DNA from: a virus
Taxonomy: Duplodnaviria > Caudoviricetes
DNA: 64,000 bases
Virus record (IMG/VR): IMGVR_UViG_3300013121_000023
Location: 113,133-177,132 of that record
Strand: one strand, 5' to 3'
Shown: in pieces, positions 1 to 64,000 of the stretch
How the letters are laid out: each line of letters begins with the position of its first letter
Numbering within the stretch: position 1 is the stretch's first letter
Program-made: the position numbers and the translations under genes
Notes under the pieces: model-generated
Database searches by the model: none
Seen by the model: the letters and a program-made list of their open reading frames with translations, nothing else
Told to the model about the DNA's origin: nothing

Positions 1-1
1 A

Positions 2-250
2 GCACACGCACTCACCCAGTACATTCTACGTAACTTGCAAGAAGCCCAACAATGGGAAAAGGACTCAAACGTCCTTGTGTTTCTGCGGGTGCCCGACGAG
101 CAAGCCCTTATTTCTACAGCTGACAAGCTGAAGATTAATGGCGTTCCGGTGGAGGTGTTTACTGAGCCCGATTTGGGTAATAGGGCTACAGCACTGGCTG
201 CGTCACCGTCAGCAGCCAAGCACCTCAAAAGATACCCACTGATGAAGTTA
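2..250 (+). CDS. Peptidyl-tRNA hydrolase (PTH2-like), 5'-truncated
   Basis: Frame +2 reads AHALTQY...LVFLRV...FTEPDLGNRATALA, resembling phage PTH2-like proteins. TTA at 248-250 precedes a terminator; standard-code end is 346. Confidence 0.65.
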
Positions 251-252
251 CG

Positions 253-285
253 AAAGCGGGCCTCGGCCCGCTTTCTTTTTAACTA
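253..285 (+). terminator. Intrinsic terminator
   Basis: aaagcgggc-ctcg-gcccgcttt followed by a T-run. Confidence 0.75.
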
Positions 286-355
286 CCAAACATTATTCAT
301 TTACAGACATAAGATGTGTGAGAAAAAGACGTATTCTCAAATATAGGAGAAATCT

Positions 356-1090
356 ATGCGCGCTCTTCCGATGATTGAAGCTGCTCCACATAAAGGCCAA
401 CTCTACTGTTCAGTGCGGTATGCAAAAAATTACGTAGCTGATAAAAAGGATTTCTTTATGCGTCTATTTAGCAAGCTCGGTACGCATACATGCGCGCCAG
501 CAGCACACTGCTACACAGGAGATCCAGTAACCATATCTTCCATGTATTACGCATGCCCATTTTTGACGCATATCAAACCCACTTACCACAGATTGTCTTA
601 TCGGTGCGACCTGTTTGAAGATAAACTATCCACAGTTATCCCCAACAATACGGGAATACCGTTTCACATATACGACTTTGAAATGCTTATGAATAGTCTG
701 CAACGTGAAAATCAGATTGCTGTAGGTACTGCCATACAACTTCAAATTGGTCGTTTGTGGCAATGTCGTCAGCTACAAGAAGATTTGACTATGCATGGAC
801 GTTATCTCGGAGAAAGCAGAGATGGTCGCTCATCAGATGGGAATCATACGTCTGGTCTAAATATGATTCCATTTATAATACGTACCGATGGCGGTCAGTC
901 GTCTGACAAGATTTCACTCAATGCGAAAAAGGAGGTGTTCTTGAAAACGCTACTTAATCCATCACCACCAGTGACACAGATATACCCAATGTCGGCAGCA
1001 CTTGATGAACTGCATACAGCCGACGAGATGAAAACAGCGAGGAGTCGTTATGAAGAGATATTGAAAGAGTTGCCGAAAGTGGATGAATTA
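356..1090 (+). CDS. Hypothetical protein, paralog of 6088..6810
   Basis: GGAG RBS; shares CPFL..YRC.LF..RL..CRQLQEDL..HG. First TTA at 1088 (standard end 1210). Confidence 0.7.
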
Positions 1091-1160
1091 TCGTTGAAGA
1101 CAACTTTTACTCTGTGCTTCTGTAACGTAAGCGCTGTCTCGTTTTTAGAAAGGTGTGAAC

Positions 1161-2294
1161 ATGTCGTATTTCTTCACAAAAGACGATCTCTCGGTATCAT
1201 ACGGAACTAATCTGTATAACTGTTTGTACGATAATGACTTTTGGTCCAGCCTGTTGTCCAGAGTCTCGCTCAGACTAGGAATGTCTGCTTACGTAGGAAA
1301 TGTTGGCGACGCTAGATCTAAAATATCGAAAGATAACTTCGATAAGCTAGTGTCTATTCTTAAAGAGAGTTGTTTTACTAAAGTCTACTCAAGAGGTGAT
1401 TATCCGTCTTGTGAAGAGGTATATCTATCCGTAGCTGGATACGTGATTGTAGACGTATTCCAGGATAACCATACATTCATATATGTAGGAATGTTCGATA
1501 GGGAGTCTGTTAGTAAGCTTAAATCCAAAATAGAGCATCTTGTAGAAAAAGTACCTGAAAATAAAGTTGATAACATACCGCGGGTACACGTCGTAGTTCA
1601 AACATCTAGCGGCCTAGACACTAGGGAATTTAATAGTGTCTATTGCAAGCTAGTTCGGGATAACTATGACGCGCGCGTTCTTTCGCAGTGGGACAACGTT
1701 ATTTCTGAGTTCAAGAAATCCGAGCCTGTGGCTAGAATGGCCATACTGAATGGCCCGCCAGGCACCGGTAAAACACATCTTATAAAGTCCATGCTGTTTG
1801 AAGATGGATTGTTTTGCCTTCTTCTGCCAAATGATTTGTTTGTAAACGTGGCCTCACCGGCCTTCCTCAACTTCTTGATAAATACAGCAGGGAGAATTTC
1901 ACAGAAGTTGGTTCTTATACTTGAGGACGCCGATAGTCTATTGGAGGAGAGGTCCAACAAAGACGACGTTAATCCATTGGCGACGCTGCTCAATATGGCA
2001 GACGGAATATTGGGTAGAATATTGGATGTTCGTATGATTTTGACTACGAATAGAAAAGATCAAACGTATGACGCCGCTACCCTGAGAGCTGGTAGGCTTC
2101 TTCACAACATAAACGTAGATAAGTTGGAAAAGAATGGTGTACTCAAAGCCTTTAGAAACATACTGGCTGACAATGGGATGTCTGAGAATGACATTCATTG
2201 CGAACTAGAAAAATTCGCGGCGGATCGCATGTCCATTGCCGATGTATATGCGATGGCGTTTGATGTGCTCAACAAGAGAAGAGAAGCAAAATGA
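1161..2294 (+). CDS. AAA+ ATPase
   Basis: Walker A GPPGTGKT, Walker B LILEDAD, LLNMADG, TTN, RAGR. Confidence 0.9.
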   Translation: MSYFFTKDDLSVSYGTNLYNCLYDNDFWSSLLSRVSLRLGMSAYVGNVGDARSKISKDNFDKLVSILKESCFTKVYSRGDYPSCEEVYLSVAGYVIVDVFQDNHTFIYVGMFDRESVSKLKSKIEHLVEKVPENKVDNIPRVHVVVQTSSGLDTREFNSVYCKLVRDNYDARVLSQWDNVISEFKKSEPVARMAILNGPPGTGKTHLIKSMLFEDGLFCLLLPNDLFVNVASPAFLNFLINTAGRISQKLVLILEDADSLLEERSNKDDVNPLATLLNMADGILGRILDVRMILTTNRKDQTYDAATLRAGRLLHNINVDKLEKNGVLKAFRNILADNGMSENDIHCELEKFAADRMSIADVYAMAFDVLNKRREAK

Positions 2295-3373
2295 TAGATC
2301 TAGGACCGATCAAAAACTACCTGTCTTTGGTTTGTACGGCAGACGATGCCGGTATCACATACGACAAACTATTGAATGCGCTAACAATATCGCAAATGTT
2401 GTCGTATAAAGAGAGCTACGTAAGAGTACTGCGCTTGTCAAAGGACATGCTTTCACCTGACGGTAACAGGGTAATAAGTAAAAGAAACCTAGTAAAGTTG
2501 GAGAAGCAACTGTCTGCAAAGTTCTATCTAATGCAGCATGCAGGTAATAGAAAGTATTACGTATCCAAGGATGGGTGCGGTTTTCTGATGGTAGATGCTG
2601 GCGAGTACTTGTCTATAGTGGGGGCCGAACTGTGGTTCAGTAATCTACCAGGTGGGTCAGGTACTGATGCAATTAAAAGCGCGCTAAGCCTCAGTAGATT
2701 GGAGGCAAGACCTACTGCGTGCGTCCACATGCTAGTAGCGCAGGGCGGTATTTTGACAGCCCGCCCAGTGTTCATAAAGGAAAGCAAGTTTGTAGTCTCT
2801 AACTACTCTTCAACGGTTAGGAACAAATGGGCGCACGCCGTATCAGCTATGTGTAGCGCTGAGCCACCAGCTAGACTGACTATACTGAATGGTCCGCCAG
2901 GAACTGGCAAGACACACTTGATAAAATCACTTCTGAGTAATAAGGATGTCAGTTGTTTGTTCATACCTAATGGTTTGTTTCCTAAGTTGGCCGATCCATC
3001 ATTCATAGGTGCAGTCACGGACTTCTGCCGATCTACCGATCTACCTGTGCTTATTATGGAAGATGCCGATGATGTATTGAGTTCCAGAGAAGAGGCAGGG
3101 ACAGTGAACCCGTTGGCTACACTGCTTAATATGACAGATGGAATACTTGGTGTGATGCTGAACATTCGTGTGATTTTGACCACGAACAGAAAGGACCAAT
3201 CTCTGGACAAAGCTTTGATCAGAGAGGGTCGTCTTCTAGAGCACATAGAGGTGGGGTATCTTTCTCCGAGCGAGGCTGTAGAGTGCGCCAAAGGGCTTGG
3301 CGCTTCTATAAAGAAGCCTTCAAACAGTATGCCTTTGTGTGATGTGTATGCTGCGATTAAGCAAAAGATTTAG
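2291..3373 (+). CDS. AAA+ ATPase, tandem paralog
   Basis: GPPGTGKT, LIMEDAD, LLNMTDG, TTNRKDQ, REGR. Confidence 0.9.
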   Translation: MIDLGPIKNYLSLVCTADDAGITYDKLLNALTISQMLSYKESYVRVLRLSKDMLSPDGNRVISKRNLVKLEKQLSAKFYLMQHAGNRKYYVSKDGCGFLMVDAGEYLSIVGAELWFSNLPGGSGTDAIKSALSLSRLEARPTACVHMLVAQGGILTARPVFIKESKFVVSNYSSTVRNKWAHAVSAMCSAEPPARLTILNGPPGTGKTHLIKSLLSNKDVSCLFIPNGLFPKLADPSFIGAVTDFCRSTDLPVLIMEDADDVLSSREEAGTVNPLATLLNMTDGILGVMLNIRVILTTNRKDQSLDKALIREGRLLEHIEVGYLSPSEAVECAKGLGASIKKPSNSMPLCDVYAAIKQKI

Positions 3374-3394
3374 GGTTTAAGTCATAAGAATTAT

Positions 3395-3905
3395 GAGATG
3401 TTTAATTAGAGACCCCTCCAAAGAGGGTCTGCCTACAAACCCGGGCAGATGAAAACATAAAAGTGGGTTCTCAGTTAATGCGACATTAACTGAGTGTCTT
3501 GAAACCAAGTCCATAGTATGGACTCTGGGATGTGCCCAGCACATATACCCAGCACATATCGCGGCTAGCGCCCCGCGATTGGCTTGCGGCAAGGCAAGGT
3601 GTCAGTCACTCAAGGTAAGGTGTCGTTGCTACACGCCACCGAGTGACGACGTATAGGGTTTCAGTGTGAATCCCAGTGGGGGATAGCACGAAGTAGCATT
3701 TACAGCCCTATATTTCAAGCCTCCGCAATGTCATAGAAAGCAAGCATACAGCTAGAACGTTCATTCGCGAAGCTCGCTTTTCTTGTTCGGCGAGTTAGCA
3801 CAGAACGATGCTGTGTGTTTGAGCCGTAGCGCAGCGGCGTAGGATATATTTTATCTGTGTGTGTGTGTGTGGGCTGCCGGAATAACCGGCAGCCTTTTTT
3901 TAGTA
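3395..3905 (+). ncRNA. Putative structured ncRNA of about 500 nt
   Basis: No credible gene; dense hairpins; promoter motif at 3380-3388 and terminator at 3872-3905. Confidence 0.55.
3872..3905 (+). terminator. Intrinsic terminator
   Basis: ggctgccgg-aataa-ccggcagcc followed by TTTTTTTAGTA. Confidence 0.8.
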
Positions 3906-3919
3906 CCGATGGAGAAGCC

Positions 3920-4918
3920 ATGAAGATGAATATTTTGGGCCAGGAACGTTGTCTGTATAACGTACCCTATCACATAGGGTTCAACACTATAAAATTTGTA
4001 AGGTCTTTGTACGCATGGCTCAGTGATTACGATCGTAAGCTAACGTGGATGACCGTAAGTTCACCGCGTCAATCAGCAGAATATTATCACTCCGTAGCTT
4101 TGGACAATGGTTATAAAGAAATATGGATGGCAGAGACGGGACTTACACGTTACGAACTAACTGCTCTTTTGCAATGGATGAGCATACTTCAGCGCGTAGT
4201 ATTTGAAAAAATATCTCATTTTCCAGCTAGGGCGCTTTTCAGAAGGAATGAAGGTAAATTGGAGGTTCACCCAGCAGCTATAGTAGGCGACTTCAATAAG
4301 GTATCTAAGTTTTCTCCAACCTATCGTAATTACGTTTCTATTGGAGTTGATACCCCATATGAAATTATTGATATCTACGGCATACATGCACTTGTCGATA
4401 ATTCTGATGAAGATAAACCATTTCACATGTTCCCTGTGGGAGCTAATGAATCCATTGCAAGTATATTCAGGTCTAACGATCAGTTTAAATTGACTGTCAC
4501 TAGTAAGACTGAACTCATTAGCGGTATATACGAATCTGAAGCGGCTGCTAATCGTAATAAGATACACGCTGAAGGAAATAGAATTGCCAAGGCTTGCGTA
4601 GAAGATAAAGTGGCGATCAAAACAGATATTCTCATTGCTAGCCTAGAAACCTGTTTCATGTCTTTTTCGTGTATGGAGAGAGCAATAGCCGCCGTACTGT
4701 CTGACCCGGGGTATGAACAGCACAAGTCATCAGTTATAAACGTCATCCAAACAATCATATCTTGCTACATGGGACATATGTATTGGAGAGAGCAGTTTGA
4801 TTTCTACATGGCCAGTAAATACGCTGTGCCGCAGATGTACTCTATAGATATGTCTTATGGTGATTTTGACTTGGGTAAGCTTATAGATTATTGGAGGCCC
4901 TACATCGGTACGAAGTAG
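3920..4918 (+). CDS. Hypothetical protein
   Basis: GGAG RBS, long ORF ending TAG TAA. Confidence 0.75.
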   Translation: MKMNILGQERCLYNVPYHIGFNTIKFVRSLYAWLSDYDRKLTWMTVSSPRQSAEYYHSVALDNGYKEIWMAETGLTRYELTALLQWMSILQRVVFEKISHFPARALFRRNEGKLEVHPAAIVGDFNKVSKFSPTYRNYVSIGVDTPYEIIDIYGIHALVDNSDEDKPFHMFPVGANESIASIFRSNDQFKLTVTSKTELISGIYESEAAANRNKIHAEGNRIAKACVEDKVAIKTDILIASLETCFMSFSCMERAIAAVLSDPGYEQHKSSVINVIQTIISCYMGHMYWREQFDFYMASKYAVPQMYSIDMSYGDFDLGKLIDYWRPYIGTK

Positions 4919-4926
4919 TAATCTTG

Positions 4927-4959
4927 AGAAGGTCCGCTTGGCGGACCTTCTTTTAGCTA
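4927..4959 (+). terminator. Terminator with TTTAGCTA tail
   Basis: agaaggtccgc-ttg-gcggaccttct-tttagcta. Confidence 0.8.
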
Positions 4960-5009
4960 TTAAAAAAAATGTCTATTACAGCAATAAGAGGATTGAAAGG
5001 AACGTGGCT

Positions 5010-5366
5010 ATGAGTAGTGAGCTAAGGGACTTGCAGAAGTACAGTAACGACATAGGTGATGTGTTTCTTACGATAGGAACGATCAATGAGGAAACAAGAG
5101 CATACATAAGAACACTGTGTGTTAAAAGCCACGAATCCAGTATTGTCAATACTACGGTCGGGTCTGTGTTCTTTGTCGGAGCTTGTTGTGTTTTGTTTAT
5201 AGGTAGGGTCACAGTTGAACTGTCGGCGGCAGTACCTATATTTGTACTATCATTTTACTTTTTTGTCCGTTCATACACAGAACGTAAGTTGGTTTGTAGG
5301 TATGAACTTATATTGTTTATGTCGTATCAACAAAAAGAGTTGGTTCGGAGGTTTAAGAATGTCTAA
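5010..5366 (+). CDS. Hypothetical membrane protein
   Basis: Two hydrophobic segments; AAGG RBS. Confidence 0.65.
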   Translation: MSSELRDLQKYSNDIGDVFLTIGTINEETRAYIRTLCVKSHESSIVNTTVGSVFFVGACCVLFIGRVTVELSAAVPIFVLSFYFFVRSYTERKLVCRYELILFMSYQQKELVRRFKNV

Positions 5367-5817
5367 GCGTGACTTGGAGCACAGAATTGCTGAAGAAACA
5401 AATATGTATCTTAAGGAGTTGTTGTATGATGATGCTAGAGGACTAAAATGTCTAGTAAAGAATGTTGTGGAGTGCATTATACAAAGGATTATCGATGAGA
5501 GTGTTTGCGCACAGCACTCAGCCAACACTGGTGTAATGATAACGGATATAAGTCATACGACCGCTAGAAAAATACTTGTCGATAAAGCCAACGTGCTGGC
5601 TGCTCATTTTGTGGACGCTGTTATAGATGCAAACTATAAGAAACTAACAGATAAAAAATACGTGGATGAAGCAAAAGAAATAGTATTTAGAGAATACAGT
5701 GATGCGCTTAATTATGAGTTGAAACACGCAGCCAGGGAACTGGCTAGGAAGCACGCAAGAGAAAAAGGGGAAAAGATCGTAAATAGTGTCATTAAAGGGT
5801 ATAAAGATGGAGAATAG
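5359..5817 (+). CDS. Hypothetical helical protein
   Basis: GGAGG RBS, coupled ORF. Confidence 0.7.
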   Translation: MSKRDLEHRIAEETNMYLKELLYDDARGLKCLVKNVVECIIQRIIDESVCAQHSANTGVMITDISHTTARKILVDKANVLAAHFVDAVIDANYKKLTDKKYVDEAKEIVFREYSDALNYELKHAARELARKHAREKGEKIVNSVIKGYKDGE

Positions 5818-6091
5818 TATATCTGAGTGGGTAAGTTTCTTGATGGACAACGATATATACGTACGTGAGCACGATGATAAATATAGCATACTTATTCCAT
5901 TCTATATAAGTAGCTACGGCCTCAGAACTCCGTTGGAAGCATCCATAAGCATCATAGATAGATTGGAGGAGAGTATCAGAAGTGCCCATCTTGGACACGA
6001 GGAAATTATAGATATACGCAGCAAAATAGTGCTTATACAAAAAGCTGCTATTTTGTTTTTGGGAACAGCTCCAGTAGGGGTGATTACATGA
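5807..6091 (+). CDS. Hypothetical protein
   Basis: Coupled ORF. Confidence 0.6.
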   Translation: MENSISEWVSFLMDNDIYVREHDDKYSILIPFYISSYGLRTPLEASISIIDRLEESIRSAHLGHEEIIDIRSKIVLIQKAAILFLGTAPVGVIT

Positions 6092-6810
6092 GATTGTTGA
6101 AAATAGTAGACTATGAGCCATATTTTTATTTGCGTACGGCAGAGGATTTCAATATCCAGATATACCTGCATAGAGGTACAAAACTGTTTACAAATCTCTT
6201 TGAAGTCCTACCTACATATACTTGCCACACAGCGAATCGTGAGATGCCCGCTAAATGGTACAGAAATTATGTGGCAGACCCCAACATTAAGTGCTGCCCG
6301 TTTTTGCACTATAATCGTGGTTACAAAACTCCGTATACCGCTTATAGGTGCAAACTATTTAGTAAGCACCTGCACGTATATGTTACATATGGCGGTATAG
6401 AAGTATGGCCAGGAGATTCAGCAGTATACGAGGTGGCTAGTACGGCTTCTTCCTCTATTACTGCTTGGTTCGGTCACGTAGCTAGATTGCCTGAATGTAG
6501 GCAGCTTCAGGAAGATTTGCTACTTCATGGAGAAGCGGTAGAAAGCTTCCAAAAGACGTACGCACATGTAAATACTAATATAGTTAACAAAGCTAAAATC
6601 GCTGGTCTGGTAAAGGAAAAACAACTATTTGAGAGAGATGCAGTTGATGCTGACAACAAGAGTACTGACGAAGTAGAACCAGATACCGATGAAGATTTTG
6701 TTAAGTGGCAATGTGCGTTCTGCAACGCATGGAATGTCACCGAAGTTCAAGACGACAAACGTTGTTACTTTTGCAAGTCTGAATTTTTGGTTGTTAACAA
6801 GGAGAAGTGA
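6088..6810 (+). CDS. Hypothetical protein with C-terminal Zn ribbon
   Basis: CAFC...CYFC; paralog of the 356 ORF. Confidence 0.7.
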   Translation: MRLLKIVDYEPYFYLRTAEDFNIQIYLHRGTKLFTNLFEVLPTYTCHTANREMPAKWYRNYVADPNIKCCPFLHYNRGYKTPYTAYRCKLFSKHLHVYVTYGGIEVWPGDSAVYEVASTASSSITAWFGHVARLPECRQLQEDLLLHGEAVESFQKTYAHVNTNIVNKAKIAGLVKEKQLFERDAVDADNKSTDEVEPDTDEDFVKWQCAFCNAWNVTEVQDDKRCYFCKSEFLVVNKEK

Positions 6811-6811
6811 C

Positions 6812-7426
6812 ATGCCCCACCTCAACCTTAAGGTTATAGAAGCAGATCTGTACGCTGCACCTAATAGTTATGCATCGGTGACGACAACAACATCGTTTCT
6901 CGATCTTGTGCTTGTGCGCTGCGAGCGACAAGACGTGCAATTTTATTTGCAGGTCTATACAACTCAAGGATGTGGGCTCGTTTGGTGCGGGCACCATAAA
7001 TTGATACCGCAAGGCCAGGGCAAGTCCGCAGTGAGGGATGGAATTGAAGTGACATTGATTCCGTTGGTACTCGCCGGGGCAGAGCTTTCTCTTTTTGTTG
7101 ACGCTGCCGTATTGATCCCAAAGTACGTACGTTTTGGCGTCACCGAACATATGTTGATGCTGCGGCATGAGTCACCGATTGTTCCATACAGCGTAGCTAA
7201 TGAACTAGTTGCAAAGTTTCTCGGCGGCTATAAACCGGAAGCGCTCATTTGCTGGCCCAATGATGACGTTGACAAGCTAGTTGGTGCTCTCGACATAGAT
7301 GTCAAGATACACGATATAGAGTCCACACAGCCAACGCCTGAAGAGTTGGCTGAGACCGAGAGGAAGCGAGCTGCCTTTAGGTCTAGACTTGAGACTGTTA
7401 TTGCCAAACGCGGTGGGCCCCGGTGA
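6812..7426 (+). CDS. Hypothetical protein
   Basis: AGGAG RBS. Confidence 0.7.
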   Translation: MPHLNLKVIEADLYAAPNSYASVTTTTSFLDLVLVRCERQDVQFYLQVYTTQGCGLVWCGHHKLIPQGQGKSAVRDGIEVTLIPLVLAGAELSLFVDAAVLIPKYVRFGVTEHMLMLRHESPIVPYSVANELVAKFLGGYKPEALICWPNDDVDKLVGALDIDVKIHDIESTQPTPEELAETERKRAAFRSRLETVIAKRGGPR

Positions 7427-7513
7427 CATATTTGTAATAGATAGTATTTGCGAAGAGAGGTTTATTCTCTCTTCTTTAGATATTCTGTAATAAGAGATTT
7501 GGAGGTAGGTACC

Positions 7514-8644
7514 ATGGGTTCTTTTGATTTCACCTGTGCTATTTCACGTATGCCGATTAGCTATGAGCAGCGAGCTATCTTGCTACTATTGGCAGGTAAT
7601 GAGAGTGTCAGTAACAAAGGTTGTTCACCTAATGACTGGTGGTTCCCTTGGTCATTTCCAGTGTGTGCTACGTATAAAGATTATGGCAGGTTTGTACCTG
7701 TGTCGTGCCATGACGTATGGGAGAAAGTTCTACAGAAATATGTTGTGGTGAAGGAAGTAGGAGAAAACGAGTATCACGATGTACCCACACACAGGAATAT
7801 GAAATTCGAAGATATAATAGAAGCATGTCTAGAAGATAGACTGGAAATAACAGATAATGCAGGCGTAGTTTACCAAAACGCGCTTGAACTAAACGATGAA
7901 GCCAGTACGTATATACCAACAGTAAATAAAATACGTCGCATCATAAGTGGTATAATGAAAAAAGACGCAAATGATTTCTTGATAAGAAGGATAGGTAGAG
8001 GCGTTATTAACGTAAGCACCCGCATAGGCTCAACCATAAAAGCTAATAAGTTCTTTTCCGCTATGTGTAAATTCATAAACAGTAGAGCGACCTTCACATC
8101 TATAGTGACACCTGGTAAATACGAAGTCACTCTAACTATTTACGCAAAGCCTGGTAACTTTCATATGAATCCCGACGAGTCTATGGCTGGTGAACCACCG
8201 ACCAAAATGCCAATGGCTTTCATGGCTATAAGAGGCGATGTTTGGGATTATCTGAGTTCTACTAACTATACTGGTTTGACGAAAAAGAAAATACAGGCAG
8301 ACATAACACGACTGAGAAAGTTCGTGGATTCGTATAAGAACGAGCCGGAAAGTATGAGATACCACCTGTGTAAACTTGATATGTCAATTGAGTCACGCAT
8401 ATTTATAGATGGTGTTCTTGGACCTATGAGGTGTGATAGGTCACCGCATCTGTTGGTGGGCAGTAGCGAGAAAGAAGAGTTCTGGCGACTGGTACGTGCT
8501 TTCGCTACGGCTATGCCGGCTATACACAGACTCAGACACATGCTCGTGCCGTCCACGTCAGTTGGGTGGCAGGTGGATTATGGGGAGGCGCACGTTCGCG
8601 CCTATAAAGCGTTTGCTCAGATGGCTGGAAAAGGGAACAAATTA
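7514..8644 (+). CDS. Hypothetical protein
   Basis: GGAGGT RBS; ends TTA TGA with TTATG overlap. Confidence 0.75.
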
Positions 8645-9213
8645 TGACCATGAGCGAAGATAATCTTTCGTGGATGTATGATGCTTGTAAAGAATATCTT
8701 TCAGTATTGAGGGACGAAGAGATAAATACACTCATATACATTACAGCTCCAAATAGGATGGTGACTGTAACAAAGGAAGCCATCAGTGAAAACAGGTTTC
8801 CGTCCATCGCGTCTATGCATAAACTGGGGCTACTGTATTTTAACGATTACGATAAGACCAGATATGAGGTGTGCACCACTCACGCTGGCTATCTACTGAC
8901 TACGTTTTTGGGAAAAACAGTTCCTTACATAGTTGAGACAGCGCGTGTAGGGCCCGATAAGATTCACATAGATGATGAGGTTAATCGAGGTTATATGCGC
9001 ATAATTTATAAAGCAGACATGTCAGATATGCTGTGCAAGTTCTTTGTGCTTTGGAAGGATATGTACGATAGAGACGTGTTTATCTCCATGATCAAGAACA
9101 ATAATGGTAATGAAGAAAAACCGTGTTCCATATTCGTATATTCCGCAGACGAGACAAAACTGAATGAGTACGTAATCGCCAAAATAAATGCATTTACTAG
9201 AGAGGTTAAATAA
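8644..9213 (+). CDS. Hypothetical protein
   Basis: Coupled ORF; weak similarity to 9716..10261. Confidence 0.65.
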   Translation: MTMSEDNLSWMYDACKEYLSVLRDEEINTLIYITAPNRMVTVTKEAISENRFPSIASMHKLGLLYFNDYDKTRYEVCTTHAGYLLTTFLGKTVPYIVETARVGPDKIHIDDEVNRGYMRIIYKADMSDMLCKFFVLWKDMYDRDVFISMIKNNNGNEEKPCSIFVYSADETKLNEYVIAKINAFTREVK

Positions 9214-9704
9214 TGAATCGTAGGTATATATACGTTACCGGTAGTCACGGTAACAAAGATGTGGATAGCGTAGTAATGGCACTACGCAAGGCAAACCATC
9301 GTGTGTACAGTCCGTGTGCGCGTAACAAGTCTATGGGCTTGAGGAACAAGGTTGCTACAGCACCTGGCAACGTATACGTGGACTGTTTGCAGTTGGAAGC
9401 CGACTTCGGCTTTAAGCGTGACGTTGGGGCGCTGCTAGCGGCTACGCTATTTGTACTAGTACTACCATCATGCCCTAATAGTGATGTAGACCTAGGTATG
9501 GCCGTTGGACTCAGAAAGCCGGCGTGCGTATACGTTCCACCAGAAGCTAAAAAGCTACGTATGGTGGAGTCGTATCTATCTGTTAACAAGTTCTCGTCTA
9601 ATATAGACGAGGTAGTTACGTGGTCCACTAACATATCGTTGTTGTTCCCCGATAGTGTTTTGAGCCCCAATGCGCTCATGGACTCGTTGAGCTGCTACGA
9701 ATAA
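9213..9704 (+). CDS. Nucleoside 2-deoxyribosyltransferase-like protein
   Basis: IYVTGS..LR..NH.VYSP..D..AL....LFVLVLP...S.VDLGMAVGL.KP pattern. Confidence 0.6.
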   Translation: MNRRYIYVTGSHGNKDVDSVVMALRKANHRVYSPCARNKSMGLRNKVATAPGNVYVDCLQLEADFGFKRDVGALLAATLFVLVLPSCPNSDVDLGMAVGLRKPACVYVPPEAKKLRMVESYLSVNKFSSNIDEVVTWSTNISLLFPDSVLSPNALMDSLSCYE

Positions 9705-9715
9705 GGAGAGCACGT

Positions 9716-10261
9716 ATGGAAGCCTACAGAATGATAAGCGAGGAAGACTTGAAATTCTTTCAATACGTATCTCACGAGGTTAGTGATGACAGTATATCAC
9801 TTCTTGTGTGGATTCATGGCATGTCACCAACATATAGAACAAACTCAGATGCCTTCTCTGCTACAATACTAATAGACCTTCTACAGTACGGACTTGCAAG
9901 AAAGAATGAGGGAAGAATAGAGACAACGCATCTAGGCCTTATAGTTGTGGGAGTACTCGTAACAGCCATATTCCCAGCATTTCCAGCTGACTACGTTGCT
10001 AATCTAAAAGGCAAGGAAGAGTCGGTAGAGGAGGCACTGCTTTCTGGCAGACTCGTAACTCCTAGTACACGATCTTGGCTTTTTGCCGATTTTATACGCA
10101 CGGTCATGCAAGCACACAAAATAGGTATGCGTCCAGTTTGGGAAGACGACAAAATGAAACTCGTTCCTATTAGTCATATTGATGGTCGTAATAGGAGTGA
10201 AACAATTATCAAGGAATACCTTTCAGACATTGTTGAAGAAATCTTGTTGGCGAATAAATAA
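9716..10261 (+). CDS. Hypothetical protein
   Basis: AGGAG RBS. Confidence 0.65.
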   Translation: MEAYRMISEEDLKFFQYVSHEVSDDSISLLVWIHGMSPTYRTNSDAFSATILIDLLQYGLARKNEGRIETTHLGLIVVGVLVTAIFPAFPADYVANLKGKEESVEEALLSGRLVTPSTRSWLFADFIRTVMQAHKIGMRPVWEDDKMKLVPISHIDGRNRSETIIKEYLSDIVEEILLANK

Positions 10262-10274
10262 GAAAGATTGTTTG

Positions 10275-10347
10275 TAGGACGCCCGGGACTTGAACCCGGA
10301 ACCTGCGGATTAAAAGTCCGCTGCTCTACCTATTGAGCTAGCGACCC
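10275..10347 (-). tRNA. tRNA-Lys(UUU)
   Basis: Cloverleaf; anticodon arm GCGGA CT TTT AA TCCGC. Confidence 0.9.
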
Positions 10348-10358
10348 GAAGGAGAACC

Positions 10359-10655
10359 ATGACAACAGCAGCGCGCATGAGGGATTTGGTGGGCGAATAT
10401 ACCAAAAAAGTCATTAGTGAAAATGAGGAACATATAAATGAAAACTTGCTACCGATATTCCTTAAAGACTTGTATTCTTGCATAGAATCAGCTGCATCTA
10501 AGGGACAGCGCACATACCAACATGCTATAAATCTTACAACCTTGAAGGTGCTGCATTTGGTTGTTCCACAATTGAGAGATCGAGGTTATTTGGTAGAGTA
10601 TATTACTAGTAGTACTACACAGCATCTTATGTACATGAACGTATCTTGGTCATTA
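10359..10655 (+). CDS. Hypothetical protein
   Basis: AAGGAG RBS; TTA at 10653 (standard end 10667). Confidence 0.65.
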
Positions 10656-10660
10656 CTTGG

Positions 10661-10696
10661 TAGCTAAAAAAGAAGAGAGCGAAAGCTCTCTTCTTT
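10661..10696 (-). terminator. Terminator between convergent genes, with TTTAGCTA tail
   Basis: aaagaagagagc-gaaa-gctctcttcttt next to TAGCTAAAAA. Confidence 0.8.
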
Positions 10697-11073
10697 AAAT
10701 ACTTGAATCTATGCGCCTCAATGTATGAGGCCATTACCTCTGCAATGTAGTCGGGGGCAATTCCCCGAAGTGCATTGCGACTGAGCACTTTTGCGGTACC
10801 CTTCCCCCACGGTACCTTCACTGCCTCAATATATGGTTTGCCCTCCCCTTCTGGATGGCGCATTGTTAGCAAGTGTCTCGCTGCCTGCATCAGCAGGGAG
10901 CTTACCTCCTTCGGCTCCTCCAGCCAAAGGATGTGGATTACTGGGTGGTTCAGCACCACCCTCAATTGCTTTATGGTTTCTTCATTTGCAATATCAGTGT
11001 ACCTAGTGCCCTCATGTACGAATGTCCTAATGTCCAACAGGGCCTTCCGAAGGCCCTCTATGTTTTCGTACAT
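10696..11073 (-). CDS. Hypothetical protein
   Basis: AGGAGG RBS; TTA at 10696-10698 directly before the terminator (standard end 10627). Confidence 0.7.
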
Positions 11074-11186
11074 AGTACCTCCTTTCATATATCTTATGCC
11101 ATTTTTACGAATAAATTAAGGTACACATAAGTAATAATCGAGGGGCTAAAGAAATGGAAGGATAGCTCCATCTCTAATAAGTGTTG

Positions 11187-11258
11187 TGCCCCAGAGAGGA
11201 ATCGAACCTCCTTTAGCCTCCTTGTAAGGGAGGTGCCGGACCAGCTGGCTCCTGGGGC
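11187..11258 (-). tRNA. tRNA-Val(UAC), atypical D arm
   Basis: CCTCC CT TAC AA GGAGG; T loop TTCGATT. Confidence 0.8.
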
Positions 11259-11263
11259 AACTG

Positions 11264-11554
11264 TAACTTAGATATATCCAAAGAAAGGGAAATCAGCATA
11301 CCAATGAATTGGTCTCTTCCTTTTTCTACTTCTGTTATGAATTCCGAAACCAATTTGGTTTCGGTCGTGCCATTTGACTCTATTGTCATGTTCATGTTAT
11401 GAAAACATGACGATGCTGAATCTGGCCATATTGTGTGTGATACTTTATTAAACCGTTTGTGGAATAGATGCCACGCATCTCTAAAGCAGTCTGTTACATA
11501 GACCATAACCACCAGTTCTTTTCTTTCTGTGTCCTTTATGAAGTAAACGTTCAT
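11264..11554 (-). CDS. Hypothetical protein in tRNA cluster
   Basis: TTA at 11264-11266 ends it before tRNA-Val; standard end 11213 lies inside the tRNA. Confidence 0.65.
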
Positions 11555-11590
11555 TCTTCATTCCTTTCATTTTTACTCATATAGTAACAG

Positions 11591-11664
11591 TGGGACCACT
11601 CGGATTCGAACCGAGAACATCCCGGTTATGAGCCGGGGGCTCTGACCGATTGAGCTATAGTCCC
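11591..11664 (-). tRNA. tRNA-CAU, probably Ile2 (lysidine type)
   Basis: CCCGG CT CAT AA CCGGG; Ile2-like GGCTCATAACC. Confidence 0.85.
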
Positions 11665-11743
11665 AAACAAGCCGTTTTTAAATAAACGGCAAGGATTTAT
11701 TGCATGACGTGGCCTCAGCCCGCCTTATCTATGCAATACATCG

Positions 11744-11815
11744 AGCCCACTATGGGATTTGAACCCATGACCTACGGTTTACAAAACCGTTGCTCTACCA
11801 CTGAGCTATGTGGGC
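11744..11815 (-). tRNA. tRNA-Thr(UGU)
   Basis: ACGGT TT TGT AA ACCGT. Confidence 0.9.
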
Positions 11816-11818
11816 AGG

Positions 11819-11928
11819 AGCGACAGGCCCGAGTCGAACGGGCGACCAACGGAAAACCGCTGCTCTACGGGGCCATCACCAGACAGAACGTTACTTGTCT
11901 GGCTTGTGACCTACTGAGCTACTGTCGC
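11819..11928 (-). ncRNA. tRNA-like RNA with expanded D loop and truncated anticodon arm
   Basis: Acceptor GCGACAG/CTGTCGC, D stem GCTC/GAGC around about 50 nt, arm GCGG-TTTT-CCGT, normal T arm. Confidence 0.75.
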
Positions 11929-11951
11929 AAAAAAGGCTTATATAGCCTTTG

Positions 11952-12023
11952 TGGATCGTCTAGGAATTGAACCTAGGCACAGCGCTTATAAGACGCCGCA
12001 GGGCAACCAGCCCGTCACGATCC
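11952..12023 (-). tRNA. tRNA-Ile(UAU)
   Basis: GGCGT CT TAT AA GCGCT; acceptor GGATCGT/ACGATCC. Confidence 0.75.
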
Positions 12024-12102
12024 ATAAGAGGTACACCGGAGACCCGATGAAGCCTTCCGCCAGCATGGTAGGAAGAAGGAGTGTCACCACGATGTACCTC
12101 GG

Positions 12103-12174
12103 CATCCCTGACAGGATTTGAACCTGTGACCCGGAGATTAGAAATCTCCTGCTCTTCCGCTGAGCTACAGGGAC
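12103..12174 (-). tRNA. tRNA-Arg(UCU)
   Basis: GGAGA TT TCT AA TCTCC. Confidence 0.9.
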
Positions 12175-12412
12175 ATCTACGCCTTCACTCATATTTCTTA
12201 TTGCGCTATTTATTTGATTTTTTCTTACGGTAGCTAAAAATAGATAGGGTTTGCTGATATAGGAGTAAGTTGGCCCGCCGTCATGATCGCCGTTATACCG
12301 GATGGAGTCTGGAGTACAGCTACTATCAACCGGGCCGAGAAGATAGATTTACAACGAACTGGTGTGGTTCGTATGACTAACGGTCTTTCGGGGCGCCTCA
12401 TCAAGACCGCTG

Positions 12413-12491
12413 TGCTCTTGGCAGGAGTCGAACCTGCAAATAATAAAGCCGCTTTTGAAACGGCCGCGTCTGCCTATTTCGCCACAAGAGC
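12413..12491 (-). tRNA. tRNA-Leu(CAA)
   Basis: GCCGT TT CAA AA GCGGC; Leu-type D arm. Confidence 0.85.
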
Positions 12492-12550
12492 TTTGGCCGT
12501 CACCCCCCACACCAACTACTAGAGCTGTGTGGGGGGGGGGTTTCGTAGGT

Positions 12551-12649
12551 AGACCCCGAGTTAGAAAGCCGTTCTGCATCTTCAGTATTCGGCGAAGAAA
12601 AAGAGAGTTGCACTCTTTTCGGGCGTGTATGGCTTTCTTGGTGGGGTCT
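12551..12649 (-). ncRNA. Structured RNA A (sibling of 12739..12884)
   Basis: Terminal stem AGACCCC/GGGGTCT plus an inner stem. Confidence 0.55.
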
Positions 12650-12652
12650 TGG

Positions 12653-12734
12653 AAAGCGAAGAGGAATTGAACCTCTTATCTCCATTTCGGTAGTTGGCCT
12701 AGATGGATGGTTTTTGCCTTTAACCTACGCTTCA
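12653..12734 (-). ncRNA. tRNA-like RNA with 17-nt anticodon loop
   Basis: D, T and acceptor arms present; TCCAT-[CTAGGCCAACTACCGAA]-ATGGA. Confidence 0.6.
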
Positions 12735-12738
12735 TAAT

Positions 12739-12884
12739 GAGACCCGAGTTACTGCACCATTGTCCTTGTTAGGACTGGTTTTGGTTACCAGTTGCCGACC
12801 ACCGGCACCTACCCCTTATACGGGGTAGCTAGGATTCGAACCTAGTTTTTGGGGTTGCGTGTAGGATGCAGTTGTTTGGGTCTC
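12739..12884 (-). ncRNA. Structured RNA B with circularly permuted tRNA module
   Basis: T arm, loop-closed acceptor stem, D arm and anticodon-like arm inside paired ends. Confidence 0.65.
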
Positions 12885-12886
12885 GG

Positions 12887-12968
12887 TGCTGAGAGAGGGA
12901 CTCGAACCCTCACGGTTTTACCCGCCGGTACCTAAAACCGGGGCGTCTACCTATTCCGCCACCTCAGC
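12887..12968 (-). tRNA. tRNA-Leu(UAG)
   Basis: CCGGT TT TAG GT ACCGG; long variable arm. Confidence 0.9.
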
Positions 12969-13042
12969 AAGAAAGGGTGTAAGTAACGTGTGTAGGGACG
13001 AACGGCGAAGAACATCCAAGTACTCACGTTAAGCACACCCTG

Positions 13043-13121
13043 TGGGGTAGATAGGGATCGCACCTATCAGCTCTGGGCAGCGGTTTTACAGACCGCCTGA
13101 AGCACTAGCTTCGTCTACCCC
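13043..13121 (-). tRNA. tRNA-Tyr(GUA), atypical
   Basis: GCGGT CT GTA AA ACCGC; T loop TGCGATC. Confidence 0.75.
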
Positions 13122-13215
13122 TGGCGCGCTGGCTTTCATAGAACGTTGCTGTACAGCAGCTACAGCTAACTACGAGCAGAGTCGTAACACTCTGACTCAA
13201 GCCGCGCAATCATTT

Positions 13216-13710
13216 TTATAAAGCTCTTCTTTTTTCTTTTGTAAAGAAGTCCAAGAGGTCTTGTGGAGAAGTAGCGCTTGGAACCAAGTCCGCCGAGCCT
13301 GGGTATTTGGCGGCCTTTAGGACGAACACAACGGATTCAGAGCAAAACATTGCGTGAGTGGTGTCAAATGGGTTTCTCCATTTCATTTTTAGCCACTTAC
13401 CTATTTGTACAAAGAATGCGCCTATTAGACCTGTGTAGTCATATCCACCACCTAGCCAATCTGTAGCCACACGCACACCCTCATCTAGCGGTTCTTGCGG
13501 AGTTATTATTTCTACTATGTCGTGTGTTTCTGCAAACCTAGAAAAGGAGGTCAACTTGAATCCTCCCTTTGTAGCTTCCATAACCATGGATTTACCTAGA
13601 AATGCATTTTCTATGATAAGCCATACGTGACTTACACGGCTCTTTGTGACCGCGCGTATGATTCTAGATATGACGTTGTTTTTGCTAGTAGAGAATCCTA
13701 TTCTGACCAC
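13216..13710 (-). CDS. Permuted papain-like (YiiX/NlpC-P60) amidase
   Basis: SHV...YDY...FCSE motif order; ends TTA TAA. Confidence 0.8.
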   Translation of the reverse strand: MVRIGFSTSKNNVISRIIRAVTKSRVSHVWLIIENAFLGKSMVMEATKGGFKLTSFSRFAETHDIVEIITPQEPLDEGVRVATDWLGGGYDYTGLIGAFFVQIGKWLKMKWRNPFDTTHAMFCSESVVFVLKAAKYPGSADLVPSATSPQDLLDFFTKEKRRAL

Positions 13711-13714
13711 AGTA

Positions 13715-14014
13715 TCACCTCCAGTTGTCTAGCGCGTGCCATATAAACAACAACCCCACTACACACGTAAGAGGATCTGATATCCACGAATTCCAAAAAC
13801 TCTCTGGTGTCAGCCATAGATTAGGCCATTTCTTCTCAGCGAACTTTTCAAATATTTCCCAAACAAAGGCCAAACCTAGGCATACACCCATAGCAATGTT
13901 TCTGTCTGCTCTTATTGCCCAAGTGTTAGACCCTATAAACACCCAGAAACAGAAGTGCACTATCGACCATACGTCAAATAGTGCATACCCAGCGCGGCCT
14001 ATGAACCAGCTCAT
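13715..14014 (-). CDS. Small membrane protein
   Basis: D.WS..H...WE..E...ES.WNS..D with hydrophobic helices. Confidence 0.7.
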   Translation of the reverse strand: MSWFIGRAGYALFDVWSIVHFCFWVFIGSNTWAIRADRNIAMGVCLGLAFVWEIFEKFAEKKWPNLWLTPESFWNSWISDPLTCVVGLLFIWHALDNWR

Positions 14015-14808
14015 GTCTTTGCTCTCCCTAGATCTAGCCAGAAGGCTACTTTGAGTCCTTCATGCGCTGTGTGGTTATGTACCCATACTCGGAACTTCCA
14101 GTGAGGTAGAAGCAGCTTCGTCTCTATGGCTGCTAGCGTAAGAGTCTGCTGGCTGCTCGTCCCATGCATAGGAATAGAACGCGCGTGAGTAACAAGCGTT
14201 ACCTCGGTAGCGAGTAGGTTAAATCTCCCCTTTTTCTCGTAATTGGGGGATATCGCACCTCTGCCTATCAGCGGAGGATCTGTACCGCCATCTGTCCAAT
14301 TCCAGAAGCAGTATCCCTCTGTTTGATCTACCCAGTCGTCGCCGTAAGGAATGGGCACCGCTGTATCTAGGTCTACGTTGTGCGTGCCTGCTCCTGGGGC
14401 GCCTGCTGTCCAAGGCACTATCAAAAGACCATTTTGATCTGGGAGTCCGGTTAGGTGGTTAACCCTCATACAGTTACCATCTAGCCCTGGCGCCTCTACA
14501 ACAGTAGACGCTGGGGCGATCAGCTGTAGAGAGCAGGTATCACCGAACTCTGCGCCTCTAGGCACAAGAGACCCACCAGCAATCCAAACCGGGTCTACAA
14601 AGCCAAATTCGAACGGGGCGGTATTGTTGCTCCCGTTCAAATTGTTAGGCGAAGCGTCTACCTCAAACATAGGGCCCGTACCACGGGCAGCATCCAAGTT
14701 TGGGTTAGCTAGGTCGTCGGCCTGACCGGTAAGATACCTGTAGTTCTTGTCCGGGTAGATATTAGGTGCATGAAAAGGCTTACCGTCAAATGCGCGCGGA
14801 ACACCCAT
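14011..14808 (-). CDS. Putative virion protein
   Basis: Beta-rich G/P composition; structural cluster. Confidence 0.6.
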   Translation of the reverse strand: MGVPRAFDGKPFHAPNIYPDKNYRYLTGQADDLANPNLDAARGTGPMFEVDASPNNLNGSNNTAPFEFGFVDPVWIAGGSLVPRGAEFGDTCSLQLIAPASTVVEAPGLDGNCMRVNHLTGLPDQNGLLIVPWTAGAPGAGTHNVDLDTAVPIPYGDDWVDQTEGYCFWNWTDGGTDPPLIGRGAISPNYEKKGRFNLLATEVTLVTHARSIPMHGTSSQQTLTLAAIETKLLLPHWKFRVWVHNHTAHEGLKVAFWLDLGRAKT

Positions 14809-14810
14809 GG

Positions 14811-15455
14811 TTACACCTGCGTAAAGACGAAGATGACATCAAACGCTCCCTGAGTCGTATTTGTCACGAACTTCAGGTGGATACCCTGACCGGCCCTTAT
14901 GGTAATCGGCTTCTGTACAGGGTCTCTCTTAGCTCTAGCTGGCAAGAAGTTGGCGATGGCCTGCTGCGCACCTTCTTGGTCTAGTGTACCAGGGCCCCAC
15001 TCATCAGTAGATATCCTGATGATATCTAGAGGCTGGGCTTCTTCTGTGCCGCCCAATGTAGCACCGGTATGCATCACAATACCTGCGCCAAGAGAATCAT
15101 CCGTATCATGTGCTCTAGGCGTAACAGCCGTACCACCAGTAGGGGCGACTGTATGTGACCACCGTACCAAGTTGAACTGTCCCGCAACGCCTGTAACCGC
15201 CGTAGTTTGGGAATTTCTCAGGTAGTACTCTCGTAGCTTCACTACCTTTGTAGAACCTACGGGATTATACAGAGACAGCATTGACTTGTTGAGAGTCAGA
15301 GCTGCGCCAACGGCGATACTGGTAAACGTAGCTTCTTCCGTAGGGGCCTGTGTAACAGCAAACCTGTACACACCATTATCTAGGATGATGTTTACAGGGT
15401 TGCCGCTGGGATCGCGTACTACGACATCTCCCTCTATTACTGAGAAGGCGCCCAT
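14811..15455 (-). CDS. Putative virion protein
   Basis: T/G/A-rich; structural cluster. Confidence 0.6.
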   Translation of the reverse strand: MGAFSVIEGDVVVRDPSGNPVNIILDNGVYRFAVTQAPTEEATFTSIAVGAALTLNKSMLSLYNPVGSTKVVKLREYYLRNSQTTAVTGVAGQFNLVRWSHTVAPTGGTAVTPRAHDTDDSLGAGIVMHTGATLGGTEEAQPLDIIRISTDEWGPGTLDQEGAQQAIANFLPARAKRDPVQKPITIRAGQGIHLKFVTNTTQGAFDVIFVFTQV

Positions 15456-16000
15456 AACGTCTCCGTGGTGGTGATGCTGGTAACGCTTCCACCTGCTCGT
15501 GTAAACACATGTGTGAGCGTCTGCACCAAAACGCCAGACCCATCGTACTGATTTTCTACTACTTGGCTCACAAGGCCGCCAGTTCTTGTAAGAATAGCCT
15601 CTCGTACTTTTATGAGTTTAGCTGGGCTAGTCCACACAGTAACAGCCGCAACCCTACCGGATGTTCTACTTATTTCCGTGTAACAAGTTTCGGCTAGATC
15701 GTGGACCAGACTATCTATTACTTCATGAGAACCTGGAGTGAGACCACCACCACCTGTAACCATGTCTGTTAGAGACACTGGTGTTGGGTTGGTGCCGTCT
15801 TTGAATTTAAGATCGTTTCCATCCCTGAATATTAGAACGCCGTAGTCTCTATTTGAAGCATCCTGCACATAAAGACCAGCCGACTCCAGAGCGTCCTGTT
15901 GAGGATTTATTCCAGCAGGGTAGGGAAAGTTCTGTGCATCTTGCCCACCATCTGCCGTACTTTCGGTTTTGTATACCTGAACGCGCTCTGGAGTCGGCAT
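15455..16000 (-). CDS. Putative virion protein
   Basis: R(T/A)GG.V beta repeats; TTATG overlap (standard end 15437). Confidence 0.65.
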
Positions 16001-16008
16001 GGCTAACC

Positions 16009-17205
16009 TCAAGGCTTCTTGCCGAAGTCGTGAATCTTGACCATCAGGTCTGTTGTGTTCTTGGCCACTCCTACCAAGACGACGCGATTGCCGCCGCCGG
16101 GTGGAGTTGCTTGTATACCGCCTGTGGGGGCCAAGTAATAATTAGACCCAGCTGTTAGGCCACCAATTGCGATCAAACCGCTGCTGGTGTAGTTTACGGC
16201 CGCAGGGGATGTAACCGCAGCTCTAGCCAGGCCCATGACAAAGGACTTGGCGTCTGTGTCTGCTCTGGCTTTGCCAGCCGTGTTCGCGGTTGTTGTGTAG
16301 TAGATAGGATCGCCTATGGACAGGTTGTCCGCTGTCGCAGAAACAGTATCAGCCACTCTCTTATGATCGTGAATGTCACCAACATAAGATGGTGTTGTGG
16401 AAGTACCGTCTACTAGCAGATTAACGTTTGCAGCAGTAACAGCAGCGCTGGTAGCTACACCGTTTATCTCAAACAGGGAAGGCAGACCCTTGACCGATAT
16501 ACCAGAAGCGCCGATCTGTAGTGTCGTACCATTTAGCTTGATGGCGACACCAGCAGCAGTTACCTGAATGGCGCCAGTAGTGCCATCCGGTTTTACGGCC
16601 AGTTTACCGTTGGGAGATACGCCAACAAACTGTAGACCTGGCGTTGTGTCTAGCTCTACAGAAAATTCGTTACCCGACAGTATAATGCCGTCACCACCTG
16701 TGTAACCGGTGGCACTGGAGAACTGGATAAACGCCAGGTTATTTGTATCTATTACAGCTGGCGCGTCTGTGGTGCAGACCCAAGCTGTGTCTGCGTACAG
16801 TGTTCCCTGTGTAGCCCACACAGCTGTATTTTCTGCGTCGCCGCCAGTAGGGAAGTCGGCCGGTCTAGACCACGCACCGGCCGCAACAACCCAAATACCG
16901 TTTTGAGACGCTGTTGACTGGGCGGTCAAAAGAACGCGGTCACCAGCAGTGGTAGCAATGCTGTCGATGTTTGGAGTACCAGACAGCGACGCGATGTTAG
17001 CTGTAGCTACGAGCTTTACCGGATTTTTCCAAGAAAGACCGTAAACAACGCTGTCTACGTATGCTTTCGTAGCGGCATCTCCAGCGCTTGACGGTGTTCC
17101 AAGGTTGACTACACGACCACCCTGCATATCAAGGTGATCGCCAGACGCGAAGTCAGAGAAATAGTTGTATGTGGCGTCACGGAATACGGGTTTGTTCGTA
17201 GCCAT
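16009..17205 (-). CDS. Head/tail fiber-like virion protein
   Basis: NLGTP..AGDAATKAYVD stalk motif, GDRVLL..Q...QNGIWV module, cement-like C-terminus. Confidence 0.75.
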   Translation of the reverse strand: MATNKPVFRDATYNYFSDFASGDHLDMQGGRVVNLGTPSSAGDAATKAYVDSVVYGLSWKNPVKLVATANIASLSGTPNIDSIATTAGDRVLLTAQSTASQNGIWVVAAGAWSRPADFPTGGDAENTAVWATQGTLYADTAWVCTTDAPAVIDTNNLAFIQFSSATGYTGGDGIILSGNEFSVELDTTPGLQFVGVSPNGKLAVKPDGTTGAIQVTAAGVAIKLNGTTLQIGASGISVKGLPSLFEINGVATSAAVTAANVNLLVDGTSTTPSYVGDIHDHKRVADTVSATADNLSIGDPIYYTTTANTAGKARADTDAKSFVMGLARAAVTSPAAVNYTSSGLIAIGGLTAGSNYYLAPTGGIQATPPGGGNRVVLVGVAKNTTDLMVKIHDFGKKP

Positions 17206-17215
17206 TTGATACCTC

Positions 17216-17626
17216 TTATGGGTGCATGTTTATGCGCCCGGTATCAACATCATACGCTACGTTGTCCCAGTTCCCTATATCGTACTTCTCACCCAAATCT
17301 TTCTTTAGCTTTTCTATTTCGGCGGTTTTGTCTTTTGATTTTTCGTTTAGAAAAGCCACTCGTTCATTTATGCCGCGCATAGTGTGCCCTACTTGAAGCT
17401 CTGTGATACGAGCTTTTAGCTTGGCCACTTCTATGCTCATAGATGCTATTGCAGCATCTTTCTCAAGCATTGACTTGTTCAGCTCTAGGTTGTCCCTTTC
17501 AGTCTCAAGAAGATTTATCTGTAGCAGGTCTTCTTTGCTGAGATATTTAGCTGCTGGTGCATCTACCTCTGGCATTCTTGTGTTGGCGCCTTTCGATGGT
17601 TCCTCTGCAAGCATCACGTCTTCCAT
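17216..17626 (-). CDS. Coiled-coil protein
   Basis: Heptad pattern. Confidence 0.65.
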   Translation of the reverse strand: MEDVMLAEEPSKGANTRMPEVDAPAAKYLSKEDLLQINLLETERDNLELNKSMLEKDAAIASMSIEVAKLKARITELQVGHTMRGINERVAFLNEKSKDKTAEIEKLKKDLGEKYDIGNWDNVAYDVDTGRINMHP

Positions 17627-18102
17627 AACAGTCTCCTGTAAAGCTCTAGTGAAGGTTTCACTATGAGCGTATTTTCGTCCAAAGCCTGACCAAACGTTTG
17701 ATGATAACCAGATGCAGGCGGTGTCGTAGATAGTGTGCCTGTTGCAGATACCCAGTATCTTGCATTTGGCGTAAAACCAGGTTTTTGATAAATGCCGTAT
17801 ATAAGTACGGCTACCTGTATCGGGTTTATGACAGCCGTAACAATACCTATAGCTGGCATTTTATTTATGTCTGACACATCAGCTACGTCCACTGTAGGTA
17901 GGCCACCAGAAGACATGCCAGACACATACACTACGTAGCCAACGCCTGCTGTGGAGTTGTTAGCTACGATGGTTTGGTTCAGGGGCCATAGATTAGCAAG
18001 AATAGCCTTTCTGGTTTCACCAGACTGAACGATTGGAACAAGCTCGGCACCGGTAACAGCCGATGCTGGGTTTAGTTGGCTTATCTTCCTGCTAACCGCC
18101 AT
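17626..18102 (-). CDS. Capsid decoration/cement-like protein
   Basis: KISQL..A...GAELVPIVQ N-terminus; AIGIV..G...Y.VS..G.L...PP; TTATG overlap. Confidence 0.6.
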
Positions 18103-18106
18103 GAGT

Positions 18107-18244
18107 TAACTCTTGCAGCAGATAGCCGCCGTCTTCTTGAACTAGGTCGTCTGTATTTTCACACAGAATATGTCCGCCCTCATCATCTTCATCTCGTACT
18201 TGGTACGGGCGGGCATGTAGGTGGGAATTCGTATGTATCGGCAT
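18107..18244 (-). CDS. 45-aa virion-like peptide, not in the ORF track
   Basis: MPIHT...HILCENTDDLVQEDGGYLLQE; starts in TTATG and ends at TTA. Confidence 0.6.
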
Positions 18245-20820
18245 AACCAGTCATCCTTCTTTTGGGGCGCGCTCCAACCATCGCCTTCTACAGACTCTTC
18301 TAGCTTAGATACCTGTTTGCGCAATCTACGCAACTTAGATATATCGGAGTCTTCTTTCCATTTCTTAGCTGCATCCAACTGAGACAGGGCCATCCTGCTT
18401 ATGTCTCTATCCCATACTGCGTTCGATACTGATTTGCCCAACAAACCAGCTATCTGTGTACCTGCCAATAGAGTTGCTAGTCCCCTAGTTTTTGGATTTT
18501 CAAATCCTCTTACGTAGGCTGGTACGGTCATCAGGGCTGATAGGCCGGCTTTTGGAGCGTTCTCTCTCAGATCTTCCACTGTTTGCCCTAGAAGGGATCT
18601 TCTAGCTACCTCTTCAAGAGCGTTTGCTTTAGCCGGGCTTTTATTAGCCTCAACCGCCAGATTTTTTATTAGACTAGGTGCGTAGCTCTCCGCCATAAGA
18701 CCACCTAGAGCACCAGCACCAGCACCAGCTAGTAGGCTAGTAGCGGTTGGTACAAATAGAGACGATCTTACGGTTCGTTCATCGACGTTTCTGTTGAGAA
18801 GATTGGGTAGCAGCGCACCGCTAAACATCCCCACTACTGGGTTTATAGCGCTAAAACCAACACGACCGGCACTGGCTAGTTGTAGGCGCAGTTTATTTGC
18901 CGCCAATTCGTTCTTACCCTCATCTGTCATCTTAAAGTTGGCGCTACCGGCTGTCTTTAGGAAACCTATAGACTTTTTGAAATCGTCCATAGGAACTGAA
19001 TCTATACGGCCTATTATGGTGTCTTTGTAGGCAGGACTACTGTGAGCTAGAAACATCTTCCTGGCTTCTCCCTCAGAGTTAAATCCTAGCATTACTTTGT
19101 TTTCGTCGAACTTGCCGTTCAACATTTGCTTTATGATGAATGCTTTATCAGCATTTTTGTTCGGGCCTAGATATACGTCTGTCTCCTCTCCGTCTTTGTC
19201 TTTCGTGCCAGGTATAAAGCCGTAGTCTGTCTTGTACTTTCTGGTCCAGGCAGGCAGACCGTTCTTACCGTCAAACTTCTGTAGGAATCCCTTTGGTCTA
19301 TCTACATGGACAGGAATTCCTTGAAATTCAGTTTTCTTGTGTACCTTGTCTGACGCTGTTTTCTCGTGCTGCGGAAGAAGATCTCTGAATTGCTTTATCA
19401 GGTCTTCTTTCTTTTGCGACATATCTGACAAGTACTCGTCAACTGCCTTATCAGGAGTTCTCTTTAGCCACTTTTCATTGAACCTGGTTATCAAACCTTT
19501 TGGCCGAACACCTAGGTAGTGCTCGATCAACACTTTTCTTTCTTCTGGGGGAAGATCTGCGTGGCTGCCGTATCTGGCCGCTCTACCTTCTAGTTGCTTC
19601 AGCTTTTCTCTGTTCCAGTGTGGGTCTAGTATCTGTACCAACCTGGTACCTTTCAGGTCCAACCCCTCACCGCCAGCAGATGACACCAACAGTGCTCGCA
19701 GCTTACCCTCGTTGTAATCACGCACCATTTGGTCTCGTTTACTGTGCGCTATATCACCCGTAAACTCACCGAAAGGTACACCAGCTTCTTGTAGCTTTGC
19801 TTTGTACGGGTTTATGCCCGATTCCAGCCAGTTCGAGTAAACCAGAGCCTTCGCCCTAGGGTTTTCATCGATCATTTTCTTTAGTGTTTCGAAGGCTTTG
19901 TCTATCTTAGGCTGGTGTATGACAGCATCTTCCTTGGAAAGCCCCGCTGTGGTGTTCACAGCTTGTCTGGCCGAACCAAGAAAGTTGTTCATCATGGCAG
20001 ACTCCTGCTTGCTGGGAGGCAGGCCTCTTTTGACCTTTGCGGCCACCCATGGGGGCGCTTGACCCATGAGGGTGTCATATAGCTTCAGCTGGTCAGGAGT
20101 AAGTTCTACCTGTACCTGCTTGGTCTCCACATCGGGAAAGTTGTCTTTTGTCCCCGGATGGTAGTCAACCCATTTACTGAACTTCTGTTTCAGTTCTGGT
20201 GCTTTTCTGTCGTAAAGAACCTGAATCGTTCCAGGCGTAGCTTGGTTTATATGCTTGTCCCAAAAAGACGGCTTCACTACCTTTTCAGTTATGTACGCAG
20301 ATTCGAAGTCTTTTCTGTCGTGCGGCAGTATCTTTGCATTAGCGGCAAGGTTTATGAGTGGAGCTATATCAGCTGGATGATTGTAGAAAGGGCTACCAGT
20401 AAGCAGAAGTCTCTTATCCGCCTGTGCCCCCAAGTTTTTTATTGCTCGAAAGGTAGCGCTACCTATGTCCCTAGCTCTGTGCGCTTCGTCCACAATCATA
20501 AGTGGGTTTTCTTCTGTGGTTCCTTTCGCAGCTAGATTCTGAATGCTCTCTATATGAGCCGGCTGCTTATGCCCCTTCAGATGCTTGGCCCTCTCTTTAG
20601 CGTAGTTGTCCCTAAGCGCGGCTGGAACAACAACGGTGCTAGGTACCCCCAGAGCATCTTGTGCAGCTATGCTTGAAAGAGTCTTACCGCTACCCAGACC
20701 ATGAACAACCAACAACCCAGGTTGGTCTTCTTTCTGAATGCGATCTACTACACGTTGTTGATGAGGCAACAACGGTGTTTTTACCTCAGCTATCTTTAGC
20801 AAATCGTCGAGTAGTCCCAT
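18244..20820 (-). CDS. SNF2-type helicase fused to pyrophosphatase-like and hydrophobic domains
   Basis: HGLGSGKT, DEAH, LLTGSP, GEGLDL, EGRAARYG; DYGFIPGT.DKDGEETDV...DENKVMLGF; standard end 18142. Confidence 0.85.
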
Positions 20821-20843
20821 AAAGGCATCATACCCGATTTGAG

Positions 20844-20881
20844 TAGCTAAAAAACACAAAGTTATGTTTCAAACTTTGTGT
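20844..20881 (-). terminator. Terminator with TTTAGCTA tail
   Basis: acacaaagtt/aactttgtgt stem next to TAGCTAAAAA. Confidence 0.65.
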
Positions 20882-20890
20882 CAAAGATGG

Positions 20891-21388
20891 CTACATGAAC
20901 CAAAGACCTTCGTCTTCTAGCGAAGCTACTTTTAGGTCTGTTACGTTAGTTGCTGTTACTGCTTTTATCACTGTCGTCTTTGTTATTCGCGCTTTCGTTG
21001 GTTTTCTTTTACGTACAAGAACATACTCTAGAAATGGTCTTGGATTATCTCTAAGGTAGTTATACACAGAATCCCATTCTTCTTTCGTCAAGCCGTATCT
21101 TGACGTTTTATAACTCGCATTAGCTGTCATTGCGTTCTTGAGTTGTAGCTCAAGGTCGAGCACGGCCCCCAATAGCTTATTGCGACAGTAACCACTTCGC
21201 CTTTCTGCTTCTCCCACTGTTATTATATTCGGCTTTGGTATCTTTATTCCCATAGACCTGGCTTTTACTATTATAGACCTTTCTGTTTTTGGGTACCCCA
21301 TTGCTCTAAGTGCTTGTTTAGCTGCGTTTACATTTGGCATCTTTGTTATTAGAACTCCTACCATAATAGGATTCCATCTGGTTTTCAT
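20891..21388 (-). CDS. Putative HTH DNA-binding protein
   Basis: KARSMGI...TVGEAERRSGY, similar to the 60923 ORF. Confidence 0.55.
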   Translation of the reverse strand: MKTRWNPIMVGVLITKMPNVNAAKQALRAMGYPKTERSIIVKARSMGIKIPKPNIITVGEAERRSGYCRNKLLGAVLDLELQLKNAMTANASYKTSRYGLTKEEWDSVYNYLRDNPRPFLEYVLVRKRKPTKARITKTTVIKAVTATNVTDLKVASLEDEGLWFM

Positions 21389-21924
21389 ACAGACCTCTTT
21401 TTGTTTGGGGCAAACGAAAATCTTGTTATCTGTGATTTAGCTATAGCGTATATTTCTTCTTGTGATTTGCCTTCAACTACAACATAATCGGTTATTAGGT
21501 AGTTTTTGTCACGCCTTCCTATGGCGCGTTTACCGCTAATTACAAAACTGTAGTTGTAAGTGTTTGCTATTACAGCGAGTTTGTTTTTATTCGCGACGTG
21601 CTCTAGTATGTATTCTGGTGCGAACACTTCTGTTAGGAATTCTGTGTCTATTATTCTACCTGCACTAATTGGTACTCCTGCGCCTACGTATACCGCAATA
21701 TATTTGCTTTCTGGTATACACAACTCGATAGACCTAGATACAGAATCGCTGTTTTCTTCGAAGAAAAACCAAAGCATCGCATGATTAAAAATTCTGTACA
21801 ATATCTCCATGCGTCTATTTGTGGATTCTTTAGCTGTTATGCTGATTGCTTTATGTACGTAGGCACTCAACTCTAGTACGCTATTTGCATCTTCTATAAG
21901 ATCTATAGTACTTCTGTTAGCCAA
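21385..21924 (-). CDS. Hypothetical protein
   Basis: Coupled ORF. Confidence 0.6.
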   Translation of the reverse strand: MANRSTIDLIEDANSVLELSAYVHKAISITAKESTNRRMEILYRIFNHAMLWFFFEENSDSVSRSIELCIPESKYIAVYVGAGVPISAGRIIDTEFLTEVFAPEYILEHVANKNKLAVIANTYNYSFVISGKRAIGRRDKNYLITDYVVVEGKSQEEIYAIAKSQITRFSFAPNKKRSV

Positions 21925-22262
21925 TCAGGTGCGCTCCATTTTGGCGGGTACACATCCACGTAATAGCCACGTATCTCTGCTAGTACTTCATTTGTTACTT
22001 CTATTATTTCCATTGTGTGATCGTTCAAGTCCATTTCATCGCAGTGTACGTATAGATATCCTTCTTTTCTATAAAACGTTCCGCTGTAACCTATATGTCC
22101 ACAAAACCGATAGCTTTCTACCGGGTACTCTATCCTTGTAAAAGCATCTACAAAGTAACCTATGTTCAGGTCGTCTGTAGCTGCGCCAGCATACTGTTCC
22201 AGCACTAGGTGTACATCTTTGTATATGGGTACCAGTGGTTCGTAATAGGTGAACTTGTGCAT
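21903..22262 (-). CDS. Hypothetical protein
   Basis: ORF downstream of the tRNA. Confidence 0.6.
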   Translation of the reverse strand: MHKFTYYEPLVPIYKDVHLVLEQYAGAATDDLNIGYFVDAFTRIEYPVESYRFCGHIGYSGTFYRKEGYLYVHCDEMDLNDHTMEIIEVTNEVLAEIRGYYVDVYPPKWSAPDWLTEVL

Positions 22263-22281
22263 CTTTTTAGCGTTTCGTTAG

Positions 22282-22353
22282 CGCGGGTAACGGGACTTGA
22301 ACCCGTACATAAGGATTTAGAATCCTATGCTCTACCAGTTGAGCTATACCCAC
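22282..22353 (-). tRNA. tRNA with CUA anticodon (amber suppressor type)
   Basis: GTGGGTA/TACCCGC-G73; TAGGA TT CTA AA TCCTT; canonical D and T arms. Confidence 0.85.
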
Positions 22354-22388
22354 ATGCCCAATGTCTTATAACAACATTGGGCTTATTT

Positions 22389-23054
22389 CTACATTTTTGG
22401 CACCGAGAAGCCTTTATCTCCTTGATACTTTCCGCCCTTGGCTGCATACGAAATTAGGGGCGCGACAGCAGTTCTGAAGAATAGAACCTGGCACACTCCT
22501 TCACCTATATACAGTTTGGCAGGTACGGGGTTGGCGTTCTGAATTTCCAACGTCAGTCTACCGTGCCATCCTGGTTCTATTGGGGTGATAAGCTGATTCA
22601 CGCCGCACCTAGCGTACGTAGACTTGCCTATGCACAGCCCCATTATATTTTCTGGCATTCGGAAGTATTCCAGTGTTTCACCGAATACAGTGGAGTTGCC
22701 AGGTATCCATACGTAAGAACCAGTAGGCCCTTCTTTTGGTAGTAGCTGCTGAAGTGGTGCGCCACCGTTTTTAGGGTCTACGTGCGTAGAGTCTGGCGTC
22801 CTAACGAACCACTTGTCCCCAGCAGTTATATCGTAGCCAACCGTAGATATACCACGGCTTATTATCTTCACATTGGTGAGTACGCCGTTGATATCCATTG
22901 GTTCCTGACGTACTGACTTCTTTAGATACGGAAAGACTATGGAGTTTTCTTCTTTGTCTAGAAGCTTTATGATTTCTCCATCAGTCAAGAGGCCAGATGG
23001 TTCACTACCGGTAAGGTGATTAAGCATGCGCTCAAAATCGTTGTCGTTCGCCAT
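22389..23054 (-). CDS. dcd: dCTP deaminase
   Basis: GKSTYARCG, PIEPGWHG.LTLEI, GEGVCQ, KYQG. Confidence 0.92.
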   Translation of the reverse strand: MANDNDFERMLNHLTGSEPSGLLTDGEIIKLLDKEENSIVFPYLKKSVRQEPMDINGVLTNVKIISRGISTVGYDITAGDKWFVRTPDSTHVDPKNGGAPLQQLLPKEGPTGSYVWIPGNSTVFGETLEYFRMPENIMGLCIGKSTYARCGVNQLITPIEPGWHGRLTLEIQNANPVPAKLYIGEGVCQVLFFRTAVAPLISYAAKGGKYQGDKGFSVPKM

Positions 23055-23478
23055 TTTTCTTGTCTCGTCCTTTTCATTTGCTCAGGAATATAAACCCGAG
23101 CCGCTTAAAGCTGTACCGCCTGGAGACGACAAAATAGTATCTATCAAAGAGGGAGACAAGGCACAGTTCGCAGGCCAGCTGTTTTCTTCTGATACGGCTC
23201 TACGTTGGGCCAATTTCTTGGAGCAGGCCCATGTCAGACTCCGTGTAGACGTAGAACGTGAACGCGCCATAGCTGCGGCCAAAGAACGTGCGCTAGAAGA
23301 GAAACTACGACTTGAGAAGCAACGTTCTGAGTTGTTGCTATCTGAGTACCAGAAACAAATAGATAGACTCACGAAACCTGACCCTTGGTACAAATCTCCA
23401 GTTGTTCCATTCATGGGAGGGGTTCTTACCATGACCATTGTGACGGTCACTGTTGTAGTTCTGGTTTCGAAGAACTAA
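23026..23478 (+). CDS. Exported coiled-coil protein with C-terminal TM helix
   Basis: Signal peptide, coiled coil, PWYKSP plus TM. Confidence 0.65.
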   Translation: MRSKSLSFAIFLVSSFSFAQEYKPEPLKAVPPGDDKIVSIKEGDKAQFAGQLFSSDTALRWANFLEQAHVRLRVDVERERAIAAAKERALEEKLRLEKQRSELLLSEYQKQIDRLTKPDPWYKSPVVPFMGGVLTMTIVTVTVVVLVSKN

Positions 23479-23657
23479 AAACATAAGGCCGGATATCCGG
23501 CCTTATGTTTACACTACATACCTGTTAAACCAAGACAAAGCCTCTTGTAGAGGCAGACCATCCGGTATGAACAGGTTTGCTTTTTTCGCCAGAGCATACA
23601 CAGATTGTACAGATGTTGGTTGTTCCACATCCATGTACTCTGTGTTGCTCGGCGCAC

Positions 23658-24842
23658 TAATTTTCCCTTTACGGACTCCACTACTGTAGAAGTTATAGAC
23701 TTTGCTGAGTCTATAACTTCCGCTATTTCCATGCCCAGCAGTTGGGCATTGGCCATGGCCTGCATGGCCACGAGCTTGGACAGCGTTTCTCTTACTTCTA
23801 TAGTTTCTTGCACTGTCCTGGCTGTATCATCAGCCATCTTGCTTGTTTCCCTTACAGCCACGGCCATGGAGTTGATAGCTTTGGCGATTTCATTTTGTTG
23901 ATTGAGCATAGCGATTTGAGTTGCCCCCAAATCCTCTAGCTTCTTAGCCATCTCAGATACGATGGCCAATATTTGTTGTGCAGCCCCACTCGCTGGAGCT
24001 GGAGCCGGTGTTGTGGCCTGTGGAACAGGCGGGGCTTCTGCGGCGGCTGGTGCTTCTACAGCCATCTTGGGCTTTCTAAGGCTCTTTTGCGCCGCCGTAG
24101 GCGCCGATGCAACAGACGCCGCTGTGGGCGCGGCTGGTGCGGCTGGTGCGGCTGGGGCCTGAGCGGGTGCTGTGGGTACGGAGGGGGTACTGTCTGCTAC
24201 TTCAGGAAGCACCCTCCCCTCCTTGGATGCATCCACTATGGCCGTTCTGACACTATCTGTAAAAAACTCTTTTCCTTTTGCCCTAAACAACTTTAGGGCC
24301 TGACTGGCGTAACTAACTTTCTTCGGGACTTCTAGCAGTATGAATTGAGGTGTGTAGGCGCCTATAGCGCTCATCATGCCCCTCAAATGTATCGGCGGTA
24401 TTGCCGCCAATACCTTTTCATCCAGCGGGGTTTCCCCAGCCATCTTGATGTATTCTTCCGGTGTCTTTGCTTCAGCTCTAACTGTCATGGTCATGGGCAA
24501 TCTCCTTTTTTGTACGGCTTTTGTGGCCAGAATCTTGTCTTTGTGCTCAGCATTCATAGCCAAGCAAACCAAAACTTGTGCGTCAACGCATTCGTAACAG
24601 GAGTAGGGGTCTCCGCTTGCTGCTGGGCATGTCAGCTGCGGTGATACCTGCCTCCATCTTTCCAGTAGAAAAGACATCAATTTATCTCTGATGCTATCTA
24701 CTGGGTTTCTTTCCCATTCTTCTAGATGTTCGTCGTTTTCTAGAAGAGAGATCAATCTTTCTTTAGCTAGTTCTTCATGGGCATCGTGTCCTAGTGACCT
24801 AGCGACCGTCACTAGCTCTTTTTTGTTAGCTTCTTCAAACAT
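23658..24842 (-). CDS. Hypothetical protein with Cys cluster, Ala/Pro linker and coiled coil
   Basis: Ends G GGA AAA TTA (standard end 23514). Confidence 0.7.
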
Positions 24843-25336
24843 CAAATCATGGTTGGTTGCAGTTCTGTTAGATCCATAGTTCTTATGTCGCATCTCCACA
24901 AGATAATTGTTGTTCTTTCTTGTGGCCCGAAACTTTTTGTGGCGATCACAATAAAGTTGTGCTCGTCATCTAGGTCTAGCACTTCTGCCATGGCGTCTTC
25001 AACGAATTTCACTCGGTTGCTTACGTCAACGTGCTTGTACCTGTTAGCTGCTTTCTTTGGCCACCCTTTGTTAATTATGTCCGGCATAAACAGCTGTATG
25101 ACGATACCGTAAGGGTGGTTCTTTTCTGGTGATTTAGTCTTGCTTAGCTGTTTGCTTATATCGTACTTAGCGTTGGTTTTAAAGTCTTTTAGAGCTTTTG
25201 ATGGAAAGCGTTTGTTACCTGAGCTTGGGTAGGCTTCGTTAATAGAAGGCGGCAGGTATCCAAGCTCTACTATCCACAGTCCTTCATCTGTCGAACTGAC
25301 GGTAGCCAAGGTTATTCTCTCTATTTGTTCCGCCAC
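24842..25336 (-). CDS. RusA-like Holliday junction resolvase
   Basis: PPSIN; DVSNRVK..EDA....LDDEH. Confidence 0.8.
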   Translation of the reverse strand: MAEQIERITLATVSSTDEGLWIVELGYLPPSINEAYPSSGNKRFPSKALKDFKTNAKYDISKQLSKTKSPEKNHPYGIVIQLFMPDIINKGWPKKAANRYKHVDVSNRVKFVEDAMAEVLDLDDEHNFIVIATKSFGPQERTTIILWRCDIRTMDLTELQPTMI

Positions 25337-25958
25337 TCTTTAGCTTTATCAACTCGATGTTTCTTGAGATTATTTTCATGGCAGATCCTAGTTCTTCACA
25401 TATAGATTCTAGCAGAATTTTGCTTTGAGTAAAATACTGTTCTTGTTCCAGCAGATCTTGGTAATCCGGGTTCAATAGTATGGCGTCTTGTACTTCTTCT
25501 GCGCTCATACCAGACCTTTTGCCTGCTACCTTATCGCCTCTCAATTCTTTTCTCAGCTTGGCCTCCAATATCTTCATAGCGTTTTGTACTTCTATGAGAC
25601 GGGCCTTTGTTTCAGCTAGATGCGGGCTTACATAAGATAGCCAAGCGTTAAACTTCACGAAACGTTCCGTATAGTCAGCCGTATTTGACCTTGATAGATC
25701 ATCGGGCATGAGCTTCGGCATTTCGTATTGTGGCGGCAAGTTATTCCTCGGGCTTGGTATACTCAGCTTCTCTAGATTTGCTATGACTTTTTCAGTTGTA
25801 GCCCATCTATTGAGTATCTCTTTCTTGAGGGACTCTCCACCGGCCGCCATCTCTTTTGATAGCTTGCCTAGTCCACCACCAGAGTTTGTTAGTGGCGTCC
25901 TGGTTACACCAGTAGCAACCGTATTTATGATAGGTATATCATCGTACTGACCGCTCAT
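25284..25958 (-). CDS. UvsY-like helical protein
   Basis: Helical bundle, S.EEV.DAI..NPDY; recombination cluster. Confidence 0.5.
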   Translation of the reverse strand: MSGQYDDIPIINTVATGVTRTPLTNSGGGLGKLSKEMAAGGESLKKEILNRWATTEKVIANLEKLSIPSPRNNLPPQYEMPKLMPDDLSRSNTADYTERFVKFNAWLSYVSPHLAETKARLIEVQNAMKILEAKLRKELRGDKVAGKRSGMSAEEVQDAILLNPDYQDLLEQEQYFTQSKILLESICEELGSAMKIISRNIELIKLKSGGTNRENNLGYRQFDR

Positions 25959-26716
25959 GTTCTTCCTTTCGTTAGCTTCACGATAAGATCGTTGTCCATC
26001 TCCCTTTTCAGCAAATAAGGAGGCTCGCATACCCACGAGTATTTACAGAACTCGCAGTGCGATCCATCCATTTTGATAGGTAGTGTTTTCTTTCTTTTAT
26101 GTTCATGAAATGAGAGTATTCTTTTGTATATCCTATCCCACAGCTTTTCATCGAAATCTACGAGATAGGCACCTTTGGAATTTGTTATTACCTGGCTGTT
26201 CTTGTTGTAATAAAGAAACCACATATGGCTAAGGCCGAGACACGCCATGTATACGTGTCCCTGTTCTATGTGGTCTGGCTGAGGACCAGACAGAATCTTG
26301 AATCCGTCGTTTGATATGGTCTTTATCTCTAGACCTACTCTTATGGGCTTACCTTCAGTGTGGAAAGTAAACACACCATCGCAGCTGGATACTATATCCA
26401 GCTCCTTAGCTATGGCACTAGTACTTGAGTCTATTCGCACTTCGGCTTCAAAAGACATGTATATATCTGGCGATTCGTTAGCCATGTCTTTAAACTGTCG
26501 CTGAAGCATATCGTGTACAGCGTGTCCTAGATCGAACCTACGCTTCCACATAACAGGCGTATGCCCGCGCTTCTCTTCACCTATCATTGTGTACACAGCT
26601 TGTCTGTGACACTTAGATATTTCCGAGGCATGTACGCCAGCATCTCTTTTGTCTTGGTCTTTCCTTTTAAGGAAATCATCGTATCTGTCACTTAGGCTTT
26701 CTATTAGACTTCTCAT
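25955..26716 (-). CDS. Cas4-like PD-(D/E)XK exonuclease
   Basis: HASEI.KC.R, G..H, D..EIKT, Q...YM, C..C.Y...C. Confidence 0.85.
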   Translation of the reverse strand: MRSLIESLSDRYDDFLKRKDQDKRDAGVHASEISKCHRQAVYTMIGEEKRGHTPVMWKRRFDLGHAVHDMLQRQFKDMANESPDIYMSFEAEVRIDSSTSAIAKELDIVSSCDGVFTFHTEGKPIRVGLEIKTISNDGFKILSGPQPDHIEQGHVYMACLGLSHMWFLYYNKNSQVITNSKGAYLVDFDEKLWDRIYKRILSFHEHKRKKTLPIKMDGSHCEFCKYSWVCEPPYLLKREMDNDLIVKLTKGRT

Positions 26717-27254
26717 CCGTATCTCCTATAGCTTTCAACCAGTCAGACTTTGACATGATTACGTAGGACTCGTCAGCGTCTCCGGTAGCTCTGTTAACGA
26801 ATTCAACTACTAGAGCTGACTTTTCATTACCTTTTGTAGCTGATTGAGCTTTGTGTAGAAGCCCTTTTGATACGCGGAAACTGTCAGCGGTCTGTACGCT
26901 TTTAAGCTCTACATTCCACTTACCTTTTTTGCGTACGTCTCCTTTGGCCCTAGGCGTAGCCCCTGATGCTGGTTGAAGCTTACCGCCAATTTCCTCGGCG
27001 AGTATCTTCTCTCGCTTCGTAGCTACCTTCCTTGTCCTGTGATCTGGGGCTATTCTACCCTTCTTCTTTTCTACGTTTATGTCAGAGAACTCCATACCTA
27101 TAGGTCTTGATACAATGCAGCCGCGACAGCAAACAAGCTCAGCTATGTCTGCTACCGTTTGTGCAGTTAGAAGATACGAATCAGCACGTTCTCTACCGCA
27201 AATAGGACAAGTACCGCTTTCAGGGAATACTTGTATGGTAAACGAAAACGACAT
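26688..27254 (-). CDS. PD-(D/E)XK resolvase-like nuclease with Zn ribbon
   Basis: CPIC..C..C; E..LA..GG..QPASGA..KGDV..VELKS. Confidence 0.7.
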   Translation of the reverse strand: MSFSFTIQVFPESGTCPICGRERADSYLLTAQTVADIAELVCCRGCIVSRPIGMEFSDINVEKKKGRIAPDHRTRKVATKREKILAEEIGGKLQPASGATPRAKGDVRKKGKWNVELKSVQTADSFRVSKGLLHKAQSATKGNEKSALVVEFVNRATGDADESYVIMSKSDWLKAIGDTDEKSNRKPK

Positions 27255-28465
27255 TCCACGTTCTTCCTGGTAAGAGTGAGGTCCATGAGCATGATTCGTA
27301 TTTCGGGCTCTTCCAACAAGTCTTCTATGTCTGACAGACTCTTGTAGGGGCCAAGCGGTGCATTGTTTCCATAGTTAACAACATCGTTTTTCATATTGAC
27401 GACATAGTATTTATCTTTGTCTTCTACGATAGCGCCTACACGCAAGGCTTCCGTAACCAGCAGCATGTCCTCTCTAGCGAAGTAGTCGTAACTGTAGTCG
27501 AATTCACCTGTAGCACCATCGTGTATACCTGCTTTACCTTTTGCTATAGTGAATTTTATTTCTTTACCTGTTTGTACCTTCTTCTTTTCTTTGGTGTTTT
27601 TGTCACGCTCTTCTTCTTTTTCTTTAGCGCCTACTTGAAGAGTTATGTGTACCAGTAGCGCATGCATCAAAGCACTTGGGCCTATGAATTTCCTTTCTGG
27701 AATAAACTTTTGCATTGGTCCAGGTGCATTGGCCCTATCCTTGTTGGCACGTACCTGACCTATGAACAGCAGAGAGGTTTCGTGACGGCTAGAGCTGAGT
27801 ATTCTGTTGTAGTAGTGCTGAAAGAACCTAGTAGTGACAGTCGCAAGGGCACCTTGTCTAGGGTCTTTTTCAAAACCCTTATCTTCGGTATCCATTTCAG
27901 CCGAGGGTGACAGCGCGTTGTAGCTGTCTATAGCTACTATTCCGTAGGCTCCAGAGTCTAGTATCGACAGTATGTTGTCGTAATACGCCTCGGCGTTATG
28001 ACCCTTGATTATGTCGAATCTTCCTATTTGTCTGTTGAATGCTTCTTTTTCTTCTTTAGTAAAAGGTGGAAGTCCGTTTTTAACTCTATGTGTTTCTCTT
28101 TCTTCAACCATTATCTTGGGTATAGCTATCTCAATACCCATACGACGCATCAGAAAGTAATCCCTAGGATGTTCTGTGCAGGCTAGAGCTATGTACGATT
28201 CATCACCGTATACTTTTTGATGCATTTTGAAAGTCATATCCAGAAGAAATGACTTACATGAATGCTCTACACCAGATATGAGTGACGGGCCTCCAGCTGG
28301 AAACCCGCCCCCAAGGGCTTCGTCTACGGTGATTATTCCTGTTGGTCTTCTTAGAAAGAACGCATTTGGTGCTTGGCTGCTAGGTACAACCAGACTCTCT
28401 TTGTCGTTGATCTTCTTGATGGCCGCTATGGCTGCTTTCGCTTTATCTTTCGACATGTTCGACAT
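27239..28465 (-). CDS. RecA/UvsX-like recombinase
   Basis: TG...D.ALGGGFP.G, IVAIDS, LLFIGQVR; TTA end (standard end 27167). Confidence 0.85.
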
Positions 28466-28533
28466 GTTGGCTCCTAAAAGAAACAACCCCTCTCCCATAA
28501 AAACTTATGACAGAGGGGTTGATTTGTTTTCGT

Positions 28534-28728
28534 TAAACGATTTATTGTCTCGAACGGCTCTGTACCACAGTTGTTGCACACCAGTACCCTGCCATGAACT
28601 TCCGGCCTGCTACCGCACTTAGGGCACTTATAAACGTCGGATGCAGTCTTAACACCTCTGTCGGTAGTTCCCATGGCCGTTTCATCGACCCCGTACTTAG
28701 ACATTTCCTCTTCCGATTTAGGTAGCAT
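28534..28728 (-). CDS. Small Zn-ribbon protein
   Basis: CPKCG...CNNCGT; TTA end (standard end 28474). Confidence 0.65.
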
Positions 28729-28961
28729 TCTTTCTTATCCTCCTTTGAGAGCCTGGTATAGAGGCTACCATAGCATTTTTTACCAGACCTTACCAGGTGC
28801 GCGACTCTTGGTATATTCACGAATTTACGTTTTCGTATTTCGTGATTAATGATGGCCGCTATAGCATCATATACCAATGTCACGGTATCTATATCTGTCG
28901 CAGATCTCTCAGATACCCGCTTCAGAAACTCTTTTTCGTTCTTTTGTATCTTACCTATCAT
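28650..28961 (-). CDS. HU/IHF-like DNA-binding protein
   Basis: EFL..VSE.S......V..V..AI...I...I....V.I pattern; first TTA at 28650. Confidence 0.55.
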
Positions 28962-30910
28962 TTAGCTTCCGCCCAGCTCTTACCTTTAGCGGCAGATGTA
29001 GTTAGCGGTACAGCTAGATCTGTAGGAAACGGATGTTCCATGGTTTCCTTTATGATTGGTAGACATATATCTACATATTCATCAGGGCACTCGAACACAA
29101 GTTCGTCATGTACCTGAACTAGCATTTTGCAGCCGTATTTTTTCTTCAGTCCTAGAGCTTCTACCTTAAGCATTGCGCACATAGCTACGTCAGCGGCAGA
29201 CCCTTGTATAGGAGCATTGCTAGCCTGTCTTTGCGCTCTGCTTATGTCAGACCTTTTGAGTGACCGAAGCTCTTTAAGGTACCTTCTACGTCCAAGAACA
29301 GTAAAGGCGTATCCGTAGGTAACTGCTTCTTCAACAGCGGATTGAAAGAAGTGCTTAACAGCCGGATATCTACCCAGGTATAGCTCGATAAGGCCTTCGG
29401 CCTTATCCACCGTGCAGCCTATTCTGGACGCCAGAGAATTGGCTCCCATCCCGTAATTTAGACCAAACCCTATTGCCTTAGCTGCTTGCCTAGCCCACAT
29501 GATTCTTTCTATTTCATGCAATTGCTGAGGTGTTATTGTTTTCGCAAGGTCACCAGTTTTGTCCTGCTTTAGCGCACCTTCTGTTTTCTTAGCCCAAATG
29601 AAGTCTTTATAAGTTATCTCTCTCTTCAACTCATCGCTTAGTATTGGGCCGAATACCAGTTCGGCGTTACCCATATGTATGTCTTTGCCCTCCAAAAAGA
29701 TGGCAATCATATCTGGCTCCATGGCGGCTGCCGCCAGTAGCCTCATCTCAAGCTGTTCGTAGTCTATAACTATGAGACTACAGTTTTCACTGGATATGAA
29801 AGCTTTGCGCATACCAAATTTATCTGAGTCTGGTCTTGGTATGTTTTGTACGTTTATGTTGCTTGAGCTAAGTCTTCCAGTTCTGGCTATGTCTTGGTTA
29901 AATCTGTAGCCTACTCTACCGTTAATCAGCATCTTATCTATGCCGTAAACGTAGGTTTTTAGTATCTTGCTGAGTTTCCTGTGCCTCACCACTATCGGTA
30001 CTATGGGATCTTTATCTGCTATTTCATCAAGTGTCTTTTTGTCTACGGATTTATTACCTGATTTAGTCTTTATACCTCTTTCTTCAAAAAGATATTTCGC
30101 TAGCTGTTGGTTGGAAGAAATATTGATTGGCTTACCAGCTATTTTCCAAGCTTCCTTTTCTATGGAAGCTATTTCATCCAGCATTGGTTTTTCTAGGTCT
30201 TTTAGTTTCTTTGTGTCTACTTTAAATCTGTTTCTTTCGCATTCGTACAGCACCTTTGTAAAAGGTGCGCACAACATGAAGAAGTATTCCAGAAGAGTAG
30301 GGTACTTATCAGGGTATAGCGAGTAAGTATTGGCCTCTTCTAGTTCTTGCAACAACGCATAGTATAGCTTCAAAGTTCCGTAGGCGTCGTTTGCTGTGTA
30401 CTCAACAAGTGCGCTTTTATTCTTGCGCTCCATTTCCATAAGTAGGTCTAGAGGTCTGCTTCCTTCCTCTTTGCCGATCTTGCCAAATGTGGATTCAAAA
30501 CTACGCCATGTCCACCCCAGTATTTGGTGAGTCATTTCTTTAAGGCCGTGTGGTTTTTCCTCATATAGCAAGGCGTGCATGACTGATACGTCTGCTATCG
30601 TACCCTCCAGCCAAACCCCACAATTCTGTAGCATGTGCATATCGAATTTGGCGTTGCACATGATCCATATTTTGTTTGGGTCTGTGAACGCCTCTTTGAA
30701 GAATGGAAAAGTACTTGCCGGCATACTTATTCGACGGTCTGCGAAAGCTATGGACCAGTAGTAAGCCCTATCACGAGCCGTATCTAGACCGGATGTCTCT
30801 GTGTCTATTGCTATCTCTACGGCCGAATTCACATCCACTACAAGTTTGTCTATATCGTGCGATGTCAAATCAAACCATTCGGCATCTGGTAGTTCTACAT
30901 TCCATGCCAT
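28958..30910 (-). CDS. DNA polymerase family A with 3'-5' exonuclease
   Basis: DTETSGL, NAKFD, TGRLSS..N.QNIP, DYEQLEMR, K...FG..YG, IQGSAAD, VHDE. Confidence 0.95.
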   Translation of the reverse strand: MAWNVELPDAEWFDLTSHDIDKLVVDVNSAVEIAIDTETSGLDTARDRAYYWSIAFADRRISMPASTFPFFKEAFTDPNKIWIMCNAKFDMHMLQNCGVWLEGTIADVSVMHALLYEEKPHGLKEMTHQILGWTWRSFESTFGKIGKEEGSRPLDLLMEMERKNKSALVEYTANDAYGTLKLYYALLQELEEANTYSLYPDKYPTLLEYFFMLCAPFTKVLYECERNRFKVDTKKLKDLEKPMLDEIASIEKEAWKIAGKPINISSNQQLAKYLFEERGIKTKSGNKSVDKKTLDEIADKDPIVPIVVRHRKLSKILKTYVYGIDKMLINGRVGYRFNQDIARTGRLSSSNINVQNIPRPDSDKFGMRKAFISSENCSLIVIDYEQLEMRLLAAAAMEPDMIAIFLEGKDIHMGNAELVFGPILSDELKREITYKDFIWAKKTEGALKQDKTGDLAKTITPQQLHEIERIMWARQAAKAIGFGLNYGMGANSLASRIGCTVDKAEGLIELYLGRYPAVKHFFQSAVEEAVTYGYAFTVLGRRRYLKELRSLKRSDISRAQRQASNAPIQGSAADVAMCAMLKVEALGLKKKYGCKMLVQVHDELVFECPDEYVDICLPIIKETMEHPFPTDLAVPLTTSAAKGKSWAEAK

Positions 30911-30924
30911 AGAAACCTCGTAGG

Positions 30925-30960
30925 TAAAAAAGAAAAGGGCCCGCTTAGCAGGCCCTCTTC
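30925..30960 (-). terminator. Intrinsic terminator
   Basis: gagggcctgc/gcgggccctt stem plus T-run. Confidence 0.6.
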
Positions 30961-30978
30961 TCGTCTCTGTTCGTTTAA

Positions 30979-32193
30979 TAACTCAACAGATTCTTCGTCG
31001 TCGTCCTCTACAGTTCGATCTTCAAAATGTACCGGTGTGCCTTCTTCTGGTGATGGCTCTCCGTACACATTGATCTGGTCGCTCCAGCTATCTGGCACGT
31101 ATACCCTTGGAAAATCAAAGGGTACAGCCATCTTGCTGTATTTTGGATCTATAACAGAAGGCGCCGATATACGAACCATGTCTAGCTGGGTCTTCTTGGT
31201 TTGTGGCTGCCCAGGATTCCCTGGATCAGTTACTACCGTTCGTATATCTATGTCTACGTCAAACAACGATGCTCTTCTGGCATCATTGCATTGAGTACAC
31301 CAGAACTTCTCTTGCAGTAGACCGATGTTTTTGCACTTAGGGCAATTATAGGGTCTGCTGGTTAGAGCAGATATCTGCTCGTCTGTTAGCGAGGTGCTGG
31401 TCAAGTCTATGATTGGGTTATCACAGTTTGAGCACAGCCACATTGTGGTTTCTATGCTCTGCTGAGAGCCACACGATGTGCAATCATTCTCAACAGAGCT
31501 ATTCTTTTCCAGCAAGTACTGATGCTGCAATTTGGACAGCTTGAATGGGCGCATCATCGCGTCCACAACCTTCGCTGACATTTGGCAGTGCTGGCAACCT
31601 CTACCCACACATGGCTCCCATGTCATGTATGGTTGGTTGGTCCTCGGGTTTACCTTTATCTGCTTCGTTTTGAAGTCAGTTTGAGGTACCTCGTGATATT
31701 TGTGTATGTGTAGAACATTCCATACATACTTGTGGGATTTACTTACATAACCAGCTTCAACATTTGAATTTTTGAACTCATAAAATATGTCGCAACCTCT
31801 ACACGGCTTTCTGTGCTCTCTAGTAAAGTGCAGAGGTCCGCCGCTACATATGGTTGATTTCTTGTTTCTTGCGTTGTAATGCTGAACAAACTTAAAGAAT
31901 TCGGATTCTGTTTCATACAGTTCGAATCCCCAAGAACCGTCTTCGCGGTCTACCCTACTCGGTATCTGCAACTTATAAGAACCCCGTATGAGGCGTATCT
32001 TGTCGCTTTTACCGGCCAGTTCAGTCGGTCTGAAGCCGGGATCGTATTTAGATAGGAACGGTCCCTGTCTGGTACCGCCGCCGCCAGACATAGCGGCTAG
32101 CGCTCTTTCTCGCTGTGACAGCGAAAGCGAGCCGGGCTTAATTCCGTACTTATCCAGCTTGTTCAACACGTTTGGATCTTTCCCGAATGACAT
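30979..32193 (-). CDS. Putative single-stranded DNA-binding protein, Zn-rich
   Basis: Multiple CxxC, acidic tail ending TTA TTA (standard end 30895); position in replication operon. Confidence 0.6.
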
Positions 32194-33184
32194 GAAACTC
32201 TTTTCCTTTTCTGTTTTCCAAAACCCAATTTATCAGAGGTTTCGGTGTCTCATACGATGACTGTATATCAAACTCACTCAAATCATCTGGTTGTTCTACT
32301 TGTTTCAGATACGGCAAAAAATAGACAGATGTTGTGAGTGACAATCTTGCTGCTGCGTCTATGGAGCCTTTTATACCTGCGTCGTTGTTGTCTAGCATCA
32401 AGTATATAGGACAACCCATACGGGTTAGCAACCATTCTTGCTCAAACGTTAGCATTGAGCCGAGTAGTGCTACTGTGTTCCTTATACCAGATTGGTGAAG
32501 TTTCATGCACGCCTTGAATCCTTCGACCAACACAACAGGAGGGGATTTGTTAGTAAAAAACACCTCTGGGTAAACTCTGTGAAAGTTCCAGAGTATGTGG
32601 CTTTTGACTATCTCTCTCCTAGCTAGACCCCATTGTAGGTACTCGGTGTCATATAGTTTGTATCTTGGCGCTTGCCCTGGCATTACTGCTCGGCCAGATA
32701 TACCCTCCAATCTTCCCCTGAAGTCTCTCAGTGGGAAAGTTATACGCATGTTCTTTTTATCGAATCCTACATCAAAGTAGGAAAGCGTTTCTCTGTTGAA
32801 TCCGCTTTTAACCAGGTCCAGTGGTGTGTAGTCAAATAGACCCAGCACGGACTCAGATAGAGGTTCTAGTGTGACCACATTGGGTCTCACACTGCTTTTG
32901 TCAGGTGGTGTTGCCTCTTCCAGTTCTTCCAGAAGAAACCTGTATTGCCTGTTTACTACATCCCTGGAACCACCCAGCTTGCACAGTAGGTTTCTAAACG
33001 TCCCTTTCTCGTGACACGAGAAGCAGAAGAATAGGCCGTTTACTAGGGATATAGCCAACGTGTGCGTTACTACGCTACCCATTGTATGAAATGGGCATGT
33101 CACCTGTACGTTGTTTGGACCAGATCTCTTTACATAGCCGAACCTGTTTTCTATTATTTGGTAAACTTCTTCTCTCGCAGACAT
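32150..33184 (-). CDS. DnaG-type primase
   Basis: CPFH..CFSC Zn finger; TOPRIM VEG, DND.AG. Confidence 0.92.
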   Translation of the reverse strand: MSAREEVYQIIENRFGYVKRSGPNNVQVTCPFHTMGSVVTHTLAISLVNGLFFCFSCHEKGTFRNLLCKLGGSRDVVNRQYRFLLEELEEATPPDKSSVRPNVVTLEPLSESVLGLFDYTPLDLVKSGFNRETLSYFDVGFDKKNMRITFPLRDFRGRLEGISGRAVMPGQAPRYKLYDTEYLQWGLARREIVKSHILWNFHRVYPEVFFTNKSPPVVLVEGFKACMKLHQSGIRNTVALLGSMLTFEQEWLLTRMGCPIYLMLDNNDAGIKGSIDAAARLSLTTSVYFLPYLKQVEQPDDLSEFDIQSSYETPKPLINWVLENRKGKEFHVIRERSKRVEQAG

Positions 33185-34623
33185 AATAGACCGTCTATGT
33201 TTTCTGGTACGATATCTTTAAGGGCTTGTTCAAGCTCTGTTTCTTTTTTGGACTTGCCTTTCTTCTTAGCTATTTTGTTAGCCACCTCTTCTGTCAGTTC
33301 TTCTTTAAGAGCTTCTTGATCGTCTCTTGTTTTCTCTGTTTCAATAGCGTACTTATTCAAAACCTCTATAAACTCAAAGTTAGTACATGGTTTTGCATGA
33401 ATCTTAAAACCATCCAGGCTGTACTCACGGGCACCGCCTACACTCAGAGTGATAGTTCTATCTATGTAGTTAGGTATGGACCTAGCGAATAGGGTTGCGT
33501 CTTGAGCGATAGCATCGCTGTATCCAATATCAGAGCTAGACGCTTCCTCTTTTTTGTCTGCCGTTCTATTTGCCTGTGTTGTTCCGATGATAGGTACGCC
33601 AAAGTCGAGCGGTATGCCGCGCAAGCTTCTGGAGATGCCCATAACTCTTTGCCACTCTTGTGCTCTGGATGAGCCTTCATCGGAAGACATCAGGTAGAAA
33701 CCGTCGATACCTACTACAGAAGGCTTGTAGTGGTTTATCTTGCTCCTTATCCACATCGGTGTGTCCTTGCCCACACCAACGTCTCTACCAGACAGAACTA
33801 TGATGTCATTGTATCCATTAGATGCGGCTTTCTTTTCGTTCAGAACGTCTTTGAATTGGTAGAACGTATCTCTCATATCGCTGTTCAAGCGACCGAATTT
33901 TACGTCTCCGTAAGCCGCTCTGATATAGAAAGCAGCTATGCGCATCAGTATATTCTTGGGTGTCATTTCTTTGGTATATATGACCACCCTATGTCCTATC
34001 GCGTACGCGAAGGCCAACAAATAGCAGAGAACAAACGTTTTCATGCTTTTTGGTCTTCCGTATATGACGTTAAAATCGGCTCCTTCTATGCCGCCGGTTA
34101 TGTTCGTCACATCGCTCCACGGCCAAGGTAGAACACAATTGGTTTCTCCACTTGCCAGTTTGTCGTAGTCGAACAGTATCTCATCGAACATGTCTGAGAA
34201 TGTATGGTCTGTTCTTCTAGACGAGTTCTCTTGAACTATCTCTTGCGAAATAGTCAGGAGTAGCTGAGCTGCGTATACTGGATCGTCATCTTTTGCAGCG
34301 GCTACTTTTAGCAGCAAGTCTTGAACTGATATTCTGGCTTTTGCTTTTTTGACTTCGTGTATTATTGCATCGATAGTCATGCTTTCGTCATCAACAAGAT
34401 CGTACGAGGGGAAGTACTCGTTCATCATGTTGGGGCCGAAAACGGCTAGTTTGGTGGTTGGGTTTTTAGCGTAGTCGCACAGGGTGAAGAATATGGCCTT
34501 ATCACTTGCCGTACCCATGTGCTCAGCAGTGATACCTTCTTCGAGCACATGGGTCAGTAGGTCGAAAGCTTTGCCACCGCTACCGATTATCTTAGACAAA
34601 AGTATAGTAGACGGACTAGCCAT
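33184..34623 (-). CDS. DnaB-like replicative helicase
   Basis: GRPKSMKT, EM, IDG, QANR, SD.I.QDA; TTATG overlap. Confidence 0.88.
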
Positions 34624-34666
34624 GAGGCTCCTTTCTAGACCAGAAAGCCCCCTTTCGGGGGCTTTT

Positions 34667-34978
34667 TAAACCTGGCTCGGGTTCTTTGCTGGCCCAAGCG
34701 GCAACGATGCCAGACTCGCTGCTTGATGCGCTGGTGGGCCCATCGAACAAGACACGTAGTACATCTTGTTCGTAGCTGGCGAGAAACTTTTGGAAAAGTT
34801 CTTTGGTCTCATCGCTCATGACAGCGCTGGTGCCGTGGGAGAACGCCATAGTACCACCCGTTTTTGTATTTACAAGGGCCGTTCTGACAGACACGGAGAA
34901 GCCCCCGTGTTCGTGCTTGAACTCACCGTCATAAACCACCACAGCATCAAATTTTGGTATCCCAGATATAGGTGTCAC
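34667..34978 (-). CDS. Hypothetical protein
   Basis: TTA directly before hairpin at 34644-34666 (standard end 34616). Confidence 0.6.
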
Positions 34979-35259
34979 TGCTTCACCGTTGCTGAGGCCA
35001 CATCAAACGCATCCATGGCTAGTTCATGTGCTTCTCTCATAGTTCTAGTTTTTGCTTCTTCGAGCATGTGTTCGTTCTGGTCGCACTCTAGTTCTACTTC
35101 TGCGTACACTTTAATTTGGCCGAAGTCAGATGAAAATCCCATTCCTATTCTGATCCTAGCTTTTCCTTTTGATGGGTCTCTTACGTATTCGTCCACAACA
35201 GTTGAGCCTTGTTTCATTTCTTCTTTATCTCCAATCTTCGTATGAACGTAATACTTCAT
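34975..35259 (-). CDS. Hypothetical protein
   Basis: Coupled ORF. Confidence 0.6.
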   Translation of the reverse strand: MKYYVHTKIGDKEEMKQGSTVVDEYVRDPSKGKARIRIGMGFSSDFGQIKVYAEVELECDQNEHMLEEAKTRTMREAHELAMDAFDVASATVKQ

Positions 35260-35666
35260 TTCTTGTATCTAAGTTCTTGTATTTCAAAGTTTGCATCTGG
35301 GGGAATAACACCGTCAGATTTCATTCTTTCGTAGTCGTCTTCATTTATTTTAAATGTGTTTGTAGTCTCTATTACGCCTCCGTACTGCAAGAACACGGAT
35401 TGACCGACAAAATCAGCCAGGTCTTTGCCGCGTATCTTATTTACTACGGCGTGTACTTTGAACGGGCCGCAGTTGACTCTCATTTCTCGTACAACTCTAT
35501 CTGCATCGTCTTTAGCGGCGTTGCAGTCGTCTAGCAGCTTTTGATACTCCATGAACGTTACCGAATTCGCGGTTATGAACCTATCTAGACGTTCTTTAGC
35601 CTCCACATAAGCAGTAACTTGAGGTATCTCGGCTACGTCTACTTCTTGAATGGATATCTTTTTCAT
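35256..35666 (-). CDS. Hypothetical protein
   Basis: Coupled ORF, AGGAG RBS. Confidence 0.6.
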   Translation of the reverse strand: MKKISIQEVDVAEIPQVTAYVEAKERLDRFITANSVTFMEYQKLLDDCNAAKDDADRVVREMRVNCGPFKVHAVVNKIRGKDLADFVGQSVFLQYGGVIETTNTFKINEDDYERMKSDGVIPPDANFEIQELRYKK

Positions 35667-36427
35667 GCCGGGGTCTCCTTGTTGTGTAGCTCAACGTAGT
35701 AGCGCCACGCTCTAGTAACGTATCGTATGTCATCTATAAATTCGTTTTTGTCGCTCCTGCCCTTCATGTCACCTATATTCTTCAGAATGGTTGCTGGGTG
35801 CCATGTAGGCATAACTAGGTACGGTACTTGTTGTACGTAGTTAGACACTACGTAGGAATCGTCACTCTTTCTGAAGAATCTGTTGCTCTTACCTGGTGTT
35901 TTTATACGTAGTATTTTACCGTCATGATATGCGTGGAAAGGTTTTCCTCTACAGCTATTTATGTTCACATGTTTTCCTAGGACAGCAGATGTAGCAGTGG
36001 TCCCGAAAGTTATCACCGCAAATGGTTCTAGTGCATATAGCTCTTTGTACAGCCTTACATGGCAAGCGTCTTGGCTGTCTTTGGGTGGGTCTTTATCTTT
36101 GTACATTATATGACCGTGACGCATCATTGGCTGACCACTGTCGTCCATAACCATGTCACAGGCCCTGCACATGATTGAATGCGTCAGGTAGTAGTCTTTG
36201 AGTCCTATTTTATCTAGGACGCCTCTGACGAACTCACCTGTAGTGCCAGCAAATGCAGATCCCGAAGACTCGCCAGACCATATAGGAGCCTCATCTACAA
36301 AAACTATCTTACCCAGACCGCTTAGCTCACCGAAGCATATCTGACCGTTTACTAGCTTCCTGTGCTCGGACAGTGAGCACCTCTCACAGTTTGTATACTC
36401 TTCTTTTATAATCTGTAGCTGTCTCAT
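35663..36427 (-). CDS. Uracil-DNA glycosylase family 4-like
   Basis: C..C.L, EAP, F.G..G, CR, TWHPA. Confidence 0.85.
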   Translation of the reverse strand: MRQLQIIKEEYTNCERCSLSEHRKLVNGQICFGELSGLGKIVFVDEAPIWSGESSGSAFAGTTGEFVRGVLDKIGLKDYYLTHSIMCRACDMVMDDSGQPMMRHGHIMYKDKDPPKDSQDACHVRLYKELYALEPFAVITFGTTATSAVLGKHVNINSCRGKPFHAYHDGKILRIKTPGKSNRFFRKSDDSYVVSNYVQQVPYLVMPTWHPATILKNIGDMKGRSDKNEFIDDIRYVTRAWRYYVELHNKETPA

Positions 36428-36774
36428 GTGATTAGAGATGTTCTGGTTTCCTTTGATTTACAGTTTTCTATGTAGTCCTTGTACATCTTAAACAGTTGAG
36501 ACTTTACGTCTAGAATTACTACGCTCGATGGCTTTACGTACACACTACCAAAATCAGTTCCGCATAGGCCCTTAACCAACGGTATGACGGTAGGAGCAAC
36601 ACCTCCCAAACTTGTTCTTTGCTGAACTATGATTTCTTCAAGCTCGATGGCGTTTTGCATCGCCAAGTAGTTACCTGGCGTATCTATCTCTTTCTTAAAG
36701 TCTTCCATTCTTATAGAGCCTACATACTTGATGCCGGATGTAGACGCGATACACACAATAACTTCTTCAGGCAT
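36424..36774 (-). CDS. Hypothetical protein
   Basis: Coupled ORF. Confidence 0.6.
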   Translation of the reverse strand: MPEEVIVCIASTSGIKYVGSIRMEDFKKEIDTPGNYLAMQNAIELEEIIVQQRTSLGGVAPTVIPLVKGLCGTDFGSVYVKPSSVVILDVKSQLFKMYKDYIENCKSKETRTSLIT

Positions 36775-36775
36775 G

Positions 36776-38398
36776 TCAAACCTCTACGATCTCGAACGGA
36801 CCACCTTGGTCCTCTGGCCAGTTCTTCAGAGCCCTTTTCATTTTGGCGAAAAGACCGCTTATTAGCGGAGCTTGGTCTTTTATGGCTATGACCCTCGGAG
36901 CTGGCTTCGTTGGGTGGGCCCTTAGAACCCTACCTATTACCTGAGCCAAAGAACCTTCACCAGCAGTTTCTTCTACCACAGGCTCACACATGATAACCGT
37001 AGACAAACTATCTTTATCAAAGGCCTCTTTTCCATATTTTGCTACGGCCAATATCACTCTTTTAGATATGGCTGCCTTTCTTCCAGCGGCTTTTACTTCT
37101 TCTATTACAAACCCTATATCGTTTCTTCCGGCTACGGTTAGTGCCTTAGCTATAAATTGTCTACGTAGCTGCTTCTTTCTTTTTATGACGGCTATGTGCG
37201 CTTCGTGTCCTCTTAGTATGGCGTATAGGCCAGGTTCTCTTCTAGTATCATATATCTGCTTAAGCTCCTCGTAATTATCTATCTCTTCTGTATGTGCAAC
37301 ATCTTCAAAGCCAACATCTTTTGGGCGTACGTTAGTCTCATCTTTGTACATAGCTTGATTACAAAGTATGGAGTATATGTTGAACAATTCTTCTGTTGAA
37401 TAAGAAAGTACAAGTATGTCTCTTTGTTGAGCTGCTTCTACTCTGATTACATCCACTATTTTGCGTATTCTTGGTATGTTTCTACCTAGATGTATGGCTA
37501 GTTTTACGTAGTGAAAGTTGTTTGACTTGTCGCATATTTCTTGTGCCACTTTTTCATCGTTAGGGTCTAGCACACAACCACTGTTCAAAAGAATGACTTG
37601 TGGAGACATTCTTTGTTTTAGGTTTTTGTGTATGACTGGACCTATGTGGTTTCTATAGATTAGGTCTCTACCGTCATTTCTCACAGGTGTGGCGCTAAGT
37701 ATCAATCGCCTACCGTAAAATGAGTAAGCGGTTTTGCTGAATGTTTCTGCTCCCACATGGTGACCTTCGTCCCATATGACCGTCCTGAAGTGCCTTCTCA
37801 TCTGCTCAGGCATACTGTCGGACATAGCTGCAACGGTATGATAGGTACCTAGTACCAATGGTCTGTCCCACACCCTAGTAGCACTCTTTAGTTCTCCTAT
37901 GTCTTTTGGTTCTAGACACAGGTTTTTTAGAGCCTGTGCTTTCCACTGTTCCAGTAGTTGTGTGTCCGGTACTAGAACAAGTGCCGGTGCGCCTATTGTG
38001 GCTATATAGTGCAGAGCTATTATTGTTTTACCTTTGCCGCACGCTAGGCACAATATCCCGTCTCTAGTCAATGATTCAAAAGCATCTCTTTGTGTAGTAT
38101 CGTTGCGATTCAAATAATCTAGTTCTATCTTACTGGTAATACGTATTTGAGGACTCAGCTCAGGGGTAGCGTCAATGATATCGAAGCTGTACGCCTCCGA
38201 TTCGTCGTACATTCCCCTGGCGACAAGTAGATGATTATCTGTCTCCCTGAACAGGTAGACATAGTTTTCTTCATTCTTCCCTTCTTTGACCTTTATAGTC
38301 AGACCATTTTTCATTATTGGTACGTTTATCTCTTTTTTAGGTATCCAAAACCAGTTGTCTAGGTAGCCTTTATTTGGGTCTCTTACTAGTATGCGCAT
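36776..38398 (-). CDS. Superfamily 2 helicase
   Basis: CGKGKT, DEGHH, SATP, QVIGRVLR. Confidence 0.88.
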   Translation of the reverse strand: MRILVRDPNKGYLDNWFWIPKKEINVPIMKNGLTIKVKEGKNEENYVYLFRETDNHLLVARGMYDESEAYSFDIIDATPELSPQIRITSKIELDYLNRNDTTQRDAFESLTRDGILCLACGKGKTIIALHYIATIGAPALVLVPDTQLLEQWKAQALKNLCLEPKDIGELKSATRVWDRPLVLGTYHTVAAMSDSMPEQMRRHFRTVIWDEGHHVGAETFSKTAYSFYGRRLILSATPVRNDGRDLIYRNHIGPVIHKNLKQRMSPQVILLNSGCVLDPNDEKVAQEICDKSNNFHYVKLAIHLGRNIPRIRKIVDVIRVEAAQQRDILVLSYSTEELFNIYSILCNQAMYKDETNVRPKDVGFEDVAHTEEIDNYEELKQIYDTRREPGLYAILRGHEAHIAVIKRKKQLRRQFIAKALTVAGRNDIGFVIEEVKAAGRKAAISKRVILAVAKYGKEAFDKDSLSTVIMCEPVVEETAGEGSLAQVIGRVLRAHPTKPAPRVIAIKDQAPLISGLFAKMKRALKNWPEDQGGPFEIVEV

Positions 38399-38412
38399 AT
38401 GACACCTTTGAG

Positions 38413-38440
38413 TAGCTAAAGAGCATTCTTTCGAATGCTC
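38413..38440 (-). terminator. Terminator with TTTAGCTA tail
   Basis: gagcattc-tttc-gaatgctc next to TAGCTAAA. Confidence 0.7.
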
Positions 38441-38447
38441 AATCTTT

Positions 38448-39083
38448 TTACTTAATCCAGGGCTTGCTGCTTATTGATTTCGCAGTCTGTACCCCTACTG
38501 CGGTAAGTGCTGCCCTTATACCGTCTACTAGTACCCTTTTTATTATTGGTACTTTGGTACCGTCCTCCAGTGCATCTGGTTCCACAGCCTCTAGTATAGA
38601 CGGTACATGCAGGTGGTCCTGCACTACTGTCATGGCTGGTTGTCTGACTGCCATGTTGTTGCTGTGATGTGTTTGTATATATGGTGAGCCACTCGCTGAT
38701 GGTGGCGTAACCGTAGTCCTTCCGGCCGTGGCTGCCTGCGCGATAGGAACAGCCGGTGTAGCTGGCCTGTACTGAGGCAAATATTGCCGTCTCTTTGCCT
38801 CCTCTATTTGCGCACTCTGTACTGTTATTTTGTGTCGGCACGCATCATATACCGCGCATCTAGGTCTTATACGGTCTATCGCATCCGTGTACCCTGGATC
38901 GTACCCCCCGGTACATTCGATATCATTTGAATCGAACATCCTTTTTCTTTCATTGCCTGAATTGCAGTGCGAACAGTTCGACGGTGCAAGACATGGAGAT
39001 AGCTTTTCTTCATATGCTTTTATACTCGGTGTCCATGTTTGGACAACATGAACTAGTCCGAAGCATGGAGGCTCTTCTGACAT
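38448..39083 (-). CDS. Cys-rich hypothetical protein
   Basis: PPCFG..EC..C..Y..C; AGGAG RBS. Confidence 0.65.
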   Translation of the reverse strand: MSEEPPCFGLVHVVQTWTPSIKAYEEKLSPCLAPSNCSHCNSGNERKRMFDSNDIECTGGYDPGYTDAIDRIRPRCAVYDACRHKITVQSAQIEEAKRRQYLPQYRPATPAVPIAQAATAGRTTVTPPSASGSPYIQTHHSNNMAVRQPAMTVVQDHLHVPSILEAVEPDALEDGTKVPIIKRVLVDGIRAALTAVGVQTAKSISSKPWIK

Positions 39084-39171
39084 GCATTTCTCCTTGACAG
39101 ATGTTTATCTATCAGTTTCCTTATGACAGATATCCAATTACCTTTGATGTGTAGGAGAGTGAGGTTTTCCT

Positions 39172-40536
39172 ATGAATACGAGCGGTCTCATTTTGGATGT
39201 GTATGACGATCATGACGGCACACTGCTAAAGAAGTTCTTTAGTAGCGTTCAAGATATGCCGTCTTTTGTAAAAACAGCTCAGCAGGTAACGGCTGAGTAC
39301 CGAGACAAGCTACCTGATGATGTTTTTGCTTTGGTAGTTCAAGATGGCGAGCACAAAATCAAGAAGTACGCTTGTGTAGACGAAGGCAACACTGCCCTGT
39401 CTGTTCTTTATTTTATGGAGAATGGCGGGAAGTTGCCAGAGCACATGCAGAAGATTGCTGCGGCTAATCTCTCAATCGCGTGTGGATGGTACGGACTTCA
39501 AGTACCTGCCGACTTGGAAAAAATCGCTATGGGCCTTGGCACTATTGTCGGTATTCCTGGCAGGATCGCCACTGTACAGGGCGCCATAAAGGATGCCGAG
39601 GAAGCAGACAAAGCACTGAAGGGCGTGCCAAAGGGTGCGCTTTATGTGAAGCACGCAGAAGTTAGCGGTACGGCTACTGCGCCTATGTCTAGGGACACAA
39701 GAAAAGATAAAACACCGGTTAAGGTGTCGTCGGATCTAAATCCGACCACAAAAGATAACACTGGTGAGAAGAACACACCGCCACCACAGATGAAGCCCAT
39801 GAACATGAGTCCTAAAACGGATGCCTGTGGTGAGAGACCCAAAGAAGTTCAGGTAAAGAAAGCCAATCACTACGCATTGGGTGATAAATATCCTATAGAT
39901 ACGGCTGAGCAGGTTAAGAAAGCTGCTGCTTATTTCGTTAAGCATAAGGTGGCGTTTGAACCATCCGAACGTAGAAAGTATGCTCAGGCCGTAGCCGAAA
40001 GGGCTGCCGATCTATACGTTTCTATACCAGACGAAATAAAAGGATATGGTGGCACTAAGTATGCTTCGGCTGAAAGCATAGCCATGCATTTGAATTCTAG
40101 GGATTTGCTGCTCAAAGAGCGTGGTAATTTCACTGGCTCTGAGGTACTGCACAAGATAGCGGAGCAAGCGGGGTCTCTGCCACCTGAACTGTGGGCTACC
40201 GTTCTAGGTGAGTTCGATAAGACAGCTGGTATAGTCGAATATTACGATACTAGGCTGTACGACCCTTACTTCGTGACATTCGCTGATATGTGTAAGACCG
40301 CCAGCGAGTCGGGAGAAAAGGAGAACTTTTCTTGGTCAGAGGGTTCGCATTACACAAACTTTGGAGCCCTTAAGAGGCTGGCTGTTCACGGTACCCGCCA
40401 TCTAAAAGAAAGATTCGACGAAGATTTTTTTGAGGAGTTCGTAAAAGACCCTGTTGGTATGTTTGAGCATCTACCACTGGCAGAGAAGCGAGTAATAGCT
40501 ACTATGTCTATGGATCAGAGACTCAACCAGGACTGA
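39172..40536 (+). CDS. Putative virion protein with K-x-A motifs
   Basis: GAGG RBS; KTA, KIA, KHA, KKA, KTAS; KYPID..QV..A.YF. Confidence 0.7.
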   Translation: MNTSGLILDVYDDHDGTLLKKFFSSVQDMPSFVKTAQQVTAEYRDKLPDDVFALVVQDGEHKIKKYACVDEGNTALSVLYFMENGGKLPEHMQKIAAANLSIACGWYGLQVPADLEKIAMGLGTIVGIPGRIATVQGAIKDAEEADKALKGVPKGALYVKHAEVSGTATAPMSRDTRKDKTPVKVSSDLNPTTKDNTGEKNTPPPQMKPMNMSPKTDACGERPKEVQVKKANHYALGDKYPIDTAEQVKKAAAYFVKHKVAFEPSERRKYAQAVAERAADLYVSIPDEIKGYGGTKYASAESIAMHLNSRDLLLKERGNFTGSEVLHKIAEQAGSLPPELWATVLGEFDKTAGIVEYYDTRLYDPYFVTFADMCKTASESGEKENFSWSEGSHYTNFGALKRLAVHGTRHLKERFDEDFFEEFVKDPVGMFEHLPLAEKRVIATMSMDQRLNQD

Positions 40537-40537
40537 C

Positions 40538-41194
40538 ATGGACGATACGAATTCAGTGACTCTAAAAAATGCGTTCAAGAACAGTGACTCACACCCACTG
40601 TTTTTGGACCTTTTGTTGATCAGAAAGTACGGCGTCGACTATTTGGGTTGGTCGTATGAAACGTTGGATACGGTTATTCCAAAGGATTTTGGTATGACCG
40701 TATCCAGCTACAACATGCAGAAGATAGCCGCGTGTCAATCACTGCATCTAGTGGACACTTTCTGGTCTAGATGGGAAACTTTCGGATGGATAACGTCTGG
40801 CCTGCACGGAGTGCCGCCAGATCCAAACAACACCCAACTGTTCACAGTGGCTCAGTACATGGTAGCTGTTGATACAGCCACTAAGATACAGAGCCAAAAC
40901 GAATTCTCAGATGAAGTAAAAGCGTATGTTAGGTCTGTCTACATGATGGACCACATAGCTGTTCCTATAGAACCGTTGGACTTTGTTACTCTGGATGTTT
41001 CTGATTATCCAGTGAACGTACAGAAGATAACGGAGCGTTGGCCCGTGGTGCGTTCCAGTAAACAGGCGCCACACGGGAATACGATAGAAGATGAACAGCT
41101 TAGAAAAATGTTGGCCGCCCACATCTTTCTTGAAGATAGTAGGAGTCGGCTGAATGCACAAATGTCTCTACTAAAGGACGTGGTTCCTCAATGA
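40538..41194 (+). CDS. Putative virion protein
   Basis: Operon context. Confidence 0.6.
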   Translation: MDDTNSVTLKNAFKNSDSHPLFLDLLLIRKYGVDYLGWSYETLDTVIPKDFGMTVSSYNMQKIAACQSLHLVDTFWSRWETFGWITSGLHGVPPDPNNTQLFTVAQYMVAVDTATKIQSQNEFSDEVKAYVRSVYMMDHIAVPIEPLDFVTLDVSDYPVNVQKITERWPVVRSSKQAPHGNTIEDEQLRKMLAAHIFLEDSRSRLNAQMSLLKDVVPQ

Positions 41195-42114
41195 GCTACT
41201 CAAAGCAGCACGCTGTTTTGGCTTTTGTCAATGAGATCGAAAAGACAGCAGTGTCTCACAGCGTTGGGGCGCCACTAACTGCTGCTGCTTTGGGGGGTCT
41301 TTGGTTTGGCAAGAACAAGTGGGACGAGGCCAGGGAACGTGGTGAGGGTGTTGGGGACGCTGCTTTGTCGGCGCTCAAAGGTGGCTTGAAGGGCGCCGTG
41401 GGTGGTGGCCTGGTAGGTGGTGCCATCAGCAAGCTATCGCCCATGGTGGAGAGGAACTTGTCTCAGTTCGGACAGGCTCAGCTACACGGCTATACTGGGT
41501 GGACACCAAAGAATATGACGTACGAACAGGCCATGGCACATATGGACCTTGGTACGCATGGTGTAGCTGGTGATGTAGCGCGTTATAAAGACGAGTTGGC
41601 TAAAGCCATAGAAGAAAAAGCAAAACATGTGGGAGACCCATCAGGCCCGGTATCTGTACTAAAGCGACACCTGCTGGATAGAAAAATAGGTTCTTTGCCA
41701 GAACAGATAACCAGTACAACAGAGGAGCTAAATAAAAGACTTAGTAATCCTCATGTTGCTAAAGCTACCGACTGGCAGCTTACTAGTTTGCCTGGTTACC
41801 TAAAGGCGATGAAAGAGCATGGTGTATTGCCAGTTGCGAAAGCGTCTCTTAACGAAGCCTGGCACAGCGCACCTGGGTTGTGGAAGGCTCCGCTTATAGC
41901 TGGCTCTGTAATGCCTTTGTACTACGGAATCTCTGGACCGGTACCAGAAGACAGCAGCAGAGCTGAGGAAGTTGCCAAAGGCGTCGGCAGAGCTGTAGCT
42001 AACCCATTTGGATTCGGATTGCCCATGCAGGCAGCAAATGCTGTGGGCGATGCTAGTGGGTATATCGCTGGTTCAGTAGGCAAGGGCGTTGATTATCTGA
42101 TGAATAGAGGTTTA
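41191..42114 (+). CDS. Gly/Ala-rich putative virion protein
   Basis: AF.NEIEKTA leader, glycine zippers; TTA at 42112 (standard end 42123). Confidence 0.65.
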
Positions 42115-42119
42115 GCGTC

Positions 42120-44006
42120 ATGAGTTTCACGTACCCTTCAATGCCCGGTATGAGCAGCGGGCGCTATGCGGGCGGTACAAGGGGCCGTATACAAAACGCT
42201 GCCTCTGGTATAGCGTACCCACACCCGTTTTTCGATCTAGCGCATACCTACCTACCACCATCTGTAAAGATACTTCTGTTTTGGTGTAGGTATTACTTCC
42301 TAACCCAACCGATCATAAACATGATTGTGTTTAGGTTGGCTGAGTATCCGATTACAGAGCTGTTGGTTGAGCACGAAGATGCTGATGTTAGAAAGCTCTG
42401 GACAGATTATATGCAAGAGCACTTGGACATCAGATCGTTTCAAGTTGAAACTGGTCTTGACTACCATGTGTATGGAATAGTGTTTGTATCTATACACTAT
42501 CCTCTCGTAAAGACTCTGAAGTGTACTTCGTGTGGCTTTAGCGCTCCTGCTAAGAAATTGAGGGAGCACTGGTCATTTGTTAGCTATGAGTTCAAGTTGC
42601 GCTGCCCGCACTGTGGCGTAACTGCGGCAGCTCAACCAAACGACATATACCCAAGGAACCCACACAACATAAGACTGATAAGATGGAACCCTGAAAACAT
42701 AGAATCTCAGCACAACGAGATTTCTGGTGAAGTCTCTTATTTCTATAACATACCTAATCAAATAAGAAACGATGTAATGGCCGGTAAGAAGGAAATAGTT
42801 GAGACCACCCCTCAGCTATACCTACAGGCCATAAAAGAAAAGCGTGGCGTGAAGATGAGCCCCAAAAATCTCTTCGTTTTGAAGAGACCTAATCTGTCTG
42901 GTTTGGACAGAGGCTGGGGTCTACCTATCATGCTTCCGCTTCTGAAGGATGCCTTTTACCTACAGATAATGAAGAAGAGCCAGGAGACTAATCTTCTGGA
43001 GCATCTTGTGCCTTTGCGCGTTCTGTACCCGCAGCCGGCTACTGGTTCTAGCGATCCATTTACACTGGTAAATCTGACACAGTGGCGTGAATTCATAGGA
43101 AACGAGATAGCTCGTTGGAGAATGGACCCTGGATACATACCTATCGCGCCTATACCTATAGGTCAGCAATCTATAGGTGGTGACGGCAAGGCTCTGCTTC
43201 TACAGGGTGAGATAAACAGCCAGATAGAACAGTTGATATATGGCACGGGTGTACCTAAAGAATTTGTGTATGGCGGCATGTCTTGGTCGGGTACTAACGT
43301 ATCGCTAAGAATGCTTGAGAACATGTTTCTGGGGTACATACAGAGACAGCACCAGCTGGTTAAATGGATAGTGGAGTCAGTGTCTGCTTTTACTGGTTGG
43401 CCTAAAGTTGGTCACAGATTTAAGCCGTTTAAGATGGCCGATGACATCCAACGTAGAGCATTTGACTTGCAACTAAATGCCGCTGGTAAGCTATCTGACG
43501 AGTCTTTGTTGGCGAATGCCGATTATGACGCTTCCAAAGAAACTGAGATAGCTCTGGAAGAAGCTGATAGAAGACTTCAAGTCATGAAGAAACAACAGCT
43601 AGCCAACGCCAAGATACAAGGTGAAGCTCAGCTAATCATGACCCAGTACCAAGTGAAGGCGCAACAAGCCATGGCTATTGCTCAACAAGCTCCAGCAGCT
43701 CAAGGCGAGGCCAATGAAGGCATGCAGTCTCCTATTGGGCAGGGCAACAGGATGGAGCCCGGTACAGGTGGCTTGGACTTGAGATACGCTGCTCAGCAGC
43801 AAGCCATGTCCATAGCTGCACAACCACAGCAGGCACAGCAAATAGCCTTGCAAAATCTGGCTCAGATGAATGGTCCTGAGTTTGCTAGCATGGTTCAGCA
43901 AATGCTGGCCCAGATGAATGGTGCCAACGCAAGTGCTAATCCTTTGATGAATACACAGCCACTACCTGAGCAAAGAGCACCTAGAAGAGAAGCTTCAGCT
44001 GTTTGA
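42120..44006 (+). CDS. Probable portal protein with Zn-ribbon insertion
   Basis: CRYYF..PII...LAEYP, WG.P, GVP.EF..G, Q-rich tail; size and context. Confidence 0.65.
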   Translation: MSFTYPSMPGMSSGRYAGGTRGRIQNAASGIAYPHPFFDLAHTYLPPSVKILLFWCRYYFLTQPIINMIVFRLAEYPITELLVEHEDADVRKLWTDYMQEHLDIRSFQVETGLDYHVYGIVFVSIHYPLVKTLKCTSCGFSAPAKKLREHWSFVSYEFKLRCPHCGVTAAAQPNDIYPRNPHNIRLIRWNPENIESQHNEISGEVSYFYNIPNQIRNDVMAGKKEIVETTPQLYLQAIKEKRGVKMSPKNLFVLKRPNLSGLDRGWGLPIMLPLLKDAFYLQIMKKSQETNLLEHLVPLRVLYPQPATGSSDPFTLVNLTQWREFIGNEIARWRMDPGYIPIAPIPIGQQSIGGDGKALLLQGEINSQIEQLIYGTGVPKEFVYGGMSWSGTNVSLRMLENMFLGYIQRQHQLVKWIVESVSAFTGWPKVGHRFKPFKMADDIQRRAFDLQLNAAGKLSDESLLANADYDASKETEIALEEADRRLQVMKKQQLANAKIQGEAQLIMTQYQVKAQQAMAIAQQAPAAQGEANEGMQSPIGQGNRMEPGTGGLDLRYAAQQQAMSIAAQPQQAQQIALQNLAQMNGPEFASMVQQMLAQMNGANASANPLMNTQPLPEQRAPRREASAV

Positions 44007-44007
44007 G

Positions 44008-44037
44008 TAGCTAAAGAAGGGGGAGAAATCCCCCTTC
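44008..44037 (-). terminator. Terminator with TTTAGCTA tail
   Basis: gaaggggga-gaaa-tcccccttc next to TAGCTAAA. Confidence 0.8.
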
Positions 44038-44044
44038 AAGTTTT

Positions 44045-44386
44045 CTACTTCCTGTTTATTATCCTTCTTACTCTCACCTCTCTTATCTTGCGGACTATTT
44101 CACAGCCCGCGTCCATAAATGTTTTTACGCAGCCGTCGTCTCCAACGACTGCGAACCCGTCTTTGTCTCCCACCGTGATTGGGTAGAAGACTCCACTGTT
44201 CAATATGTAATAGTCCATTGTGTCAAATGCCATCTTGATTTGTTTCATTATTATTTTTCGGGCAAGCGTGCCAGATATTCCGAACCTTTGGTTAAGTCGC
44301 TCACATGCGTGGCGACTCATACCCTTTGGCCTTCTAGGGCTAGGGCCATTTGTCGTCGTCGTCGTCGTCGTCGTCAACATCGTCAT
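44045..44386 (-). CDS. Hypothetical protein (start uncertain)
   Basis: S.HA.ER..QR...VKT motif. Confidence 0.5.
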   Translation of the reverse strand: MTMLTTTTTTTTNGPSPRRPKGMSRHACERLNQRFGISGTLARKIIMKQIKMAFDTMDYYILNSGVFYPITVGDKDGFAVVGDDGCVKTFMDAGCEIVRKIREVRVRRIINRK

Positions 44387-44870
44387 TGTCGTCTTCTCCA
44401 GTGAAAATGTCCCACAACTCTTCGTTTGAGTTCATAGCTACTGCGCAATCGAAACAAACGAAGGTCGCATTGTTCTCATCGATTTTTATGACCGGTGAGA
44501 TTGGGGCCGCATTTTCTTTGTATATAGGGCTCTTTTTTGGGGCCGTTATTTTTGCTTCTGCCGCTCTTATGCATTGCACTTGATAAGCAATAAATCTACA
44601 GCAGCGTGAACATACGCACGCTGGATCTGACGTTTCTCCCTCTTCTACTGCTACAGGTACGTCAGATACACTGTTGAACAACTCCCCCCAACAGTGCTCA
44701 TGCATTATTAGAGGATCTTCCTCCTCTATTATGAAATTTGGTAGATTGTGCATCCTTTCGAAAAATCCAATATTCAGCACTACTACCAACTCTTTGCATT
44801 TGAAGGAATCGCCGCATGTGCAAGCGAATTCTTCTTCTAGTATTGCATTAATAATTTCGTCAACGTCCAT
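44340..44870 (-). CDS. Acidic Zn-binding protein
   Basis: CxC, HxxC, CxxC; poly-Asp tail. Confidence 0.6.
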   Translation of the reverse strand: MDVDEIINAILEEEFACTCGDSFKCKELVVVLNIGFFERMHNLPNFIIEEEDPLIMHEHCWGELFNSVSDVPVAVEEGETSDPACVCSRCCRFIAYQVQCIRAAEAKITAPKKSPIYKENAAPISPVIKIDENNATFVCFDCAVAMNSNEELWDIFTGEDDNDDVDDDDDDDDKWP

Positions 44871-45382
44871 TTAACCTTTACAGTTTCTACTGATATCCAT
44901 CTTCTCATTATCCTTTCATACTCTGTACTGTGTTCAAACAAGAACAATCTTTCCAAATAATCTCCACCATCAAAATGTATACGTCTTTCTATTTCCGTGT
45001 ATAGTGCAATATCAAATCCAATGTCTTCGATCTCTCTGACATAGAGATCGTCTTGAAGGTCAATCTGGTCCATGGTGAACCCAACGTACTGCCTACTATC
45101 AACGTTTACGTAAGGCTCGTCTAGCCACGGACATTCATCACCACTATCATACATACCTATTAGATGTTCAAAATCCCTTTGATTTATAAATGTGGAGAAC
45201 CCACGGTTATCCACAAGTCTTACTCTCAGACCGTATCTATTGGTGGGGTAAAAGAATCCACTAACTGACCAGTGTCTGTTTTTTACTACGGGATCTTTGA
45301 CTTGATACCCGATCAAGCCAAAAGTGTCTGGTAGCATCAGTGATACTACCGGTCTTGGTATTGTCCATGGGTTAGTAATCAT
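44852..45382 (-). CDS. Hypothetical protein
   Basis: Start MITNPW; ends TTA TTA (standard end 44837). Confidence 0.6.
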
Positions 45383-45664
45383 TAGTAACCAAGATTTATC
45401 CTTCTTACTATGTGGGCATTTGCTGCCCAAACGATTCCAAGTGCAAATGACTTTATAAATAGCCAAATCATTCGTCCTCCTTATCATCATCCTCGGTCTT
45501 TCTTTCTGGGTTGTATATTTCTTCTATTAGTTGTTCAAACATTGCACATGTGTTTGCACATGTGTTTGACTCGTTCGACTCGTCTGTTTCTTCTGGTTCT
45601 CTCATCTTGTTTCTTATGCCAGTTAGAGCTATGCTTTTACGGCCTATATACTGGAATCGAGAAC

Positions 45665-48600
45665 ATGGCTCATCTAAACCCGCAAGAGGCTCACGAGTAT
45701 TTTCAGGGTAGGGTTATCGAAGCGCTTAAATCCGGCTTTCCAATAACCGGTAAGTACTACGACCTCCACCTTGAGAATGTCCAAGCCAAGGACAACTTGG
45801 GCGTAGATGACATCCACGAACAACACCGCGCAAGAGTGGCCGGTGAAACGTGGTCTGTACCAGTGCACGGTACAGTCGTCATCAAGGACAAAAACGGTAA
45901 AACGCTGTCGTCGTCCAACATGAAGTTGGTAGATGTACCTAAGATGACAGCTCGCCACTCCTATATAGTCGGGGGTCAGGAGTACCAGCTAGACAACCAA
46001 TGGCAACTAAAGCCCGGTGTTTATGTTCGTCGCGATAGAAAAGACAACATAGAGGCTCAAATAAATGCCATAGGTAGGGGCGGCGGATTTGGTATAAATT
46101 TCGATACTACGTCCAAGGTATTCAACCTTGAGTATAACAAGGCAAACATACCTATTTACCCCATCATGAAAGCTCTGGGAGCTAATGATGCGTATCTAGA
46201 GAGTATTTGGGGTAAAGACGTTTTTGAAGCCAATGCGAAAGCTAAAAACGTCAGTAACTCTCTTGCTAGGTTTTACAAGACCACGACCAACAAAGAGCCG
46301 GCATCTGTAGAGGAAGCCGCTCAACACGTTCGTACATTCTTGGGAAATCTGAAAGTACGACCAGAAGTTACGAAAATAACTCTAGGAAAAGAGTTCAGCG
46401 GAATAAACGGTGATTTGCTACAAAGCGCCACCGAGAAGATGCTGAAGGTACAAGCGGGACACCCCGAAGATGATCGAGACTCTTTGGTCTTCAAAGATCT
46501 TAGATCTGGTGGTGACTACGCGCACGACCAACTGGTGTCTGCCCTTAGAACTATAAAGACAAAAGTTCAGCGTAAGTTGAACTCCATGCAGCAGCCAGAT
46601 GTATATGGCTCCTTTCACCACGATTATTTCAATAAGCCTATTAAAGGCATATTTGAATCGTCTGTAGGTAGGCTGGCGTCACAGATAAACCCAGTAGAAA
46701 TGCTATCGTCGTCGTTTCAAACGACTATACTTGGTCCTGGTGGCATATCGTCTGTGGAGCGTATAAATGATGAGGCTAAACTCATCAACCCATCACACTT
46801 TGGTCTACTGGACCCAATTGTTACTCCAGAGGGAGACAAGACAGGTATTACCCTCAGACTACCGATGGGCGTTAAGAAAGAAGGACGTACTCCGGTAGTA
46901 CGTATGTACAACCTAAAGACTGGCGTCACAGAATTGGTACCGCCAGAGAAGCTGCTTAATTCAAAGGTTGTATATCCAGACCAAATAAAGTGGGAACAGT
47001 CCGGCGGTAAGATGGTACCTAAAGCCATTACTGCCGAAGTAAAAATGATGGGCGAAGGTAATAAGCTGGTAGTCGGCAATATGAAGGATGCCGACTACGC
47101 TATGTTGCATCCGTCTCAATTGTTTAATCCGGTAACCAATCTAGTTCCATTTATTGGTAACGTTGCTGCAAACAGAGTAGCTATGGCTGCCAGGCACATG
47201 GAGCAATCTGTGTCTTTGCTGCATAGGAAGGCTCCTCTTGTTCAGGTCTCTACAGGTGCCAATGTAGAAGGCGCAAAAACGTTTGAAGAATTGATTGGTG
47301 GAAAGTCAGCGCACAAATCACCAGTATCTGGCACGGTTCATAGCGTGTCTGACACCGATATCATCGTAAAAGACGATAAAGGTAAGCATCACTCAATACA
47401 GCTATACAAGAACTTCCCTCTAAACGACGCTAAGTCGATGCTTACGTCCATCCCAATAGTGAAGAAGGGCGACAGCATAAAGGCGGGTCAGGTAGTAGCT
47501 GACACTAACTTCACGGATAAGGGCGAGATAGCACTAGGTACGCAATTGAACGTGGCGTACATGCCCTATCGCGGGCTTAACTTCGAAGACGGCCTTGTCA
47601 TCAGTGAGAGGGCGCGAGATCTACTGACTTCAGTACACCTTCACAAACCATCCATCACTCTAGACCAGAAGATGGATACCAACCCAAAGCACTTCATTAC
47701 TAGGCTTCCACTGGCGTTCAAGAAAGACCAGTTGAAGAACATAGGTGATGATGGTGTCATCAGAGTTGGTTCGGTTGTAAAGCCAGGAGACCCTCTAGTA
47801 CTAGCCTCAAAGCCGTTCGAACTGAAGGATAGGATCGGTTTGGCCGCCATTCAAAAGAGTATGTCGGCTACGCACAATGACCGGTCTCTTAGGTGGGAAA
47901 GCGAGTTTGACGGCAAGGTAGTAGACGTACATAAGAACAATGACGGTACCATATCTGTGCATGTGGCTACAAACGAGCACATGACAGTGGGCGACAAGCT
48001 GTCCAATAGATATGGTGGTAAGGGTATTGTTGTTTCGATTTTGCCAAACGACAAGATGCCTAGGACCAAAGATGGTCGTATAGCTGACGTTCTGTTTAAT
48101 CCTACCGGTGTAGGTGGTAGGCAGAATCTGGGGCAGATATATGAAACAGCTATTGGCAAGGTTGTCGAAAAAACAGGTAAGAAGTACATAGTTGATAATT
48201 TTGCGCATGGAGTAGATTTCAGGGAAAAGCTAGAAAAAGAGCTAAAAGCGCACGGCGTAAAAGACAAAGAAGAAATGATAGACCCTGAGACAGGTAAGTC
48301 TTTGGGTGAGGTTCTTATTGGACCTCAACACATGCTTAAGCTGGTTCACCAGATTGAAAAGAAGACAGCCGTAAGGTCTGGCATGTCTTTGCCAGGTCTG
48401 CCCAGTGCAGAGGGATATAACTCTAATCTACAACCCAGTGGCGGCGGTCATCATGGTGGGCAATCACCTGGAGCCTTGGGTATCTACGCACTTTTGGCTC
48501 ACGGAGCTGTTCACAATATCCGTGAGATGCAGACATGGAAGAGCGAAGGTATAGACCCGGAGACAAATCCAGAGAAGAGATGGAAAGACGGTCAACACGC

Positions 48601-51600
48601 TAGGGTATGGGCTGCCATACAAACTGGCTCCCCACTACCCACACCAACGCCTACCTTTGCGTTTAAAAAGTTCACAGACATGCTCAAGGGGGCTGGTGTG
48701 AACATAGAGAAGAAGGGTCACGACCTGATTCTTTCCCCGCTTACAGACACGCAAATACTTCGTATGGCTGGAGGCTCAGCAGGTGAGCTAAAGAAGCCGC
48801 ATTTGGGTGTTACGGAGAGGAAGATAGAAGGTCTGCATGAACCAACACCAGAACATGGCGGCATATTTGATCCAAGGGTTACCGGTGGTCTGGGCGGTAA
48901 TAAGTGGAGCTACATAAAGCTAGCCGAACCGGTACCAAACCCTCTGTTTGAAGACCCCATACGTTACATAACTGGTCTCAAGACGGATGTGTTTAGGGAT
49001 TTGGTAGAAGGAAAGAAAGCCGTAGTACCAGGCACAAAAAATTTTGTGGATGTAGGTACGGCAGGCTCCATTACTGGAGGACCGGCGATAAAAAGCATTC
49101 TAGAGAAGATTGATGTAGATGCAGAGCTTAGGAGCGCGTCAGCAGCACTTAAGACAGCTCCATCATCTGGCGTAGACGCTTTGATGAAAAAGGTAAAGCA
49201 TCTTAGAGCGCTTAAAGATATGGGTATGAAGCCAGCAGAAGCTTATGTGCTGAGCTACATGCCAGTCATGCCGCCTTCAGTCAGACCATTGTCTGTGCTG
49301 CCTACAACTGGCGATATAAAGTTTGACGATATCAACGGTCTGTACAAAACCTTTGGTACGATCAATTCAAAGTTGGAACAAAGCATAAAGGCTGGTCAAA
49401 CTACCGATAAGATGAAATCAGCTCTTAGAGCTGATGTGTACGACGGTATGAAGGCCATCATGGGGTACGGCGTACCCTATGGGGATGCTAAGTACAAAGG
49501 CATACTGCACATCATAGCTGGCAGTTCACCGAAGGAAGGGTTCTTCCAGAAAGGTCTTGTGCAGAGAAAGCAAGACCTTTCTATGAGAACAACAATCATA
49601 CCTGAGCCAAGCCTTGGACTAGATGAGGTTGGTCTTCCAAAGAAGAGCGCCTTGAAATTGTTTACTCCTTTTGTTGTCAGGGAGCTTCACAGAACCGGTG
49701 CTGCAAAAGATGTAGCAGATGCACAAAAGTTGATAGCGAAGACCATTCAGGGAGAAGACAATAAGTCTGTGTGGTCGGCTCTGGACAGGGCCATGGAAAG
49801 CAGACCTGTGTTGCTTAAGCGAGACCCAGCTCTGCATAAGTACTCTTTCCAAGCGTTTAAGCCAAAAGCTGTGGAGGGAGCTGCTATCCGAATACACCCT
49901 CTGGTTACGGGTGGCTTCAACGCAGACTTTGACGGCGATAGCATGTCTGCCTTTGTTCCTGTATCCCCTGAAGCTGTGCAAGAGGCTCATAAGTTGATGC
50001 CCTCCAATAACTTGTTTATGGAGAGCAGTGGCAAGATAGCCTATGTGCCTACACTGGAATCGCAGCTAGGTTTGTACAAGATGACCCTTCGTGGCAAAGA
50101 CACGAAGCACCATTTCAGCAAACCAGAAGATGCTATACATGCTCTAGAAAAGGGGTCTGTAGATATAACAGACGTGGTGCATATTGACGGGAAGCCAAGT
50201 ACGCCAGGCAGAGCGCTGTTGTCGCACGTACTCCCAGATAATATGAAAACGTCTATGCTACACAGCATAGATACACCATTGGATAAGAAGGGCCTCACTG
50301 CTCTTCTTACTTCTTTGGGTAAGCACGACAGTAGGTCTTTCGGTGGCGTGGTTAACCAGATCAAAGATTTTGGTAACCACATGGCTACCGGAATAATACG
50401 GTCTCCTATAACTGGAAACCCGTTTAGCGTAAAAGCTCACTCTTTGGGGCTGGAAGACCTTAAGGCTGATAAAGAAACCAGGGCTAAAGTAGTTTCTGAT
50501 ACAGAAGCTAAGCTCAAGGTTCAGCTAAGCAATCCTAATCTAACCCCTATACAAAGAGAGAAGATAACAGTAGATGCTTGGGCTTCTGCTACCCCTATGT
50601 TGGATAAGATGCACGCCGCTAAAGAATCCTCAAAGGATTCTAATCTGTTCGTTATGAGACAGGCCGGTATAAAACCAGACGCTACTCAGTACAGACAGAT
50701 AATGATAGCTCCTATGCTCTATAGGGACTCTAAAGGAAACGTCGTACCTACGCCGGTACTAAGATCGTTTTCAGAGGGTCTAGACATGCCTGGGTACTGG
50801 ACTAGCCTGTATGGCGCTAGGAGTGGTGCCGTACAGAAGGTTCAAGAGGTTCAGGAACCGGGGTATATGACCAAGCTACTCCAAAATACGGCTATGAATC
50901 AAGTCGTGGATAAGCACGATTGTGGTACAAAACACGGTATATCGATGGGCGTGTTCGACCATGATGTACAAGACAGAGTATTGGTCCATGCACACGGTGA
51001 TTACCCAGCCGGTACAATCATAACGCAGTCTGTTTTGGACAACATAAGATCCAAGGACAAAAATGCTAAATTGGTAGTTAGGTCTCCACTTAAGTGCGAG
51101 TCTAATCAGGGTATATGTCAGAAGTGCGCCGGTTTGTCTTCTCACGGGAACTTCTATGACATAGGCACCAACATAGGTATTTTGTCTGCGCACGCAGTTG
51201 GCGAGAGAGCCGTCCAGTTGACACTAAAGAGCTTTCACACTGGCGGCGCTGCTACTGGCGGAAGCAAGACTCTGAGTGCTTTTGGTAAGTTTCAGCAGCT
51301 CATGAATCTAAACGATGAGATACCTGACCAAGCCACAATTGCTATGAGAGATGGCAAAGTGGAGAAGATCGAGAAGGACGCAACTGGTGTAAAGGTCTAT
51401 ATAAATGGTCACGCACACCATATATCAAAAGACCGGCACGGTTTCTCTCTTCACGAACCAGTATCTCACCTAGTAGGTACGACTGGGTACGAACACTGGA
51501 AAGCTCCTAAAGTTGGTGAATACTTCAAGGCTGGGGAGCCGCTAAGCGATCCCAACAGAACTACGGTCAACCCGCACGACCTGTACAAAGCGACGAAGAA

Positions 51601-52075
51601 CCTAGATATAGTTCAAAATCATCTTACAAGAGAGGTTTTTGACCTATACAAGGATGAAGGCATACGCCGAAGGAACGTAGAGGTTCTAGTAAAGGCTATG
51701 GGTGGTGCGACAGAAATAAAGCACCCAGGCGACCATGACTTCGCCCTTAGAGGCGACATAGTTTCGCTCAATAAAGTTCGTGAGTGGAACAAAGAGCTAG
51801 AGTCCAAAGGCTTGCAGCCCATAAGTCATGAGCCTGTACTAAAAGGTGTAAATGTACTACCGTTCCATCTACATGAGGATTGGATGGCCAAGCTACAGCA
51901 CCAACACCTGAGAGATACGATAGCCGAGGCAGCTGCTAAGGGTGGTGTGGCACACATACACGGCACACACCCAATACCAGGTGTTGCTTATGGTGCCGAG
52001 TTCGGTCTAAATATGCGAGACTCCGGTAAGCCAGGGATGACTCATCTTCATGATGTGCCAGGTCACCACTACTGA
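45665..52075 (+). CDS. DNA-directed RNA polymerase, fused beta-beta'
   Basis: HFG.LDP..TPEG, NFEDG..ISE, GDKLSNRYGGKG, KL.H (beta); LLKRDP.LH, FNADFDGD, GAR.G, GY..K.L, RSPL.C, GE...QLTLKSFHTGG (beta'). Confidence 0.95.
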   Translation: MAHLNPQEAHEYFQGRVIEALKSGFPITGKYYDLHLENVQAKDNLGVDDIHEQHRARVAGETWSVPVHGTVVIKDKNGKTLSSSNMKLVDVPKMTARHSYIVGGQEYQLDNQWQLKPGVYVRRDRKDNIEAQINAIGRGGGFGINFDTTSKVFNLEYNKANIPIYPIMKALGANDAYLESIWGKDVFEANAKAKNVSNSLARFYKTTTNKEPASVEEAAQHVRTFLGNLKVRPEVTKITLGKEFSGINGDLLQSATEKMLKVQAGHPEDDRDSLVFKDLRSGGDYAHDQLVSALRTIKTKVQRKLNSMQQPDVYGSFHHDYFNKPIKGIFESSVGRLASQINPVEMLSSSFQTTILGPGGISSVERINDEAKLINPSHFGLLDPIVTPEGDKTGITLRLPMGVKKEGRTPVVRMYNLKTGVTELVPPEKLLNSKVVYPDQIKWEQSGGKMVPKAITAEVKMMGEGNKLVVGNMKDADYAMLHPSQLFNPVTNLVPFIGNVAANRVAMAARHMEQSVSLLHRKAPLVQVSTGANVEGAKTFEELIGGKSAHKSPVSGTVHSVSDTDIIVKDDKGKHHSIQLYKNFPLNDAKSMLTSIPIVKKGDSIKAGQVVADTNFTDKGEIALGTQLNVAYMPYRGLNFEDGLVISERARDLLTSVHLHKPSITLDQKMDTNPKHFITRLPLAFKKDQLKNIGDDGVIRVGSVVKPGDPLVLASKPFELKDRIGLAAIQKSMSATHNDRSLRWESEFDGKVVDVHKNNDGTISVHVATNEHMTVGDKLSNRYGGKGIVVSILPNDKMPRTKDGRIADVLFNPTGVGGRQNLGQIYETAIGKVVEKTGKKYIVDNFAHGVDFREKLEKELKAHGVKDKEEMIDPETGKSLGEVLIGPQHMLKLVHQIEKKTAVRSGMSLPGLPSAEGYNSNLQPSGGGHHGGQSPGALGIYALLAHGAVHNIREMQTWKSEGIDPETNPEKRWKDGQHARVWAAIQTGSPLPTPTPTFAFKKFTDMLKGAGVNIEKKGHDLILSPLTDTQILRMAGGSAGELKKPHLGVTERKIEGLHEPTPEHGGIFDPRVTGGLGGNKWSYIKLAEPVPNPLFEDPIRYITGLKTDVFRDLVEGKKAVVPGTKNFVDVGTAGSITGGPAIKSILEKIDVDAELRSASAALKTAPSSGVDALMKKVKHLRALKDMGMKPAEAYVLSYMPVMPPSVRPLSVLPTTGDIKFDDINGLYKTFGTINSKLEQSIKAGQTTDKMKSALRADVYDGMKAIMGYGVPYGDAKYKGILHIIAGSSPKEGFFQKGLVQRKQDLSMRTTIIPEPSLGLDEVGLPKKSALKLFTPFVVRELHRTGAAKDVADAQKLIAKTIQGEDNKSVWSALDRAMESRPVLLKRDPALHKYSFQAFKPKAVEGAAIRIHPLVTGGFNADFDGDSMSAFVPVSPEAVQEAHKLMPSNNLFMESSGKIAYVPTLESQLGLYKMTLRGKDTKHHFSKPEDAIHALEKGSVDITDVVHIDGKPSTPGRALLSHVLPDNMKTSMLHSIDTPLDKKGLTALLTSLGKHDSRSFGGVVNQIKDFGNHMATGIIRSPITGNPFSVKAHSLGLEDLKADKETRAKVVSDTEAKLKVQLSNPNLTPIQREKITVDAWASATPMLDKMHAAKESSKDSNLFVMRQAGIKPDATQYRQIMIAPMLYRDSKGNVVPTPVLRSFSEGLDMPGYWTSLYGARSGAVQKVQEVQEPGYMTKLLQNTAMNQVVDKHDCGTKHGISMGVFDHDVQDRVLVHAHGDYPAGTIITQSVLDNIRSKDKNAKLVVRSPLKCESNQGICQKCAGLSSHGNFYDIGTNIGILSAHAVGERAVQLTLKSFHTGGAATGGSKTLSAFGKFQQLMNLNDEIPDQATIAMRDGKVEKIEKDATGVKVYINGHAHHISKDRHGFSLHEPVSHLVGTTGYEHWKAPKVGEYFKAGEPLSDPNRTTVNPHDLYKATKNLDIVQNHLTREVFDLYKDEGIRRRNVEVLVKAMGGATEIKHPGDHDFALRGDIVSLNKVREWNKELESKGLQPISHEPVLKGVNVLPFHLHEDWMAKLQHQHLRDTIAEAAAKGGVAHIHGTHPIPGVAYGAEFGLNMRDSGKPGMTHLHDVPGHHY

Positions 52076-53310
52076 TGCCACACCCAATAAGAAACACGAT
52101 GCACGAATCTGCTGGTACGGGAGCTACCCGTACCATGCAGTGCCGTGTCATGGACATCAACCTGAAGAATTGGACGGTTGATGTAGTTACCGTATTTGAT
52201 CAGAAGTACTACAAAGGACTTCAGATAAGTTCTGGTTACCTTCACTGGCACAAAGGCGAAGGTTTCTACGCCATACCCGAAGTAGGCGCCCTGTGTCACA
52301 TAACGGTGCCAGGTGACTCTGCACCGCCCTTTGTTGGAGACTTCGTAGCACCGCTGGAAATAAGAACTGATGGTGCAGCCCCAGGACAAGAAGAAGATAC
52401 TAGGTCTCGCGGGTCAACTACCCCGTATGTCTCTGATGCATCTTTTGCAGCAGGCAGAAAGCTTGGTAAACCAGGCGACATACTTATGGTTGGCAGGGAC
52501 GGGCAGTTCGTAATTCTTCACAGAGGCGGCGTCCTACAGATAGGAAGTACATCTCTATCTCAACGTGTTTACATACCTATATCTAATAGAATTGTAGACA
52601 TAGCCGAAAACTACGAGCTTAAAAGCATAGCCGGGACTATGAGTTGGCAGATTCTAGATGAACAGAGTGAAGACCAAACGCCTGCCGAATTCTGCCAAAC
52701 ATTCAGGTTGTACGCTCAAGATAAATACGCAGATATACGTGTGAAGACAGGTAAGGTAACAGCTCCTATTGCTGAACAAGATGGTTCTGAAACTCTCGGA
52801 CACATAAAAGAACTAGACATGGGTCAAGATGACGGACCCATAGTCCATGAGGTTGTTATCGCTCCCGGTGGATTTAATTCTGACGGTAGCGCCGCTTCTT
52901 CTGACACCAAAAACCTAACTGTTCTTAAGTATTTTTTCGATCGCAAGGGTAACTTCTTTTTTAGAACAGAAAAGAATGTGTATGTGTTTGTTAGAGGTAG
53001 AACACATGCTGTATTCAAGGGCCCTGTTTTGTTGGAAGGCGAAGAAGATCTAAGACTCAACTTTAAAAAGGGTGTCGCTTTCATCGGTCCTGACGGTGTG
53101 GCCATAGAAGGAAAAGTTGTAAGCGTAAACAAGGGTAATGCTCCTGTTGCTAGAATGGGAGACCCTGTGACGCTAGCTCCAGGGATAATACCTGTGTCTG
53201 GCACGATCACTCCCCCAGGTGGTCCACCAGCTGCCTTTATTGGCACGCTGACTATAACTACACCACTATTGGGTGCCATCATAGGTGGTAATCCAGGCTT
53301 TAGGGCGTTA
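52075..53310 (+). CDS. Baseplate hub/spike (gpV/gp5-like) protein
   Basis: G.Y.IPEVG OB-fold pattern; VARMGD C-terminus; TTATG overlap (standard end 53328). Confidence 0.65.
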
Positions 53311-54080
53311 TGGCTGTCTATTATGTAGGTAGCTATAGTCTGGGCACTATAAACGCAGCCCTGTCCACAGAAGTAATACCGCTACTTCTGCAAATAGAGC
53401 CGCTTCTTCTAGATGTGTTCGCCGCTCTTGATGAGCTGCTAATTACGTTTGATTTGCTTATTAACGCGGAGTTTGGTCTTGGTGGACTTAAGCTGAGCCT
53501 CAGTCTACAGCTAGATGCTGCCATATCTGCCGCTGCCAACATAAGCTTGGCCATAGGCAATCCTATACTGTATTTCCAAGGCGTACTCAGTGCCATGCTT
53601 TCTGCTGTGGCTGCCTTGGAAGCGCAAATAGAGGCAGCCCTTTCTGCTGGCATAGGAATACCTCCTATATCTGCCAGTGCCAGTGCTCAATTGAGCGCAT
53701 CTATAAGCCTTGCAGCCAGCATAAAGGCTCAGCTGCTTGGGATACAGTTGCTTATAGACCTAGCTCTTGAGGCAAAGATACCGGCACTGGAGGTAAAGGC
53801 TCAGCTAGAGCTGATCATACCTACGCTACAGCTATTGATAGGTAACCTACAGGCCAACCTAAACGTAACTGGCGGTATACACCTATATCGTCTTGATGGA
53901 CCTGCTATCACCGTAGCAGCCGAGCTTCAGGCAGCTTTTGCAGCAAATCTTGGTATCAACGGAAGCGTGAATATAAAATGTTTGCTGGTGGTCGTGGATG
54001 TAACTGCAAATGCTACGGCCTTTAACAATCTTTCCGCTATTCTGAAGGTGGACGACACCTCAGAAGTAGTGTTCCCGTGA
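53310..54080 (+). CDS. Hydrophobic helical putative virion protein
   Basis: Leu/Ala-rich; follows the spike gene. Confidence 0.6.
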   Translation: MAVYYVGSYSLGTINAALSTEVIPLLLQIEPLLLDVFAALDELLITFDLLINAEFGLGGLKLSLSLQLDAAISAAANISLAIGNPILYFQGVLSAMLSAVAALEAQIEAALSAGIGIPPISASASAQLSASISLAASIKAQLLGIQLLIDLALEAKIPALEVKAQLELIIPTLQLLIGNLQANLNVTGGIHLYRLDGPAITVAAELQAAFAANLGINGSVNIKCLLVVVDVTANATAFNNLSAILKVDDTSEVVFP

Positions 54081-54090
54081 GGGTATGTAA

Positions 54091-56295
54091 ATGACGCAAC
54101 CTCTGTTTTTCAGCAACAAGAATGAGTTTGTAAAGGAGGCTGGTTACACGGTCAGCCTGCCTGACGATCCTAATCAGTGGCCGCAGCAACTCCAAGACGA
54201 GTTGTACAAGCAGGCGCCGTTTATCGCCCACTATGACGTTCATGTGAACATGAACCAGGTGGACGCTGAGCAGGGTTTTGGAATCGGTGTTGTTGAGGTC
54301 AGAAACAAGTCAGACCTTCCTGAATCGGCCAGTGAAGACCTACGAGCAGTTGTAGGTCTCAATTCGGTTCGAATTCCTGTGATCGTCGTATCTCGCAAAC
54401 TACAGCCATTTGATGTGATGCTAGTAGGTTCTGGCGATGAGACGAAAACTGTACCTTTGACGGACGCTAGGATGCGTCAGGCCTTGTTCAGGCCACAAGT
54501 TGGGGATGTCACCAGCAAGATGCCAGGCGACCAGTCCCTAGTACAAACACTGTTTCCGCCTTTCAGAAGCATGTATGGCTTCGGCGGTCAGGGTATGTTC
54601 CTCGGTAATAGCGTCAAGATGGCTTCCGAACATGCGGAAGACAGGTACGCCACTCTGAGCGATCACCACCTAGACGCGCTGGGTTTGCATGGAGATAACA
54701 GAGAGAATTTCAAGAAATCTTGGCCTGCCCTAAGAAAGCATATGAAAGATGACGAAAGAAATGCTTTCTACAGCAAGTTCCAGAAGGCCGACGAATCATT
54801 CGTAAAGAGTGCTTCGTCTTCAACCATACTGGCGTCGATACTCCCTACTATCGCACCTACTGACTACGGTAGGTTCCTGTACGAGCTATCTTCAGATACC
54901 AAGATAGCAAATGCGTTTGCTACAAATCCAGCAGCTTCGGCTGCCATGCAGGCTCTATCGCTCTATAACCCGGATATGGCGGTAGAGGCAGAAAAAGTAG
55001 CCACAGAGAATGCTGTAGGCACGTTGATGCCAACGGTCATACAGCTAACCAAGTTGGCCTCTGGTTACAGGATTAAAACGGCATCGCACAAGATGTGGTC
55101 TCCTACCACTATCGACCTAGACAGAGGCCAGGCTATAAAGCTTACCTCTGCGGCTATGGTGAAAGCGGCTGATGAGGCTGGTTCTATAACAGCGATAACT
55201 GGGGAAGATACTGCACCTGTAGAAGACACCGGTAAAGCCGAGGTGATAACAAAGCCAGGTCTTTACAAGGTGAAGAGCTGCGACGGTAATGAAATGCTTG
55301 GGTATGTCTTCCCCAAGCTTATAGACACTGATGGAAACCCTGTACCTATAGCTCTGTTTACGAACGGAGCTAAGGGCTCAGTGCAGGGAGAAATAGCTGG
55401 TATACAAGCTGGCTCAGCTCAAACACTTCCGACAGGAACAATACCCAGAGGAGAGGGTGTGTTCTATAGAGATGGCGTAGAAGGTGAGCTGGAGGCCACC
55501 ATACCTTTCTCTATAAAGACCTCTATGAACATAGGTAACGGTAACCAGTACATAGGTTCAACCTATGACGGTAGACCTGTGCGGTTGACTATTTCTGGCA
55601 ACGTCAAAAAAATAACATCGTCTGGTATGGATGTATTGGTACCGGATTCGTATCAGTGGGTGTCATTTGACAAGGTTGATATCGACGCATTGATGTCAAA
55701 GCCAGATGACTACATTAAAACCGCTGCATTGATAGGTTCCAAGGTAGACATACGATCTGATGGAACATACGTATCGCTGCGCGGGTTCCCTCTTGAAAAG
55801 CTAGGGAATACAGACTTCCTGTCGATGGACGATGCCGTATTTTACTTGGGCGGCATGGGTGTATCACCTGTTCATGTATTCGAAAAGATAGGACAGGCGA
55901 TACTTTCCAACAAACCTGTATCAGTGCATATAGGTAGGCACTTGAACATGGTAGAAGACGTACAGCAAAAGCTTGCGTCTAGAAATGCTCAGGTGAATAA
56001 CAGTGTCGCTCACCTGAGACGATTCCTGGTTAAAGAAGCAGCCGAGATACCGGACCCTACTTCTGTAGATGCCGTCCTTTCCTTGGGCTTTTTGAATCCG
56101 TCTAACTTGGGTGTTTACGTGGAGCACCTACCCACTCTGGACGAGGCTGTAGTGAAGATGTGCTCCATGCTCATATCGGCCAGACTTGGGCAAAGCACTT
56201 TGCCTGTGCCTGCCCTAGAAAAGGCCATAAGGAGCACTGAAGAGGTCATACAGGCCTTGCATATCATGGCCGTTAAAGCCATGCCTGCATCTTTA
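54091..56295 (+). CDS. Large putative virion protein with K-x-A motifs
   Basis: KEA, KMAS, KSAS, KVA, KLAS, KTAS, KTAA; TTA at 56293 (standard end 56307). Confidence 0.7.
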
Positions 56296-56332
56296 GCTCG
56301 CAAGTAGTCTATACATCTGATATTTGTAGCTA

Positions 56333-57262
56333 ATGTCCAGGCAATCACCAGCTTACTTCTTCATCAAGAGCCTGTTCATCGAGTCGATAGATCTAGATGT
56401 TAAAGATCTACGTGCTCGATGCAGGCTCTTGGGCCTGGATTTCATTTCTTTGAAGTACTTGGAAGGCGTGAAGAGTGAAATAACGCTACCCATGAACTTC
56501 AATAGAATTGACGCGAGACACATGCCCAGCGTCAAGTATTTGATGAATGAGCGTGTGTACAGGTACTTTCATCGCGACACCGCTATGAATCGTGCCGTAG
56601 AGCTTCTGGAAAAGCCCAAAGTAAAAGAGGTAATCGAAACCCTATCTTTGTCCGGTGTGCCGTACGCTGAGATAGCTAAAGCGGTAACTACCAAGTACAG
56701 AGAGTACGCAGATGAAGAAGTAATAGAAGTGTTCCTTCATTATTTTTGGAATCTGTCACTGCTGGATTCGGTAGAAATAAGAACGATTATTGGCATGAGA
56801 GCTGAGGAGTCAGCTAAGCTGCTCCCACCTAGCCTTCGTAAGTCGGCCAGATACGCCAGCTTCAACGATCCTAAACGCCTTGCTGCGTCTATGCCCGCCA
56901 GCCCTTGGGCAGCCAAGCTGGCCCTGCTACAGATGGGTGTATCGCCAGGAGGACTTAACCTGGCTGACCTTGTTGAGCAGGCTAAGGCCATGGCCCTTCT
57001 AAGGGTCAATGCCGCCCTTGTCGAGACCGACCCAACAGCTTCTGAACGCGCAGCAAACTATGTTTCTGTCGTAAAGAACATGTTTGACTTGAGCAGAGAG
57101 ATAGCTGAACCAACAGAAGACATTGTTAGTAAAGCAAAGAAACTCAGAATGCGCGCCGAAACCGGAAACCTTCCTTCGGTACATTCTATTACTGGCGGTA
57201 ATCACACTGCCAGTTTGCTACCAACATCGGAAGATAAAGAAGAAGGAGACGATCCTGAATGA
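56333..57262 (+). CDS. Hypothetical protein, possible HTH
   Basis: 309-aa ORF; G.PYAEIAK. Confidence 0.65.
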   Translation: MSRQSPAYFFIKSLFIESIDLDVKDLRARCRLLGLDFISLKYLEGVKSEITLPMNFNRIDARHMPSVKYLMNERVYRYFHRDTAMNRAVELLEKPKVKEVIETLSLSGVPYAEIAKAVTTKYREYADEEVIEVFLHYFWNLSLLDSVEIRTIIGMRAEESAKLLPPSLRKSARYASFNDPKRLAASMPASPWAAKLALLQMGVSPGGLNLADLVEQAKAMALLRVNAALVETDPTASERAANYVSVVKNMFDLSREIAEPTEDIVSKAKKLRMRAETGNLPSVHSITGGNHTASLLPTSEDKEEGDDPE

Positions 57263-57522
57263 ATGCTGTCCGTGCTTTTTTGTCCATAGATTCTACTAAA
57301 AACAGAGCTGTTAGAAGAAAAGGATGGGTAGAAGGTGTATATCTTCTTATAGAAACAATAGAAGTAAAAGATGCTAGAGTTAAAAAGATAAGACGATTTG
57401 TTGTTGTAATAGAGGTAAATGAAAACTTCATAATGCTCTACGATCAGAGTATAACACCAGACGATCTGCTGGCTGATGATTGGGAAGCTGTGACCATAAA
57501 CGGCTTGCCGTCTGTACAGTAG
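57259..57522 (+). CDS. DUF2829/Tad2-like protein
   Basis: VRRKGW...DDLLADDWEAV. Confidence 0.6.
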   Translation: MNAVRAFLSIDSTKNRAVRRKGWVEGVYLLIETIEVKDARVKKIRRFVVVIEVNENFIMLYDQSITPDDLLADDWEAVTINGLPSVQ

Positions 57523-57558
57523 CTAAATGAAAAGGGGGCGTATACCGCCCCCTTTTCA
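57520..57558 (-). terminator. Terminator with TTTAGCTA tail
   Basis: tgaaaagggggcg-tatac-cgcccccttttca. Confidence 0.8.
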
Positions 57559-57563
57559 AAGTA

Positions 57564-57974
57564 CTACTCAGCACTCATTTCATCTATGTGTTTTATGATT
57601 TGCGCTTTAGCTGCTCTGTTTGCCTCTCTAAATCTATTCAATACGAAATCTGGCATGGTCGGAAAGTTATCTTTTATATCTACTACATGGTAAATTATGT
57701 AGGTTACTGCGTTTGTGTTTATTGTGCTACATCTACACGAAGCACGGACTAGCCATTCTACGTATTCCACTACATTAATGTCGTGTGTTATGCAGGTATT
57801 AAACGTATCGTCGTCAATCAATACCTTTAGTATTTCCATTGTTACTACGTGTTCTGAGTTGACATAGAAGCGCTCTCTAAGTATTTCTATTGCTTTAGAT
57901 ACTGATTCTTGACTGTTGCATATTTCTCTTACCTCTTCTCTTACTTTCTCTACATCGCATTCTATCAATTCCAT
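57564..57974 (-). CDS. Hypothetical protein
   Basis: Coupled ORF. Confidence 0.6.
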   Translation of the reverse strand: MELIECDVEKVREEVREICNSQESVSKAIEILRERFYVNSEHVVTMEILKVLIDDDTFNTCITHDINVVEYVEWLVRASCRCSTINTNAVTYIIYHVVDIKDNFPTMPDFVLNRFREANRAAKAQIIKHIDEMSAE

Positions 57975-58429
57975 AATCGATCTGCTGCCTCTATTACAGA
58001 TTTCATCTCCTGTATAACCTCCATGTATGCCACCGTATACGTGTCTACAATAGCGAACATTTGATTGATCTTTAGCGCCGCTTCCAATCTCAGGCCCGTA
58101 TCAGAGCCAACATTGGTGCTGTGCATCTGTATTGACCTACACACACCGTGCTGCCTCAGTATGAGCCGAAGCGCTACGCACGCTAGTGCGTATAGCTCCA
58201 GTATATTATCATTGTGGTGTTGCTCCAAGTTTGTTATGGCTATGTTAATGTCAGACCCGTATTCGTCTTTGTACTCAGTAGCTACTCTGGTTATGTGTTC
58301 GTATTTCACAACTGCCGGCTTCCTGGTTATACGTCTGTTTTCTCCTATATCGAAAGAAATAAATGACCTAACGATTGGCTCTTCAACCGAACTAGAAAGC
58401 GCAAAAGATACTACGTCTATAGAGTTCAT
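57965..58429 (-). CDS. Hypothetical protein
   Basis: GGAGG RBS. Confidence 0.6.
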   Translation of the reverse strand: MNSIDVVSFALSSSVEEPIVRSFISFDIGENRRITRKPAVVKYEHITRVATEYKDEYGSDINIAITNLEQHHNDNILELYALACVALRLILRQHGVCRSIQMHSTNVGSDTGLRLEAALKINQMFAIVDTYTVAYMEVIQEMKSVIEAADRLWN

Positions 58430-59238
58430 TGGAAATCTACCTCCATGTAAGATGGAAACACAAACGGTATGCTGTTTGGGTCGCTATTTATGGTGCTGCT
58501 ACATATGTAACTCATGGCTTTTAGAACGGCTCCCTTGTCTTCCTGGTAGAAGATTGGTAGGCACGGATTACTAGTTATCTCCTTGAGCGCCCTATACCAA
58601 TTCTTTATTGGTGTTGCTTTACTTCTTAGACTCGCAATTTCTGTACGAAATGTATCTAGCTTATCAGTAGTAGCTAGCAGACAAATAGCGTATCTGTTTG
58701 AATAAACCTCTTCTTCATCTGTGAGCATGAATGGCGGAGTCAATTGATAATAAGTAAGCTGACCGTTTTGTCTTGAGCACATATACTCCATATTGTTATT
58801 CTTTATGTATTTTTCTTTGTGTACAGCCATATCTGGTGAGTTTATGTAGTTAGGTACTCTTATTTTAGAAATATCACATATTACATCTGTGCGTATTTTA
58901 TTGAGCATCTTTGGGGAGCCGTATATATCTATTTTTGGACCGTAGCCATTTAGGCGGTGGCAGGCTGCATTTGACTCTAGTGCGAATTTGTACATCCAGG
59001 CATAATTGTTCTCAGATTCTGCGACCCACTCAGCTACATTTCGATCTGATCTTGTTTTCAATACGTATGGGCTAACGGATACGCTGTCCCTGTACACGTA
59101 TTCACCTGTCATTATCGTTTTAGCCGAGCCTAGTATTTTTACCGCTTCTGTAGCGTATTGCCATATCTCTTTTAGAGCTATTGACTTGGCTGATACAATT
59201 GGACATTCGTGGAAAAACATAAAGGGCCCTGAATACAT
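58426..59238 (-). CDS. Pyrimidine-dimer DNA glycosylase (DenV-like), divergent
   Basis: F....P..SA....EA..IL; W..ES..NY.WM. Confidence 0.5.
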   Translation of the reverse strand: MYSGPFMFFHECPIVSAKSIALKEIWQYATEAVKILGSAKTIMTGEYVYRDSVSVSPYVLKTRSDRNVAEWVAESENNYAWMYKFALESNAACHRLNGYGPKIDIYGSPKMLNKIRTDVICDISKIRVPNYINSPDMAVHKEKYIKNNNMEYMCSRQNGQLTYYQLTPPFMLTDEEEVYSNRYAICLLATTDKLDTFRTEIASLRSKATPIKNWYRALKEITSNPCLPIFYQEDKGAVLKAMSYICSSTINSDPNSIPFVFPSYMEVDFQ

Positions 59239-59705
59239 GAGTTCAGAATATCCTTCCAGCTGGTTGTTGGTTTGTACTCTATTTTAAGGTCTTCGCATAT
59301 CGTCAAAAGCGTTTTCTCGGCCATATTTATCACTTTGTACTTTTTTGTTTCATCAAATTCTACTCCTATTTTTCTTAGCATATCTTCGTAGGTATGTAGC
59401 GTTATTACGTCTTCTCTATTTATGTATATCTGTGTACCAAATCCAAAACGATTTATACTTACATGCATACCATCTCCAAGTATGTGTCCAACCACTTTTG
59501 GAATGTTATTAGCGTCAGCCTCTATATACGCTTTCACCCAAGTCGCTCTATCTTCGTCATCTGCCTCACCGTCGTCTAGACTGGGTGCGAATAGACGAGG
59601 GTCTCCACCAGAAAAAGAAGCCGCGAAGAATTGAGGTATCTTCTCCACCAATATGTTGTGAAACACAAGAAGTTCTGTTTCTACGTTTTTCGTTATTTTT
59701 TGCAT
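59220..59705 (-). CDS. Hypothetical protein
   Basis: TTA at 59220 (standard end 59178). Confidence 0.6.
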
Positions 59706-60016
59706 ACGACATCCCTTATAAAGGTTATGGCAGCCCTGTATTGGCTAGCCAGTTTTATCCCGTTATCGCCCATAGTTTCTATTTCTGGGCACTTATCTTC
59801 TAGAGCAGTCAATAGCTTAGCAAGTCCGGTATGGCTTAGTAGAGGCTCATCTGTGAGTATTGTTACCGTTACTTGAATCGGCATAGCGTATACTCTGTAT
59901 TTGTTTGCGCGGTCGCTTGGGCAGTATATCTTTTCTATGGCGATGCCTTTGGATAGCAGGTATTCTCGTATGTATAGGTCTTCTTTTTTTAGTATTCTAG
60001 GTAGTTTAGATGTCAA
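59693..60016 (-). CDS. Hypothetical protein
   Basis: Coupled ORF. Confidence 0.55.
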   Translation of the reverse strand: MTSKLPRILKKEDLYIREYLLSKGIAIEKIYCPSDRANKYRVYAMPIQVTVTILTDEPLLSHTGLAKLLTALEDKCPEIETMGDNGIKLASQYRAAITFIRDVVCKK

Positions 60017-60579
60017 TGGTCACCATCATGATCATCGTCGTCATCGGTTTCTTTCTCAGTTATTGATGGAGACTCACATTCTATTGAAAATACCAGGTTT
60101 TCCAATTTATTTGTAGACGCAGGACTTTTGTAAACGTGTAGATTAACTCTGAGTTCATCTCCAAGTATTTGCTTTACTAGCTCAATTGCTTTTTCGTTAG
60201 CTATATCCATTACTCTGTTTCTTATTTCTGCATCTATGGCTCTCTTAAAGTACGTATTTATATTTTTCCTTATGTGTATCCGTGCTTGTTCCATGTGTTT
60301 TGTCATTTCTTCTGATAGCAAGTATTTTTGTGTTTCTACTACAGCAAGGGACTCAGCGGCCTCCCTTATTTTAGCTCTTACGGTTTCTGTTATTGTGCTT
60401 TTCTCCATTTCTACACGAGTTATGTTTCCCACATATTCTGATATAGCAAATTTTGCCAGATTTTCTATTGCTTTTACGTCTTTGCCATCACGTATATTGT
60501 ATTTATTTTCTAGTACAGTTACTATGGCACCCCTGATCATTCTCGTAAGTGAACCCATATTCACTGTGGTCTTTTTCAT
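60013..60579 (-). CDS. Hypothetical helical protein
   Basis: GAGGAG RBS. Confidence 0.6.
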   Translation of the reverse strand: MKKTTVNMGSLTRMIRGAIVTVLENKYNIRDGKDVKAIENLAKFAISEYVGNITRVEMEKSTITETVRAKIREAAESLAVVETQKYLLSEEMTKHMEQARIHIRKNINTYFKRAIDAEIRNRVMDIANEKAIELVKQILGDELRVNLHVYKSPASTNKLENLVFSIECESPSITEKETDDDDDHDGDH

Positions 60580-60962
60580 GGCAACTCCTCTTCGATGGAA
60601 ACGACAGCCATTTTTATCGCAACATCTTGCCCTATAAACGAGTCTTTTGCTTCTTTGTACGTCTGTTTCATGGCACGTAGTAGACCGTTTTGGTATACAG
60701 CGTACATGATGATTGAATTAGGGTTATTTTTCTCCAGTTCCTGTGCTTTTATGCAAATTGAACATATATCTTTTTCGCGCCTACGATTATCTGTAGGGAG
60801 CATGTTTTTTGTTGTCCAACCAACTTTCTCAGCAGCTGCCACTGCTTCTGGAAGACTGTTGTGTGGTTGTTGTTTAGCCCCACACGCATCACACACCACC
60901 ATGAACATCTTTATCTCTGTTATCATTTCATCCTCGATTTTCTCATATAACAAATTTTGCAC
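60576..60962 (-). CDS. Zn-finger protein
   Basis: CDACG...GW...ICSIC. Confidence 0.6.
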   Translation of the reverse strand: MQNLLYEKIEDEMITEIKMFMVVCDACGAKQQPHNSLPEAVAAAEKVGWTTKNMLPTDNRRREKDICSICIKAQELEKNNPNSIIMYAVYQNGLLRAMKQTYKEAKDSFIGQDVAIKMAVVSIEEELP

Positions 60963-61663
60963 ATGCCTTTTGCGTAGTGAGGGCGATTCACGTCACCATG
61001 CATTAGACACTTAGTAGGCCTACCCCTAGCACCCCATACTCCTATCTGTCTATTGTCAGTAATGGCTTTTCCATCCGGCCACTCTTTCAAAAATGTAAGT
61101 ATCTTGTCTACTCCAACTGAGTCGAATCCTTTTTTCTTTTTTACCGTTCTTTCTTGTTTGAACATTTTAGGAAATGGTATCAGTTCAACTCCTATCTTTT
61201 TTGCAGCCGCTTCTATTCTTTCGTATGAATAACCAGTTTCTCTACTAAGTTCGCCTACAGTAGTAAGCGAGCAGTCACTGGATTTACAGCCCAGTATTAT
61301 GGCTCTGGCTTTTACTGCGTACCAACTGCGACCGAGCCGCTTTGATAGAACTGTTGTGGACAACAGTCCCCACATAGATCTAAGGAAGCTGTCTTCTTCC
61401 TTTGTCCATGCCAGGTTTCTGCATGGCATGAACGGCGTATACGTTTTTGTACCGTGTCTTTCTTTGTTGCAAGAGACACAGAACTTTCTGTTTTTTGATT
61501 TTGACTGGCGCAAATCGCCGCCACATTCGCATTTGTCTCTACTGTCAGTGCAATCAGGGCAGGCACTAGGCTTGAACCTTATCGGCCCTGTATATCTGAA
61601 CCTATTGTCACATGAGGTACACTTTAGTCTCATTTTTCTTCGAACATCTTTTTGTCCATCCAC
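60923..61663 (-). CDS. Zn-finger/HTH DNA-binding protein
   Basis: Several CxxC, WT.EED.FL, LGRS..AV..RA, HYAKGMC..CY. Confidence 0.65.
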   Translation of the reverse strand: MDGQKDVRRKMRLKCTSCDNRFRYTGPIRFKPSACPDCTDSRDKCECGGDLRQSKSKNRKFCVSCNKERHGTKTYTPFMPCRNLAWTKEEDSFLRSMWGLLSTTVLSKRLGRSWYAVKARAIILGCKSSDCSLTTVGELSRETGYSYERIEAAAKKIGVELIPFPKMFKQERTVKKKKGFDSVGVDKILTFLKEWPDGKAITDNRQIGVWGARGRPTKCLMHGDVNRPHYAKGMCKICYMRKSRMK

Positions 61664-61977
61664 ACTGGCAAGTAGCTGTTATGCACAGGCCAGTGTGCCT
61701 TTACATCTTTCAAAAACGTTTTGAAAGAAGGTTCATTCAAAACTCTTATAACAGGAAGTATCGGGCTATGTAGCAGTACCAGAAGTGTTGCCGCAAAATC
61801 TACCTTAACTTTTGCCACTTCACTACTAACGGGAAAGTCGTTTGTAGTGTCTACATATTCCTCTGCTGCTGCAAATCTTTCTTTAAGCGTTCTGTCCGAT
61901 AGTTTGGCTGACTGAGTTGGTAGTAGCTTTTTTCTTGTTTCCTTTATATAAATCTTGACCAGCCTGTCTCTTGTCAC
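61630..61977 (-). CDS. Hypothetical protein
   Basis: AGGAG RBS. Confidence 0.5.
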   Translation of the reverse strand: MTRDRLVKIYIKETRKKLLPTQSAKLSDRTLKERFAAAEEYVDTTNDFPVSSEVAKVKVDFAATLLVLLHSPILPVIRVLNEPSFKTFLKDVKAHWPVHNSYLPVWMDKKMFEEK

Positions 61978-62030
61978 GGTGGCATCTCCTTTTGCTTGGT
62001 TCTTTTAGCAAGATGTTGTAAGCTACGCCT

Positions 62031-62369
62031 ATGAATAACCGTTACTCTGGTTCTACGCCACCGAGATTGAAAAATGCCGACACCTTGCAGGTGGAAGAGA
62101 TAGACCACGATGGAGCCAAGTTTATAAAGGCTGTCATCGTCGATGCTATCGAGCATACGCCAGCTGATACGGACATACCTGGCGGTGCTACGGATGGTAT
62201 TTTGGTTACCGCTAACTCCACTGTGGTAGTCAAGTTCAGAGAAAGACCCAGCACAGCTGTTTCTCTCTATCTGACAGCTGGTATATGGCATCCAATATCA
62301 GTTATTAGGGTGGTGTCTTCCTCAACAGGCGCGGTAATCATAGGTTGGCAGAGAAAAGCCAAGGTTTAA
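62031..62369 (+). CDS. Small virion-like beta protein
   Basis: G.WHPI.V.RV...TGA motif. Confidence 0.6.
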   Translation: MNNRYSGSTPPRLKNADTLQVEEIDHDGAKFIKAVIVDAIEHTPADTDIPGGATDGILVTANSTVVVKFRERPSTAVSLYLTAGIWHPISVIRVVSSSTGAVIIGWQRKAKV

Positions 62370-62397
62370 TCTGTCATGAGTACCATGAGGTACTCTC

Positions 62398-62679
62398 ATG
62401 AGAAAGCCTACGAAAACCGGTCCTAAGAGGTACGCTTTGGAGCCTATTAACCCACGGTTTCAAAAAATAAAAATAAACGAGTGTAGCGAGGCACCGCCAA
62501 GTGGTGTCGTTAAGTGGTTGGTAACTTATTCAGTACCAAACCATGAACCTGTATTTTTCAATGTAGATGCTCAGACGTACTTCTTTGCAAAAACAGAAGC
62601 CCTTAAAAAGCTATCTGAGAAAGGTGTGTATGAGCCAAAAATGGAATGGTTTTCAGTATCGCAAGTAGCTAAGAAGTAG
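62398..62679 (+). CDS. Hypothetical protein
   Basis: GAGG RBS. Confidence 0.55.
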   Translation: MRKPTKTGPKRYALEPINPRFQKIKINECSEAPPSGVVKWLVTYSVPNHEPVFFNVDAQTYFFAKTEALKKLSEKGVYEPKMEWFSVSQVAKK

Positions 62680-62718
62680 CTAAAGCTAAAAGGAATGAGG
62701 GCGTCAGCCCTCATTCCT
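62677..62718 (-). terminator. Terminator with repeated TTAGCT tail
   Basis: aggaatgaggg/ccctcattcct next to TAGCTAAAGCTAAA. Confidence 0.75.
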
Positions 62719-62728
62719 CAAAACACTG

Positions 62729-63838
62729 TTATATCATTCTTGCAACTTCCCCAAATGGGAAGTTCTTATTATCCAATCCACCGGGTACTACTACCCAGAT
62801 GGTAGGAATGCTTACTTCTTTAGCTTCTGGAAAATCTCCGAAGCCATCTGTCAAATATATTGCTACTACCAATTCATGCTGGTTGTTTTGTTTTGTTTTT
62901 TCGAAGAATGGCACGAATGACGTGCCGCCACCCCCCTCTGGTGCCGGCATCTTCGCCTCTTTGAAAATGTCTTTTGGTCCGTACACATCTGCGTCTGCGT
63001 AGTACAGCTCGCCGATGATATGCGGATATGCACGCAGAATACCGCGTACTTCGCTCATGAACATTGTTAGTGTCTTATCGTCTATTGACCCGCTCGTGTC
63101 TATACATATTGCGGCACGGACGGTTTCTCCGTCCATGTCCTCTATGTATAGCTTGCGGTGAAAGAAGCGGCGGTCGAAGCCAGAGAAGTCGGTTGGAGTG
63201 CGCACTATGAAACGCCAAAGGGCTGACTTCCAGTCTATCTGAGGCCCCGTGACCTCATCGATAAACCTTTTGAATCCCTCTGGTATCGCTGACTTCACCA
63301 TCCTAGAATGCGCCTCTGCTTGTTTTATTGCTGACTGCCAGTACTTCTTGCATTCACTGCTACTGGTTGCTTTCAGTATATCCAATTGCTCTGGGGTTAT
63401 TTTAATGGTGTCTTCGAGCAATTCGTAAACCTCTTCTACCGACAAGTGTTCTATTTTTTGTGCCCTTATTGCGTTGGTGGGGAGTCTCACCCCGGTTACC
63501 TTTGCTATAATGCCGTTGACTACAATGTCGCATGCTATGTTCCACCGATCAGGGCGGTGGTATTCCGGCCTGACTCTGGCCGGATGTAGCAGGGCTGCGT
63601 GCAGTACTTCATGAAGAAATACTGCATCGCGCTCCTCAGTGCTCATTGACTGAAAGAATTTTACATTGAATTTAATGTAACTACCGTTAGTGCAAGCTGT
63701 GGGGACTCCCTCATTGTCCCCGCATGGAATGAATTGTACAAACATTAGCAAGTGTGCGAAGAACGGGCAATGGTCTTTGAGGCGAAGTTTCGCCCCAGTA
63801 ACCATTTTTTGTCCTAGTGCTTTCACCTTGTCTTCCAT
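62729..63838 (-). CDS. DUF2201-type metallopeptidase/VWA protein
   Basis: HEVLH, WNIACD..VN, IDTSGSI, GGGGTSF, YLTDG. Confidence 0.88.
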   Translation of the reverse strand: MEDKVKALGQKMVTGAKLRLKDHCPFFAHLLMFVQFIPCGDNEGVPTACTNGSYIKFNVKFFQSMSTEERDAVFLHEVLHAALLHPARVRPEYHRPDRWNIACDIVVNGIIAKVTGVRLPTNAIRAQKIEHLSVEEVYELLEDTIKITPEQLDILKATSSSECKKYWQSAIKQAEAHSRMVKSAIPEGFKRFIDEVTGPQIDWKSALWRFIVRTPTDFSGFDRRFFHRKLYIEDMDGETVRAAICIDTSGSIDDKTLTMFMSEVRGILRAYPHIIGELYYADADVYGPKDIFKEAKMPAPEGGGGTSFVPFFEKTKQNNQHELVVAIYLTDGFGDFPEAKEVSIPTIWVVVPGGLDNKNFPFGEVARMI

Positions 63839-64000
63839 CTTGTCTCCCATTCTTTCATACGTGAGATTATCCCTGCTTCGCACGGGAGATCTCTGCCCAG
63901 ATTGCAGTGTCAATGTTTGGTATTGCTTTCAGTAGTTCACAAAATTTCCTGAACTCCCCCTTTCTGGTATTAAGGTTTGACTGCAATGTGTTGATGAACA

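Follow-up and report, generated by a model that had tools for sequence, protein, structure and literature searches.

The usual view of tRNA genes in phages is that they supplement codon reading or stand in for tRNAs that a host defence has destroyed. What, then, is a gene with the body of a tRNA and no anticodon, standing in the middle of a phage tRNA array? Such an element, a tRNA-derived gene of 110 nt, runs on the minus strand from 11928 to 11819 of the stretch of phage DNA analysed here (the window: 64,000 nucleotides, bases 113133–177132 of a virus record that is complete at 177,132 bp and has direct terminal repeats). DNA near-identical to this phage is present in activated-sludge, digester, soil, and river metagenomes from at least 10 studies. 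We examined the anatomy of the element, its origin, and its recurrence elsewhere, and weighed what it might be for.

Genomic setting

ARAGORN and Rfam place 10 tRNA genes in the phage genome, all of them within the window and on the minus strand, and nine of the 10 form a single array. The element lies inside this array in the same orientation, with tRNA-Ile(UAU) 22 nt upstream and tRNA-Thr(UGU) 3 nt downstream:

13121–10274, minus strand: tRNA array, in the order Tyr, Leu(UAG), Leu(CAA), Arg(UCU), Ile(UAU), Thr(UGU), Met/Ile2(CAU), Val(UAC), Lys(UUU)
11951–12023, minus strand: tRNA-Ile(UAU), the upstream neighbour (ARAGORN)
11929–11950, minus strand: 22-nt spacer after tRNA-Ile, with a weak hairpin AAAGGCU-AUAUA-AGCCUUU and then a U run (sequence)
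11816–11818, minus strand: 3-base spacer CCU between the discriminator and tRNA-Thr, encoding the CC of a CCA end (sequence)
11743–11815, minus strand: tRNA-Thr(UGU), the downstream neighbour (ARAGORN, Rfam)

The 3′ end of the element therefore reads discriminator U, an encoded CC, U, and then the first G of tRNA-Thr. The hairpin in the upstream spacer gave no call in a terminator scan. Degenerate-looking tRNA-like stretches occur in the same array, from 12733 to 12653 and around 12845, and there are tRNA-sized spacers too. The phage tRNA-Tyr is 80 nt long and of the long-arm bacterial type (ARAGORN), from which we take the host to be a bacterium and thus to have no splicing endonuclease.

The surrounding genes say little about the element. 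The ten ORFs around the array matched no Pfam family, no aminoacyl-transferase or synthetase gene lies near the element, and a search of the whole genome for partner genes found no TROVE/Ro60, RtcB, CCA-adding enzyme, or RNA ligase. A neighbouring 164-aa protein has homologues at 38–64% identity, and the four of their contigs that we examined carry zero tRNA genes. Because relatives of this flanking protein have no tRNA array there, the array appears to be specific to the lineage. A 153-aa ORF within the array has one homologue only, on a contig that stops short of the element, and a locus search seeded with two neighbouring proteins returned no relatives.

The sequence of the element comes from a metagenome assembly, and its interior is known from one assembly. 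Four DNA sequencing runs gave almost zero cover over 11816–11916, and low-depth contigs break at tRNA-Thr. Counting against an assembly artefact, the same architecture was recovered from 12 other assemblies made independently, among them the finished chromosome of an isolate (L205, described below).

An intact tRNA body with a sealed arm and a D-loop hairpin

The element can be divided into the parts of a tRNA as follows, listed from its 5′ to its 3′ end after the whole gene:

11819–11928, minus strand: whole tRNA-shaped gene, 110 nt including the discriminator U at 11819 (sequence, folds, and an end-to-end match to covariance model R1)
11922–11928, minus strand: 5′ strand of the acceptor stem, GCGACAG (7/7 pairs with 11820–11826)
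11921–11920, minus strand: U8 and A9 (sequence)
11916–11919, minus strand: 5′ strand of the D stem, GCUC (pairs with GAGC at 11862–11865)
11866–11915, minus strand: D loop, 50 nt (sequence)
11871–11911, minus strand: D-loop hairpin, 41 nt, 13 bp with an interruption (free and constrained folds)
11862–11865, minus strand: 3′ strand of the D stem, GAGC, followed by A26 (sequence, constrained fold)
11849–11860, minus strand: shortened anticodon arm, GCGG-UUUU-CCGU (sequence, free and constrained folds)
11844–11848, minus strand: variable loop UGGUC, with G45, G46, and C48 present (sequence)
11827–11843, minus strand: T arm GCCCG-UUCGACU-CGGGC, 5/5 pairs (sequence)
11820–11826, minus strand: 3′ strand of the acceptor stem, CUGUCGC (sequence)

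The body of the molecule is that of a normal tRNA. Every pair in the acceptor, D, and T stems (16/16) is Watson-Crick, and the nucleotides of the tertiary core are complete: U8, A14, G15/C48, A21, G10-C25:G45, C13-G22:G46, U54/A58, and G53-C61. The element has the canonical 7-bp acceptor stem, 4-bp D stem, 5-bp T stem, and UUCRANY loop together with these core nucleotides.

An ordinary D loop has 7 to 11 nt. The 50-nt loop of the element holds GGUCA-CAA-GCCAGACA-AGUAACGUUC-UGUCUGGU-GA-UGGCC, which folds into a hairpin whose outer helix, GGUCA/UGGCC, is followed by a 3x2 internal loop and then by an inner helix of 8 bp, GCCAGACA/UGUCUGGU. At the apex is a 10-nt loop, AGUAACGUUC, with the palindrome AACGUU. 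There is no second copy of the insert anywhere in the 177-kb genome, and on account of this single copy we rejected an origin of the insert from a mobile element.

The anticodon arm is reduced to a stub of 12 nt, as compared with the canonical 17, with 4 bp (5 if A26-U is counted) and a 4-nt loop. Because the stub closes with a loop of 4 nt, the element holds no anticodon; the canonical arm of 5 bp and 7 nt that presents an anticodon after U33 is absent from it. The element cannot decode codons. We also considered the converse reading, in which the long hairpin is the anticodon arm and the stub a variable arm, and rejected it: the 10-nt loop lacks the U33 pattern, and this reading also leaves 35 nt that fit no variable arm.

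Folding agrees with this anatomy. The minimum-free-energy fold has −50.5 kcal/mol, as compared with −34.5 ± 3.4 kcal/mol for shuffled sequences (n = 200; z = −4.7), and none of the 200 equalled it; the fold constrained to the cloverleaf has −48.9 kcal/mol, only 1.6 above the minimum. An earlier note made from the letters of this DNA had described a tRNA-like element with perfect acceptor and T arms, a D loop of about 50 nt containing a stem, and no proper anticodon arm, and our analysis bears out all three descriptions: 7/7 and 5/5 pairs on the minus strand, a 50-nt loop with the 8-bp inner helix, and a 12-nt GCGG-UUUU-CCGU that is without an anticodon and cannot decode.

Known RNA classes at the locus

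The element escapes the usual tools. ARAGORN makes no tRNA call at its position, and no meaningful call with loose settings and introns allowed. The Rfam tRNA model (RF00005) finds no match at the element, neither at its 29-bit gathering threshold nor at E-values up to 10. There is no tmRNA in the window according to ARAGORN, and the element is only 110 nt long and without a reading frame. The sole match to the YrlA model (RF02553) scores 28.7 bits against a threshold of 69 and covers the 3′ half of the element together with the 5′ half of tRNA-Thr. We rejected a YrlA identity, since this sub-threshold match straddles two genes, the topology of the element is unpermuted, and neither a Ro60 nor an RtcB gene is present.

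Origin of the element

The likeliest ancestor of the element is a tRNA located 5′ of tRNA-Thr(UGU), possibly tRNA-Gly(UCC). The Gly identity set of bacteria includes G1-C72, C2-G71, U73, G10-C25:G45, C35, and C36 (PMC9976931). On the acceptor side, G1-C72, C2-G71, and U73 are all present in the element, as the earlier note had pointed out. On the anticodon side the identity is lost, C35 and C36 being paired with G71 and G72 (in the numbering of the 110-nt element) in the stem of the stub. In the Stenotrophomonas phage S72, a tRNA-Gly stands directly 5′ of tRNA-Thr(UGU), in a position matching that of the element, and this tRNA-Gly(UCC) resembles the element in its acceptor identity, D stem, core, and T arm as well as in its place before tRNA-Thr(UGU). 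Set against a canonical tRNA-Gly(UCC), the element differs by its 12-nt stub and 41-nt D-loop hairpin, and by being called neither by the Rfam tRNA model nor by ARAGORN.

Two observations make the glycine ancestry less secure. Freed of its insert, the element has a similarity of 52/69 to the phage tRNA-Lys, 53/69 to the phage tRNA-Thr, and 50/69 to the S72 tRNA-Gly; descent from tRNA-Gly(UCC) is uncertain because the phage's own tRNA-Lys and tRNA-Thr are as similar as the S72 tRNA-Gly. The stub had also been proposed to be a Gly(UCC) arm short of 5 nt, and this proposal stands in part: the letters UUUUCC fit it, but the stub fits a Thr(UGU)-type arm that has lost GUAAA equally well.

Recurrence of the design

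We found no direct relative of the element. In IMG/VR, no exact match turned up to words taken from the hairpin, from the stub, or from the T arm together with the acceptor stem. When the array and the element were compared by blastn with 50,697 phage records, the matches were generic tRNA ones only, and no orthologue was among them.

The architecture itself recurs. A first pattern, GTAGCTCAGT, 30–60 nt, GTAGAGC, 16–32 nt, GTTCGA, which leaves the length of the anticodon arm free, hit 20 loci in IMG/VR. At 15 of them a complete tRNA comes after a 5′ fragment of a tRNA. The remaining five are complete cloverleaves, four of them distinct (L016, which equals L022; L017; L020; and L027), with 7/7 acceptor pairs, a hairpin-bearing insert in the D loop, and an arm of 14–15 nt closed by a loop of 4–5 nt. 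Every cloverleaf with a D-loop insert that this pattern found in viral DNA also carried the sealed stub. A second pattern, which required a short arm, hit more than 113 viral loci and gave one more insert-bearing member, L063.

The second pattern also brought up dozens of tRNA-like genes of 66–72 nt that have normal D loops. In these genes GAAA, CUUG, UUUA, or a similar sequence replaces the anticodon loop.

A metagenome scan that required the short arm added L143, L148, L150, L151, and L152. A scan of 185,579 cellular genomes with the arm length left free returned mostly fragment-plus-tRNA duplicates; it gave two further short-arm members, L205 on the finished chromosome of Desulfonema magnum and L257, and a number of DPANN archaeal tRNAs with D-loop introns, which keep normal anticodon arms. 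The set then totals 13 distinct sequences including the element, with arms of 8–15 nt and an arm of 5 bp and a 7-nt loop in none of the 13 (0/13), although recurrence is partly built into this result, since all patterns fixed the D-arm sequence and the position of the insert and two scans required a short arm.

We define the group informally by two features. A hairpin-bearing insert of 30–55 nt lies between position 16/17 of the D loop and its GGUA end, and the anticodon arm is 8–15 nt long with a loop of 3–8 nt, the acceptor stem, D stem, variable loop, and T arm being canonical. The element shows both, with a 41-nt hairpin in its 50-nt D loop and a 12-nt arm. It deviates in that its D loop ends in CCGUA, not GGUA, and its sole free GG lies 5′ of the hairpin.

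Most members are solitary, with no tRNA within 1 kb, and since most stand apart from tRNA genes the members are not simply debris of tRNA arrays. One exception is L063, which lies on a 233-kb contig in a large tRNA array, 3 nt after tRNA-Gln and directly 5′ of tRNA-Thr(UGU). The stand-alone members lie between genes of the same orientation, in early or recombination regions. No neighbouring gene is common to the members of the group; genes seen beside them encode RecT, an RNA ligase, ThiF, Rad52, and a PD-(D/E)XK nuclease.

At the level of sequence, the 13 are mostly non-homologous in their inserts, and the insert of the element has no similarity to that of any other member. Two homologous sub-groups can be recognized, L143/L150 and L017/L020/L151/L257, within which the acceptor stem and T arm are kept and the stub varies. 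A D-loop motif, GUAAAUG...GCCCGGNAGGGU, is common to L017, L020, L151, and L257 only. Against a covariance model derived from five other members (R1), the element matches from end to end with 50.7 bits, and tRNA-Arg and tRNA-Thr reach 50.6 and 50.2 bits. The model thus scores ordinary tRNAs equally and does not mark off the group statistically as a family of its own. As judged from these comparisons, the 13 sequences represent a shared design, and a homologous family by descent is not shown.

We found no description of a D-loop hairpin combined with a sealed stub in the full-text literature, and no such entry in Rfam 15. The design matters for annotation in two ways. Genes like the element are missed by ARAGORN and Rfam here, its score lying below the Rfam tRNA threshold; L027, L150, L020, and L151 pass that threshold and are taken as tRNAs, inflating phage tRNA counts. 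The combination of sealed stub and elbow hairpin is compact and readily recognised.

Codon usage and rival explanations

The phage favours each of the sense codons that its tRNAs serve: ATA makes up 0.60 of Ile codons and AGA 0.40 of Arg codons, and GTA, ACA, CTA, and TTG have fractions of 0.38, 0.34, 0.24, and 0.22. GGA accounts for only 0.16 of Gly codons, and we conclude from this low usage that a role in Gly(UCC) decoding was either long lost or never present. Despite the low usage of GGA, the element contains no helix-breaking change.

These data bear on the most obvious alternative to a selected RNA, a young pseudogene, which we consider a real possibility though not the probable one. 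It would be a phage tRNA, Gly(UCC) or similar, that was disabled by two independent indels (the anticodon loop lost 5 nt, and the D loop gained a palindrome of 41 nt) so recently that point mutations have not followed; it would still be transcribed and processed, and be idle. A single 5-nt deletion indeed turns GCGGU-UUUCCAA-ACCGU into the observed stub. The degenerate tRNA-like pieces and tRNA-sized spacers indicate that tRNA genes decay in this array, relatives of the flanking gene, which lack the array, indicate that it is young in this lineage, and we found no orthologues that show conservation. Perfect helices would also be expected of a very recent copy with two indels. Nevertheless, two rare indels without a disruptive substitution, leaving 16/16 pairs and the tertiary nucleotides intact, would be an odd form of decay, and what was inserted is a highly stable hairpin at a site of the D loop that tolerates extra bases. 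That GGA is little used suggests that the phage has not lately depended on a tRNA of this kind. Moreover, the same pair of changes, D-loop hairpin and short arm, recurs in 12 other distinct sequences, mostly outside tRNA arrays, which strengthens the view taken from the outset in the earlier note that intact pairing argues against simple decay. The array itself offers a contrast, the element being intact and its other tRNA-like pieces visibly degenerate. Codon usage, intact helices, the degenerate pieces of the array, and recurrence together lead us to favour a selected RNA over a young pseudogene.

Other functions and fates can be imagined for an RNA of this shape. It might serve the array, its tRNA shape giving RNase P and trimming enzymes their cut sites and aiding the folding of the precursor and the release of tRNA-Ile and especially tRNA-Thr, with the excised RNA left without a job. 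Dimeric tRNA precursors of T4 and tRNA-like punctuation marks are analogues of such an arrangement. The 3-nt spacing to tRNA-Thr would suit it, as would the placement of L063, likewise 5′ of tRNA-Thr(UGU) and 3 nt after tRNA-Gln, and that of the stand-alone members between same-orientation genes in early or recombination regions; the features that were kept, the acceptor/T limb and the elbow core, are those that RNase P reads. However, tRNA-Thr and tRNA-Ile are already full RNase P substrates, which makes such help redundant, and neither the D-loop hairpin nor the conserved D-loop motif of the L017 group would be explained. We regard this explanation as improbable. Somewhat less probable again is a glycine carrier outside the ribosome, loaded by GlyRS via its acceptor stem and then used either to donate the aminoacyl group or to bait an enzyme whose substrate is Gly-tRNAGly. 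The element does have G1-C72, C2-G71, U73, and the G10-C25:G45 triple, which Gly identity uses (PMC9976931), and a CC is encoded after its discriminator; the report that the toxin TacT selects Gly-tRNAGly by U73 and G71 (PMC9976931) also counts for this possibility. Against it, C35 and C36 are buried in a stem and not presented by a loop, and the acceptor stems of the other members are unrelated and mostly have A73. Both facts make efficient charging by GlyRS doubtful, the latter implies that glycine charging is not shared by the group, and no gene for an aminoacyl-transferase or synthetase is nearby. Finally, the element could be a genuine tRNA with an intron in its D loop that is spliced out after transcription, as might be suggested by the DPANN archaeal tRNAs, which the same search pattern retrieved and whose inserts of 24–50 nt lie at the same position of the D loop (L154, L156, L192, L220, L222). 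But these archaeal genes keep an anticodon arm of 5 bp and 7 nt, which the element lacks; the bulges of its hairpin lie opposite each other in a 3x2 loop and not at the 4-bp offset of a bulge-helix-bulge; the host, bacterial as judged from the tRNA-Tyr, would have no splicing endonuclease; and removal of the insert still leaves no anticodon. An intron is therefore effectively refuted, and we give it hardly any credence.

A probable non-decoding tRNA mimic

On balance, we lean towards the reading that the element is a selected, non-decoding tRNA mimic that is matured by the tRNA enzymes of the host. From what is known of the maturation of tRNA arrays, it would be transcribed together with the phage array. 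RNase P would cut at G1 and again 3 nt downstream of the element, at the start of tRNA-Thr, and this cut at the 5′ end of tRNA-Thr would also free the 3′ end of the element. Exonuclease trimming and CCA repair would then complete the encoded U-CC end. The product is predicted to have the L shape of a tRNA, its acceptor/T limb and core being normal. Its other limb, short and capped by UUUU, would end out of reach of a codon, and at the elbow the 41-nt hairpin would jut out of the D loop's variable part. Against this reading counts the search for orthologues of the element, which yielded none that could show covariation or conservation.

What such a molecule would do is more conjectural; the earlier note offered a decoy, an aminoacyl donor, or a codon-independent A-site RNA as possibilities. 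We suggest only tentatively that the element may work through its tRNA body instead of serving as an adaptor, in that it occupies, distracts, or recruits a protein that grips the acceptor/T limb or the elbow. Candidate targets would be a host defence enzyme or toxin directed at tRNA, or else an enzyme that handles tRNA. With its stub sealed, the RNA would be of no use to the ribosome and presumably uncleavable by anticodon nucleases. More speculatively, many phage lineages may have repeatedly rebuilt tRNA genes into one device, with a sealed short limb, an elbow hairpin, and tRNA-like maturation. The device would target one class of proteins that grip tRNA, as their decoy or adaptor, for example to neutralise a host defence directed at tRNA; the element would be one member, derived from tRNA-Gly. 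We think this broad proposal unlikely to hold in full. Still, a recurring tRNA-shaped RNA that does not decode points to a third phage use of the tRNA fold, beside codon supplementation and the replacement of destroyed tRNAs.

Comparison with known systems

Several known RNAs share one part or another of this design. The DPANN archaeal tRNAs have an insert of similar size at the same position of the D loop, between AGU and GGUA, but their anticodon arms are normal and their inserts presumably spliced, whereas the element comes from a bacterial-virus context and has no anticodon. In mascRNA, which is cut from MALAT1, and in engineered tRNA scaffolds, the anticodon arm is reduced or replaced and tRNA enzymes release an RNA that does not decode. 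These RNAs are eukaryotic or artificial, have no D-loop hairpin, and bear no sequence relation to the element. YrlA (RF02553), a Y RNA that mimics tRNA and is found in bacteria and some phages, is like the element a non-decoding copy of the acceptor, D, and T parts of a tRNA. In YrlA, however, the order of the parts is circularly permuted, a Ro60-binding stem closes the molecule, and there is a link to an rsr (Ro60) gene; the element, by contrast, has its ends in the acceptor stem.

The closest likeness is to phage T5, in which RNA1, RNA2, and RNA3 (NC_005859, misc_RNA) are annotated as 'tRNA-like stable RNA with unknown functions' or 'putative tRNA-like RNA'. Like the element, these three lie within a phage tRNA region, on the strand of the tRNAs, and abut real tRNA genes. 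Their predicted folds have an acceptor-type closing stem, a T arm with UUCGA or UUCAA, and no normal anticodon arm. There is no sequence similarity between the T5 RNAs and the element by blastn, and model R1 gives the T5 RNAs 7.7–13.5 bits. RNA1 and RNA2 differ further from the element in their length (144 and 125 nt) and in where their extra helices lie, which is within or next to the anticodon and variable region, with no hairpin in the D loop. The stable tRNA-like RNAs of T5, which have stood in annotation for decades without a function, are the nearest described precedent for the element.

Degenerate tRNA-like sequences and spacers in the tRNA array

The nine-gene phage tRNA array also contains a degenerate tRNA-like stretch, tRNA-like pieces and two tRNA-sized spacers between real tRNA genes:

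12653-12733, minus strand, degenerate tRNA-like stretch of 81 nt
within 12760-12886, minus strand, lone T arm CUAGG-UUCGAAU-CCUAG
12024-12100, minus strand, tRNA-sized spacer of 77 nt
11665-11742, minus strand, tRNA-sized spacer of 78 nt

Neither ARAGORN nor the Rfam tRNA model makes a call on the stretch at 12653-12733, and its plus strand is matched by an Rfam model that responds to tRNAs in antisense. Its acceptor stem (GAAGCG/CGCUUU, 6 bp) is followed by CCA, its D arm is GGUU/AACC, and its T arm is AGAGG-UUCAAUU-CCUCU. The stem in the anticodon position, UCCAU/AUGGA, closes a loop of 17 nt. At 12760-12886, the lone T arm is followed by a hairpin (CUACCCC-GUAUAA-GGGGUAG), with D-arm-like and anticodon-arm-like sequence 3′ of it. 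This arrangement resembles either the boundary between tandem duplicates of a single tRNA, with the outer half of each copy decayed, or a permuted tRNA. For the spacer at 12024-12100 the predicted fold is a long hairpin (−31.3 kcal/mol, z = −3.2), and the spacer at 11665-11742 contains a terminator-like hairpin at 11690-11671.

Codon usage and an amber-suppressor tRNA

Codon usage across the complete phage genome is strongly fitted to the phage's own tRNAs: 60% of Ile codons are ATA, served by the phage tRNA with anticodon UAU, and 40% of Arg codons are AGA, served by the one with UCU. A further tRNA gene lies 9 kb from the array:

22281-22353, minus strand, canonical amber-suppressor tRNA (anticodon CUA), labelled 'Pyl' by ARAGORN

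Despite this tRNA, the phage genome reads best in the standard code, which gives a coding fraction of 0.934. TAG is the stop codon in 45 of 187 ORFs, and reading it as sense across the genome brings no specific gain.

Surroundings of other members of the design

Two further members of the design (a tRNA body with a D-loop hairpin insert and a shortened anticodon arm) lie at these positions:

L063, 3005-3108, member on a 233-kb viral contig
L020, 6251-6371, member of the design

On one side of the L063 member tRNA-Gln lies at a distance of 3 nt, and on the other tRNA-Thr(UGU) at 14 nt; the array comprises 19 tRNAs and also encodes a tmRNA (11705-12060). The L020 member has a RecT gene on one side and, on the other, an RNA ligase gene followed by an exonuclease; its relative at locus L151 adjoins a Rad52-type gene.

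Other tRNA-like genes with altered arms

Solitary tRNA-like genes of 66-72 nt occur on dozens of IMG/VR viral contigs (examples are L029, L039, L040, L058, L071, L088, L100 and L101, among others). Their D loops are normal, and a loop of 3-6 nt replaces the anticodon loop (as in CUAG-GAAA-CUAG and CUAAG-GAAA-CUUAG); ARAGORN either passes over them or lists them as 'tRNA-???', giving an anticodon of two letters. A very common, nearly invariant tRNA-like element (L028, L033, L042 and about 30 more loci, many from metagenome 3300045988) is likewise solitary. It has a normal D arm, an arm CCAC-ACUUCC-GUGG with a 6-nt loop, and an acceptor GAGAGAC/GUCUCUC in which each strand is offset by 3 unpaired nt.

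D-arm inserts also occur in cellular tRNA genes. In two bacterial MAGs (L231 and L240, one of them Acidobacteriota), tRNA genes whose anticodon loop is a normal 7 nt have a roughly 20-nt hairpin (UCCCGAGGCCCUCA...CGGGU) inserted after GGUA in the D arm. In DPANN archaeal MAGs (L154, L156, L192/L235, L220 and L222), tRNA genes with normal anticodon arms have D-loop inserts of 24-50 nt, presumably non-canonical introns, at the same D-loop position as the phage hairpins.
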